NCBI RefSeq assembly: GCF_002113885.1
Contig: NW_018404940.1
Location: 1,983,286 to 2,047,285, forward strand
Reading direction: 5' to 3'
Length of the DNA: 64,000 nucleotides
Source: Mizuhopecten yessoensis
Lineage: Eukaryota
Within the stretch, counting starts at the first letter, position 1, and every line of letters begins with the position of its first letter. Positions 1-64,000 of this stretch are shown here, piece by piece. Below the pieces are notes generated by a model. It searched no databases and had not been told where the DNA came from. It saw only the letters and a list, made by a program, of their open reading frames with translations. A program made the position numbers and the translations under genes.

Positions 1-722
1 AATGTCACAGGGTGTCAAGATGTTTAAAATCTTTAAACGACTTCCTCTGAATAACCAAGAGATCCAGGGTGAAGATATTTGGCCAGAAGCATGCTGATAT
101 AAAGTGTGACCAAGTTTGTTCAAATGAATGACCTTCACCCTTATTCAAGGTCACACAGGTCAACTGTCTGAAAAAAACCTTTATACGACTTCCTCTGAAC
201 AATCAAAAGGCCTAGGCTAATGATATTCGGCTAGTAGCATGCTCAAATAAGAAACTTTGAAGAGTGCTCTAAAGAATAATCTTCATCCGTATTCCAGGTC
301 ACAGGTGTCAAATATGTTGAAAACTTTAAACAACTTTTTCTAAATAACCAAAAAGCAAGGGTGATGATATTAGGCCAGATATATGCTGGGTTGAAGGGCT
401 ACCAAGTTTGTTCAATGAATGACCTTGGATTATATTCAATATATATATATGTAAAAATAACCCTTTAAATGACATATTCTTGATAATCAAAATGCAAAGA
501 ATGGTGATAAGTGACTACTAGCATCCTCAGATGAAGAGCTCTCAATATTGTTCATGTGAATGACCTTGACAAACTGTCAATGTCACATCTGGTCAATTGT
601 GTATAAATATTTGAATGTCATCTTCTCAATAAACAAAATATATAAGGTACTGATATTTGGTAAGTTGCAAAGTATTTGAGTCCAATACCAGGTGAGCAAT
701 GCAGGCCCATTGGTCCTTTTTT
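1..722 (+). mobile_element. Partial mirror copy of the HINE-like element
   Basis: Ends with CAGGTGAGCaatgcaGGCCCATTGGTCC followed by a T run; reverse complement of 37604-38326. Confidence 0.65.
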
Positions 723-2293
723 TTTTTATATAAAAAGTGTTATTTACATGCGGTAAATAACCGGCAAAAAATATAATTTAACATTGTCATTATACATGTA
801 TATATCACGAGATACTTTTAGTAAAACAATATTGTCTTTTATATTTTCAATGAAAAACAATCGAAGATCTAATGAAAATAACAATGCCACCACCTTTACC
901 TTGCAATCTATGGAAAATACATGTCTCATAACCTACTAATTCAACAGCATCTTGTTTATTGACCCAGCAATCATACCAGCAGACAATAATATGATTATTT
1001 ACAATATTAACGAAGTCTTGATATTCAAACTTTTCAGGAGACCTACATATGTTTCAAGACGTAATGGGAAAACACTCCACACTACCGTGATATGGATTGT
1101 GAGGTGCGGCTCCTCGTGAACCGATTTTATGTCCTGGTGCTCATGTTACTTTTAAAACTGACATTATCGTATACGTAAATAAGATTTATCTGCTCTGCGA
1201 ATTTACTTCTGCATGAGGTAGCAGAGTACAGTAGAAATGGCTTGACCCTAAAAATAAAGGGCATGTCTCGGATAAACATGGATAGCGGATTCATCCTGCA
1301 CAACACACCTACATATATATATATATATATATTTATAAACAACATTTTAAATACGTTATTTTTAGAAGAATGAATATTTTTATTTTTTTTAAAGTGATTT
1401 CCCCCGATTTGCGACTTGTGAAAACCATGGTTACCACATCAAAAAACGCCAAAAAATGCAAAAAAAGCATGATGTTTAACCCAAAATTTGACCCAAGCAA
1501 GTAGTATTGCTTTCTTAAAACCCGTCTTTAATTATATATCACCTACTCGGTCACAGAAATACTCACGTTTTAGCATAGGTTGCAAACTGGAATTTTCACA
1601 ATATTTACACATGTGCGGAGTACAAAAATAGACTACATGAAAAGCTACCTTTTGTTGTGTAGACACAGATTCGTAAATGGCCAAAAATGTAGTCTCAAGC
1701 CAAATTCGATTTTTTTTAAAATGTGAAGCCCACATAGTCCAATTCATCATGCATATGCCAATTTTAGAGATGATGTTTTTTTTAACTTCTGATACATGTA
1801 ATATAACAGGGGTTATTCATTGTATAAAAATATCACCCATGGTCACCGTACGCTACTGTACACTGCTACCTGAATTGCTATGAAACAACTGCGCGTTCGT
1901 TGTTGACCGTTCCCGTTGGTTGATAATCGGGAATAGGAAGTACACCAAATGACTGTGAACTGTTTGGCTTGTCATATTGCTTAGAGGGAATATTTGAATT
2001 ACTATTGACCTTTCATGGTCCATGAACTTCAGCCACAACTACAAAGGTCTGATTGCTTGGCGAGGCTGTTTCCCGACTAAAGCATGAGTGGAATGATCAT
2101 GAGGTGATGGTTCCGCTGCTAAAGCTTGAGAAGGGAGAGTCGGAAACGAATCAGACATTATATTAGCTCACCTGTCTTCCATTGGAGACGACGACATGAG
2201 TTGCCGTTAAGGCTGTCTACTGTTTCGCAGTGTATTAAAGTCAATTAGCGGAGCCTGCACAGCATATATGCAAGAACCACGTTTAAGTCTAGA

Positions 2294-3142
2294 TTATATC
2301 TGTTGTCTTTCTAGAAAACTCAGTTCTTCGTGTAATGCCTCAGTAGGACCATTGAACAACCTGCCGTAAACAGTATTATCTCGAACTAGTTTTACACTGC
2401 AACCGTTAGTTCTGTATCGTTTCATTACATGCAAAAGAGGCTTGCGACGCTCTTCAATCTTTCGAGGAAACTGTTCACTTATACCAAACTGGATACCGCG
2501 AAGGAGGTAGCCTCTTTCCAACACTGCTTGTCGATAAGCGTGATAAATAAATCTTGTCGATAAGCGAGCAGTTATTGGACGTTTCCTACTAAGGATGCAT
2601 TTCTTGATACCATGCACATTGCCAAATGCTATGGTAACATGTTATCCAAATTCGTTCCATATAAATTCCTTGAGCTTGTCTTCAGTATTTTCATTGTATT
2701 GTTCCCGCAGACCAGTGAAAACTAAGTTCTTCTTCATGGAACGGCACAGGAGGTCTTTTACAACACTGAGAGTTCTTTAACTTCTTCCTGAGGGAATGAA
2801 ACTCACTGTCCTTATATCTGCGATGTTCCTCCACTTGACTGTCCATTCGTCTAACCGTTAGCTCGCTGGCCTCTGTTCTTGTCTTTACATCCTCATAGAG
2901 GTTACTCCTATTCTGCGCTGATGTTCCTAGTTCTCTCAAACGGTCTTTATCTCACATTCCAAACCAATCACTTTACATGCTAGAGAAGTCACCGAAAACT
3001 CAAACTTGTCTGTGTTTTTCTCTGTTACGTTTGCTCCTAAACCGGTTACCAATCGACTGTCCATCCTCTGAATCATTGCAATGACGATCTCTGATGTAGC
3101 AGTACCACGCAGGGCCCCTTGGGCCTCTCGAAAATCTTTCAA
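2294..3142 (-). mobile_element. Mirror copy of the decayed ORF1-like sequence
   Basis: ORFs 2294-2617, 2691-2939 and 2936-3142 mirror 35165-35993. Confidence 0.55.
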
Positions 3143-3958
3143 TTCTATACTTATGTCTTATGAAAAGTTATTTTTACACAACCAATACAATTTTCTATGT
3201 GACGTTTCGATGACTAGTACGATATATACACTGTCACCTTCATCAGACAAAAACAATTCTGATGAAGGTGACAGTGTACATATCGTATTAGTCATCGAAA
3301 CGTCACATTTAACATTTCATTGGTTGTGTAAAAAGAACTTTTCATAAGACATACTTCCCAACATGAGGAAAACGTTTAGCTATACTAATGTCCATATGAG
3401 CTCCAGAAGACCGTGACGAATGTACAGGGAAGCACACGGGTAACAATGTAATGAAAAGGGCTATATATATAATGCATAGCACAAAGTGAATAGATAGCAC
3501 ACATTTTCCTACAGCCAGAGTTGCCACGAAAATCACAAAAGGTAAAACATCACGTCTTTCTATAGTTGACATCAAGGTCATATATAAATATATATGTCGT
3601 TCTTTTTGTCGACCCTACTAGGTACGTCTGGCTGACAAAGTACCCGAAACTTTATCTTTTAATTATATTTTCACATTTACAAAACCCCATTAACCATTTT
3701 GTCTTTAGTCACAATAGGGCATACATGTATCTATTTTTAACATTCTACTGGATAAACAACATTCGTACTGAAGGTCATTTAATAGAACGAAAGGTAAGCC
3801 GCCCTGCATTTAGATCGTCGACTGAGCTCGTAGTGCTTCCATTTGACGTAACCGGGGAGATAATTGTATACATCGTCTGCGGTCGCGCCTTATAGTTTGT
3901 CTGTATAGGTCACAGTTGCAATTATATTGTCAGTTTTCAGTGTGTGTTTCGAAGCAAC

Positions 3959-6794
3959 ATGGATTTCGGCTCGTCTCTCAGCTTTAACACTGTGACAGTG
4001 GCTATCGTTGTTGTATTTTTGATCCTGCTAGTCAGTCGGACACTACAATGGCCTGCCAATGTCCCGCCCGGCCCATCTGGCTATCCTATCATAGGAAGCT
4101 AACCTCCCGGAAAAACGAAGTTCCACAGCGGAGAGGGAACGGAAGGTTGTTGGTCATGTTGTGAGAAATGGTTGAGGAAAGCGGCTGAGGTACATGTAGT
4201 AGAGCTGGTAGGGTCATTGATTTCAAGTACAGGAGGGTATAAATACGATTGACGTGGTTGATAAATGTAATAAAGACAGCACCTCGCCGATATATCTGAA
4301 GATGGGTCTAGTATAAGTTGTAAAACTTGATTCCAAATTACATTTCAACAGTTATGTATTGCTTTATATTATATTATATTATACCGTAAATGAGATAAGG
4401 AATGAAATTAAGTAAATATCAAAGATTCTTGTGAAGTTTCGGAATACAATACGAACGAGGCAGGTCCGTATCGATATCATGAATGGGTATCAGAAACGAT
4501 TTCTTTTATACATGAAGCGCGATAAGAAAATATGGAAAGTGTATAGGTATTGTTTCCTTGGTTATCAAGCAAGCTTAGTTCTGTTTCCGCAAGCAGGCAG
4601 TGTTATAGGTTTTGCAGACAGAATTAAAATATTTGATGTTCTCTCTGTAGACAAAAATACACTCGAATCAAGCAGATTGTTGAGTTTGGTTGGGACAGTC
4701 GGGTAAGGAAGCACAGACTTTTTTGGCTGATGGACGTGGTAGACTTGACCCATTCTGAAAATAAATCCAATCAGCATGCTCTCGATGTAGCCCTATGGTT
4801 TAGTATACATGTACGGCCTAATAGATGCTATTTAAATTACTTAGTTAAAGACGGAATAAAATAACCTGACAAAAGAAAACGTTACTTTAGAAAATAAGTA
4901 TTTACATGGTAGCATGTTTGGATAAATGAATGTCGTCCCATCGTGCAGAGAGAATGGTCACTTTTTCATAATTTGCTAGCCTACTTTCGACTGATATTCT
5001 ATGAGTGCCAAATCTGATCAGGGTGAGACATGGTAATCGAGGAATGACACCTTACTTTGAGTTACTTCGGAATACAAGAACGTTTTACGTGGAGGGGGAT
5101 CATCTGATTTGGTCTCTGAACTTTTGATATTTCGAATTTTCTGGACCACAAAATTGTTAATCGTTGTGGTATTAGCATTGTTCAATGTAAGCTTGACTGT
5201 TGAACTAATGTGTAATACAGGATACTTTCCACTCCGGACAAAATCATCTTTTGTTTATCTTAATTTTGTGTAATGGTCGGGTGGCGCAGTGAAAAGCGCA
5301 CCTGCATCCGGGCCAACATAAGTGATTAATATAAGTTTTATAACTTGCTTATGTCTTTATAGGTATTGGTTTCGCCTCCGGTGATCACTGGAAACAAACA
5401 CGGACTTTTTCTCTGTCGACACTTCGGAATTTTGGATTTGGAAAGAAGTCTTTGGAATCAAGAGTCCAAGAAGAAATAGAAGCTTATTTGGATATCATTG
5501 AACAACAAAACGGGCAATCTTACAACATAAAAGAAATGACAACCATGGCCATATCAAATATCATATGCAGTATTACGTTCGGAAACCGATTTGAATACAC
5601 TGACGCAAAATTCAAACGACTAACGTCACTTTTTGCTGAGAACTTAAGGTTAAATTCGGTTGGAGGGGCCATACGATCATTTCCAGGTGTACGATTTCTT
5701 CCTGGAGATATGTTCAATGTAAAGAAGTTAATTCAAAATTTCACTGATATCAAATGTTTTGCTCTTGAACAAATAGCCGAGCATCGAAAAACGTTTGCAG
5801 AAGAAAATCAGCGAGATTTTATTGATGCGTTTCTGAGACAACAAATCAAACATGACGAAGATGATCCGATATTTGATGGTAGGTGTAACAAAGATATATG
5901 GTTAGATTGTTGATGAAGAAAAGATTATTATCATTTTACGTGTGTGATTTTCTTCATTTAAAAACATTTGACATAACTAAAATCATTGTTTGAAATATAT
6001 AATAATAACAACCGTATGTCCATATTAGATTCTTAGAAGGTACCAGAAATATGTGTATTAAAAATGTAAAGATACATTATAGTTTTGATAACTATTGAAA
6101 TTTTGGATTTTTTTTATGAAAGATGATTCATTAAAGCCGTATTAAAACCTTATACACAACACCTTGTACCATTCTTCAAATCATAGCAAAAAATTACCAT
6201 GCTTTTCTTTTCCCTATTTACCCTTTTGACTTTTTCCGGAGACAAACGATTAATTTTATTGTCTTTTGTCTTTTCACTCGTGTAAGCATGATGTCAAATA
6301 ATCCAGTATTTCTTACGCCTGACATTATTTTCATATTCTGTATGTCTATAGATATGAACTTAGCAACAGTCGTCATCAATCTGTTCCTTGCTGGGACTGA
6401 AACAACAGCTACCATGATCCGCTGGGCGATAATTTACCTTATTCACAACAAACCTATCCAAGATAAGCTCCGACAGGAGATAGAAACTGTGGTCGGGACG
6501 TCAAGGATTCCGTCACTCGGCGACAAACCCTCCATGCCTTACTACGAAGCATTTATAACAGAGGTTTTCCGAATGGGCAACATCGCTCCACTGTCTGTGC
6601 CTCACGGAGCCTAGAAGGATATCCAGTTCCGAGGCATGCTAATCCCAAAAGGGTCGGTCATTATGGCAAATCTTGACTCGGTTATGACTGATCCAGACCT
6701 GTTTGAGAATCCGGATAGGTTTCAACCTGAGAGATTTCTAGAAAGGACCGACAAATGAACGGCAAAGAAAGGACTGTAATGGCTTTCTCTCTAG
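3959..6794 (+). pseudogene. CYP2-like pseudogene, inverted duplicate of the 30428-34327 copy
   Basis: Exon 1 is truncated after 47 codons (TAA 4100-4102) by a 286-bp deletion. Exon 2 (5363-5878) is open. Exon 3 (6352-6794) has TAG at 6612-6614 and a 1-nt deletion near 6740. Exon 4, which carries the heme Cys, is deleted. Confidence 0.88.
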
Positions 6795-7915
6795 GTACTT
6801 ATATATTCTTGTTTGTTTGCTTGCTTTTTATTTATGAACATATATATATATATATTTATTTATTGTTAGTATACTTTTGTTTATTGACGTAAAGACTAAT
6901 TTGGATGTTTGGCCACTAGCATCACCGGTGAGTCGTAGAAGGAACATCTGTATGATGACATGTAATTCGTTTTTGGCATATTATATCTATTACTAAAGGT
7001 GTAATCACTTGTATGTGCGTGTCTTACGTGTTCATATGAAGATACAAGGTAGTAGACTGATGTCTCCGATTGTTCCTTTAACAGAGGTTGTGACAGTATA
7101 TAATGATACTCATTATTAATTTGAAATGAACCAGTACTCCTTTAATTTTTAATTCATATAATTAAGAGATTTACGCACTCCCCCCCCCCCCCCCCCCCCC
7201 CCCATGGTTTGCAAGTTAATAAAATGCATAGAAACTCTGTAAGAGGAAAAACAAAGTTGTATCACTTATAACTTTTAATTATTTATAGTGTTATGATTAT
7301 ACTCCATCGTTGTTTATCCAACCAAGCAAATTGTCAATGATCTTGATATCCCTTTTACCCAACATTTCAAACTGATCCAGTCATTTAATCTTTGAATAAG
7401 GTGGTTTGACTAACGACGCTAGACAATATACAATGGTTAAGGCATGGAAAGATGTGATAGCATGAGACTTGCACTGATAAGTGCAAACATTTTAAATAAT
7501 TTGAACTACAAATCCAACAAATATTTACAACGAAGCCATTTAAAAAGTACAAGAAAAATAAGACCAGATGTCTTCGGTTATGTAATAATACGATGTTTTA
7601 TCACATAGTGTACTGTGTTATCCAGTGAATATACCCATTTCATACTTGTTTGCGTTTTAACCAATGTAATATGACCTATCAGCCCCCTGATTGGTTGTAA
7701 GTTTCAAGTGTGACGTCACGCCTAGGACAAGTACAGGACATCACAGACTTACGCATTGGAGTCAAAACGGCGACTTTTTACATTTCAAGGTTACATGAAT
7801 AAATGCCACAAATTCTGATTATGTGATGAAAAGGATCTTACAGTCATATTCATTTCATATGCAATTCATATAACTCGTCTCGAATTTTTCATTTTAGCCC
7901 GTTAAATTATTTAAT

Positions 7916-8190
7916 AATGACAGTTTTATAGTTACTGTGTTATACAATGATAACAGTTTTTTATTTACATGTTTTACAATGATAACATCTTTATAGTTAC
8001 TCTGTTATAAAGTGATAACAGTTTAATAGTTGCAGGTTTTACAATGATAACTAACAGCGTTATAATTACTCTGTTATATAATAATAACAGTTTTATAGTT
8101 ACTCTGTTATGTAATGATGACAGCGCTATAGTTGCTCTATTATACCATGATATCAGTTTTACAGTTTCTCTGTTATACAATGATAACAAA
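7916..8190. repeat. Degenerate 33-bp minisatellite, present only in the left arm
   Basis: About 8 copies of AATGATAACAGTTTTATAGTTACTCTGTTATAC; absent at the corresponding site near 28830-28850. Confidence 0.8.
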
Positions 8191-8996
8191 TTTAAAGCTA
8201 CTCCGTTTTTAAACTCGGGTAAAACTACGGTGGCAACCTCTATCGAAATCATGACTGCTAACAAGAAGAAATTTAAGCGAAACCAAGTGAAATTCACTTG
8301 TCAGAACCAGACACCGATGCATTTCCTATTGGAGTGCAGTGTACTGCAGGATAGAAAATAGCAATTTCATCCCTAAGACGAAACTGAAGGAGAAAAGCAA
8401 TATGCGCAGTATTCCTAAGAAGACATGCTGCAACTACGAAACATTTTAAACAAGGATTTTTCCCCTTTTTCTTTCAATTTTTAATACCACTAAGTCAAAA
8501 ATGGACGACTGAAGGCGGATATAGTTTAATGAATAATTATGTTATTTGACTTTCAGAATCGTCTCTTTAATATTTTTTACACATGCTTCGTATTTGTAGT
8601 GATTATATTCAATTATGTTTTGTTCTTGTTGTTTTATGTGACTTACATTATGTGGTCTAGTGGATGGTGCGTTGTAATGTTAAACAGTTATATTAAATGA
8701 ATAATTCATACCTTTTCATCTCATCAACTGTCTAGTATACACTTACTAAATACTAAATGTTCTCTCTTGTTGCTAGATAAGTAGATTTATTTAGTGCGTG
8801 ATCTAATATGGTCGTATAAACACAACACAACACATGTGTATGTAATCACTTTAAGTATCATTGTCCCACTACATTGAAGTTATTCGTACATACAGTAACC
8901 TCTTCTTACTTTCGTTTTAGATATAACTAGCACAGATGGGTCAGGCCACTTTCGTTTTAGATATAACTAGCACAGATGGATCAGGACACTTTCGTT

Positions 8997-9066
8997 GACT
9001 AGGCAGCTCAGTCGGTTTAAGCGACAATATAACAACAAAGTTCAGGGCTCGAATTCCGGTCTAGTC
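8997..9066 (+). repeat. Degenerate tRNA-derived repeat (SINE head or solo TRIM LTR); mirror copy at ~28004-28073
   Basis: GACTAGG...TCTAGTC acceptor-like stem, A-box-like CAGCTCAGTCGG and B-box-like GGCTCGAATTCC; no intact anticodon arm. It is preceded by a 40-bp tandem duplication (8908-8987). Confidence 0.55.
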
Positions 9067-10529
9067 CAACTTTTGTTTTCAATCAGAGTACTGTTATTGA
9101 ATATTGTTTCGTCGTTCGGAAGTGCGGCTTCCAGTTCACAGTTTTTGTTTTGGCAGTGGTATGAGTATCCTGAAGTTTACATCAACTATGAGTAATGTTA
9201 TACATCAAAGACGTTATGCTTTAAAAAAAGCCAAATAACGAGTTATATCACCTAGGAATATGAAAAGGCCAACCGGGGTAAGATAGTTAGTGTAGAGATG
9301 TAAATAGTTTCGCTTTACCACCACATCGCTTCATAACTTTGATATCTGAAGTGGGATAATTTTGTTTAGGATATACATCTTGAAAAGCACTCATATCTTT
9401 ATCAATAAGTTGGGTAAATTATGTTCAAAAGCTTTTCTTGTTTATTCTCTATGTGTTTCAAACAAAAATATCGATGTCATTCATCAACGGTATTAGACAA
9501 CGACCCAGACAACTGTGATAATGATATGGTATACACACCGCCTCGGTAATACAACATACCTAAATACATATACTAATTGTAAAAGCAAACACGGATTCAT
9601 GGAAAATTCATGTGCCAAGGGCTAAAGTACTTCATTTGTACTTAATACTTCCATCACAGCAATTTTTTATACCATAATTGACATATCAATATCAGTGGCA
9701 CTAAACTTTACTCTTTGCATGTGATTAAAACGTTGCCATGTCATCAATATTATTCTTCATTTTGGGAATATGTATGTATTAAAGTAATATAATATATAAA
9801 TAAATGTACGCATCAAACGTGTTGCAACGTTTCAACGTGTCCCTTCGGCAAGCGTTATCCATAATCAAAGCTTGACAAAGAGACCAGTCGGTCTTGAAGC
9901 GTTACGACACGTTTGATACGTCCATTGTTTGTGTACACGTTTGATAAAAAGAATCTGTCATGTATTTGATCATGATTTTATCAGATAGAACAGTCAGATA
10001 TGTTTCTCTCTCTATTCTATCCACAGGCACCTTTCTTTAATTCAGACTTTTCTGTATGGAAACCACAGACCTGATATCAACATGCATACAAAGTACCCTG
10101 ACGGTGGTCGAGATATTCATCATAGGTGCTTGACGATGTAATAAGATTACAACTGATTTCTTTTACTTTTCACAGATGAACGTCATCTAGTTTGCTGACT
10201 GAATGCACACGATTAAGTATAACCGGTTGACTGATATAGAAAGTAACCAAAAGTAGCAATACAATACAATAGTATTCAAAACACTAGTTCCATGAACATA
10301 TTGTGTCTTTCTACATTTTGTTTTGATTGGACAACTGAAAACTGCTTTTGAAAAGGCCTTTAAAGTGATAATCGTTGATGCGTGCAAAATCACCATTACG
10401 CTTTCTATCTTTGAAATAGTGAAATATTGCCGAATATCATAAGGATGTCATCTTTGAATAAAACACAACATATGCGCATAAGAAAGATACGTGAACCACC
10501 TCAATATTTGGGTAGAAAGAATTTACAGA

Positions 10530-11500
10530 ATAAACATGTTTTAGTATCGGATTTGACAGTTATGCAAACTAGGTTGACTACATGCCATAAATGAATCTGT
10601 CGAGTATTCTGCCCAACCAGTTCTTTTCTCCGTTGCCATCCAATGTTTCGAATGCGCATACACTCGGAAACCGTATCTGTTCCGAACGAACAAACCCGGG
10701 TTCCTGGGAGCGTTGAACCAGTCACCGTTCAGTAGTAATTTTGTAGGAGTGTCTCCATTTTTCGGTAACGATTTTGAATCCATATAATATTTCCGTACAA
10801 TTTAACGTGCCAGCGCTAGCTGGAAATGACTACCTTACCACCAGTCGCAACACCGTCTTCGGTCTCTTTCGGTCTCTTTGCAATATTTAATGCGTACCCT
10901 TTCATTTTAAATAGAACCGTTAAAATGTTGGAAAAACTCAAGGAAAGAAAACGTCTATTAGCGTTGTGTTCCCATAACAATATCTTTTATAAGTTTAACA
11001 GTTACTGCTCCTAAGAGCGTGCCTTCCTGCAGTCCACAGACTGCACCAACCTTGCGACAGGACTCCATGATGTATTTAACCAAACTTGCAACCTCCTTCA
11101 AGCAACAAGGTGAAAAGGAAAACTTTTCCAAAATAAACATTTATAATCAATTTGACAATCTGTATTTACATCCTGTCCCGTTGATAAAATATTTCGTCGC
11201 ATGTTCCATTTTCTGCCGAACATTTTCCAGGTATCTTTCTGAAGGTTATAAAATATGGTGACAGGGCAGACAAAAGAAGTAGCATGCTGTTCCTTATTAT
11301 GTCTCTGAAAGTAATCCCCCGTTAGCCCAGATGCAATGATGTGTTCGTCGAACCGCACTTTCTTGAAAAGTTCAGTCTGGATGTGAAATGGGCCTTCTAT
11401 AAAATCAAATTGAATGCACGCGTGTTAAGACATATTGTAGCCGTCTTGTACCACGGGGTATAATTCTTGTACACCACTTGAAAAAAATATTATTTTCGTT
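10530..11500 (-). pseudogene. Fukutin-related protein (FKRP/LicD-family nucleotidyltransferase)-like pseudogene
   Basis: Frameshifted pieces read PCCLKEVASLVKYIMESCRKVGAVCGLQEGTLLGAV...W, matching the FKRP/LicD pattern PPCCL...EGGSLLGAAR...PWD. A C-terminal APRNPGLFVRNRYG resembles FKRP APNNYRRFLELKFG. Multiple stops and frameshifts; no intron seen over ~1 kb. Confidence 0.62.
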
Positions 11501-11687
11501 TGATTTATGGTAGTAAAATTTCTTAATCTTTATAACGTTAGTTAGTTAACCTCCAGGAAAACCTACACTTTAAACACATTGGCTCTCCGATATAAACAAT
11601 GACCGTAATGATAACCGGAACCGAATATGGACTCAAAACAATAGAGAAGGATTTTCCAATAGACATTTCTCATTTTGAGTAGCATAC

Positions 11688-12134
11688 CTTTAAATAATGG
11701 ACCATCCTCACCATGGTTAGTTTGTTCTCGAAGAAAGGCATCAATGAAATCTCGTGGATTCTTTTCTTCTAGCGTTTTCCGGTGCTCATCAATTTGATCA
11801 ACGATAAAACATTTTATATCCTTTAAATTCTTAATCATTTTCTTTATATTGAACATGTCTCCGGGAAGGAATCTTACTCAAGGAAGAGATCATATGGCCC
11901 CTGCAACCGAATTCAAAAGAAAGTTCTCAGCGAAAAGGAAAGTGATTTTCTTGAATTTTGCATCAGTGTATTCGAATCCGAAAGTAATACTGCATACGAT
12001 ATTTGATACGACCAAGACGGTCATTTCTTTTATGTCGTAAGGTTGTCCCTTTTGTTTTTCAATAATATCCAAATAAGCCTCTATTTCTTCTTGGATTCTT
12101 GATTCCAAAGATTTCCTTCCGAATCCCAAATTCC
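11688..12134 (-). pseudogene. CYP2-like exon 2 fragment
   Basis: Translates NLGFGRKSLESRIQEE...[10 protein letters not shown]...LFK with a GT donor at 11687. It has two in-frame TGA codons near 11878-11892 and a 2-codon deletion (ITFG-FEY); the 5' end of the exon is missing. Confidence 0.85.
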
Positions 12135-12314
12135 AAATTGCCAACAGGCAAATTATCAAATAAATTAATCTTTGTATGAACACATGTTCATTTTCTGCTT
12201 ACAAAAAGAACTAGTTTTGATTGAAAAGACTCTCAATAATGAGCAAACGACATTTTGAATTTCTATTGTGAAAGACAAATTTCAAGCAGTTACACGTACC
12301 TTGAAACACAGGTG

Positions 12315-13078
12315 CAGGAGATAGAAACTGTGATTGGAACATCAAGACGGCCGTCACTTGCCGACAAACCCTCCATGCCTTACTACGAAGCTTTTATAGC
12401 AGAGGTTTTCCGGATGGGCAACATTGCTCATCTCACTGGGCCACACGGTGCCAAGAAGGACACCCACTTCTGCGGCATGATCATTACAAAAGAGTCAGCG
12501 ATAATACCCAATCTAGACTCCGTTATAATTGATCCGGACCTTTTTGAAAAATCCTCATAGTTTTTTACCCGAAAGATTTCTTGGAAAAGACGGACAACTG
12601 AATGGCAAAGAAAGAACTGTTATTGTTTTCTCGCTTGGTTATAATTTGTTGTTGTTTTGCATAATGTATTTTATTTATCGAAATCATATCAGCAGATCTA
12701 GATAACCGTTTTTGGATTTTTTCATAAAAATCTCAGAAGATGAGATTTTTAAACAAATTTATCATCCTTAGTAATTTTGTAATTATTTCATTGCACTAGA
12801 AATGGTTTTTTTTGCGTTGAATTTAATTTAATAGTACTTTAGAATAGTAGTTTATATTAAAGTTATGTTCACTTTGTCTTCACAGGACGACGAATCTGTG
12901 TCGGGGAATCTATGGCTAGGATAGAGCTATTTCTATTCATGACGTCACTGCTGCAGAGGTTCTAGTTTCTCCCAGAGAGCGCAGACAAGCTCCCGTCGTT
13001 CGATTCGAATTTAAGACTAGCGCGGGATCCTCGGGACTATAAGTGTAAAACTGTTCGTACTTTTATGTCTCATCGGTA
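12315..13078 (+). pseudogene. CYP2-like partial exon 3 and exon 4 remnant
   Basis: 12315-12637 reads QEIETVIG...EVFR...PERF with a stop at 12558-12560 and a GT donor at 12638. Exon 4 from 12886 reads [16 protein letters not shown] with TAG at 12963-12965. Confidence 0.85.
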
Positions 13079-13609
13079 ATGCTAAGGGCCAAAAAATAGA
13101 AATCTAAATCGGTCAAAACTACTGTTTAAACAGAAATGAAGAGGCGTAATACCTCCTAAATTTTAAATTTCAAAATAAGAGGAATACTGATTTATTTAAT
13201 ACCATTAACGACTGAAATGTCCATATTCACAACATAACAACAGTGTCACTATTCAAGAGAGATAATTGTTGCCATCAAGTTACGGCAAATTTTGGGACTA
13301 AAATATCCACCTGAAAAGTCACCATCGTGTATCTTAAAAGAAGAAAGTAAAGAATATATGTAACTGCACTTTAAATTCGGCAATAGGTGCAGTATGCCGA
13401 AAGTGAATTAAACTGCATCATACAGATGTTACGTCTTTATATATAAGGCTTACAAACTTATACTGCTACCAAAGCTTTGAGTGCATTGGGAGTCTCATCA
13501 AAGGTTTGTTATAGTATAACTGTCTTCGTGAGGGGAATATTCGTTTTGATTTACATCGCAATAAAACGATTGAAATGTTGATTTCTGTATGTAAGGTTGG
13601 CTTACAATT

Positions 13610-13734
13610 TGGTGGAGATAACAATGCCTTGCCACAGCGAAATCTGGTTTGTTCTGCTTAATGGAGCAGCGATTGTTGTTGATTCTGATATTGAGTTTTG
13701 TGCTAGTTTCACCCACGTCCATTTTTGCCTAGCC
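13610..13734 (-). mobile_element. Penelope-like GIY-YIG endonuclease remnant
   Basis: VGETSTKLNIRINNNRCSIKQNKPDFAVARH matches the YVGET..L..R...H......VA.H pattern; it abuts the 5S TRIM. Confidence 0.55.
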
Positions 13735-13738
13735 ATAC

Positions 13739-14169
13739 TGTAACGTGCGGGCGGTCACCCATCCAACTACATGTATTGACCACGCTCGACGTTGCTGAAC
13801 TAGTGAGCGAGTCCCCGGGTCATATCGCATCGCTGGAAAAGCTAGCTAGCCAGTAAGGTAGTATTTCCCCCTCATATACATTATTAGCGGTTACACTCTT
13901 CCCCCCTCTGGGAAGTCTCGTCCTGGGGAATCCCGTAGGTCCTCCCTATGTATCAATGCACCTTCCTTAACCACCGTGAACTGGCCTTACATGATTACAG
14001 AATCCCAACGCTGCCACCAAAAGTAACGTGTGAACGGTCACCCATCAAACTACTGACCACGCTCGACGTTGCTGAACTAGTGAGCGGATCCCGGGGTCAT
14101 ACCGCATCGCTGGAAAAGCTAGATTGCCAGTAAGGCATTATTTCCCTCCCATATACCTTAACTGTAACA
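13739..14169 (-). mobile_element. Non-autonomous LTR retrotransposon (TRIM) with 5S rRNA-derived LTRs
   Basis: Direct repeats 14022-14169 and 13739-13895, the latter TGTAAC...GTTACA. PBS TGGTGGCAGCGTTGGGATTC (14019-14000), PPT AGAGGGGGGAAGAG (13909-13896), TSD ATAC (13735-13738 and 14170-14173). Each LTR has about 55 nt matching the 5S rRNA internal control region. Confidence 0.85.
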
Positions 14170-14774
14170 ATACTCGGACAAAAAAACATGTAGGTGGCTG
14201 CCATAGATCATCGCCCAAACTGGAATGAATAGAAAAGGCGCCCAAGGGAAAGATACTAGAACACCAACCTAAAACCCTCTACCCTCGAGGTATGAACAAA
14301 CGATAAGCTCTTGTTATCCGTTTGTTTCCCTTCGAGGTAGCTAGGTTATTGACAAGATGGTTCACTTTTATTGGTCTGGTGACTCAAACCTGCTGCCAGA
14401 CAGTGTATGAGACTGATTGACGCTGTCGGATTTAGTGGACGAACTATCTGTCTCTCGATGTGTCATTTCGTCAATTACATTTTATTTATACTTGTGCTAC
14501 AGATTTTACTCATTCTAACTAAATTTTGATAATATAATTTATGCAAAAACATATATTTACTATATATTCATTAATCAGAAAGATATTTCAATAATTGTTA
14601 TTCCATATTGCATTTGTCATCTTGGGACGAATCGTGCCATTTTCCCAGCTTTTGCATCTTCACGCTCCAGTTTTTTTCGGTATTTTTAATCTCTTTGTCG
14701 TTGACGCATATACACAGTTTTATAGCTAGGTCAACGATGTGGTCATTGTACATTCTGCCTGCGGCCTACGGTTG

Positions 14775-17700
14775 CAGACCTGTTTACATCTACGATTTTA
14801 GCGTAGTTTCTACGATTATTGAAGTTGAACTACGCTCTACACTTTGGAGAGTAGTTTCTACGCTTTCTACGAAAAAATCCAATAAAATGCCATTGCGTTT
14901 TCGTCATCCTTTGTTGTGTGTTCTGTATCGAATGCAGTCTGTAAATCACATAGTCACTCAGACGCTTATCACAATTTTTATAGGCATTACAAACACCAAA
15001 GTGATCCCGTATTCATCTAATGGTTTATAGACGATAATCGCCGAGGGGTTTCAAATGAATATCCCTCTAATGGTTAATGAAGGTTCCCGATGCGTTCCAA
15101 ATATATATTGGGAAACGACATTTTGACACGAGCAGACGATGCTGAAACGAAAATGCCAAGATGCTCCGCCAAATAATAAGAAGGTGGCGACTCAGCGGTA
15201 CCGATTATCATACACGGAAAATTGGAAATGCCTGCAGCCCTCCAGGAAGGGTGACACGTTCGTTCATTGCACTGTCTGCCGATCAGACTTCTCGTGTAAG
15301 CATGGCGGGAGTTTTGACTGCAAACGACACGTCGATACAAAGATGCACAAGGATTTACATATGTTACACTCTAAAAACGTGTCGATTGCTACTTTCTGTA
15401 AGACGAACACTACTGGTGAAGATCAGCGGACTCGGAATGTAACGAGAGCGGAATTGAAAATGTGCGAACTTATCGCAAATCAGAACATGTCCCTAAGTGT
15501 TGCAGACACCCTTCCTCGGGTATTCCGTACGATGTTTCCGGATTCGAAGATAGCTGCAGGTACGTGCTAGATATTATATTGTTTTATATAAAATTATTAT
15601 GTCAAATTAACAGAGGAACAAAAACGGCGAAAATAACTAAAATTGCGAAGTGTGTCGTACTCGTAGTTGTAGCGTAGTTGTGCCTAAATATAGGTCTACA
15701 TCTGAATCATCACTCAGAAAAACAAAGAGGGATATATGAAGAAGCTACACGTATTTAATACCCATTCAGTAAATTCAATGAATAAAAAGATATCACATTT
15801 GTAAAAAAAAAGAAACCAACTTGACCTAACCATTATTCTTGATCAAAGGGAGATAAATCGTTTTAAAAACTCTGGATTAACTCCTACAAATATGTAAGTT
15901 TTTTTTAATGATTTATTATATTTTTTTGTAAATAATCAAGTTTTGTTTGTGAATATATATTGTTTATAAGTAAGTTCATTGTTGACATAGTTTTATAATA
16001 ATTTACATTGAAGTTTATTTTAAAATAAGGTAATGGTCCTAATTGGTGAATTAAAACTGAATTAACATGTTATTAATTACTTATTTGTTGACAGACATGA
16101 AATGTGCCCGCAACAAAACAACTGTCTTGATTAAGGAGATTGCTACCTTACAACAAGGATCCCTAGCAGAGAGAATGAAAATGCGGCCATTCACCATATC
16201 GACTGATGGATCTAATGATGAAAAAAGCAAGCAGTACCCAATAGTAGTCAGGACATTGGACACAAAAACTGGAACTGTAAATTCGGAACTGTTGTCAATA
16301 CCAATTTGTAAAGGTTCAGCAACAGGTATGTTCAAAATAAACTATGGATTTAATATGTTTTATGCTTCAGTATATTAATTAGTATAACATAAATTATAAT
16401 TCAGACTAGTATTGTATTAATTAGTCGAGTCATGACATACCAGCCAACGATTTAAGAAAATTTTACATTTCACAAATTGAAGATTTGAAATTGTGTTTGG
16501 AGAATATTCTTGTTTTATGTTTAGACATTTCAAATTATATTGGAAGAGTTTTCTAACTTTTCTTATATTACAATGATTTTATTTGCCATTTTATCAAAAT
16601 ATGAAATGTAATTAAATTTAACGGGTTTTAGGAGAGGCCATATTCAACATGATGGATACCGCTTTACAGGAGAGGGGCATTCCGTGGTCGCAATGTATGG
16701 CTCTTGGCTGTGACAACGCAAATGTGATGACTGGGCACAAGAAGGGAGTCTTCGCATTTGTAAAGCAAAAGCAGCCACACATATTTCTGGCTGGATGTAC
16801 TCTCCATTTAGTCCACATTGCAGCTAAGAAGGCAGCAGCAGCAGCTCTTCCTCCAGTGGATGATATCCTGGTGGATATATATTACTTTTTTCACAAAAGT
16901 GACAAACGCCGCTCAGCATTCAAGGGGACACAGGCACTTTACGACTTGGAACAGAAGAAAATGCTGAAGCATGTCTGTACTAGATGGCTCAGTATTGGAA
17001 GGTAATTAACAATTGATAGCATATTCTTACTAATAATTAGAGCTTGCTTACTGAACATGTACAAAAAACTACATGTTTTTAAAATAAGATATTTACAAAA
17101 TGCATTTTTTTAACAAGTCATCGATGTAGCTTTGTTAGAACATGTACAAACATCACATTTTTTGAATATGATATGAATAATTAAACTTTAAACATCAATA
17201 TTTTTCAATTTATTCTTGATTTTGTAGATGTGTCGATCGGATGCTGCTCAACTGGGATGCACTAAAGGACTTCTTTAAAGAGCAGAAAGATGCAGTGGAG
17301 TTAACAAAGTCAAAGAAAGCAGCAGCTGTAGCAGCAAAGAAGTCCAAGATATCAAGCTGTCCAAAGAATTCTACAGAAGAATCATCAGCGCCTGGATATG
17401 CAGAACAGAAGATTGAGGCCATCTATTCTTTCGTCAGGTCCCCGACCAATCGTCTGTATGTCCTCTTTCTTCAGTACACTATCCATGTGTATGATGACAT
17501 TCTATTAAATCTGCAGTCAGATGAACCAAAAATACACATACTACAACGCTCTCTGCAAAAGCTTCTGAGGAATATTCTGACAAGGTTCATCAAGCCCGCA
17601 GCTATGCTTAGTATAGCTGTTGACAAGGTACAGTACAAGCAGAACTGTAACATCAAACCAAACACCTCACTTGTGATTGGAGAGGAAGCCAAAAACTTCA

Positions 17701-18705
17701 TTGAGAATGCTGAGGTAAATCACCTCCGCTCACGAAAGGTTGAGGAATTCTACAAAAGTGTAGTCCGATACTTTCATGAAGTTTGTGACTACATTTGCAG
17801 CAAGCTGCCATTGAATGATCCTGTCTTGTCAGCTGCACAGGTGGCGGATGTAAACTTACAGACAATTGCAAAGTCATCTGACCTTCGTTTCTTCATTGAA
17901 AGATACTCGTGTATCATTCCTCCAGCAACAACAAAAGACAAACTACTTGAGCAATTCACTTTGTATCAATGTACAAATGTCAGCAGCTGTACCAATGAGC
18001 AAACCAGGATGGACTCAATCTGGTCCATGATTGGGAAAATGCGGGACGAGGAAGGGAAACTTATGTTCTCAGAACTCTCGGTGGTAATGTGTGGCATCCT
18101 AACCATACCACACAGTAGTGCACACTGCGAGAGGGTGTTCTCCTGTGTACGTAAGAACAGAACTGAGCAGCGAGCATGTCTTGGAGATAGTACTCTTGAA
18201 AGTCTCCTGGTAATTAAATCTTCAGGCACCCCTCAGGATTACACGGACAAGGAACTGGACCATATCAGGGGGTCGTACTACAGATCTCTGAAATCTTCAT
18301 AAAATGCTGCTTACAGAATTTACCCAATGTGCTGGGTTGCCAACTTGTGTTACTGGACAGATTTGACCCAAAGTGCTGGGTTGTGTTTGTTTTATAACTT
18401 TTATTTTGCAATAAGATTAAAAAAGAAAGACAAAATCATCTGAAATGGTACCAATTATTTATTTGATGTTGTCACTTAAAATGTACCAGAATTCACCTCA
18501 GAGCACCTAGGAATTCAATTTTTTCCGGGGGAGACCCCCCGTACCCCCCTTGCAGGAGGGGGCTTAGGCGCCCCCTCCCGCACCCTCCCCTGCCTGGCCG
18601 CTTCGCGGCTCGGATGCTGGCGATGCCAGCATGTAAAAACTACACTTACCAAATTCAAACTACACTTTAATTCCTCTTTGACAAACAAATGGGTAAACAG
18701 GTCTG
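14775..18705 (+). mobile_element. Complete hAT-superfamily DNA transposon (3931 bp)
   Basis: Perfect 13-bp TIRs CAGACCTGTTTAC (14775-14787 and 18693-18705). Direct flanking repeat CGGTTG (14769-14774 and 18706-18711). Clustered CTACG/CTACAC subterminal motifs and an internal transposase gene. Confidence 0.92.
15139..18302 (+). CDS. hAT transposase, 4 exons, 698 aa, apparently intact
   Basis: Exons 15139-15559, 16095-16325, 16632-17001 and 17228-18302 join in frame through GT-AG introns (2097 nt). Motifs: BED-type zinc finger (CTVC...HVDTKMH), catalytic STDGS and GCDNA, CTLH, TRW, and C-terminal SAHCERVFS of the hAT dimerisation region. Confidence 0.88.
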
Positions 18706-19547
18706 CGGTTGCCGAGGGGCTTATTGTTTTCAAATACTGATGATAGTTATATTTCTTTTTTGTTTTTGTTTTTGCGTAATGTAATTTAAGTGTTCTGTGT
18801 TTTCACTGTTTCTTAATATACAATGTAGGAACGGATTGCTCCGAAATTTGACAACGTCATTTTGTGTTTACTGTTGGAATTACTTTTTTGCTCTGTATGT
18901 ATTTAGATTCAGTATATATACGAAAACAGTGCAGTGAGGCAGGGATTCTTAACTAACATCAATTTGCTAAGGATTCCATAGACCTTGTTAAGAGGTCTTT
19001 CGCCGGTTATCACAACCGCACCTACGAGCATAGACCTAGACAAATCGCTACTCGCCCTCTGCATGCTCGCACCACTGCCAAAAACGGTGACCTGTTCCTT
19101 GCATGTTTAAAACTTCGATGAATCATTTATCGGAAGCCCGTGTTGAGAAAGAATGTGGCCAATGAATCTTCAAAATTGTAATTTTAACAATAAAGCATAA
19201 TGCAATTTGATTGGGATGGAGGCAGTGTTGTGTAATCTTTGAAACATAGGAAACATATTGATCTGTTGCATCTTATCGCAAAATCGAGAAGAAGCAAAAG
19301 GTTATAATTCATATGTTAAGTTCTTTCCTTATCTGTGTATGTACTGGTTATTGAGCTGTTAATTTAAGAAAATAACGAGAAAAACAAAATTACACCAATT
19401 AACTTAATTGGTATCGAAAATATCCATCAATCTCATTAGTGTGTGTTGTGTTTTCGTTGCCACTGCCCTGGTTCTCACTATGGTGACGTGATATTACTTA
19501 GATTTGACGTGTATTGTTATCCGATCATACAGGGTTTGTCGGTTGTA

Positions 19548-19725
19548 TACACGTACTGACTCATGATAATATCAATACAAGTGTGTCCCATATAGTCAAA
19601 ATAATTCTCCCCGGCTAGGTATTGTGAAACACTACGAGCTCAATTGACGATCTACTCGCAGGACGGCTTACCTTTCGTTCTATTTAATGACCTTCAGTAC
19701 GCGTGTTGTTAATCCAATAGATTGC
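19548..19725 (-). promoter_or_regulatory. CYP upstream/5'UTR-homologous block with no downstream coding exon
   Basis: Aligns with the region upstream of the CYP ATGs at 34340-34545 and 51390-51575 (gcaggacggcttacctttcgttctatt-aatgaccttcagtacg). 20020-20130 also matches 45815-45940. Confidence 0.65.
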
Positions 19726-19830
19726 TGAACACTAAACCTGTATTTCTTTATGTGACTAAATGTTAATCTATCTTTGGGAACTTGTAAATATAATAAGAAG
19801 AGAAGAAATGTTAAGGTAGTTTGTTTTTCA

Positions 19831-19913
19831 CCCTTTCACCACTGTAGACCATAATGGACTCATTCATATCAATGCATGGTAGAGTCTACTAAAGTTACAT
19901 AGGGGTGAAATGG
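19831..19913. mobile_element. Small piggyBac-like MITE
   Basis: TIRs CCCTTTCACCACT and CCATTTCACCCCT (11/13 match), flanked by TTCA and TTAA. Confidence 0.5.
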
Positions 19914-20526
19914 TTAACCTCTTCAGTATGTTAGCGTACGGAGCGAATGAAAGTCTAACACGATCAATATTGATAGTAGTTGCGTGCCCATAACGTGTGA
20001 CGTTTCCCCAGTACACAGAGGTAGAATGTCAGCAAATAGAACGACACATAAATACGACTTTGTCATTCTTCACGTTGAAAGAGGAACACTTTGCACTTAA
20101 TGTTGACCTATATAGGACGTCATTTATGAAATTTCTATTGCTCGCTTCTTCGTTTACAAAATATAACGACATAATTTTGTATGTAGACGAATCGTGAAGT
20201 TCTTCAAAAGATGCAGAAAGACATGAAATTGCCTTTCCTCGTACATATTTCTATACGCGATGGAAAAACTTTATTATCATTTATTATCTTTCTTACTTGG
20301 GCGAAATCGAAATCGAATGAAGTCTTCATTGTTTGTATAATTGCAGCCAAAGTATTCCAGTCGTATGGATTTATACGTCTCTCGTCTATTATTTATTCAT
20401 CAAAGGGAAAAGTATGTATATTTCAATGAACAAGGAAAGACCGGGTCGTATGGATTTAGTTATTATGAAAGTACTAAATACTACAGCGGCGGATTCAAGG
20501 GCAGAGCATACAGTACCAATGACCCC

Positions 20527-20541
20527 NNNNNNNNNNNNNNN
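20527..20541. other. Assembly gap (15 N)
   Basis: Run of Ns flanked by C-rich sequence. Confidence 0.99.
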
Positions 20542-21889
20542 CCTTCATTCCCTCTCATTCCCACTCCCTCCCCCATCCCACCCCACCCTATCACACCCCA
20601 GCCCATTCACCATTGGTTGCTCAAATAAATAAGAAAAATCTTGCATGGAAATATAGCAGCAAGATCGATGGTGCTCCCCCTTCCTCAAGTCCTAATATAC
20701 CTTTCTCATTTTGGGGTAGACCTAGCACGGAGCAAGGAGACAGAGACCTAGACAAGTAAAAAGCAGGGGTCATTTCAAAAATAATTTTATATGGAACGAA
20801 GCGTATAGGATATGTCAGAGTGTGTACACACGCATGCACGTGACTACAGGTAAGCGAACAGGTAAGATCATATGGAGACACAGATAATAAACTATGTAAC
20901 CGGTAACCACAGTCGTTATAGTCTTTTTCGTGGCTCATAGCGGCAAGTATGTGACCGTGGTAATTGATATTTAAATATCTTCGTTAGGGATCTCACCCGG
21001 GACGTCTGCTGTATTTTTCAGAGCCAAAATATCCAGTTGGAAGAAGTTTGTATTTTACCAGAGTGACAGGGATCACATATACATTTGTGGATTAAATTTA
21101 CCATCCACAAACTTTTAGGACACGATATTTCCATATTACGAAAGAAATGTTTAACGCTTACACGGTTTTTCGTCACTTCATTCCTTTGCATTTTTGTATA
21201 GAGGTGGTTGGACAAAGGGACGTTTATTAGCATCCCTTCGTGGCAGAGTATGATACATTGTATTCTTATTTCTATGCTACTGTGATCAACTCTAGCATGC
21301 ACTCAAAACATGGTATGCTCAGTTTATATTGTATCAGTTTACTCAAATGTGTGTAAATAATCCGAAATACATGCGTGAAAACACTTGGATTGAATACAGA
21401 GTAAAATGGCACTGGATAAGTGTGCAGCTTAATTAGTATCACAGAGTTAGATCTCGTTAATATGTAACGTTGCAATCACATTAAGATAAGGCATCAATTT
21501 GCCTGAATTACTACATGAATTATTAAGATGGTTTAAGTGGGGAGGGGTCTTGTCTACCATGAAAATAAAATAGCAACCATTTAACCTTCACATTTGCAAA
21601 ACCCTCAATACCGAAATCACATTTTACAGTTGTTTCATGCCTTATCAGTCAACAGCCGAACCTATTTTCCCGAGGAGTTGGGACCCACCAGATGAACTGT
21701 TTTCCGAGGCCGCACATAAGAGCACCTGTATTCCATAGATATTTCATGAGTACAATAAATGAAAAGTTTCATCAAATTCTGTCTAGTCCTTTGGGATTAT
21801 ATTACAAACTTACAAACAAAATGGAATTCTATATGATAACATCTCTATGATATAATTAAACATCCTCACAGATTTTTTGTTTCAATGTT

Positions 21890-24499
21890 TCATTTCAACT
21901 TAACAGCGCAGCACTTGTAGTCCTTGGACGCCCGAACCAATCCCAGGGTCGCGTCAAATGATGGGAGTTTGTCGGGGCTTTCCGGGAAAAACTCGAACCT
22001 TTGCAGCAATGAGGTTAAAAACAAAAATAGCTCTAACCTCGCCAGAGATTCTCCAAGACAGATTCGTCGTCCTGTAAAAGATATAATCAGATAAAGTCAT
22101 CAAATCATTTATGCATACAATAGTTTATGGGACATCTTTACTTTATTTCGAGATTTGCGGCTAAACTGTCAGAGCATAATCACTCAAATATTGAACAAGG
22201 AATTACACTGGACCAAACAGCTGTTCTTTACTTCTATAATTTATAAGTGATGCTTATTAACGGGACAAAAAAAAAATCAAAACTGGTCTAAACGTCGATA
22301 AACAAAATGTAATTACAATATATAAATAATATCTATAATCATTTTTATCAAATATCTATATCAATAAAATTTACGAATGAAAAGCAAGCAAACTAACAAA
22401 CTATATAAGTACCTAGAGAGAAAGCCATTACAGTCCTTTCCTTGCCATTCATTTGTCCGTCCTTTCCTAGAAATCTCTCTGGTTGAAACTTATCCGGATT
22501 CTCAAACAGGTCTGGATCAGTCATAACTGAGTCAAGATTTTGTATTATCAACGATCCCTTTGGGATAATCATGCCCCGGAAATGGATATCCTTTAAGGCC
22601 CCGTGAGGCACAGACAGTGGGGCGATGTTGCCCATTCGTAAAACCTCTGTTATAAATGCTTCGTAGTAAGGCATGGAGGGTTTGTCGCCAAGTGACGGAA
22701 GCCTTGACGTCCCGACCACAGACTCTATCTCCTGTCGGAGCTTATCCTGGATAGGTTTGTTGTGAATGAGGTAAATGATCGCCCAGCGAATTATGGTAGC
22801 TGTTGTGTCAGTCCCGGCGCCAAACAAATTCATGACGGATGTCGTTAAGTTCATATCTGTGTCCATACATGAAAATTAGAAAATAATGCCAGGTATAGGA
22901 AAAAAACGAAATATTTGACAGCATATTTTAACAAATACAAAAGAAAAAAAACTTTCCCAACAAAATTTAAATCCAGCAAATTTGAATTATAACGTTAGAC
23001 TTTTGAGGGTCAAAAGATTAAAAAAAAGTGTTCTGATACGTTTTTGGTAATACAGGATAATACTTACCAATGCATGATCACTATTGATTTTTGTTTGATC
23101 AAACAGTGTTTAAAATATACACTGTTTAAGAGTAATAATTCTCTGCTTTGCTACCTTTGCTACATACCTTCAAATATCGGATCATCTTCACCATGTTTGA
23201 TTTGTTGTCTTAGAAACGCATCGACGAAATCTCGCTGATTCTCCTCTTCATACGTTTTTCGATGCTCAGCGATCTGTTCAAAAACAAAAGATTTGATATC
23301 GGCGAAATTTTGAATCAGCTTCTTCACATTGAACATATCTCCAGGAAGGAATCTTACTCCAGGAAAAGATCGTAGGGCCCCTCCAACTGAAAGTAACCGA
23401 AAGTTCTCAGCGAAAAGCGATGTAAGTCGCTTGAATTTTGCGTCAGTGTATTCAAATCGGTTTCCGAACGTAATACTGCATATGATATTTGATATGGCAA
23501 TGGTTGTAATTTTTTTCATGTCATAAGGTTGTCCTTCCTGTTTTTCAATGAATTTCAAATAAGCCTCTATTTCTTCTTGGACTCTTGATTCCAAAGACTT
23601 CTTTCCAAATCCAAAATTCCGAAGTGTGGACAGAGAAAATGTCCGGGTTTGTTTCCAGTGTTCACCAGAAGAGAAACCAATACCTAAAAGTAAGATTATA
23701 TACGATTTAAACCTGATTTTGTATCGGTGGTTTTATGTGATCAATTATTCGAAACATTAACTCATGAGTCATGTAATTACGATATAACTGTCAATCTTAT
23801 CTTTATATTTGTATATATTCATTTTTCTATGCATATTTTCCCTTTTGATACTTTCTAATTATCCAATCATTCACGGCACGTAACCCACTCCCACCTCACT
23901 AATATATGTGAATGAAATGTTAGTTGTATGTATGTTGTTGTTGTTTTTTTACTCTGATAAATATAGTCATAGAGTAAAGAATATTCCACAACAATACCCT
24001 CACAGGTAAAAACGATTTTCATATAACGGGAGGGGAGATATTTTTTTCTGTTAAATATAGTCCTAGAGTTAAGAATGCAACTATTATATTCATCCATGTA
24101 CTGATAAACTGTCAGAGGACTTGCATCTACTTTGATTTTTCACAATTTACCTTTAGAGTGGAAAATATTTTCTGTCATAAAGCCGCCTGGTCGATCGGAG
24201 AATTCCTCCCCTCTTTTAACAAACGCCTCTCTTAACGCCTCCTTTCCATTGATAACCACGTTGAGATTAGGTCCAATCTTCAAACTGAAAACGTCGCCAT
24301 ATTGTGCTCGAAGTTTTCGAAATGTCTCCAGGACGTTTCCTTTTCGCAGTAGAGGCATGCTTCCTATGATAGGATAGCCCGATGGTCCGGGTGGGACATT
24401 GGCCGGCCATTGTAGTGTCCGACTGACCAGCAGGATCAACAATACAACAACGAAAGCCACTGTCACAGTGTTAAAGCTGAATAGCGAGCCGAAATCCAT
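21890..24499 (-). CDS. Cytochrome P450, clan 2 (CYP2-like), intact 4-exon gene, 496 aa
   Basis: Exons 24499-24151, 23683-23168, 22856-22413 and 22071-21890 (349+516+444+182 = 1491 nt) with GT-AG introns, all phase 1, and no stops. Motifs: N-terminal TM anchor plus PPGP hinge, WKQTR C-helix, AGTDTT I-helix, EVLR K-helix, PERF, heme signature FSLGRRICLG split by intron 3. Confidence 0.93.
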
Positions 24500-38699: not shown

Positions 38700-39200
38700 T
38701 GAGTCAGTTTAAAAGGTAAAGTAACCGTACTTGGTGATTTTAAAAGCAGAGTGGATTACAACAGCTATCATATTTGTAACGACAGCATAGCTGACTTATC
38801 TGTCAATGTTATCTTAAATATTGTAGCTTATATGCTACATTCTGTTCCACATAAACGTTCCAATTCAGATCCAGTTATTAATCAGTTTGAAAGACAACTT
38901 TCATCCTTGTGCAATATTACTGCCTTAAGAAAAGTTGTTGGAAGGCACAAAATGATCCAAATGACAGTATTACCTTCTATAATGGTAAAGGTACTAGTCT
39001 TGTCGATTATGTATTAACTTTTGATACTGTAATAGGAAAAAATATCAATTTTAATCAACTTTGGTGTTTGACACTTTCTCAGACCATTCTCCATTATGTG
39101 ATACTTAATGTTCTCAGTTATGTCCAGGTACAAGTTGGTAATCATAATTTGACACGTTTTAGATTGAATGATAATAATATGGAAACTTTTCTAGAAACAT
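38700..39200 (+). mobile_element. Decayed apurinic endonuclease (APE) domain of a LINE
   Basis: Frameshifted motifs VLGDFKSR, RSNSDPVINQF...LC, ITFYNGKGTSLVDY and SDHSP. Confidence 0.6.
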
Positions 39201-39833
39201 TCTAGTAGCTAGAATACTACAACGGTTCGTCTGTACAACGTAAGATACGTTCTGTGGAGTACCTCCAAAAATGGTAAAACATGGTAAAGTGTCCATCTTT
39301 TTGGTGTGACATAGGTCAACTAATGGATTGTATGTGTGCGAGGTGTTTTTTGGTAGGGTTGAGATTTAACATATTTTACAAATATTGTTTAGCATCCTTT
39401 ATTCTTTAGAAAGAAATATAAAACACATCATGTTAATGAATCTGAAAATATTGTATTTGATAGAAAAAGGTATGACAAAACATCAAAGCACTATACAAAT
39501 GTTAAAGTGATACATTAATGGGAATTTAAAGCTTGTTTTCCCATCTTTAAAAAGTTACATGTTATTGTTTGTAGGCTCAGAAAGCACAGCCAGTAAATCA
39601 TTTATGTGTGATATTTCGATAACTTGAACGATCTGTACTCCGTAACCTTCCCCAGAAAAAATATCTGTGATTTTTTTTCTGATGAAGCTGACAGAACACT
39701 TATTATACAAGTCACCAAAACGTCATATCCAAGCGTTTCACTGGCTGTGCTTTATGAAGCTGTGTACCAGCTAGTCTTACCAAACTGAAAAAAAATGTTG
39801 ACAAATTGTATGTTTATTTAAACTCTGATTCTA

Positions 39834-40794
39834 CAGTTGTGGGACTGCACAACGCACCAAAAATAGCGTGCGCACACCGTGCATACATCGTTCACACACC
39901 GTCCGCACATTGTCCACACATGGTGCGCACAACTGTGCGATTTAGCAATCGTTCGCCCCGTTGTGCGCTTCTCTCCGCACAACTGTGCGATTTGGTATCA
40001 TTTGTAGATCAAAATTACGGAATAACAAAAATACGGAAGGCTTGTATACGATATTGTACACTGTGTATATATCTGTAATTTCTCATCACAATAATCAAGA
40101 TTGTATAATTTCACAATGCGTGTTTCACAGTATTACAGCGACCGTTAGGCTGTCAAGAATGGGTTTGGCTCCAAGGTAACAGAACAGGTAAATAACAATT
40201 TTATGAGTGTCCGGAGTTTTACCTGACCAGTGCCTGACACACAGAGCTGATATGCGATACCGTTTGACCGTAATGAATAGTATTTGTTATTTGCATTCGT
40301 TTGTCTATAGCTCCCCTTCACCTGGATTTTCACAACTCGGCCTTACCCGACGAGTTACGTAAATGCCCCAGGCGGGGAGAAAACTACGGTCCAGGTACAT
40401 GTACAAAGTGGTTATGTTTACCTGTATACGGAATTGTGTTGTAATTTTACATGTGTCGATTAAGTTTGTTTAAAAACACAGAAAACACAATTCCTAAATA
40501 TAAGAACATATAGACAGAAAGATAAGTTTATAGATGTCGCTAGAATATAGAAACATACGTAAACATCAAGTTTATATGTTTAAACACGAAACCGTATTAA
40601 TTGTTAAGGCATTCCTCAATTTACACCAACCACGATTGATATCGCACAACGTCCGTCCATCGTGCGCACATATGTGCGCAAGCAATGATCGTTCAGCTTT
40701 TTATCGTTCACCCATCGTGCCCACACCGTTCACACGCCGTGCACACATCGTGCGCACACCGCACATCGTGTAACGTTGTGCGATCCCACAAATG
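39834..40794. mobile_element. MITE/non-autonomous DNA transposon, Tc1/mariner-like ends
   Basis: Imperfect 21-bp TIRs CAGTTGTGGGACTGCACAACG and CATTTGTGGGATCGCACAACG, TA on both flanks, subterminal GTGCGCACA repeats at both ends, no ORF. Confidence 0.7.
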
Positions 40795-41511
40795 TAATTG
40801 ATTTAAATACTTAATAACACCATCCTTTATCGAAATAATATCTAACGATCCTTATACTCAGAGGAAGTAGAGAAGATGTGTTAACATCATGCTGCTGATT
40901 TGTTTAAACCTTGTAATTGACGGTAAGTGTTTTCGAAACAGGGTATTACTGAAAGTGGAAACTCTATTACATTTCATTCCTAATTCGTTTCGCTGAATTC
41001 GGTTTGTTTAAATTTTTACTAATATATATATATTATTTCAATTTAACGAAGACCCTTACTTAATACATTTATATATAAAAATATCTATACTGTATATCTG
41101 ATGATTGTTTGCATGTTTTTCAGATTATTGAACAGGTGATATCACCGTAATGAATACTGTAGTTAGTGATATCACAACAATAAATAGGTGATATCATTTC
41201 AATGACCAAGCATTTTATCGTTTTACTCAAATATGTACAAATAATCCGATATACATCGGCGTGAAGTTTGGATTAATAAAGATGTAATGTTGCATCTGTT
41301 TAAATATGGTTTAAGTGGGGTGGTGTATGGTCGTCAGGGATATAAAAGAGCAACCAATTCGCATCGACAACTGTTCAATACATATTTAGAACATACATTG
41401 AATGCAAAGTTTCATCAAATTCTGTCCTGTTCTTATGGAGTATATTACATACTTAAAATGGAATTCTGTATGATAGAACCCCCATAATACAATAAAATGA
41501 TACAAAAAAAT

Positions 41512-41546
<35 letters not shown>

Positions 41547-42173
41547 AACCAATATATGGGGCAAAGAAGTAATTCCAACAGTGTGGACAAGTTTAGGTTG
41601 TCAAATTTTCGGAGCGATCAGCTCCTTTTTCAAGACACAGTGAAACAGAACACTTACATGTTCATATACATCATATTACAAGAAGATAGAATTGATATAC
41701 TATAATTGAAAATATAGCTATTATATAAAACCAATAGTCCCCTCGGCTAAAGACAGCCGAAGGCAGCAATTAAGATGAGAGCATCGCGGACAAGGAACGC
41801 TGATGTAGAGGACCTATTCTTGCGCAAGATGCACCATCATATAAAGTGAGTCAACGAGAGATATCAAAAACGTGGAACATGTGCATGTGGAAATCTGGCC
41901 CGGTAAATGTGAAAAATCTCCAATTTGCTACCGAATGTCTCATTAGTCGCCTCTCAATACTGCGATGATTCTAACAGTCACAGAAGGGGGTTCGCACTTA
42001 GTCGCCTCTTTTGGTTTACAGAAATAATGCATGTGCCTCTTTTGGTTTGCAGGAACTCTGCAAGTAATTATCAAATAAGTGAGTTCAGGAGGAATAAGTA
42101 GATGAAATGGCTAAGATACTGTATAAGATACTGTATATATGTCCAAATCCTCCAATATTGTTTGTTTCAATAT

Positions 42174-45100
42174 TCATTTCAGCTTAACAACGCGGCACTT
42201 GTAGTTCTTGGACGCCCGCGTCAATCCCAAAGTCGCGTCAAATGATGGGAGTTTGTCGGGGCTTTCTGGGAGAAACTCGAACCTCTGCAGCAATGAGGTT
42301 ATGAACAAAAATAGCTCTAACCTCGCCAGGGATTCTCCAAGACAAATTCGTCTTCCTGTAAGAAACAAAATGAGATTAATTCTTTAATTCATTAATGCAA
42401 ACTAGTATGTATGGGACATTGCTACTTTATTTAGAGATTCGCGGCTAGACTTTCGGTAAGACGAACGTAAGACATAAATATATGATTGCACCTATTAATA
42501 GAAACAGTATGCCAAAAGGAACTTACACTGCACCTTACAGCTGTTTTGGCCTTCTAGGGTTTCGACAGTGATATTAGGTGTCAAAATGGTTGGACTCAAA
42601 ATTGGTCTTAACTATAATTCATTATGTGAGTTTCACAAATTAGAGGAGTATCGTTTGATTTCAAATTAATAATGAATAAAGTGTGCATTTGATAAACAAG
42701 GCCGCTGCTCAAAAGAGATGAATTCGCTATCAGGATTACGACAAAACTTGGGTATTTTTAAAAAGGTCAACCAGCGGAATCTACTACTTATATGGTGAAA
42801 GATAATTGTAAGACACACACACACAGGTGATTAACCCCTTCGGTAATCGATGCAGTATGCTAAAAATGAGTAACACTGCACCATACACCTGTCCTGTCCA
42901 TATAGGATCTATTCCTTGATGCTTGGGGCCAAAGCGTTTGACATCCGAATCGGTCTTAAAGTCGATATAAACAATGAAAAATAAATATATACATTTATTA
43001 ACAAAAAGCAAGCAAACAGATAAAAATATGTAAGTACCTAGGGAGAAAGCCATTACAGTCCTTTCCTTGCCGTTCATTTGTCCGTCCTTTCCTAGAAATC
43101 TCTCGGGTTGAAACTGATCCGGATTCTCAAACAGATCTGGATCAGTCATAACGGAGTCAAGATTCGGAATTATCGAGGATCCCTTTGGGATAATCATGCC
43201 TCGGAATTGGATATCCTTCTTAGCCCCGTGAGGCACAGACAGTGGAACGATGTTGCCCATCCGGAAAACCTCTGTTATAAATGCTTCGTAGTAAGGCATG
43301 GAGGGTTTGTCGCCGAGTGACGGAAGCCTTGACGTTCCGACCACAGTCTCAATCTCCTGTCGGAGCTTGTCCTGGATAGGTTTGTTGTGAATGAGGTAAA
43401 TTATCGCCCAGCGAATAATGGTAGCTGTTGTGTCAGTCCCGGCGGTAAACAAATTCATGACGGAGATTGATAAGTTCATATCTATATCCGGGCGTGAAGT
43501 AAAAAATAAATATTCAGGCACAAGGAAAATTGTAAAACATGTATTTCAAATTACATTTTAACAAATGATACAAATCAAATATCCCCCAAAAAAATGAAAT
43601 AAAGTTGAGGTTGATTGATGATATTTGGGTTATGTAGGTCAACCGTTTGACAAATCCATATAAAAGTGTTCTGAAATACCTTAAAAATACAGGATAAGTG
43701 GAAAATGTACACAAAACCCCTTTTAAACGTTAAAAAAGTATCTCCCTCATACTTAGTATTTATATTCTGGTTCTTTTTATTTAAAATAAGTTGAATCAAG
43801 AATGCAAGAACAAAATTGATATCTGTTTTATGAAACAGCGTTTAAAATAAATATTGTTAAAGAGTAATAATCTAATTATATATCTTTGCTACCTACCATC
43901 AAATATCGGATCATGTTCGCCATGTTTGTTTTGTTGTCTCAGAAACGCATCAATGAAATCTCGCTGATTCTCTTCTTCAAACGTGTTTCGATGCTCAGCG
44001 ATTTGTTCAAAAACGAAAGATTTGATATCGGTGAGATTTTGAGTTAACTTCTTTATATTAAACATATCCCCGGGAAGGAATCTTAATACTGGGAAAGATC
44101 GTATAGTCCCTCCAACCGAATTTAACCTAAAGTTCTCAGCGAAAAGTGACGTAAGTCGCTGGAATTTTGCGTCAGTGTATTCAAATCGGTTTCCGAACGT
44201 AATACTGCATATGATATTTGATATGGCCATGGTGGTCACTTCGTTCACGTCGTAAGGTTGTCCGTTTTGCTTTTCAATGATACCAAAATAAGCCTCTATT
44301 TCCTCTTGGACTCTTGATTCCAAAGACTTCTTTCCAAATCCAAAATTCCGAAGTGTGGACAGAGAAAATGTCCGTGTTTGTTTCCAGTGTTCACCGGACG
44401 AGGGGCCAATACCTAAAAAAACCCATTAGATTAGATTTTAACATAAGTTTGTGTGTCATCGTTTATTTCGTAAGTGATGAAATTACGTTATATTTGTTAA
44501 TCTTATCTTTCTATATGTATATTTTACATCTTTCTATACATATAAATGTATAGACCCGTTTGATACTTTCTAATTACCCAATCATACACGGCACGCATCA
44601 ATGTTTGTATGAATTTAAAAAAGTCTTTACGAAGGCAAATCTCTAGACCAAAACAGATAACTAACAGGTACCTAGCACCTTCGCCTCTACTCCATACTTT
44701 CATCAGGGGGTGATATATATAAATAAAGCATAAATATAATATACATGCAATGTATGTCTTATTAATACATTTTTGTATTAGATTAGAAATATATAAGATA
44801 ATTTACGGAGACAAGAAACAAGTATAATTTAATTCAACATTACTACCAGTACATTGCAATACATATTTGAAGATATGTTATCTTAGGTGAGTGCGGGATA
44901 ATTATTCATTTTGTCAATTTTTAGAATTGTAAATAGCACATACATATATTGCATATGTGTATTTTAGACATTTGTAACGAACCCCTGTGAATAGACTAAG
45001 CATTTTTACAATTTACCTTTAAAGTGAAAACACTTTTTTATGAAATAGCTGCTTGGCCTGTCAGAGAATTCATCCGCACGCTTCACGAACGCTTCCTTTA

Positions 45101-45365
45101 ACGCATCGGTTCCATTGATGACCACGGTAAGCATGGGCCCAATCTGTATACTAAAAACGTCGCCATATTGTGCTCGAAGTTTCCGAAATGTCTCGAGCAC
45201 ATTTCCCTTTCGCAGTAGAGGCATGCTTCCTACGATAGGATAGCCAGATGGACCTGGTGGGACATTGGCCGGCCATTGTAGTGTCCGACTGACCAGCAGT
45301 ATCAACAATATAACAACGATGGCCACCGTCACACTACTAAAGCTGAGAAGCGAACTGAGATCCAT
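42174..45365 (-). CDS. Cytochrome P450, clan 2 (CYP2-like), intact 4-exon gene, 496 aa
   Basis: Exons 45365-45017, 44412-43897, 43481-43038 and 42355-42174, the same lengths as the 21890-24499 paralog, with GT-AG introns. Motifs PPGP, AGTDTT, EVFR, PERF and FSLGRRICLG are all present. Confidence 0.92.
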
Positions 45366-47122
45366 GTTGGTTAGCCTCAGACGATGTTAACATCTCTTTC
45401 CCACTACGTGATGTGAAGTCTGGCTTACTGTCCTGTATATATAGGCAAAGTCTATCAACCCTTTTGAGATTAACAAAAATGATACCACATATCCAGTCTG
45501 CTTGCATGACGTCTTACATATCGTGCTATTAAATGAACTTCAATACGTGTGTCATTTATCCAGGGTAGATTGGTTTTGATACAGCTAAGGTCAGTTAAGG
45601 GCGGGTTTCATGTGTGTTGTGTAAGCGTGCATGCTTGTATGTGTGTTATATCCTGCGTATATGCTTGTATCTGAATGTCTTATTGTGGATAAAGGTTAAC
45701 GTATCCTTGTTAATATAATTTAAAAGAAATGAAAGTTTCAGGTATTTTATTAATCGTTTATTAAGCTATAAAATACGATGTAAACAACCAAGCTTCTCCT
45801 CAAGTACAAAAATTAGAAGGTCAATAAATAGAACGACATATATTATGACGTTGGCATTCTATACGTTGATATATAAATAGGTAAAATGTGTACTTAATAT
45901 TGACCTTTTGGTGCAATGTACAGGTCCCTAGATAGGACGTAAGTTGGGATTTATTTTGTGCTAGCAGTTTGTTTTAACGATATATTTGTTGGGCAAACAT
46001 GATGAGCTTCAAATGATGCAGAATTACCTAGAAACTGTCTTATTTTCTTGGTAAATATGTTCTTGCTATTGCAACTTTCTTACTAGTTCGATATTCAATA
46101 GTATATTTGGTATTATTTTAGCCAACGTTTTGTTTATAAAAACAAACGTATGTTGTTCTCAGTAAATACGATAGGATCCGGTCGGAAGGAATATTGAAAT
46201 AAGAGTGAAATATTATAGTGCTACTCATGAAAAATATCAAAATATTAGCCACACTCGTGAAATATATTTGTTATTGCTGCGAACTCGTGAAAAAAAATCA
46301 AAAATATTAGGCACACTCGTGAAATATATTTGTTATAACTGAAGACACCATTAAATTTTCTATTAATTACATTTTTAGAGCATAAAACATGAAAAATGTA
46401 ATATATTAAAAAAGGCGGAAATTAGAAGCATAATGATAAGTGCCATATTTTAATGACGTCACGCTTGACAACACGGCTGCGAGCCATTTTGCATGGGATA
46501 CTCTTATTTTCTGGTATGATTGCTTATAGAAATGTTATTAATTGTATATTTATAGAAATACTTAATTAAGTGTGTGTACCAAATATTTACCGTTACAACC
46601 ACTTATTCTAACGTCGCTTCATTTGAATCTGGACAAAAATCGTTGCCTTTGAATGCAGCGAATAGAAGATACCGTAATGATTGGTCAATACAAAAAAGTG
46701 ATATATTCACACCCTGAAAATATCACTTTTCGTAAAATATAACAAATTATTAATTTGATAGAATCCGATATTTCACTGGAAAAAATGTAATAAATAAAGT
46801 TATTTACAATTTCGAAATAAGAGATGATAAACATAGCTTAAATAGCACAGCAACACAGACAAAATCGAATAGAAGAAACTAGATACCTTGTTGAGGGAAG
46901 AGATACAAACCAGAAAAAAATACCATGAAGAATAAAACAATATAAGAATGGAGATAAAATTCATAATTAATCTAATTTTAGTAAAAAAAATAGTAAGCTC
47001 GTCTGTAAAATAAGGGGTCATAAAGTATGTCGATTCAAAAATATATGCACAGAAATGTACATCATCCCTTCCACGTAAATATGTCACAGTCAACAGGTCA
47101 ATAATTAGAACGACAGATAGTT

Positions 47123-50100
47123 AACGATTATGTACTGAAATTCGAAATGATGTCCATAGCCTGTGGTACTGTTGATGCCGTTTTGCATGTGGATACATTA
47201 GAAGATGCCCAGTTGTGGTATAGGTATGAAAAAGTGGTATAAGACCTATACAATATGCCGTGGCCTGTTGAAAACGAAAAAAAACCGATTATGTACTGAA
47301 ATTCGAAATGATTCCCATAGCCTGTGGTATTGTTGATGCCGTTTTGCATGTGGATACCTTAGAAGATGCCCAGTTGCGGTATAGGTGTGAAAAAGTGGCA
47401 TAAGACCTATACGATATGCCGTGGCCTGTTGAAAACGAAAAAAATAACGATTATGTACTGAAATTTGAAATGATGCCCAGTGTAGCCTGGGGTATCATTG
47501 ATGCCGTTTTGCATGTGGATACTTTAGAAGATGCCCAGTTTGGGAATAGGTGTGAAAAAGCCGAATAAGACCTATAACAAAATGCCGTGGCCTGTTGAAA
47601 ACGAAAAAATAACGATTATGTACTGAAATTGGAAATTATGCCCAGTGGGCATCTTTAGCCTAGGGTATCGTTGATGCCGTTTGCATGTGGATACCTCAGA
47701 AGATGCCCAGCTATGGTATAGGTGTGCACGAGTAGCATAAGACCTATACCATATGCCGTGGCCTGTTGAAAACGAAAAAATAACGATTATGTACTGAAAT
47801 TCGAAATGATGCCCATAGCCTGGGGTATCGTTGATGCCGTTTTACATGTGGATACCTTAGAAGATGCCCAATTGTGGTATAGGTGTGAAAAAACGGCATA
47901 AGACCTATACAATATGCCGTGGCCTGTTGAAAACTAAAAAATAACGATTATGTACTGAAATTCGAAATGATGCCCATAGCCTGTGGAATTGTTGATGCCG
48001 TTTTGCATGTGGATACCTTAGAAGATGCCCAGTTGTGGTATAGGTGTGAAAAAGCGGCAGAAGACCTATACAATATGCCGTGGCCTGTTGAAAACGAAAA
48101 AATAACGATTATGTACTGAAATTCGAAATGATGCCCATAGCCTGGGTTATCGTTGAGGCCGTTTTATATGTGGATACCTTCGAAGATGCCCAATTGTGGT
48201 ATTGGTGTGAAAAAGCGGCATAAGACCTATACAATATGCCGTGGCCTGTTGAAAACGAAAAAATAACGATTATGTACTGAAATTCGAAATGATGCCCATA
48301 GCCTGGGTTATCGTTGATGCCGTTTTACATGTGGATACCTTAGAAGATGCCGTGTTGTGGTATAGGTGGCGTAAGACCTATACAATATGCCGTGGCCTGT
48401 TGAAAATGGAAAAAAAACACGATTATGTACTGAAATTCAAATAGATGCCCCATGGGCATCTTTAGCCTGAATTATCGTTGATGCCGTTTTTCATGTAGAT
48501 ACCTTAGAAGATGCCGTGTTGTGGTATAGGTCTGAAAAAGCGGCATAAGACCTATAAAAATATGCCGTGGCCTGTTGAAAACGAAAAATTAACGATTATG
48601 TACTGAAATTCGAAATGATGTTCAGTGGGCATCTTAAGCCTGGGTTATCGTTGATGCCGTTTTGCATGTGGATACCTTTGAAGATGCCCAGTTGTGGTAT
48701 AGATGTGAAAAAGTGGCATAAAACCTATACAATATGCCATGGCCTGTTGAAAACGAAAAAATAACGATTATGTACTGAAATTCGAAATGATGCCCAATGG
48801 GCATCTTTAGCCTAGGGTATCGTTGATGCCGTTTGCATGTGGATAACTCAGAAGATGCCCAGTTGTGGTATATGTGTGCACGAGTAGCGTAAGACATATA
48901 CCATATGCCGTGGCCTGTTGAAAACGAAAAAATAAGGATTATGTACTGAAATTCGAAATGATGCCCATAGCCTGGGGTATCGTTGATGCCGTTTTACATG
49001 TGGATACCTTAGAAGATGCCCAGTTGTGGTATAGGTGTGAAAAAGCGGCATAAGACCTATACAATATGCCGTGGCCTGTTGAAAACTAAAAAATAACGAT
49101 TATGTACTGAAATACGAAATGATGCCCATAGCCTGGGGAATTGTTGATGCCGTTTTGCATGTGGATATCTTAGAAGATGCACAGTTGTGGTACAGGTGTG
49201 AAAAAGCGGCACAAGATCTATACAATATGCCGTGGCCTGTTGAAAACGAAAAAAATAACGAGGATGTACTGAAATTCGAAATGATGCCCATAGCCTGGGG
49301 TATTGTTGATGCCGTTTTGCATGTGGATGACTTAGAAGATGCCCACTTGTTGTATATGTGTGAAAAAGCGGCAGAAGACCTATACAATATGCCGTGGACT
49401 GTTGAAAACGAAATGATAACGATTATGTACTGAAATTCGAAATTATGCCCATAGCCTGGGGTATCGTTGATGCCGTTTTACATGTGGATACCTTAGAAGA
49501 TGCCCAGTTGTGGTATAGGTGGCGTAAGACCTATACAATATGCCGTGGCCTGTTTAAAACGAAAAAAACACGATTATGTACTGAAATTCAAATAGATGCC
49601 CAATGGGCATCTTTAGCCTGGGTTATCGTTGATGCCGTTTTTCATGTAGATACCTTAGAAGATGCCCAGTTGTGGTATAGGTCTGAAGAAGCGGCATAAG
49701 ACCTATAAAAATATGCAGTGGCATGTTGAAAACAAAAAAAATAACGATTATGTACTGAAATTCGAAATGATGTTCAGTGGGCATCGTTAGCCTGGGGTAT
49801 CGTTGATGCCGTTTTACATATGGATACCTTAGAAGATGCCTAGTTGTGGTATAGGTGTGTAAAAGCGGCATAAGACCTATAACTATATGCAGTGGCATGT
49901 TGAAAACAAAAAAAATAACGATTATGTACTGAAATTCGAAATGATGTCCAGTGGGCATCGTTAGCCTGGGGTATCGTTGATCCCGTTTTGCATGTGGATA
50001 CCTTAGAAGATGCCCAGTTATGGTATAGGTGTGAAAAAGCGGCATAAGACCTATTACAATATACAGTGGCCTGTTGAAAGCGAAAAAATAAGGATTATGT

Positions 50101-50380
50101 ACTGAAATTCGAAATGATGCCCATAGCCTGGGTTATCGTTGATGCCGTTTTAAATGTGGATACCTTAGAAGATGCCGTGTTGTGGTATAGGTGGCGTTAG
50201 ACCTATACAATATGCCGTGGCCTGTTGAAAACGAAAAAAACACGATTATGTACTGAAATTCGAAATGATGCCAAGTGGGCATCTTTATCCTGGGGTATCG
50301 TTGATGCCGATTTGCATGTGGATACCTTAGTAGATGCCCAGTTGTGGTATAGGTGTGAAAAAGCTGCATAAGAACTATAA
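47123..50380. repeat. ~161-bp satellite, about 20 monomers
   Basis: Monomer anchor CGATTATGTACTGAAATT at 47125, 47286, 47448, 47613, 47784, 47945, 48106, 48267 and onward, with +10/-10 nt variants. Confidence 0.95.
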
Positions 50381-51028
50381 TGTTAGGAACATTTGAATAT
50401 CAAACTAGCCCAATATTGCGCCAGCCCAACATTGTTCCAGTCCAATATTGGGCTAGCCCTATATTGAATAAGTAACCAACTTCACGCTGGTCTGCTGCCA
50501 CGACCACATAATTATCACGAAGTGAGTGAGCGAGGATGCGACATTACTTGGATTCGATCTTGTTTTACGTGGCTGATGTTGTCGATAAAGCAGAAGACAG
50601 TTATCCTTCCAGAATACCTGGTCTTAACATCCCTGTAAATATTAAAATGTCTCAGAATGGATATTTCCATTGTTCATATTTTGCCCTAGTTTTATCAATT
50701 TTGAGTTCAAATTGTTGTTTTGTTGACACTTCGGTACATCAAGTATTCTATTGTTGTTTTTTGAACATCAGGGTCAAGATATATATCCTTATATTTTGTT
50801 TTCATTTTGGAATTTCATTCTGCTTATTCATTTTTGAAATAGTGACCTGATGAATTCAACCCACTTCATAATTGATAACTTATGCATTACCTGCAGATTA
50901 ATCATTTGTTCATCCAGCCACCACATATCGGTTTACTTCTGTATAAAATTCTTTCGGTGGATCAACTGTACAAAAAAAGCAGTTCATCTATTTAAGTGAT
51001 GTGTCCCAATGCATATTTTATAATTTAC

Positions 51029-51376
51029 TCTTTTCTTCTAAAACAAGCCCTGTTACATAGTTGCTTTGTCTGTCAGAGAAATCATCCGCACGCTTGACGA
51101 ACGCTTCCTTTAACGCCTCGGCTCCATTGATGACTACGGTAATCCTGGGTCCAATCTGTATACTAAAAACGTCGCCATATTGTGCTCGGAGTTTCCGAAA
51201 TATCTCCAAAACATTTCCATTTCTCATAGAGGCATGCTTCCTATGATAGGATAGCCGGATGGACCGGGCGGGACATTGGCCGGCCATTGTAATATCCGAT
51301 TAACCAGCAGGATCAACAACACAACAACGATGGCCACTGTCACAGTGTTAAAGCTGAGGAGCGAGCCGAGATCCAT
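51029..51376 (-). pseudogene. Orphan CYP2-like exon 1 with frameshift
   Basis: MDLGSLLSF...PPGP...SMPL, then a 1-nt deletion (348 vs 349 nt); the GT donor at 51028 is intact. No exons 2-4 were found between here and the next gene at 45365. Confidence 0.85.
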
Positions 51377-51580
51377 GTTGTGTCTTAACACACTGAGAAC
51401 TGACAATATAAATGCAACTGTGTCCAATAATTATGGTCAACCGCAGACGATGTATACAATAATATCCGCGGTTACGGCATGTGAAAACACTACGAGTTCA
51501 GTCGACGATCTACATGCAAGACGGCTGACCTTTCGTTCTATTATATGATCTTCAGTACGAAAGTTGTTTATCCAATAACA

Positions 51581-51645
51581 ATGGTCACTGTCACAGTGTT
51601 AAAGTCGAGAGATGAGCTGAGGTCAATGTTTTCTCTACACAGACA
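51581..51645 (-). pseudogene. Short degenerate duplicate of the CYP exon 1 start
   Basis: atggtcactgtcacagtgttaaagtcgagagatgagctgaggtcaatgtt aligns with 51330-51380. Confidence 0.55.
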
Positions 51646-52155
51646 AACTCCTGGCAATTTTATATGTATAATTAGCCTCCTTAATGAAGTTAGCGTTCAA
51701 ATAAATCTTTTTATGTATATCTGACAGCCCTGTTAACAAAGGTACAATGTAAATCAACGTTACCTCCCCACTCTTTGTGTTTGAATAGATGAACAGATAT
51801 AGAAAGAGGTCACATCAGTGTACGAGGTCGGTTGATCTATTCACTTTCAGCATTTATCATTTGTCATGTTGCTCTTGGTAAGACTGAATAGATAAGTGAT
51901 GTGTGCAACTAGATATCTTTATATCTTTATATACCTACTAACATTAACTATTTTTGAAAGAAAAAATATATTTAAAGCAAAACAAACAAATTTCCAATAG
52001 CCACGTGGACTAGTGTGAACATTTCAATAACCTTGAGCTTAAAAACTTCGTTTGACAATAAAGCTGACTATACTTTGTACTGTACTCGTCTACTACACAC
52101 GCCTGTCCCCGTTACCTTCCATGACCCCTATTTTAATTCGGAACATCCTATGCTT

Positions 52156-54535
52156 ATAATAATAATAAATAATAATAATAATAATAATATTTATTCAGGT
52201 AAAATAGGCATGTTATTACAAGATATCACAATTAAGAATAAAACATATAATTAATTAAGATCACAATGCAGCTTGTAAATAAAAAAGAGAAGTTTGTATT
52301 AAGATTGAGAAAAATAATAGATCTGACCTACATGTAATAAAAGGTTTTTTATTCAATCATTGACATTTATCACAGAGTATAAAAATCTAAAAAAAATGTC
52401 TGATACAATGTAAAAAAAAGGCAGATATTACTATGAAATGAGACAGACTATTTTAGTAAATGAAGGTAGTTATAAATAGGTCGCATAATAGGAGTGGTGG
52501 TGAGTGCCATTTACCTAGGATTACCCATAAAAGCCACATAGTGGCTTATTTCCAATGGGGTCCTTTAAAGATGGAAAAAAAGTAAGAAAATCAATCCGGT
52601 AACGGTTCAGATAGCACAGAATAGGATATGTGTGCATCATATTCGATAATTAATCAGTAAAATTGTATTTCCATTTATAAACATACATAATAATTATTTT
52701 ATAGTGGCAGACAGCTTCTTATAGTAGCAAACTATAGAATATTGCTACATAGTTATTTTCAAAAATATCAAAATAAAACAAAATAAATATACTGACAGAT
52801 CTTTGCATTACTGTTTATAGAAAGGCATGAAAACTTGAAATTTGAAATCTTTCCAAGGGTTGGGGGTGCCCCTACCAGCGAGGTCTGCTCGACCTGCGCC
52901 ATTGCACAGGTCTATATATGTATTTTGTGACAAAGAATGAAGATGTAATACATGTGTGCTCAATAGTAGTAAAAAAGATCATACACTTCATTTTTTGCTT
53001 GAAGCATAAGGTGTTTTTTAGCATTGGTTTTGAATTTATGTTTATTTTTGATATTTTTGATATGATCCAGTAAAGAGTTCCAATCTTTAACAGCCGAAAA
53101 GAAAAAAGTAGATGTTTCTGTACCCTTGACGTTTTTAATAGCGAAATTTGAATTTCCGGATCTAGTACCGTATGTGTTATTGTTTTTGGTGAAAAATCCA
53201 TGCATATACTGAGGGCATTTTCATTAAAGATGTTAAATGAATGATTTACACGAAGTTGACGAACTCTTCCCTCTACATTGAGCATGCTATTTTTTGTAGT
53301 TCAGCACAGGCAATTCTTGTCCGGTTCTTTAAGTTAAGAATAAAACGGACCATTTTATTTTGGGTAATTTGTAACTTTTTATGTAATTTAGAAAGACCCT
53401 CATACCAGGATGAACAGGCATAATCGAAATGACATGACATGAGAGCTGAACATAGAGTTTTTCGTGATTTTTGGGATAGACAGTTACTATTTCTGTAAAG
53501 GAATTTTAGTCTTTGATTGATTTTTTGTATGACATTGGAGACAATTTCTTCTCCAGATACAAATCTGTCAATCATCACCCCAAGGTATTTTACAGCCGAA
53601 TGAGAATTAATAATTTGACCTTTGCAAGAAACCTGAAATTTATCCTTGAGCGTTTGAATTAATTTTCTTTTTGGACCAAAAAGGATACATTCTGTTTTTC
53701 CCAGATGTAATGATAATTTGTTGTCAATAAGCCAATTATGACAGGATTCCATAACCAAGGAGATTTTAGATGAAATTGTTTCAGGGCATTTATGTGAGAA
53801 TATGTGAGCACTGTCATCCGCATAGGGAAGTAATTTACATGAATTTTCAATACTTATTTTCATGTCATTTATATAAACCAAAAATAAAAGTGGTCCCAAC
53901 AAACTTCCTTGCGGAACCCCGCAGTTGACATTACCGACTGACGGGTGTAACCCATTTACACTGACTAGTTGATATCTACTTTCTAAATAAGATTTGAACT
54001 AGTTGCAGGACTCTGACACCAATAAACCTTAATTTGTTACACAATATAGAAGGATTTACTGTATCGGAAGCTTTTTGTAGAACCTTTCGACGTTTGAGAT
54101 TTTATATAGTCCATTAGATAGATCAAACAGGAGTCAGCCGGATTGAAATTCATACAATAGCTTATTTTTAACAAGAAAATTTTCTAGTTGGTTGTTGACT
54201 GCTTTTTCTAAAACAAAAACAAAAATGACACAATGTAGAGGATGCTCACAGGTCTATAGTTTTCTGCCTGAAGTCTATCCTTCTTTTTGAACAAAGGGAT
54301 AATTTTTGCAGTTTTAGGATCGTCAGGTACTATACCCTAAGATATGGATATATTTATTAAAAATGTGATAGGAATTTTGATTATAGGTGCCGCATCCTGC
54401 AAGAATCTGGCAGGAATTTGATCTAAACCTGTACTTTTACATATATTTAAATTGGATAACTCCCTATACACAAAATCTTCTGAGACATGATGAAGATGAA
54501 ATTTAATCCCTTTCGGGTTTCTTTTAGGTTAATAG
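52156..54535 (-). mobile_element. 5'-truncated, decayed LINE of the CR1/L2 group (Crack-like)
   Basis: RT motifs KSTGLDQIPARFL, NYRPVSIL, VPQGSLLGPLLFLVYINDM, YADD, WLIDNKLSLHLGKT and HFDYACSSWY. 3'UTR stem-loop GGACCCCATTGGAAATAAGCC...GGCTTTTATGGGTAATCCT (52515-52565). AATAAA plus (ATT)n tail at 52156-52195. Confidence 0.8.
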
Positions 54536-54874
54536 TATATAGTATATTATGGCTGTATTATTCTCTATAGTCTAGAGGATAACAGCATGACCAGACAATA
54601 AAAGCATTCTTTAGAAGGTAACACTGGGGTTCTGGAAGGTACCCATTATATAACTGTTTCCTTCGTTTGAAAACTACCTCTGATATCGACACATCTTTTT
54701 CTGTACCAACTTTATTACGCCGTACACGTGTATGGCAACTCTGAAAGTATGAGGTGTATTTGTTCTAATTTGAATTGTCCCCTTCGACGTGTTTTCATTG
54801 CGTAAATATTAAGGTTTTGTACAAATATATACATTCCTTTATTTTGATGTTCATAAAAATGCATAAACAAATAT

Positions 54875-55420
54875 AGAAAGTAGATGGATACATTATACTG
54901 GATATAGAAAGAGATGGATAAAATCTATTGGATATAGAAAGGATATGGATACAAACCATTGGATATAGAAGGGAGATGGATACATTATATTGGATATGGA
55001 AAGGAGATGGTATATACTATTGGATATAAAGGGAGATGGATATATACTATTGGATACAGAAAGGAAATGGATACAAACCATTGGATATAGAAGGGATATG
55101 GATACATTATATTGGATATGGAAAGGAGATTGTATATACTATTGGATACAGAAAGGAAATGGATACAAACCATTGGATATAGAAGGGATATGGATACATT
55201 ATATTGAATATGGAACGGTGATGGCATATACTATTGGATATAAAGGGAGATGGATATATACTATTGGATACAGAAAGGAGATGGAAACATTCTACTGGAT
55301 GAAGAAAAGAGTGAATATATTATGTAGGTTCTAGAATATAGATTGATACATTATGTAGGATATAACAGAGATATAGATGCATTCTCTAGGATATAGAAAA
55401 GAGACGGATTCATTCTCTGG
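54875..55420. repeat. Degenerate ~30-bp purine-rich tandem repeat flanking the 30-bp satellite
   Basis: Units such as GGATATAGAAAGGAGATGGATACATTATATT, 30-31 nt long. Confidence 0.85.
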
Positions 55421-58400
55421 GATATCGTATAGAGATTAATATATTCTTTAGATATCGTATAGAGATTGATATATTCTTTTGATATCGTATAGAGATTGAT
55501 ATATTCTTTAGATATCGTATAGAGATTGATATATTCTTTTGATATCATATAGAGATTGATATATTCTTTTGATATCGTAAAGAGATTGATATATTCTTTT
55601 GATATCGTATAGAGATTGATATATTCTTTAGATATCGTATAGAGATTGATATATTCTTTTGATATCATATAGAGATTGATATATTCTTTGGATATCGTGC
55701 AGAGATTGATATATTATTTGGATATCGTACAGAGATTGATATATTCTTTGGATATCGTATAGAGATTGATGTATTCTTTAGATATCGTATAGAGATTGAT
55801 ATGTTCTTTGGATATCGTATAGAGATTGATATATTCTTTAGATATTGTATAGAGATTGATATATTCTTTGGAGATCGTATAGAGATTAATATATTCTTTA
55901 GATATCGTATAGAGATTGATGTATTCTTTGGATATCGTATAGAGATTGATATATTCTTTAGATATTGTATAGAGATTGATATATTCTTTTGATATCGTAT
56001 AGAGATTGATATATTCTTTTGATATCGTATAGAGATTGATATATTCTTTAGATATTGTATAGAGATTGATATATTCTTTGGATATCGTATAGAGATTGAT
56101 GTATTCTTTAGATATCATATAGAGATTGATATATTCTTTAGATATCGTACAGAGATTGATATATTCTTTGGATATTGTATAGAGATTGATATATTCTTTA
56201 GATATCATATAGAGATTGATATATTGTTTAGATATCGTATAGAGATTGATATATTCTTTAGATATTGTATAGAGATTGATATATTCTTTGGAGATCGTAT
56301 AGAGATTAATATATTCTTTAGATATCGTATAGAGATTGATGTATTCTTTGGATATCGTATAGAGATTGATATATTCTTTAGATATTGTATAGAGATTGAT
56401 ATATTGTTTAGATATCGTATAGAGATTGATATATTCTTTGGATATCGACTAGAGATTAATATATTCTTTAGATATCGTATAGAGATTGATATATTCTTTA
56501 GATATTGTATAGAGATTGATATATTCTTTAGATATCGTATAGAGATTGATGTATTCTTTAGATATCGTATAGAGATTGATATATTCTTTAGATATTGTAT
56601 AGAGATTGATATATTCTTTTGATATCGTATAGAGATTGATATATTCTTTGGATATCGACTAGAGATTAATATATTCTTTAGATATCGTATAGAGATTGAT
56701 GTATTCTTTAGATATTGTATAGAGATTGATATATTCTTTAGATATCGTATAGAGATTGATATGTTCTTTGGATATCGTATAGAGATTGATATATTCTTTA
56801 GATATTGTATAGAGATTGATGTATTCTTTAGATATTTATAGAGATTGATATATTGTTTAGATATCGTATAGAGATTGATATATTCTTTAGATATTGTATA
56901 GAGATTGATATATTCTTTGGATATCGACTAGAGATTAATATATTCTTTAGATATCGTATAGAGATTGATGTATTCTTTAGATATTGTATAGAGATTGATA
57001 TATTCTTTTGATATCGTATAGAGATTGATATATTCTTTTGATATCATATAGAGATTGATATATTCTTTTGATATCGTAAAGAGATTGATATATTCTTTTG
57101 ATATCGTATAGAGATTGATATATTCTTTAGATATTGTATAGAGATTGATATATTCTTTGGAGATCGTATAGAGATTAATATATTCTTTAGATATCGTATA
57201 GAGATTGATGTATTCTTTAGATATCGTATAGAGATTGATATATTCTTTAGATATCGTACAGAGATTGATATATTCTTTAGATATCGTACAGAGATTGATA
57301 TATTCTTTGGATATCGTATAGAGATTGATGTATTCTTTAGATATTGTATAGAGATTGATATATTCTTTGGATATCGACTAGAGATTAATATATTCTTTAG
57401 ATATCGTATAGAGATTGATGTATTCTTTAGATATTGTATAGAGATTGATATATTCTTTGGATATCGTATAGAGATTGATGTATTCTTTAGATATTGTATA
57501 GAGATTGATATATTCTTTGGATATCGACTAGAGATTAATATATTCTTTAGATATCGTATAGAGATTGATATGTTCTTTGGATATTGTATAGAGATTGATA
57601 TATTCTTTAGATATCGTATAGAGATTGATGTATTCTTTAGATATCATATAGAGATTGATATATTGTTTAGATATCGTATAGAGATTGATATAATCTTTGG
57701 ATATCGTACAGAGATTGATATATTCTTTGGATATCGTATAGAGATTAATATATTCTTTAGATATCGTATAGAGATTGATATATTCTTTAGATATCATATA
57801 GAGATTGATATATTCTTTAGATATCGTATAGAGATTGATGTATTCTTTAGATATTGTATAGAGATTGATATATTCTTTTGATATCGTATAGAGATTGATA
57901 TATTCTTTAGATATTGTATAGAGATTGATATATTGTTTAGATATCGTATAGAGATTGATATATTCTTTGGATATCGACTAGAGATTAATATATTCTTTAG
58001 ATATCGTATAGAGATTGATGTATTCTTTAGATATTGTATAGAGATTGATATATTCTTTAGATATCATATAGAGATTGATATATTCTTTAGATATCGTATA
58101 GAGATTGATGTATTCTTTAGATATCATATAGAGATTGATATATTCTTTAGATATCGTACAGAGATTGATATATTCTTTGGATATCGTGTAGGGATTGATA
58201 TATTCTTTGGATATCGTACAGAGATTGATATATTCTTTGGATATCGTATAGAGATTGATATATTCTTTAGATATCGTACAGAGATTGATATATTCTTTGG
58301 ATATTTTATAGAGATTGATATATTCTTTAGATATCGTATAGAGATTGATATGTTCTTTGGATATCGTATAGAGATTGATATATTCTTTGGATATCGTATA

Positions 58401-59432
58401 GAGATTAATATATTCTTTAGATATCGTATAGAGATTGATGTATTCTTTGGATATCGTATAGAGATTGATATATTCTTTAGATATCGTACAGAGATTGATA
58501 TATTCTATAGATATCGTACAGAGATTGATATATTCTTTGGATATCGTATAGAGATTGATGTATTCTTTAGATATCGTATAGAGATTGATATATTCTTTAG
58601 ATATCTTATAGAGATTGATATATTCTTTGGATATCGTATAGAGATTGATGTATTCTTTAGATATCGTATAGAGATTGATATATTCTTTAGATATCGTATA
58701 GAGATTGATATGTTCTTTGGATATCGTATAGAGATTAATATATTCTTTAGATATCGTATAGAGATTGATATTTTCTTTAGATATCGTACAGAGATTGATA
58801 TATTCTTTAGATATCGTACAGAGATTGATATATTCTTTGGATATCGTATAGAGATTGATATATTTTTTGGATATCGTATAGAGATTGATATATTCTTTAG
58901 ATATCGTATAGAGATTGATGTATTCTTTAGATATTGTATAGAGATTGATATATTGTTTAGATATCGTATAGAGATTGATATATTCTTTGGATATCGTATA
59001 GAGATTGATATTTTCTTTGGATATCGTACAGAGATTGATATATTCTTTGGATATCGTACAGAGATTGATATATCCTTTGGATATCGTACAGAGATTGATA
59101 TATTCTTTGGATATTTTATAGAGATTGATATATTCTTTAGATATCGTATAGAGATTGATATATTCTTTAGATATCTTATAGAGATTGATATATTCTTTGG
59201 ATATCGTATAGAGATTGATGTATTCTTTAGATATTGTATAGAGATTGATATATTCTTTAGATATCGTACAGAGATTGATATATTCTTTGGATATCGTATA
59301 GAGATTGATATATTTTTTGGATATCGTATAGAGATTGATATATTTTTTGGATATCGTATAGAGATTGATATATTCTTTGGATATCGTATAGAGATTGATA
59401 TATTTTTTGGATATCGTATAGAGATTGATACA
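55421..59432. repeat. 30-bp tandem satellite, ~133 copies
   Basis: Unit GATATCGTATAGAGATTGATATATTCTTT(A/G/T), with a single 1-nt phase slip near 56836. Confidence 0.97.
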
Positions 59433-59689
59433 TTTAAAACCTCTATTTCTGCGAGTTTTGGAAAAGAACAGACCGAACTACTAAGTGCCACTGCATGTTA
59501 TAGCATTAATCGACTAATGTGAAGTCAATTCAAATCTTGCGAATTTCTTTAGTGTCTTCTTCTTATGAGACATTGGATAAACCAAAACTTATCTGCTGCT
59601 ATCATCGCGCCTCTTGCGACCCCATTTTTTCTTCCTACCTTACTTACTCTTCTAACAGTATCACCGTGCGCACCCGTCTTCATATGACA

Positions 59690-60000
59690 TAGGCTGAAAC
59701 GAGGAATTTATTTCTGTAATAGGATGTTAAAATGTATCATATCAAAATCTTTCCGAAAATCAATAAAAAAGAACTCCTATGAAATTTCCTGAGTCAATAG
59801 CAGAAATCTAGTCATCTATCAACGCTGTTTGCGCTATCTTACAAGAATGTTTTTGTTTAAATCCAGTTTGAAAATCAAATATCAACTTGTGTTTAGATAG
59901 ACAGTTTCGTATGTGTATCAATACATGCTTTTCTAGATTGTTTTAATAATTGGAGGGATAGCGCGCGGCAACAGATCAATATAAGTTTCTCCAATGAAGG
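59690..60000 (-). mobile_element. Highly decayed LINE RT fragment
   Basis: Minus-strand pieces DFQTGF and DFRKDFDMIHFNILLQK resemble RT motifs QxGF and DFxKAFDxIxHxILLxKL. Confidence 0.45.
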
Positions 60001-62971
60001 TCTAGTAAGAAATATTCAATACTTTATAATTGCACTATACTCTAGCTTTTTATCACATCTGAAGTCATATACATGACATTGTATAGTATCCATGATATGT
60101 TATTGAGTATATGTTCAACCAGGCGTATAAATACATAATGTGTACACACTTTTGGGTTGTGGGACTTGGCCAGTATTTTGTTATTTATATTTTTCCTCAT
60201 ACGCCAACTCGAGAGTAATTATAAACATGTATATTACCAAAGTCAACAATCTGTGCCGTCATCATTTAAGCAATAATTGTTATAGCAAATGTTGTTATGG
60301 TCCTATAACACACATTGTTATTGATTGATGACAAATTTAATAAGGCCTGGTAGCTATAGAAGTGTTTTACAGTACCAAAACAATATTTGCTAAAATATTC
60401 ATTATTTATATTCACATTTTGATAGAGTAGTAATGCTTTATTTAGTTATTTCGTGTAGTTTTTGAACAGCAAATAAAAGTGTTGACAAAAATGAAATCGA
60501 TGACGTCACAAAAGAGATAATTGATAACGTTACCATAGCAAATGGTGTTATAGTCCTACAACAACATTTGCCTTTTCAGTGCATTGCAATGGAAGGATGG
60601 AGAACAAATGTGTGAAGCATGGCAAATCGTTCAAATAATAAAGGCATGCACTTTAAAATAGATATTTTTTTTAATTTTAAAATATTTAAAAACCCATTAC
60701 GAATTCATAATTATAAAATCAATTTCCCAAGGCTCTCTGGAGCGTCTCTTCGCCTCTATATTGGGATCATGTTTGTGCCGGTAGGTATTGACACCCAGTT
60801 ATCATGGTCTATAATCACGCTCAATTCTTAATTTAAATCGGAGATAACCTTAAAGTTTTCATATATTACTTCATATTTTGCAAGTACTTTTAGCCAACAT
60901 TCATTCTCGTGTTCACCCCTTCAGCTTTTCGAGATTTTTATCTTATAAATATAACAACGGTTGCTACTTTTTATCCTTTCGAAACCAGGTAGAACCGAAA
61001 ATTTAACAGTTGAAATCTATGCTTTTAAATAAATGTAAACTATTTCAGTGCATAAAACTGTTTAACATGATTCCTCCAACAGACCTGTAGTTAATTCTTT
61101 ATTTGATAACCTACACGATTTTGAATAAATCGATTAACATATGTTTAATATCTTTTCATTTGAGTCATGAACAAAGTAGTGTTTAAGTATTTTGATTGCA
61201 AGATTAGCTTGAAATAAAGGTCATGTTATAACTTGTAAGCTACCGAATGTATAGGATAGAATATTAAAAGTTAATGGTGTGTTATTTTTGTGTATACAAG
61301 TTTTAAGTCACTGTCTAGTACTCCTACTGCGAAAGACAGTCGTCAATAACTCCATTACTTTGATCGGCAATATCATTTTAGTAATGGAATATATGATATG
61401 GAATATGACGTGAAGAGTAAGTAAGCTATATATATAGTAAGCTATACTAGTAAACTATACTAGTAAACTATATTACTGAAATGTTATGTTACAGAACTCA
61501 TAGAATATGCTAGAACTGTACTGCGACAAAAAAATAAAGCACGAACTAACCCTTTTGGCGACTAATGAAAAATTAAAATAACTGCATCAGCATTAACGTT
61601 TGCTTTAGTTTATGTTTAAATATACATGTGTTAATACGGCAAATATCGATGAACACGTTTGACCATTCCTTAATCCATATTCGTGAAAACAATATCATGC
61701 TCAAACTCCGATAGTGTGCTCAAAATCAATTAATTGCAATAATTTGGGAGGAATCGTGGAGAGACTTTAAACCCAGTAGTTTGACTGTGTTGCATGAGTA
61801 ACAAACTTAAGGCAGTCGGTATGAGCAGACTTCGGGAAGATAATGCTTTCGTGAATTATAATACGGTCATATAAAGTAATTCTACATGTATCTCATGTTT
61901 GGTAACTATGGTGACATATGTATCGGCGGTCATCAGCATTGTGTTTTACGTTAAGTGTACCCACTAGACTATATATGGCGCATCGAAGTGTAAAATAACG
62001 TCCATTCTACTTCCCGAATGTATTGCTATCATTTGTCCAACAAATGGCGTAAAACGTCTTGGCGAATTATGAACGAACGTTATTATATAGAAATTTCGTA
62101 TGTCAAAATGGAACACTTTTAAATGTTTTGGTAGGAAGCGATCCATTTGGCAAATTAAATAAGGTCAACATGAATAATGTCTATCGAAGTTTTATTGTAG
62201 ATTATATTCACTATGGTAACCATAGAAGTTATATCAAAATTGTCGATGTTGTCAAATTATGAAAGCGAGCGCATAAGGCACACCATATTATTTCTTATTC
62301 TTACAAAGAATCTAATAATTTTATGAGCTTTACTAGTATATCTAATGTCAATCGTAATTAAAAGTCATCGTGATATTTTGTTTTGTAATACCACAGGAAA
62401 TGCCTATCCAAGGGCGCCTGTTTTTTTCCGAATTCCGGATTATCTGTCCAGTGTTTTGTTTTTATTTTGTTTCAGTACAGTCTTTATCGGAGTCGATCAA
62501 ACGCTTTAATCAAAAACAAAAATAAACTTAAAGCGTCTTGAAGATACTAAGACGCGGAAGGAAATACTTTTTCGAACAATTTTCGTTACAGCAGGCTATC
62601 CTAGATGACTTTCACCAAGGACTATGACATCCACTCATAAACCGAAAACCATCGAGCACGATTCACTTCGTGCAATTTGCCGGGAAACCATACATGGTAA
62701 TTGAAGAAGGTCGATATGTTCACCATTTAGTTGTCATGTACACGTACCAACGACCCGCGTCTCCTCTTGCCCCGACACCAGACTTGACATTTTGATAAAT
62801 AGGTCTGGTGTAAGGGCTAGAGGAAACGCGGGCTACAACGATACCAGCATCTCTCCTGACCGCCCAGCCTAACATTAATTGGTCGAAATACACACAAAAT
62901 TTGGGATGCATGCCATAGTCCATACGATAGCTCATATTTCGTGAGAGGTGTGATTTGATCAGTATTACTTT

Positions 62972-63354
62972 TATAGCGGAACTGGATTGGGTCGATCGTC
63001 GGCGACCAGATAGCTTATTTGGGGAAGAACGTCTGTCTAGAGTTCGGAGGGTCCCGGGTTCGAACCCCGGCGCTGTGGTGCATTTTTCCTCTCCTGTTAA
63101 AGTGGTGCCTGTGACCAACAATTGTTTCAACCACTTGGTATAATGCTTGGCAAAGGGATACCCTAACCTTGGTTGTAAGTAGTTGTGTCTTTGAGGGTGA
63201 AGACTTAGAAAAAGGAGGGCGGAATGTAGCGGAACTAGACCGGGTCAATGACCAGGTCGCTCAATTGGTAGAGCATCCATCTAGAGTTCGGAGGGTCGGG
63301 GGACTCCCAAATTTGAACCCCGGTCTGGACGTGCATTTTCCCTCTTCTGTTATA
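62972..63354 (+). mobile_element. Non-autonomous LTR retrotransposon (TRIM) with tRNA-derived LTRs
   Basis: 130-bp LTRs at 62972-63101 and 63225-63354 contain A-box (TCGCTCAATTGG) and B-box (GGTTCGAACCC) sequence. PBS TGGTGCCTGTGACC (63103-63116), PPT AGAAAAAGGAGGGCGGAA (63207-63224), TSD CTTT (62968-62971 and 63355-63358). Confidence 0.83.
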
Positions 63355-64000
63355 CTTTCATATACATGGCCATATCATTTGGTATGACAATACAAGCTTA
63401 CGTCAGTCTCTAATAGTTGTGATGTGGCTCTTACACTACAAACAAATGGACATAGATATTCTGTATATACTACTGCAGTACTGAATGAAGATCACAGGGG
63501 TTTGTTACAAATGTCTACAATACACATCTGCTGTGCTGTGACCCATATCAGAATAACATATGTGTATTTCAGACTTTTGTAACAAACTCTGTGTGCATGT
63601 AGATCGGAAATATTGACTTATTATATTAAATGTAGCTGATAGTATTAGGGACCATGCATGCTCCTGACAGAGTGACATCACCTTGAGTCTTCGCCTGTTG
63701 TACTGTATACTGGGTATATATTATGTGTAAATCAAATATGATTTTGGAACTAAAATATTTGGCAGGATTACACAGAGTCCAAATTTGTGTCAGTCATATT
63801 ATACATTGTATATTAACATTTTAAATGTCATTGTATTATGTAAATATACTTTGGATAAAAACCCAGGAGCATAAAGAAATGACAGGATAAACACACCAAC
63901 ACAGCAATCAGTTATTCATACATTCAACAGGTTTCTTTTGGTATTACCACAGAAACAAATATACTGTGATGCATCTAGTCCCAAAGATTATTTAAAAATC

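What the first reader, a model, noticed from the sequence alone, without database searches (positions are those of the whole stretch)
13739..14169. 431-bp LTR retrotransposon whose LTRs carry the 5S rRNA Pol III promoter (Cassandra/Ajax-like TRIM in an apparent mollusc, 4-bp TSD)
Seen: on the minus strand the order is LTR (14169-14022), 2 nt, PBS TGGTGGCAGCGTTGGGATTC, ~90 nt non-coding, PPT AGAGGGGGGAAGAG, LTR (TGTAAC...GTTACA, 13895-13739), flanked by the duplication ATAC. The 5' LTR reads TCCGCTCACTAGTTCAGCAACGTCGAGCGTGGTCAGTAGTTTGATGGGTGACCG (the 3' LTR has a variant with a 6-nt insertion). This aligns in sense orientation with the box A/intermediate element/box C region of animal 5S rRNA. 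Known: the PBS is complementary at 19/20 nt to the conserved tRNA-Leu(AAG) 3' end plus CCA. 5S-bearing TRIMs are established in plants (Cassandra); from memory, the animal example Ajax was described from nemerteans with 5-bp TSDs. Inference: this is a Pol III (TFIIIA-dependent) transcribed parasite mobilised by a Gypsy-type partner. The host and the 4-bp TSD may define an undescribed lineage. The LTRs are only about 85-88% identical by eye, so this copy is old.
Basis: partly seen in the sequence, partly recalled or inferred. Interest (0 to 1): 0.9.

Follow-up and report, generated by a model that had tools for sequence, protein, structure and literature searches.

The report
Scallop mini-retrotransposon with 5S promoter
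This is an old, decayed copy of a small non-coding LTR retrotransposon whose repeats carry the internal promoter part of a 5S rRNA gene; elements like this were known only from plants and two ribbon worms, and here one turns up in a scallop-type genome.

Summary
Window 13739-14169 (minus strand) is a 431-bp TRIM. It has two LTRs (148 and 157 bp, about 88% identical, TGTAAC...GTTACA ends), a TT spacer and a 20-nt primer site. That site matches the host's tRNA-Leu(AAG/TAG) 3' end plus CCA at 19/20. A polypurine tract and a perfect 4-bp duplication (GTAT) complete it.

It belongs to a dispersed family: roughly 480 LTRs and 130 internal regions, estimated from marker counts. In 21 full-length copies only a 4-bp duplication beats chance.

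LTR positions 82-139 are colinear, in sense, with 5S rRNA positions 38-97 (box A, intermediate element, box C). A profile of the LTRs hits the host's 5S genes at E = 1e-6. Rfam's full 5S model finds nothing, as expected for a fragment.

The host is a pectinid scallop, very probably Mizuhopecten yessoensis.

The family is old (LTR pairs median 86% identical) and no young copies were seen. Pol III transcription and a Gypsy-type helper are inferred, not shown.

The closest known element is Ajax (nemerteans, 5-bp duplication). I found no report of a molluscan 5S TRIM. The scan's earlier notes on this genome list only tRNA-type TRIMs.

Verdict: new member of a known kind.

The parts
14170..14173 (-). 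Target-site duplication, upstream copy (GTAT on the element strand)
   Evidence: The 4-bp length is supported family-wide: 51/84 flank positions match against 28.7 +/- 4.0 in shuffles.
14022..14169 (-). 5' LTR, 148 bp, starts TGTTAC and ends GTTACT (the family has TGTAAC...GTTACA)
   Evidence: Profile of 59 family LTRs.
14150..14155 (-). TATA-like TATATG at LTR positions 15-20. It lies about 25-28 nt upstream of the start site predicted from 5S geometry.
   Evidence: The column majority (A/T)ATATGA is held by most of 79 LTRs. A role is inferred only.
14114..14117 (-). The only T4 run of the LTR on the sense strand (LTR positions 53-56, context GCTTTTCC). Candidate Pol III terminator when read in the 3' LTR.
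   Evidence: Present at this place in 20/25 5' LTRs and 22/25 3' LTRs. 22/25 copies have no other T4 between the two.
14035..14088 (-). 5S rRNA-derived segment of the 5' LTR (LTR 82-135, matching 5S 38-91; box A, intermediate element, box C). Colinear with no indel from 5S position 50 onward.
   Evidence: 31/42, 25/30 and 25/31 identical to three host 5S sequences, z = 6.7-9.8, antisense at background; family profile against host 5S, E = 1.4e-6 and 3e-5.
14020..14021 (-). TT spacer between LTR and primer-binding site
   Evidence: Conserved as TT in the copies.
14000..14019 (-). Primer-binding site, 19/20 complementary to the host tRNA-Leu(AAG/TAG) 3' end plus CCA
   Evidence: Host tRNA-Leu genes end GGTTCGAATCCCACCGCTGCCA. 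Most copies carry the perfect 18-mer.
13896..14021 (-). Internal region, 126 bp, non-coding. Carries a 12-nt deletion relative to the other copies.
13914..13923 (-). Remnant (loop and 3' arm) of the family's pre-PPT hairpin GTCTCG-GGA-CGAGAC. The 5' arm is lost in this copy's deletion.
13896..13909 (-). Polypurine tract AGAGGGGGGAAGAG, abutting the 3' LTR
   Evidence: Conserved as GGAGGGGGGAATAG in the copies.
13739..13895 (-). 3' LTR, 157 bp, TGTAAC...GTTACA
13750..13811 (-). 5S-derived segment of the 3' LTR. A 6-nt insertion between the intermediate element and box C breaks the 5S spacing.
13837..13840 (-). T4 run of the 3' LTR (candidate terminator of a full-length Pol III transcript)
13735..13738 (-). 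Target-site duplication, downstream copy (GTAT)

Best explanation
[quoted passage not shown] Its LTRs contain the internal-promoter part of a 5S rRNA gene, so it is a 5S-type 'TRIMp3' like Ajax and Cassandra. The host is a pectinid scallop.

Shown here: LTR-PBS-PPT-LTR anatomy, a 4-bp target duplication, a dispersed family of several hundred copies, a sense-oriented 5S-derived segment covering box A, intermediate element and box C with 5S spacing, and a primer site for tRNA-Leu(AAG/TAG).

Inferred working model, for copies when they were active:
1. TFIIIA/TFIIIC-type factors bind the 5S boxes in the 5' LTR.
2. They place Pol III about 50 nt upstream, near LTR position 43, some 25 nt below a TATA-like motif.
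3. The transcript runs through U5 (which holds the promoter), the PBS, the 126-140-nt internal region, the PPT and U3.
4. It ends at the single T4 run at LTR 53-56 of the 3' LTR. That leaves a short R of roughly 10-14 nt.
5. The RNA is packaged, reverse-transcribed from tRNA-Leu and integrated by proteins of a Gypsy-type element that makes 4-bp duplications.

Because the promoter lies inside the transcribed U5, it is copied into both LTRs at every cycle.

My odds: TRIM with a 5S-derived LTR segment, about 0.95. That segment was the working Pol III promoter, about 0.55-0.6. Helper of Gypsy type, about 0.7.

This copy is dead. Its LTRs differ by 12%, the PBS has one mismatch, the 5' LTR terminal A is changed, the 3' LTR spacing is broken, and half of the pre-PPT hairpin is deleted.
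For: **Anatomy and coordinates:**

**Family:** 581 first-look candidates, with about 30 full-length copies at 76-83% identity among the 40 scored. An LTR 25-mer has 403 hits and an internal 25-mer 93 hits at up to 3 mismatches; the reversed-pattern controls give 0.

**Target duplication:** with k = 4, 51/84 positions match against 28.7 +/- 4.0 in shuffles (0 of 5000 shuffles reach it), and 4 of 21 pairs are perfect. k = 3, 5, 6 and 7 are at chance.

**5S origin:**
- An nhmmer profile of the LTRs hits host 5S loci at E = 1.4e-6 and 3e-5, in sense, with LTR 86-139 on 5S about 44-97.
- The window's own LTRs score z = 4.4-9.8 against shuffles, with antisense at background.
- LTR 92-133 aligns to 5S 50-91 without a gap, so the box A to box C spacing is kept.

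**Primer:** host tRNA-Leu(AAG) and (TAG) genes carry the exact 3' end. The perfect 18-mer PBS occurs 152 times; control 0.

**Terminator-like feature:** there is one T4 per LTR at a fixed place, and none between in 22/25 copies.

**Helper pool:**
- 15 of 21 non-TRIM loci with the same PBS end in GTTACA plus 1-6 nt.
- Six of the ten ORFs tested downstream of that PBS hit gag-type Pfam families: SCAN 4, zf-CCHC 5, Retrotrans_gag 1 above threshold and 1 below. The other four showed no gag-type family: three had no hit at all or none above Pfam's curated cut-off, and L060 showed only weak C2H2 zinc-finger matches, all below cut-off.
- tRNA-type TRIMs of the same genome share the TGTAAC...GTTACA ends and the TT spacer, and one (L091) has a perfect 4-bp duplication.

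**Precedent:** Ajax and Cassandra (PMC10886601).
Against: - No transcript, start site or polymerase data exist here.
- Rfam's 5S model does not recognise the LTR. Upstream of 5S position 38 the LTR is not recognisably 5S.
- Between diverged subfamilies the 5S-like stretch is only slightly better kept than the rest of the LTR: 0.55 against 0.47 cross-group identity. Selection on the boxes is therefore not demonstrated.
- The T4 run sits only about 10 nt downstream of the predicted start. Pol III would have to read through it in the 5' LTR yet stop at it in the 3' LTR, and R would be very short. A TATA-like motif at the right distance would equally fit Pol II.
- No autonomous element with shared internal sequence was found in 40 loci.
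- No copy pair above 84% identity was seen, so activity cannot be tested on a living copy.
Confidence: 0.8

Rival explanations
1. An ordinary Pol II-type TRIM in which the 5S-like stretch is a passenger. A 5S pseudogene or a 5S-headed SINE fragment once landed in an LTR and was copied into both LTRs. It never served as the promoter. Transcription came from the TATA-like motif or from read-through of host genes.
For: - A TATA-like motif lies 25-28 nt upstream of the same predicted start.
- The whole LTR, not only the 5S part, is kept across subfamilies: 0.47 against 0.55.
- Rfam's 5S model is silent.
- The T4 lying right after the predicted start is awkward for Pol III.
Against: - The retained piece is exactly the type-1 internal control region, with unbroken 5S spacing and in sense orientation.
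- The same piece sits at the same place in the LTR of nemertean Ajax: box C lies 13-16 nt from the LTR 3' end (read by eye from PMC10886601 DataS1).
- No AATAAA-type signal is evident in the LTR.
- The element length, about 430 bp, fits Pol III products.
- In plants, Cassandra is reported to be transcribed from its 5S promoter (as stated in PMC10886601).
Confidence: 0.17
2. Not a retrotransposon: a local tandem duplication or satellite unit that happens to include a 5S pseudogene, or two neighbouring 5S-derived SINEs.
For: - Some loci show tandem LTR-internal-LTR-internal arrays (L008/L011, L023, L083).
- A 35-nt satellite made of LTR-end plus PBS units exists at L077.
Against: - Copies are dispersed on many contigs, each with its own flanks and a 4-bp duplication.
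- TG...CA termini, and an 18-nt tRNA-Leu primer site exactly 2 nt after the LTR.
- A polypurine tract abuts the 3' LTR.
- No LINE-like tail or poly(A).
Confidence: 0.02

Closest known systems
Ajax (Ajax-1_NGe, Ajax-1_LiLo; Kojima 2024, PMC10886601), a 5S-type TRIM of two lineid nemerteans
   Same: - Animal TRIM of the same size: 421/434 bp against 431.
- LTR 154/163 against 148-157 bp. Internal region 113/108 against 126-140 bp.
- The LTR holds only the promoter part of 5S (box A, IE, box C), in sense, close to the LTR 3' end.
- A TATATGG motif lies about 70-75 nt upstream of box A.
- The primer site is assigned to tRNA-Leu.
- Hairpin with a CG-(N)GGA-CG apex just before the PPT.
- The 5S-like stretches are about 79-81% identical (34/43 and 35/43), counted by eye from the supplement.
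   Different: - Host phylum: Mollusca against Nemertea.
- 4-bp against 5-bp duplication (Table S2).
- 18-20 nt of tRNA-Leu complementarity against 6 nt (Fig. S3).
- LTR ends TGTAAC...GTTACA against TGYAT...AATACA.
- By eye, no similarity outside the 5S part, hairpin and PPT.
- Ajax LTRs have no T4 run.
- Common descent or independent capture cannot be decided, because 5S itself is so conserved.
Cassandra (Kalendar et al. 2008), a 5S-type TRIM of land plants
   Same: A non-autonomous LTR element with 5S-derived LTR sequence that supplies a Pol III internal promoter. It forms tandem LTR-internal arrays in some loci (PMC7215508 for Cassandra; here).
   Different: - Plant host; 565-860 bp.
- From memory: a near-complete 5S that folds like 5S, a tRNA-iMet primer site and a 5-bp duplication.
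- Here only 5S positions 38-97 are present, with no match to the 5S model, plus tRNA-Leu and 4 bp.
Helenus (tRNA-type TRIMp3), notably Helenus-1/3_MiYe and Helenus-2_PeMa of scallops
   Same: - Same genome, same size class, 4-bp duplication.
- Same LTR ends TGTAAC...GTTACA, with a TT spacer before the PBS.
- Same kind of pre-PPT hairpin and PPT.
- Probably served by related helpers.
   Different: - The promoter module is tRNA-like, not 5S-like.
- Different primer tRNA.
- No LTR similarity (z = 0.3).
- Helenus-3_MiYe copies are nearly identical and therefore young, whereas the 5S family is old.
SINE3 (5S-headed SINEs, Kapitonov and Jurka 2003)
   Same: Uses a 5S-derived internal promoter to drive a short non-coding retroelement. 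Kojima proposes a SINE3 as the source of such LTR inserts.
   Different: SINE3 has no LTRs, PBS or PPT and is moved by LINEs. This element has all three and a fixed 4-bp duplication. I found no report of a bivalve SINE3.
biv-TRIM (Satovic et al. 2019, PMC6934838)
   Same: A TRIM of bivalves.
   Different: biv-TRIM has no canonical primer site, carries a conserved TGATCCCAAAGGAC block, and no 5S relation is reported for it. The present element has a canonical PBS and lacks that block (read directly).

Membership tests
TRIM (terminal-repeat retrotransposon in miniature) | Two direct terminal repeats of about 100-250 bp with TG...CA ends, total length under 1 kb | tested here: met
   148- and 157-bp LTRs, TGT(T/A)AC...GTTAC(T/A), 431 bp in all.
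TRIM (terminal-repeat retrotransposon in miniature) | PBS complementary to a tRNA 3' end next to the 5' LTR, and a PPT next to the 3' LTR | tested here: met
   19/20 to host tRNA-Leu(AAG/TAG)+CCA, 2 nt after the LTR. The PPT abuts the 3' LTR.
TRIM (terminal-repeat retrotransposon in miniature) | No coding capacity | tested here: met
   The longest overlapping ORF is 61 aa, on the opposite strand.
TRIM (terminal-repeat retrotransposon in miniature) | Dispersed copies with target-site duplications of fixed length | tested here: met
   Hundreds of copies. 4-bp duplication, 0 of 5000 shuffles reach the observed count.
TRIMp3 (TRIM with a Pol III promoter taken from a small-RNA gene; Kojima 2024) | [quoted passage not shown] | tested here: met
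   5S positions 38-97 in sense, spacing kept.
TRIMp3 (TRIM with a Pol III promoter taken from a small-RNA gene; Kojima 2024) | That sequence actually drives Pol III transcription of the element | not testable with these tools
   No expression or ChIP data. Only indirect signs are available: one conserved T4 per LTR and the element's length.
Ajax | TRIM whose LTR holds a partial 5S sequence covering box A, IE and box C (Kojima's descriptive definition) | tested here: met
   Definition read.
Ajax | 5-bp target-site duplication | tested here: not met
   4 bp here. Ajax has 5 bp (Table S2).
Ajax | Sequence homology to Ajax-1 outside the 5S part (same lineage) | tested here: inconclusive
   Compared by eye only, because the published consensus has no reference usable in the tools. 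Only the pre-PPT hairpin apex, the PPT and a TATATGG motif are alike.
Cassandra | The LTR carries a near-complete 5S that fits the 5S structure | tested here: not met
   No RF00001 hit at E <= 10 on this copy or on 18 others.
Cassandra | Land-plant host | tested here: not met
   The host carries scallop Helenus families. A Helenus-3_MiYe 30-mer has 18 exact hits, and a Helenus-2_PeMa-like element lies in the window.
SINE3 | 5S-derived head at the 5' end, LINE-type tail, no LTR/PBS/PPT | tested here: not met
   LTRs, PBS and PPT are present. The 5S part lies at the 3' end of each LTR.
Helenus | tRNA-like sequence inside the LTR | tested here: not met
   No tRNA-model hit in 13500-14400 at E <= 10.
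biv-TRIM | No canonical PBS; conserved TGATCCCAAAGGAC block in the internal region | tested here: not met
   A canonical PBS is present and the block is absent from the element sequence.

The most novel reading that the evidence does not exclude
The scallop family and nemertean Ajax may be two surviving branches of one ancient lophotrochozoan 5S-TRIM lineage, not independent captures. All animal TRIMp3 families (5S-type and tRNA-type) may depend on one clade of Gypsy-type helpers. Those helpers would recognise a conserved hairpin with a CG-(N)GG(A/G)-CG apex placed just upstream of the PPT. Nine different, perfectly complementary stems are seen across scallop, oyster and nemertean families.
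Probability: 0.2. Interest if true: 0.7.

Novelty: new member of a known kind. Interest (0 to 1): 0.52.

Why it matters
TRIMs that borrow a 5S rRNA promoter were known from land plants (Cassandra) and, since 2024, from two related ribbon worms (Ajax). A third case in a mollusc has a different integration footprint and a full tRNA-Leu primer site. It suggests that the 'LTR element with a Pol III promoter' design arises, or persists, more widely in animals than reported.

It gives a second animal system in which to ask how a Pol III transcript can serve as an LTR-retrotransposon genome. The open points are where R lies, how a terminator in the 5' LTR is passed, and which helper packages the RNA.

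Practically, these LTRs are a source of 5S-like hits: the RF00001 first look gave 20,333 candidates in this genome. That can confuse rDNA and small-RNA annotation in bivalves.

The hairpin shared with Helenus and Ajax offers a concrete candidate for the cis signal that ties such parasites to their helpers.

Tried and rejected
- **Rfam.** cmscan found no 5S_rRNA hit on the window at gathering threshold, on 13500-14400 at E <= 10, or on 18 other copies. The only 5S hits were true 5S-like loci. I take this as the expected failure of a full-length structural model on a 60-nt fragment, not as evidence against 5S origin, because sequence tests are significant.\n- **Selection on the promoter boxes.** Per-column majority frequency within the main family is flat at 0.81-0.88. 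Identity between main and diverged subfamilies is only a little higher in the 5S part, 0.55 against 0.47. This is not decisive.\n- **Structure of the internal region.** RNAalifold on 34 internal regions gave only a weak 5-pair helix at -1.5 kcal/mol and missed the hairpin. Counting my hairpin on the same alignment gave 170/204 paired cells against 166.4 in shuffles. Within the family there is almost no informative covariation. I counted pairs in a script rather than with the count of structure pairs, to avoid typing a long dot string.\n- **Helper search.** I fetched 40 of the 152 exact PBS sites. No autonomous element with TRIM-like internal sequence was among them. L087, which looked like LTR-internal-LTR, is a 2.2-kb tandem duplication at 99.9%.\n- **Variant primer site.** GTAGTGAC matches no tRNA gene; its 14 genomic hits include the TRIM copies I can place, with no tRNA-gene cluster among them.\n- **Young subfamily.** The copy with the most similar LTRs (L026, 96%) has no relative above 82%.\n- **Spread beyond this genome.** A degenerate 22-mer of the box C region has no exact match in the metagenome contigs. 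No animal genome collection is on hand.\n- **Backbone shared with Helenus-3_MiYe.** Only the hairpin/PPT block aligns (24/31, z = 2.7); the LTRs do not (z = 0.3).\n- **Comparison with Ajax in a tool.** Left out, because the published consensus has no reference here. The tools' own outputs showed majority lines for the LTR and the internal region; they are not reproduced here.
Full report
**1. What is at the coordinates**

Read on the minus strand, the window shows the following, in order:
- GTAT at 14173-14170;
- a 148-bp LTR (14169-14022), starting TGTTAC and ending GTTACT;
- a TT spacer;
- TGGTGGCAGCGTTGGGATTC (14019-14000);
- about 90 nt without coding potential;
- AGAGGGGGGAAGAG (13909-13896);
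- a 157-bp LTR (13895-13739), running TGTAAC...GTTACA;
- GTAT again at 13738-13735.

The repeat finder and a MAFFT alignment confirm the two LTRs. Identity is 87.7% over aligned bases. The 3' LTR has a 6-nt insertion. No ORF longer than 61 aa overlaps the element.

**2. It is one copy of a dispersed family**

A DNA search of the window's own genome (987.6 Mb, 82,659 contigs) gave 581 first-look candidates. Of the 40 that were scored, about 30 are full-length at 76-83% identity, on many contigs.

Two family-specific 25-mers were counted at up to 3 mismatches. The LTR marker gave 403 hits and the internal marker gave 93; the reversed-pattern controls gave 0. From the ratio of exact to near matches I estimate about 480 LTRs and about 130 internal regions in the main family. 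That means roughly 130 full-length or internal-bearing copies and about 200 solo LTRs or fragments. These figures are rough.

Some loci are tandem LTR-internal-LTR-internal arrays (L008/L011, L023, L083), as described for Cassandra.

I placed LTR ends with a profile HMM in 21 independent full-length copies. The 4 bases on either side match at 51 of 84 positions, against 28.7 +/- 4.0 when partners are shuffled (0 of 5000 shuffles reach this). Four pairs are perfect. Lengths 3, 5, 6 and 7 are at chance. The duplication is therefore 4 bp.

**3. Age**

Within elements the two LTRs are 69-96% identical, with a median of 86% and a K2P distance of 0.15. Full-length copies are at most 83% identical to either query element. 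The copy with the most similar LTRs (L026, 96%) has no relative above 82%.

The family looks like an old burst, with no living subfamily in what I could sample. The neutral rate in scallops is unknown to me. 'Tens of millions of years' is an order-of-magnitude guess only.

**4. The 5S-derived segment**

Rfam's 5S model finds nothing on this copy or on 18 others, even at E <= 10. Sequence-level tests are clear, however.
- A profile built from 59 family LTRs hits two 5S loci of the same genome at E = 1.4e-6 and 3e-5, in a search space of 147 kb. The match is in sense, with LTR 86-139 on 5S about 44-97.
- The window's 5' LTR aligns to three host 5S sequences with 31/42, 25/30 and 25/31 identities, at z = 6.7-9.8 against 1000 shuffles. 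The antisense scores sit at the shuffle mean.
- LTR 92-133 aligns to 5S 50-91 without any gap. The distances between the equivalents of box A (5S 50-64), the intermediate element (67-72) and box C (80-97) are those of a real 5S gene. These box coordinates are the Xenopus ones, from established knowledge.
- Upstream of 5S position 38 I see no convincing similarity.

The LTR therefore carries the internal control region only, as Kojima describes for Ajax. In the window's 3' LTR the 6-nt insertion falls between the intermediate element and box C and breaks that spacing.

**5. Primer**

ARAGORN calls the six loci I fetched tRNA-Leu(AAG) or tRNA-Leu(TAG).

With CCA added, the window's primer site matches at 19/20. 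Most copies carry the perfect 18-mer, which occurs 152 times in the genome. A subfamily has a variant (GTAGTGAC) that matches no tRNA gene and keeps only 11 complementary bases.

**6. Host**

- A 30-mer taken from Kojima's Helenus-3_MiYe consensus (Mizuhopecten yessoensis) has 18 exact matches and 34 near matches here (control 0). The four copies I fetched are full-length elements that contain this 30-mer exactly.
- The assembly size and contig count also fit my memory of ASM211388v2.

I conclude that the host is a pectinid scallop, very probably M. yessoensis.

**7. Helpers**

About half of the 40 exact-PBS loci I could fetch are not this TRIM. Of 21 such sites, 15 end their LTR in GTTACA, 1-6 nt before the same 18-nt primer site.

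Ten ORFs downstream of that primer site were scanned against Pfam. Six of them hit gag-type families: SCAN 4, zf-CCHC 5, Retrotrans_gag 1 above threshold and 1 below. The other four showed no gag-type family: three had no hit at all or none above Pfam's curated cut-off, and L060 showed only weak C2H2 zinc-finger matches, all below cut-off. This pattern is typical of Ty3/Gypsy-type gag proteins.

So the genome holds a pool of gag-bearing LTR elements with the same primer and the same LTR terminus. None shares internal sequence with the TRIM, and I single out none. Their RT and integrase lie outside the fetched DNA, so 'Gypsy-type' rests on gag domains and on Kojima's argument for 4-bp animal Helenus.

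Scallop Helenus-3_MiYe copies share the TGTAAC...GTTACA ends and the TT spacer, and one (L091) has a perfect 4-bp duplication. They are nearly identical to one another. So an element family with the same termini has been active recently, even though the 5S family is not.

**8. Working model (inferred)**

By 5S geometry the start site should lie about 50 nt upstream of the box A equivalent, near LTR position 43. A TATA-like (A/T)ATATG sits at LTR 15-20. From memory, several invertebrate and fungal 5S genes need such an upstream element.

The sense strand has exactly one T4 run per LTR, at LTR 53-56 in the context GCTTTTCC. It is present there in 20/25 5' LTRs and 22/25 3' LTRs. In 22/25 copies there is no other T4 between the two.

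This suggests the layout U3 = 1-42, R = about 43-56, and U5 = 57-148. U5 holds the promoter, which would be transcribed and so restored in both LTRs.

Weak points:
- R would be very short.
- Pol III would have to pass the T4 only about 10 nt after starting.
- With T at about 24%, one 270-nt stretch free of T4 is not unusual.
- Pol II initiation from the TATA-like motif would give the same start.

I put Pol III use at about 0.55-0.6.

**9. A shared hairpin before the PPT**

Most copies have GTCTCG-GGA-CGAGAC 8-10 nt before the PPT. In three well-kept copies the minimum-energy fold contains it as an 8-bp stem (z = -1.0 to -2.6). The window copy has lost the 5' arm through a 12-nt deletion.

In 345 kb of fetched DNA, perfect 4-bp stems around a CG-N3-4-CG apex occur mainly at this position in these LTR elements, including another LTR element, L060; seven of the 16 sites are elsewhere (L013, L027, L045).

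By eye, the published consensus sequences show the same device with different stems:
- Ajax-1_NGe: GACT/AGTC.
- Ajax-1_LiLo: GGAT/ATCC.
- Helenus-1 and -3_MiYe: AACT/AGTT.
- Several scallop and oyster Helenus families: GTCTT/AAGAC, GTGTT/AACAC, GATCTT/AAGATC, AAATT/AATTT.

That makes nine stems, all complementary, around an apex CG-(N)GG(A/G)-CG. Kojima's text does not mention it, and a literature search found no description. I regard it as a candidate cis signal shared with the helper clade. It needs a formal test.

**10. Comparison and novelty**

The element works like Ajax and Cassandra. By Kojima's descriptive definition (a TRIM with a partial 5S sequence in its LTRs) it would be called Ajax-like. 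It differs in host phylum, duplication length (4 against 5 bp), strength of the primer site and LTR termini. Homology outside the 5S part is unresolved.

It is not Cassandra (plant host, near-complete 5S). It is not SINE3 (no LTRs). It is not Helenus (tRNA-like LTR). It is not biv-TRIM (no canonical PBS).

Full-text searches found animal 5S TRIMs reported only from nemerteans. Kojima's 5S screen started from one nemertean genome and was not a survey of molluscs. Repbase and Dfam could not be consulted.

The scan's earlier notes on this genome list tRNA-type TRIMs only; '5s', 'rrna' and 'leu' were met in no note.

I therefore file it as a new member of a known kind.

**11. Limits**

- No expression data.
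- No other animal genomes.
- The comparison with published consensus sequences was by eye.
- I built no full-length consensus of the TRIM, and I neither repaired nor ranked any gag-bearing element.

Noticed in passing
L009:1744-1758, L013:1767-1781, L086:1602-1616, L060 around 660-674 (minus); window 13914-13923 (remnant): Pre-PPT hairpin with a CG-(N)GG(A/G)-CG apex. By eye, Ajax and many Helenus consensus sequences from scallops, oysters and nemerteans have the same device with nine different complementary stems. Kojima 2024 does not mention it.
   Followed up: partly
window 62972-63354: A 383-bp tRNA-type TRIM (Helenus-like). Its LTR closely resembles Helenus-2_PeMa of Pecten maximus. It has its own pre-PPT hairpin, GTCTTTG-AGG-GTGAAGAC, with wobble pairs.
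   Followed up: partly
L077 (G000:C1925:903647-906944), about 1400-1890 on the minus strand: A minisatellite of about 13 units of 35 nt. Each unit is an LTR-end-like ACGT(T/A/G)ACAC, then the 18-nt tRNA-Leu primer site, then ATTACAAA. It looks like an array built from an LTR/PBS junction.
   Followed up: no
L031 (G000:C66098:23-141, minus) versus L032:1501-1596, L033:1501-1596, L034:1501-1616: The only full-scoring 5S gene found (110.8 bits, on a 629-bp contig) is of a different sequence type from the mollusc-type 5S pieces elsewhere. L032 and L033 are 96-nt 5S pseudogenes with an internal deletion, inside a segment of more than 2.3 kb duplicated at 92%. L034 is a 5'-decayed pseudogene. The genome may have two 5S types, the true array may be unassembled, or the small contig may be foreign.
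   Followed up: partly
L060 (G000:C796:9734-12751), minus strand: A different small LTR element: tRNA-Leu PBS, an internal region of about 0.85 kb with a 240-aa ORF giving weak C2H2 zinc-finger hits, the hairpin CATG-CGGGACG-CATG, a PPT, and an LTR starting TGTGATG.
   Followed up: no
L089-L092 (G000:C11, C680, C2466, C2985): Helenus-3_MiYe copies that contain a 30-mer of the published consensus exactly and have nearly identical LTRs, so they were active recently. L091 has a perfect 4-bp duplication (ATAA). In L089 the two flanks are reverse complements of each other.
   Followed up: partly
L054, L056, L059, L064, L065, L075, L078, L085, L086, L088: Diverged subfamilies of the same 5S TRIM (68-73% identical to the window copy). 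Their box C equivalent reads GGCTGGATGGGTGCC instead of AGTTGGATGGGTGACC. All keep the perfect tRNA-Leu PBS. The two L088 copies lie 8.4 kb apart and are nearly identical, possibly a segmental duplication.
   Followed up: partly
L008/L011 (G000:C76668:83988-84699), L023, L083: Tandem LTR-internal-LTR-internal arrays of the 5S TRIM, as reported for Cassandra in plants.
   Followed up: no
L004, L005, L009, L010, L012, L021 and others: A subfamily whose primer site reads TGGTGGCAGCGTAGTGAC. This 3' end matches no tRNA gene in the genome; 14 hits, which include the TRIM copies I can place.
   Followed up: yes

What the first reader, a model, noticed from the sequence alone, without database searches (positions are those of the whole stretch)
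14769..18711. Intact, intron-containing hAT transposon with a 6-bp rather than 8-bp target duplication
Seen: perfect 13-bp TIRs, a four-exon uninterrupted 698-aa transposase with BED finger, DDE, CxxH and RW motifs, and flanks CGGTTG/CGGTTG that cannot be extended to 8 bp. Known: canonical hAT elements make 8-bp TSDs, while minor lineages with 5-7 bp exist (hAT5, hAT6, hATw). Inference: a recent, possibly active member of a rare hAT lineage and a candidate transgenesis tool for this host group.
Basis: partly seen in the sequence, partly recalled or inferred. Interest (0 to 1): 0.7.

Follow-up and report, generated by a model that had tools for sequence, protein, structure and literature searches.

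The report
Intact scallop hAT transposon, 6-bp duplication
This is a real, complete cut-and-paste jumping gene of the hAT type in the Yesso scallop that duplicates 6 rather than the usual 8 host bases when it inserts; that behaviour has been known since 2007 as the hAT6 group, so this is a well-preserved new family, not a new mechanism.

Summary
Window 14775-18705 is a 3,931-bp element with perfect 13-bp inverted ends (CAGACCTGTTTAC) and a CGGTTG duplication on each side.

**The 6-bp duplication is real.**
- Five paralogous uninterrupted copies of the old host repeat carry one 6-nt block at the insertion point.
- A second copy (contig C133, 99.4% identical) has GATTTC/GATTTC.
- A diverged sister family (C5537, about 50% protein identity, same ends) has CGATGT/CGATGT.
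- An 8-bp duplication is excluded in all three.

**The gene model is right.** The four exons give 698 aa, identical to RefSeq XP_021348223.1 (Mizuhopecten yessoensis LOC110447097, "uncharacterized").

**It is a hAT transposase.**
- It passes Pfam Dimer_Tnp_hAT.
- Its predicted fold matches only Hermes transposase strongly.
- D178, D245, E642, CxxH and RW are invariant or nearly invariant (C273) in 30 homologues.
- Pfam does not call the N-terminal finger BED; it is a conserved CCHH finger.

**Recency and activity.** The C133 copy carries E642K at the catalytic glutamate. The window copy is therefore the only copy of its own family found with a complete catalytic triad. RNA-like contigs show introns 2 and 3 spliced. 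Copy number is low. Current mobility is plausible but untested.

**Verdict:** new member of the known hAT6 kind.

The parts
14769..14774 (.). Left copy of the 6-bp target site duplication, CGGTTG
   Evidence: Five paralogous empty sites show a single 6-nt block here.
14775..14787 (+). 5' terminal inverted repeat, CAGACCTGTTTAC
   Evidence: The same 13-mer ends the C133 and C5537 elements.
14788..14875 (+). 5' subterminal repeats: five CTACG motifs at element positions 16, 36, 56, 84 and 93, plus GTAGTTT motifs. These are presumed transposase-binding sites.
   Evidence: 0 of 20,000 shuffles reach five CTACG in the first 130 bp. The binding function is inferred.
15139..15559 (+). Exon 1 (aa 1-140 plus the first base of codon 141). 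It holds the CCHH zinc finger (C44, C47, H64, H70).
   Evidence: The last 40 aa are collinear with homologue P0023.
15560..16094 (+). Intron 1 (535 nt, GT..AG)
   Evidence: The RefSeq model and homologue collinearity support it. It was not seen spliced in the contigs laid.
16095..16325 (+). Exon 2, with the first catalytic aspartate D178 (STDGSND)
16326..16631 (+). Intron 2 (306 nt, GT..AG)
   Evidence: An X6 contig skips exactly 306 nt, with 232 letters on the shorter side.
16632..17001 (+). Exon 3, with the second aspartate D245 (GCDNANV), CxxH (C273-H276) and R335 W336
17002..17227 (+). Intron 3 (226 nt, GT..AG)
   Evidence: An X5 contig skips 226 nt but has only 25 letters on one side. An X6 contig from a divergent copy skips the same interval.
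17228..18302 (+). Exon 4 with the stop codon. It holds the all-helical insertion region, the hAT dimerisation domain (aa 621-672) and the catalytic E642 (codon GAG at 18129-18131).
18504..18590 (.). G+C-rich piece of an unrelated dispersed repeat, carried inside the 3' untranslated part
   Evidence: More than 15 other genomic loci match only this stretch at 77-96% identity. Contigs with other flanks show loose ends at 18507 and 18548.
18639..18665 (+). 3' subterminal repeats: ACTACAC twice, which read as GTGTAGT(TT) inward from the end
18693..18705 (-). 3' terminal inverted repeat, GTAAACAGGTCTG on the + strand
18706..18711 (.). Right copy of the 6-bp target site duplication, CGGTTG

Best explanation
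Window 14775-18705 is an autonomous-type hAT DNA transposon of the Yesso scallop.

**What it encodes.** Its four-exon gene (RefSeq LOC110447097) encodes a 698-aa transposase. The protein has an N-terminal CCHH zinc finger, an RNase-H-like DDE core interrupted by a helical insertion domain, and the C-terminal hAT dimerisation region.

**How it moves (inferred from hAT biochemistry).**
- The transposase binds the 13-bp inverted ends and the subterminal CTACG/GTAGTTT repeats.
- It excises the element through hairpins formed on the flanking DNA.
- It joins the two 3' ends to target phosphates staggered by 6 bp rather than 8 bp.
- Gap repair then leaves a 6-bp duplication.

The 6-bp stagger places it in the known hAT6 type.

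**History.** The window copy and a copy on contig C133 arose from very recent transposition. The C133 copy has since lost the catalytic glutamate (E642K). The window copy is therefore the only copy of its own family found in this assembly that could supply active enzyme. It could also mobilise C133 and the few internally deleted derivatives in trans.

**Shown:** structure, TSD length, family membership, recency, and splicing of introns 2 and 3.
**Inferred:** DNA binding sites, cleavage chemistry and present-day activity.
For: **Ends and duplication**
- TIRs and TSD in the window.
- Five paralogous empty sites have one 6-nt block:.
- The C133 copy has TSD GATTTC/GATTTC.
- The C5537 family (4,474 bp, same TIR) has CGATGT at both ends.
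- The MITE-like C4783 (ATGATT) and C4420 (CAGACA) fit 6 bp if one allows a 1-nt indel at a TIR tip.

**Gene model**
- It equals RefSeq XP_021348223.1.
- Homologues are collinear across all three junctions.
- Spliced contigs exist for introns 2 and 3.

**hAT identity**
- Pfam Dimer_Tnp_hAT: 1.3e-7 at 31.8 bits on exon 4 and 2.3e-7 at 31.0 bits on the whole protein, against a cutoff of 21.4 bits.
- A family profile hits Hermes at 4e-13 and aligns D/D/E, CxxH and RW.
- The AlphaFold model has pLDDT 88.9, and its top 10 PDB fold hits are all Hermes (E about 1e-11, probability 1.00).
- D178, D245, H276, R335, W336 and E642 are invariant in 30 homologues.

**Recency**
- C133 differs from the window copy by 11 substitutions, a 1-bp deletion and an 11-bp insertion.
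- There are no differences in the introns or in exons 1-3.

**Literature**
- hAT families with 6-bp TSDs are named hAT6 (PMC12730594, citing Kapitonov & Jurka 2007).
Against: - Copy number is very low. Only 7 5' ends and 14 3' ends are recognisable. The exact TIR 13-mer occurs 81 times against 35 for the control, and many of those hits lie in tandem arrays.
- The deletion derivatives are old (77-88% identity). Two of them (C1125, C483) show no clean TSD.
- Only one copy of this family has the full catalytic triad.
- No presence/absence polymorphism was tested at this locus.
- Intron 1 was not seen spliced. Contigs run through both its donor and its acceptor.
- The runs with spliced contigs are only guessed to be RNA.
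- The exact-copy X5 contig has just 25 letters on one side of the intron 3 joint.
- Raw RNA reads are few: 12 in 12.4 million records. Some are read-through from the C133 flank.
- Clustering with Repbase hAT6 reference transposases could not be tested.
Confidence: 0.9

Rival explanations
1. The element is structurally intact but no longer moves. It would be a young, silenced or already inactive relic whose two copies are fixed in the species.
For: - Copy number is very low.
- One of the two young copies already carries E642K.
- Expression is low in raw RNA reads.
- No polymorphism was demonstrated at the window locus.
- A contig from another run (X5) spans the right junction of the window copy, so the insertion is present there too.
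Against: - The window copy has perfect TIRs and TSD, an open 698-aa frame, and every invariant catalytic residue.
- No substitutions separate the two copies in 1,067 nt of introns.
- Run X6 holds a 5' junction with a flank not found at any 5' end in the reference. It also holds a spliced transcript-like contig from a copy that matches no reference copy compared. This hints at copy differences between individuals.
Confidence: 0.45
2. The gene is a domesticated hAT-derived host gene of the FAM200/ZBED5 type, not a mobile element.
For: - RefSeq annotates it as an ordinary protein-coding gene.
- Its relatives are named FAM200C-like or ZBED5-like, and the homologues carry the FAM200-ZBED5_RNase-like Pfam domain.
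Against: - The gene lies between perfect TIRs with a TSD.
- It occurs at two or more loci with unrelated flanks and different TSDs.
- Truncated and internally deleted copies exist.
- The insertion site is empty in five paralogous repeat copies.
- The catalytic residues are all retained.
Confidence: 0.03
3. The 6-bp flank identity is a coincidence or a boundary error, and the family really makes 8-bp duplications like canonical hAT elements.
For: - In the window copy the inverted repeat can be read as 14 bp (GCAGACC...GGTCTGC), so the boundary might seem uncertain.
- Two old MITE-like copies lack clean TSDs.
Against: - With 14-bp ends the flanks would share only GGTT.
- Three independent elements have exact 6-bp repeats directly abutting CAG...CTG, and an 8-bp reading is impossible in each.
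- The five empty sites fix both the boundary and the length.
Confidence: 0.01

Closest known systems
hAT6 group of hAT transposons (Kapitonov & Jurka, Repbase Reports 2007, as cited in PMC12730594)
   Same: - It encodes a hAT transposase and has short CAG-type TIRs.
- It makes 6-bp target site duplications.
- It is an animal host lineage. PMC12730594 places hAT5 and hAT6 inside an animal lineage that includes Blackjack.
   Different: - Membership by transposase phylogeny could not be tested, because no Repbase sequences were on hand.
- This is a scallop family with a four-exon gene.
- Its relatives are annotated FAM200C-like or ZBED5-like.
Hermes (housefly hAT; PDB 2bw3, 4d1q, 8edg)
   Same: - The overall fold matches (Foldseek E about 1e-11, TM 0.55-0.63 normalised to Hermes).
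- The catalytic D/D/E, CxxH and RW motifs and the C-terminal SxxERxFS block all align.
- Both have an N-terminal zinc finger, short TIRs and subterminal repeats.
   Different: - Sequence identity is only 12-14%.
- Hermes makes 8-bp TSDs with a T at position 2 and an A at position 7 (PMC8721813). This family makes 6-bp TSDs with no evident consensus in five sites.
- Hermes has no introns; this gene has three.
Buster/FAM200/ZBED5-type hAT transposases and their domesticated vertebrate derivatives
   Same: - Homologues carry Pfam PF27073 (FAM200-ZBED5_RNase-like) together with Dimer_Tnp_hAT.
- A fish ZBED5-like protein is a distant relative at 27-28% identity.
   Different: - This one is a mobile element with TIRs and a TSD, not a domesticated gene.
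- Its TSD is 6 bp, whereas Buster-family elements make 8-bp duplications. That last point is from established knowledge and was not tested here.
hAT5 and hAT7 groups
   Same: They are also hAT lineages whose TSD departs from 8 bp: 5 bp for hAT5, and 7 bp for hAT7, named in 2025 in rust fungi.
   Different: The TSD length differs. hAT7 clusters with fungal and plant Ac-like elements, not with animal lineages.

Membership tests
hAT superfamily | C-terminal hAT dimerisation domain (Pfam PF05699) | tested here: met
   Exon 4 scores 31.8 bits and the whole protein P0134 scores 31.0 bits, against a cutoff of 21.4 bits.
hAT superfamily | RNase-H-like DDE core with a large helical insertion, structurally like Hermes | tested here: met
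   The profile search hits Hermes at 4e-13 with D/D/E aligned. The model has pLDDT 88.9, and the top fold hits are all Hermes. D178, D245 and E642 are invariant.
hAT superfamily | CxxH and RW motifs | tested here: met
   C273-x2-H276 and R335 W336. They are aligned to the CSSHLL and TRW motifs of Hermes.
hAT superfamily | Short TIRs (10-25 bp) and subterminal repeats | tested here: met
   Perfect 13-bp TIRs. Five CTACG motifs lie in the first 100 bp. The TIR size range is from PMC3942097.
hAT superfamily | 8-bp target site duplication (the usual rule, not universal) | tested here: not met
   The TSD is 6 bp in three intact elements and at five empty sites. Recognised hAT subgroups with 5, 6 and 7 bp exist, so this does not exclude membership.
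hAT superfamily | N-terminal BED zinc finger | tested here: inconclusive
   Pfam zf-BED does not match at E<=1. A conserved CCHH finger with a predicted beta-beta-alpha shape is present. Atlas neighbours carry zf-C2H2_12, and zf-BED only rarely.
hAT6 group | 6-bp target site duplication | tested here: met
   CGGTTG, GATTTC and CGATGT are perfect. ATGATT and CAGACA fit with a 1-nt indel at a TIR tip. Five empty sites agree.
hAT6 group | Transposase clusters with Repbase hAT6 reference transposases | not testable with these tools
   No Repbase sequences were available. The library only reports that hAT5 and hAT6 sit in an animal lineage with Blackjack.
Domesticated hAT-derived gene (FAM200/ZBED type) | No TIRs or TSD, single syntenic locus | tested here: not met
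   TIRs and TSD are present. There are several loci, truncated and deleted copies, and empty paralogous sites.

The most novel reading that the evidence does not exclude
The window copy may be the single working source of a currently mobile hAT6-type family in the Yesso scallop.

- Insertions would then differ between individuals.
- Its transposase (XP_021348223.1) would be a natural, uncorrected, active enzyme that makes 6-bp staggered target cuts.
- That would give a direct experimental handle on what sets TSD length in hAT transposases. The naturally occurring E642K sister copy would serve as a built-in dead control.
- It would also be a first endogenous transposon vector candidate for bivalves.
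Probability: 0.35. Interest if true: 0.5.

Novelty: new member of a known kind. Interest (0 to 1): 0.33.

Why it matters
It shows that a RefSeq "uncharacterized protein" gene of a farmed bivalve is the transposase of a structurally perfect hAT element. It also documents, with empty-site proof, a 6-bp-duplicating hAT lineage spread across bivalves, gastropods, a nemertean, a brachiopod and sea urchins.

hAT elements such as Hermes, Tol2 and TcBuster became gene-transfer tools, and molluscs lack such tools. An intact native element is therefore a reasonable candidate to test.

The pair of copies differs in the protein by one catalytic residue, which makes a natural active/dead control.

None of this changes what is known about hAT mechanism.

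Tried and rejected
**Searches that gave little or nothing**
1. Exon-wise Pfam scans found nothing for exons 1-3. The catalytic core was shown instead through homologue alignments and a profile search against Hermes.
The C5537 TSD was tested by a pattern search instead, and that succeeded.
I could not look for TIRs and TSDs around homologues in Littorina, Mytilus, Lineus and others, so the 6-bp rule is shown only within this genome.
4. A degenerate pattern search for the 5' ends of C5510, C5536 and C5556 was at chance level, and the list was cut before those contigs. A specific search for C5510 found no 5' end. Both are uninformative.
5. Rfam found nothing in 13500-20000.
6. One literature search on hAT6 in molluscs was swamped by unrelated bivalve papers.

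**Readings rejected or corrected**
7. The 50-letter flank of an unknown 5' junction in run X6 belongs to a 354-copy repeat. It cannot be assigned to a locus, so it is only a hint of a non-reference insertion.
8. I tested whether the X6 spliced contig comes from the C2580 copy. Only 4 of 20 variants are shared, so its source copy is not identified.
9. I first read the single exon-4 difference between the two copies as synonymous, because a table rounded identity to 100%. Searches show that it is E642K.

Exons were searched one by one by reference. Whole-protein analyses used the database protein P0134, which a tool returned.
Full report
**1. What is in the sequence**

The stretch 14775-18705 (3,931 bp) begins with CAGACCTGTTTAC and ends with its exact reverse complement. 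Directly outside lie CGGTTG (14769-14774) and CGGTTG (18706-18711). The next bases differ, TA on the left and CC on the right, so the repeat is 6 bp and cannot be read as 8 bp. The repeat finder reports 14-bp arms because the last base of the left duplication (G) and the first base of the right one (C) happen to be complementary. With 14-bp ends the flanks would share only GGTT.

**2. Proof of the 6-bp duplication**

Both flanks of the window copy belong to an old dispersed repeat with more than 40 copies at about 70% identity. Five of those copies run uninterrupted through the insertion point. When aligned, they show ...ggctta | one 6-nt block (CGCTAG, CGCTTG, CACTAG, GGCAAG) | ccgagggg... 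The window instead has ...ggccta CGGTTG [element] CGGTTG ccgagggg.... This fixes both the element boundary and the length of the duplication.

Other copies in the same genome agree:

| Copy | Description | Flanking repeat |
|---|---|---|
| C133 | Full-length, 99.4% identical | GATTTC / GATTTC |
| C5537:912868-917341 | 4,474 bp, same 13-bp ends, protein about 50% identical | CGATGT / CGATGT |
| C4783 | Internally deleted | ATGATT, fits with a 1-nt indel at a TIR tip |
| C4420 | Internally deleted | CAGACA, fits with a 1-nt indel at a TIR tip |
| C1125, C483 | Old deleted copies | No clean duplication |

An 8-bp reading is impossible for each of the three intact elements. The five target sequences show no evident consensus.

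**3. The gene**

The exons are 15139-15559, 16095-16325, 16632-17001 and 17228-18302. They add to 2,097 nt, which is 698 codons plus a stop. All three introns are GT..AG, and the three split codons (GAC, GGA, AGA) are sense codons.

I searched the model exon by exon, by reference, and did not assemble the joined protein myself. A profile search then returned RefSeq proteins of Mizuhopecten yessoensis. The four exon translations match residues 1-140, 142-217, 219-340 and 342-698 of the 698-aa protein P0134. That protein is XP_021348223.1 (LOC110447097, 'uncharacterized'), on a 3.36-Mb contig.

Uninterrupted homologues from other animals are collinear across all three junctions.

Reads and contigs:
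- A 1,618-nt contig of run X6 skips exactly intron 2 (306 nt, GT..AG) and intron 3. It comes from a divergent copy with frame-breaking indels.
- A contig of run X5, identical to the window except for one letter, skips intron 3 (226 nt). It has only 25 letters on one side.
- Intron 1 was not seen spliced. Contigs run through its donor and its acceptor.
- These runs are only guessed to be RNA.
- Raw RNA reads of run X21 are few (12). Four of them run from the C133 flank into the 5' end, which indicates read-through transcription.

**4. What the protein is**

Pfam finds only Dimer_Tnp_hAT, above its cutoff. A profile of 13 homologues hits Hermes transposase at 4e-13. It aligns STDGSND with the first Hermes aspartate block, GCDNA with the second, CxxH with CSSHLL, TRW with TRW, and HSSAHCERVFS with the SSAASERTFS block of Hermes.

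In an alignment of 30 near-full-length homologues, D178, D245, H276, R335, W336 and E642 are invariant. An AlphaFold model built on that alignment has mean pLDDT 88.9 and pTM 0.78. Its only strong fold matches in the PDB are Hermes entries, with E about 1e-11 and probability 1.00.

The homologues carry the newer Pfam family PF27073, FAM200-ZBED5_RNase-like.

The N-terminal 'BED finger' is not recognised by Pfam. A C-x2-C...H-x5-H finger is conserved and is predicted as short strands followed by a helix. I call it a BED-like CCHH finger.

The 5' end carries five CTACG motifs within 100 bp (0 of 20,000 shuffles reach this). Both ends carry GTAGTTT-type motifs. This is the usual layout of hAT subterminal binding sites, but the function is inferred.

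**5. Family size and age**

The family is small. I found 7 recognisable 5' ends and 14 3' ends. The copies are:
- two full-length copies;
- one copy lacking its first 485 bp (C2580, 97%);
- one 3' fragment (C3160, 95%);
- about seven internally deleted copies at 77-88% identity;
- several more distant 3' ends.

The window and C133 copies differ by 11 substitutions, a 1-bp deletion and an 11-bp insertion. None of these lie in the 1,067 nt of introns or in exons 1-3. They therefore arose by very recent transposition; their flanks and duplications are unrelated.

The single coding difference, G to A at window 18129, changes GAG to AAG, which is E642K at the invariant catalytic glutamate. The C133 gene (XP_021346237.1) should therefore encode a dead enzyme. 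The window copy is the only copy of its own family found in this assembly with the complete triad.

The sister family on C5537 (XP_021376724.1, 705 aa) also keeps D, D and E.

**6. Distribution**

Relatives at 40-56% identity occur in Mytilus, Sinanodonta, Littorina, Batillaria, Biomphalaria, Babylonia, Elysia, Lingula, Lineus and sea urchins. A fish ZBED5-like protein is a distant relative. In a quick maximum-likelihood tree the two scallop families fall in a supported clade with a Mytilus protein. That clade sits inside a larger clade that, by its named rows, is spiralian, and sea urchins fall outside it. The tree was rooted on one long-branched row, so deep placements are unsure.

**7. Comparison with what is known**

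hAT elements normally make 8-bp duplications (PMC3942097; PMC8721813). Families with 5-bp and 6-bp duplications were named hAT5 and hAT6 in 2007, and hAT7 was added in 2025. hAT5 and hAT6 lie in an animal lineage with Blackjack (PMC12730594).

This element meets the defining trait of hAT6. Clustering with the Repbase references could not be tested here. I therefore file it as a new member of a known kind.

**8. Mechanism**

Shown:
- the anatomy of the element;
- the 6-bp stagger implied by the duplications;
- the conserved catalytic residues;
- the recent copy-out;
- the splicing of introns 2 and 3.

Inferred from Hermes biochemistry:
- binding to the ends and subterminal repeats;
- excision through hairpins on the flanks, with the CxxH and RW residues;
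- strand transfer 6 bp apart, followed by gap repair.

Current activity is plausible but untested.

**9. Limits**

- Only one read-laying run was available.
- Because of these limits, TSDs around homologues in other species, the 5' ends of more distant relatives, and presence/absence among individuals were not examined.

Noticed in passing
G000:C133:89401-93341 (L002); window-equivalent position 18129: The second full-length copy differs from the window copy in the protein by one residue, E642K, at the invariant catalytic glutamate. It is annotated as XP_021346237.1 (LOC110445779) and is probably a non-autonomous copy with intact ends.
   Followed up: yes
G000:C5537:912868-917341 (partly in L055 and L020): A sister hAT family of 4,474 bp has the identical 13-bp TIR and a 6-bp TSD (CGATGT). 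It has an extra intron inside the exon-3 region and an open gene annotated as XP_021376724.1 (705 aa, about 50% identical, DDE retained). Its 5' 486 bp could not be fetched.
   Followed up: partly
window 18504-18590: A G+C-rich piece inside the element's 3' untranslated part matches more than 15 other loci at 77-96% identity and nothing else of the element. It is a fragment of another dispersed repeat carried by the transposon, and its nature is unknown.
   Followed up: no
window 14375-14774 and 18706-18920: The element is inserted in an old dispersed repeat with more than 40 copies at about 70% identity. Uninterrupted copies of that repeat served as empty sites.
   Followed up: partly
G000:C76737:540958-542570 and G000:C5587:606091-608829: The exact TIR 13-mer CAGACCTGTTTAC recurs on one strand in tandem arrays. 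Spacing is in multiples of 40 bp on C76737 and irregular on C5587. These may be satellites derived from, or merely sharing, a transposon end. No sequence could be fetched.
   Followed up: no
run X6, laid on window 14774-15043 and 16092-18285: Another individual's run holds a 5' junction whose flank (...TTCAACAACCACTC) is not found at any 5' end in the reference. It also holds a spliced contig from a copy that matches no reference copy compared (C2580 was checked by variants, C3160 only by eye against run X1). This hints at copy differences between individuals. The flank is a 354-copy repeat.
   Followed up: partly
window 47122-50379: Satellite array with a 161-bp unit, about 20 copies, 84% matches.
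   Followed up: no
window 54871-59434: Minisatellites: a 92-214-bp periodic array at 54871-55414, then a 30-bp unit repeated about 134 times at 55421-59434. They coincide with the low-GC, strongly GC-skewed part of the window.
   Followed up: no
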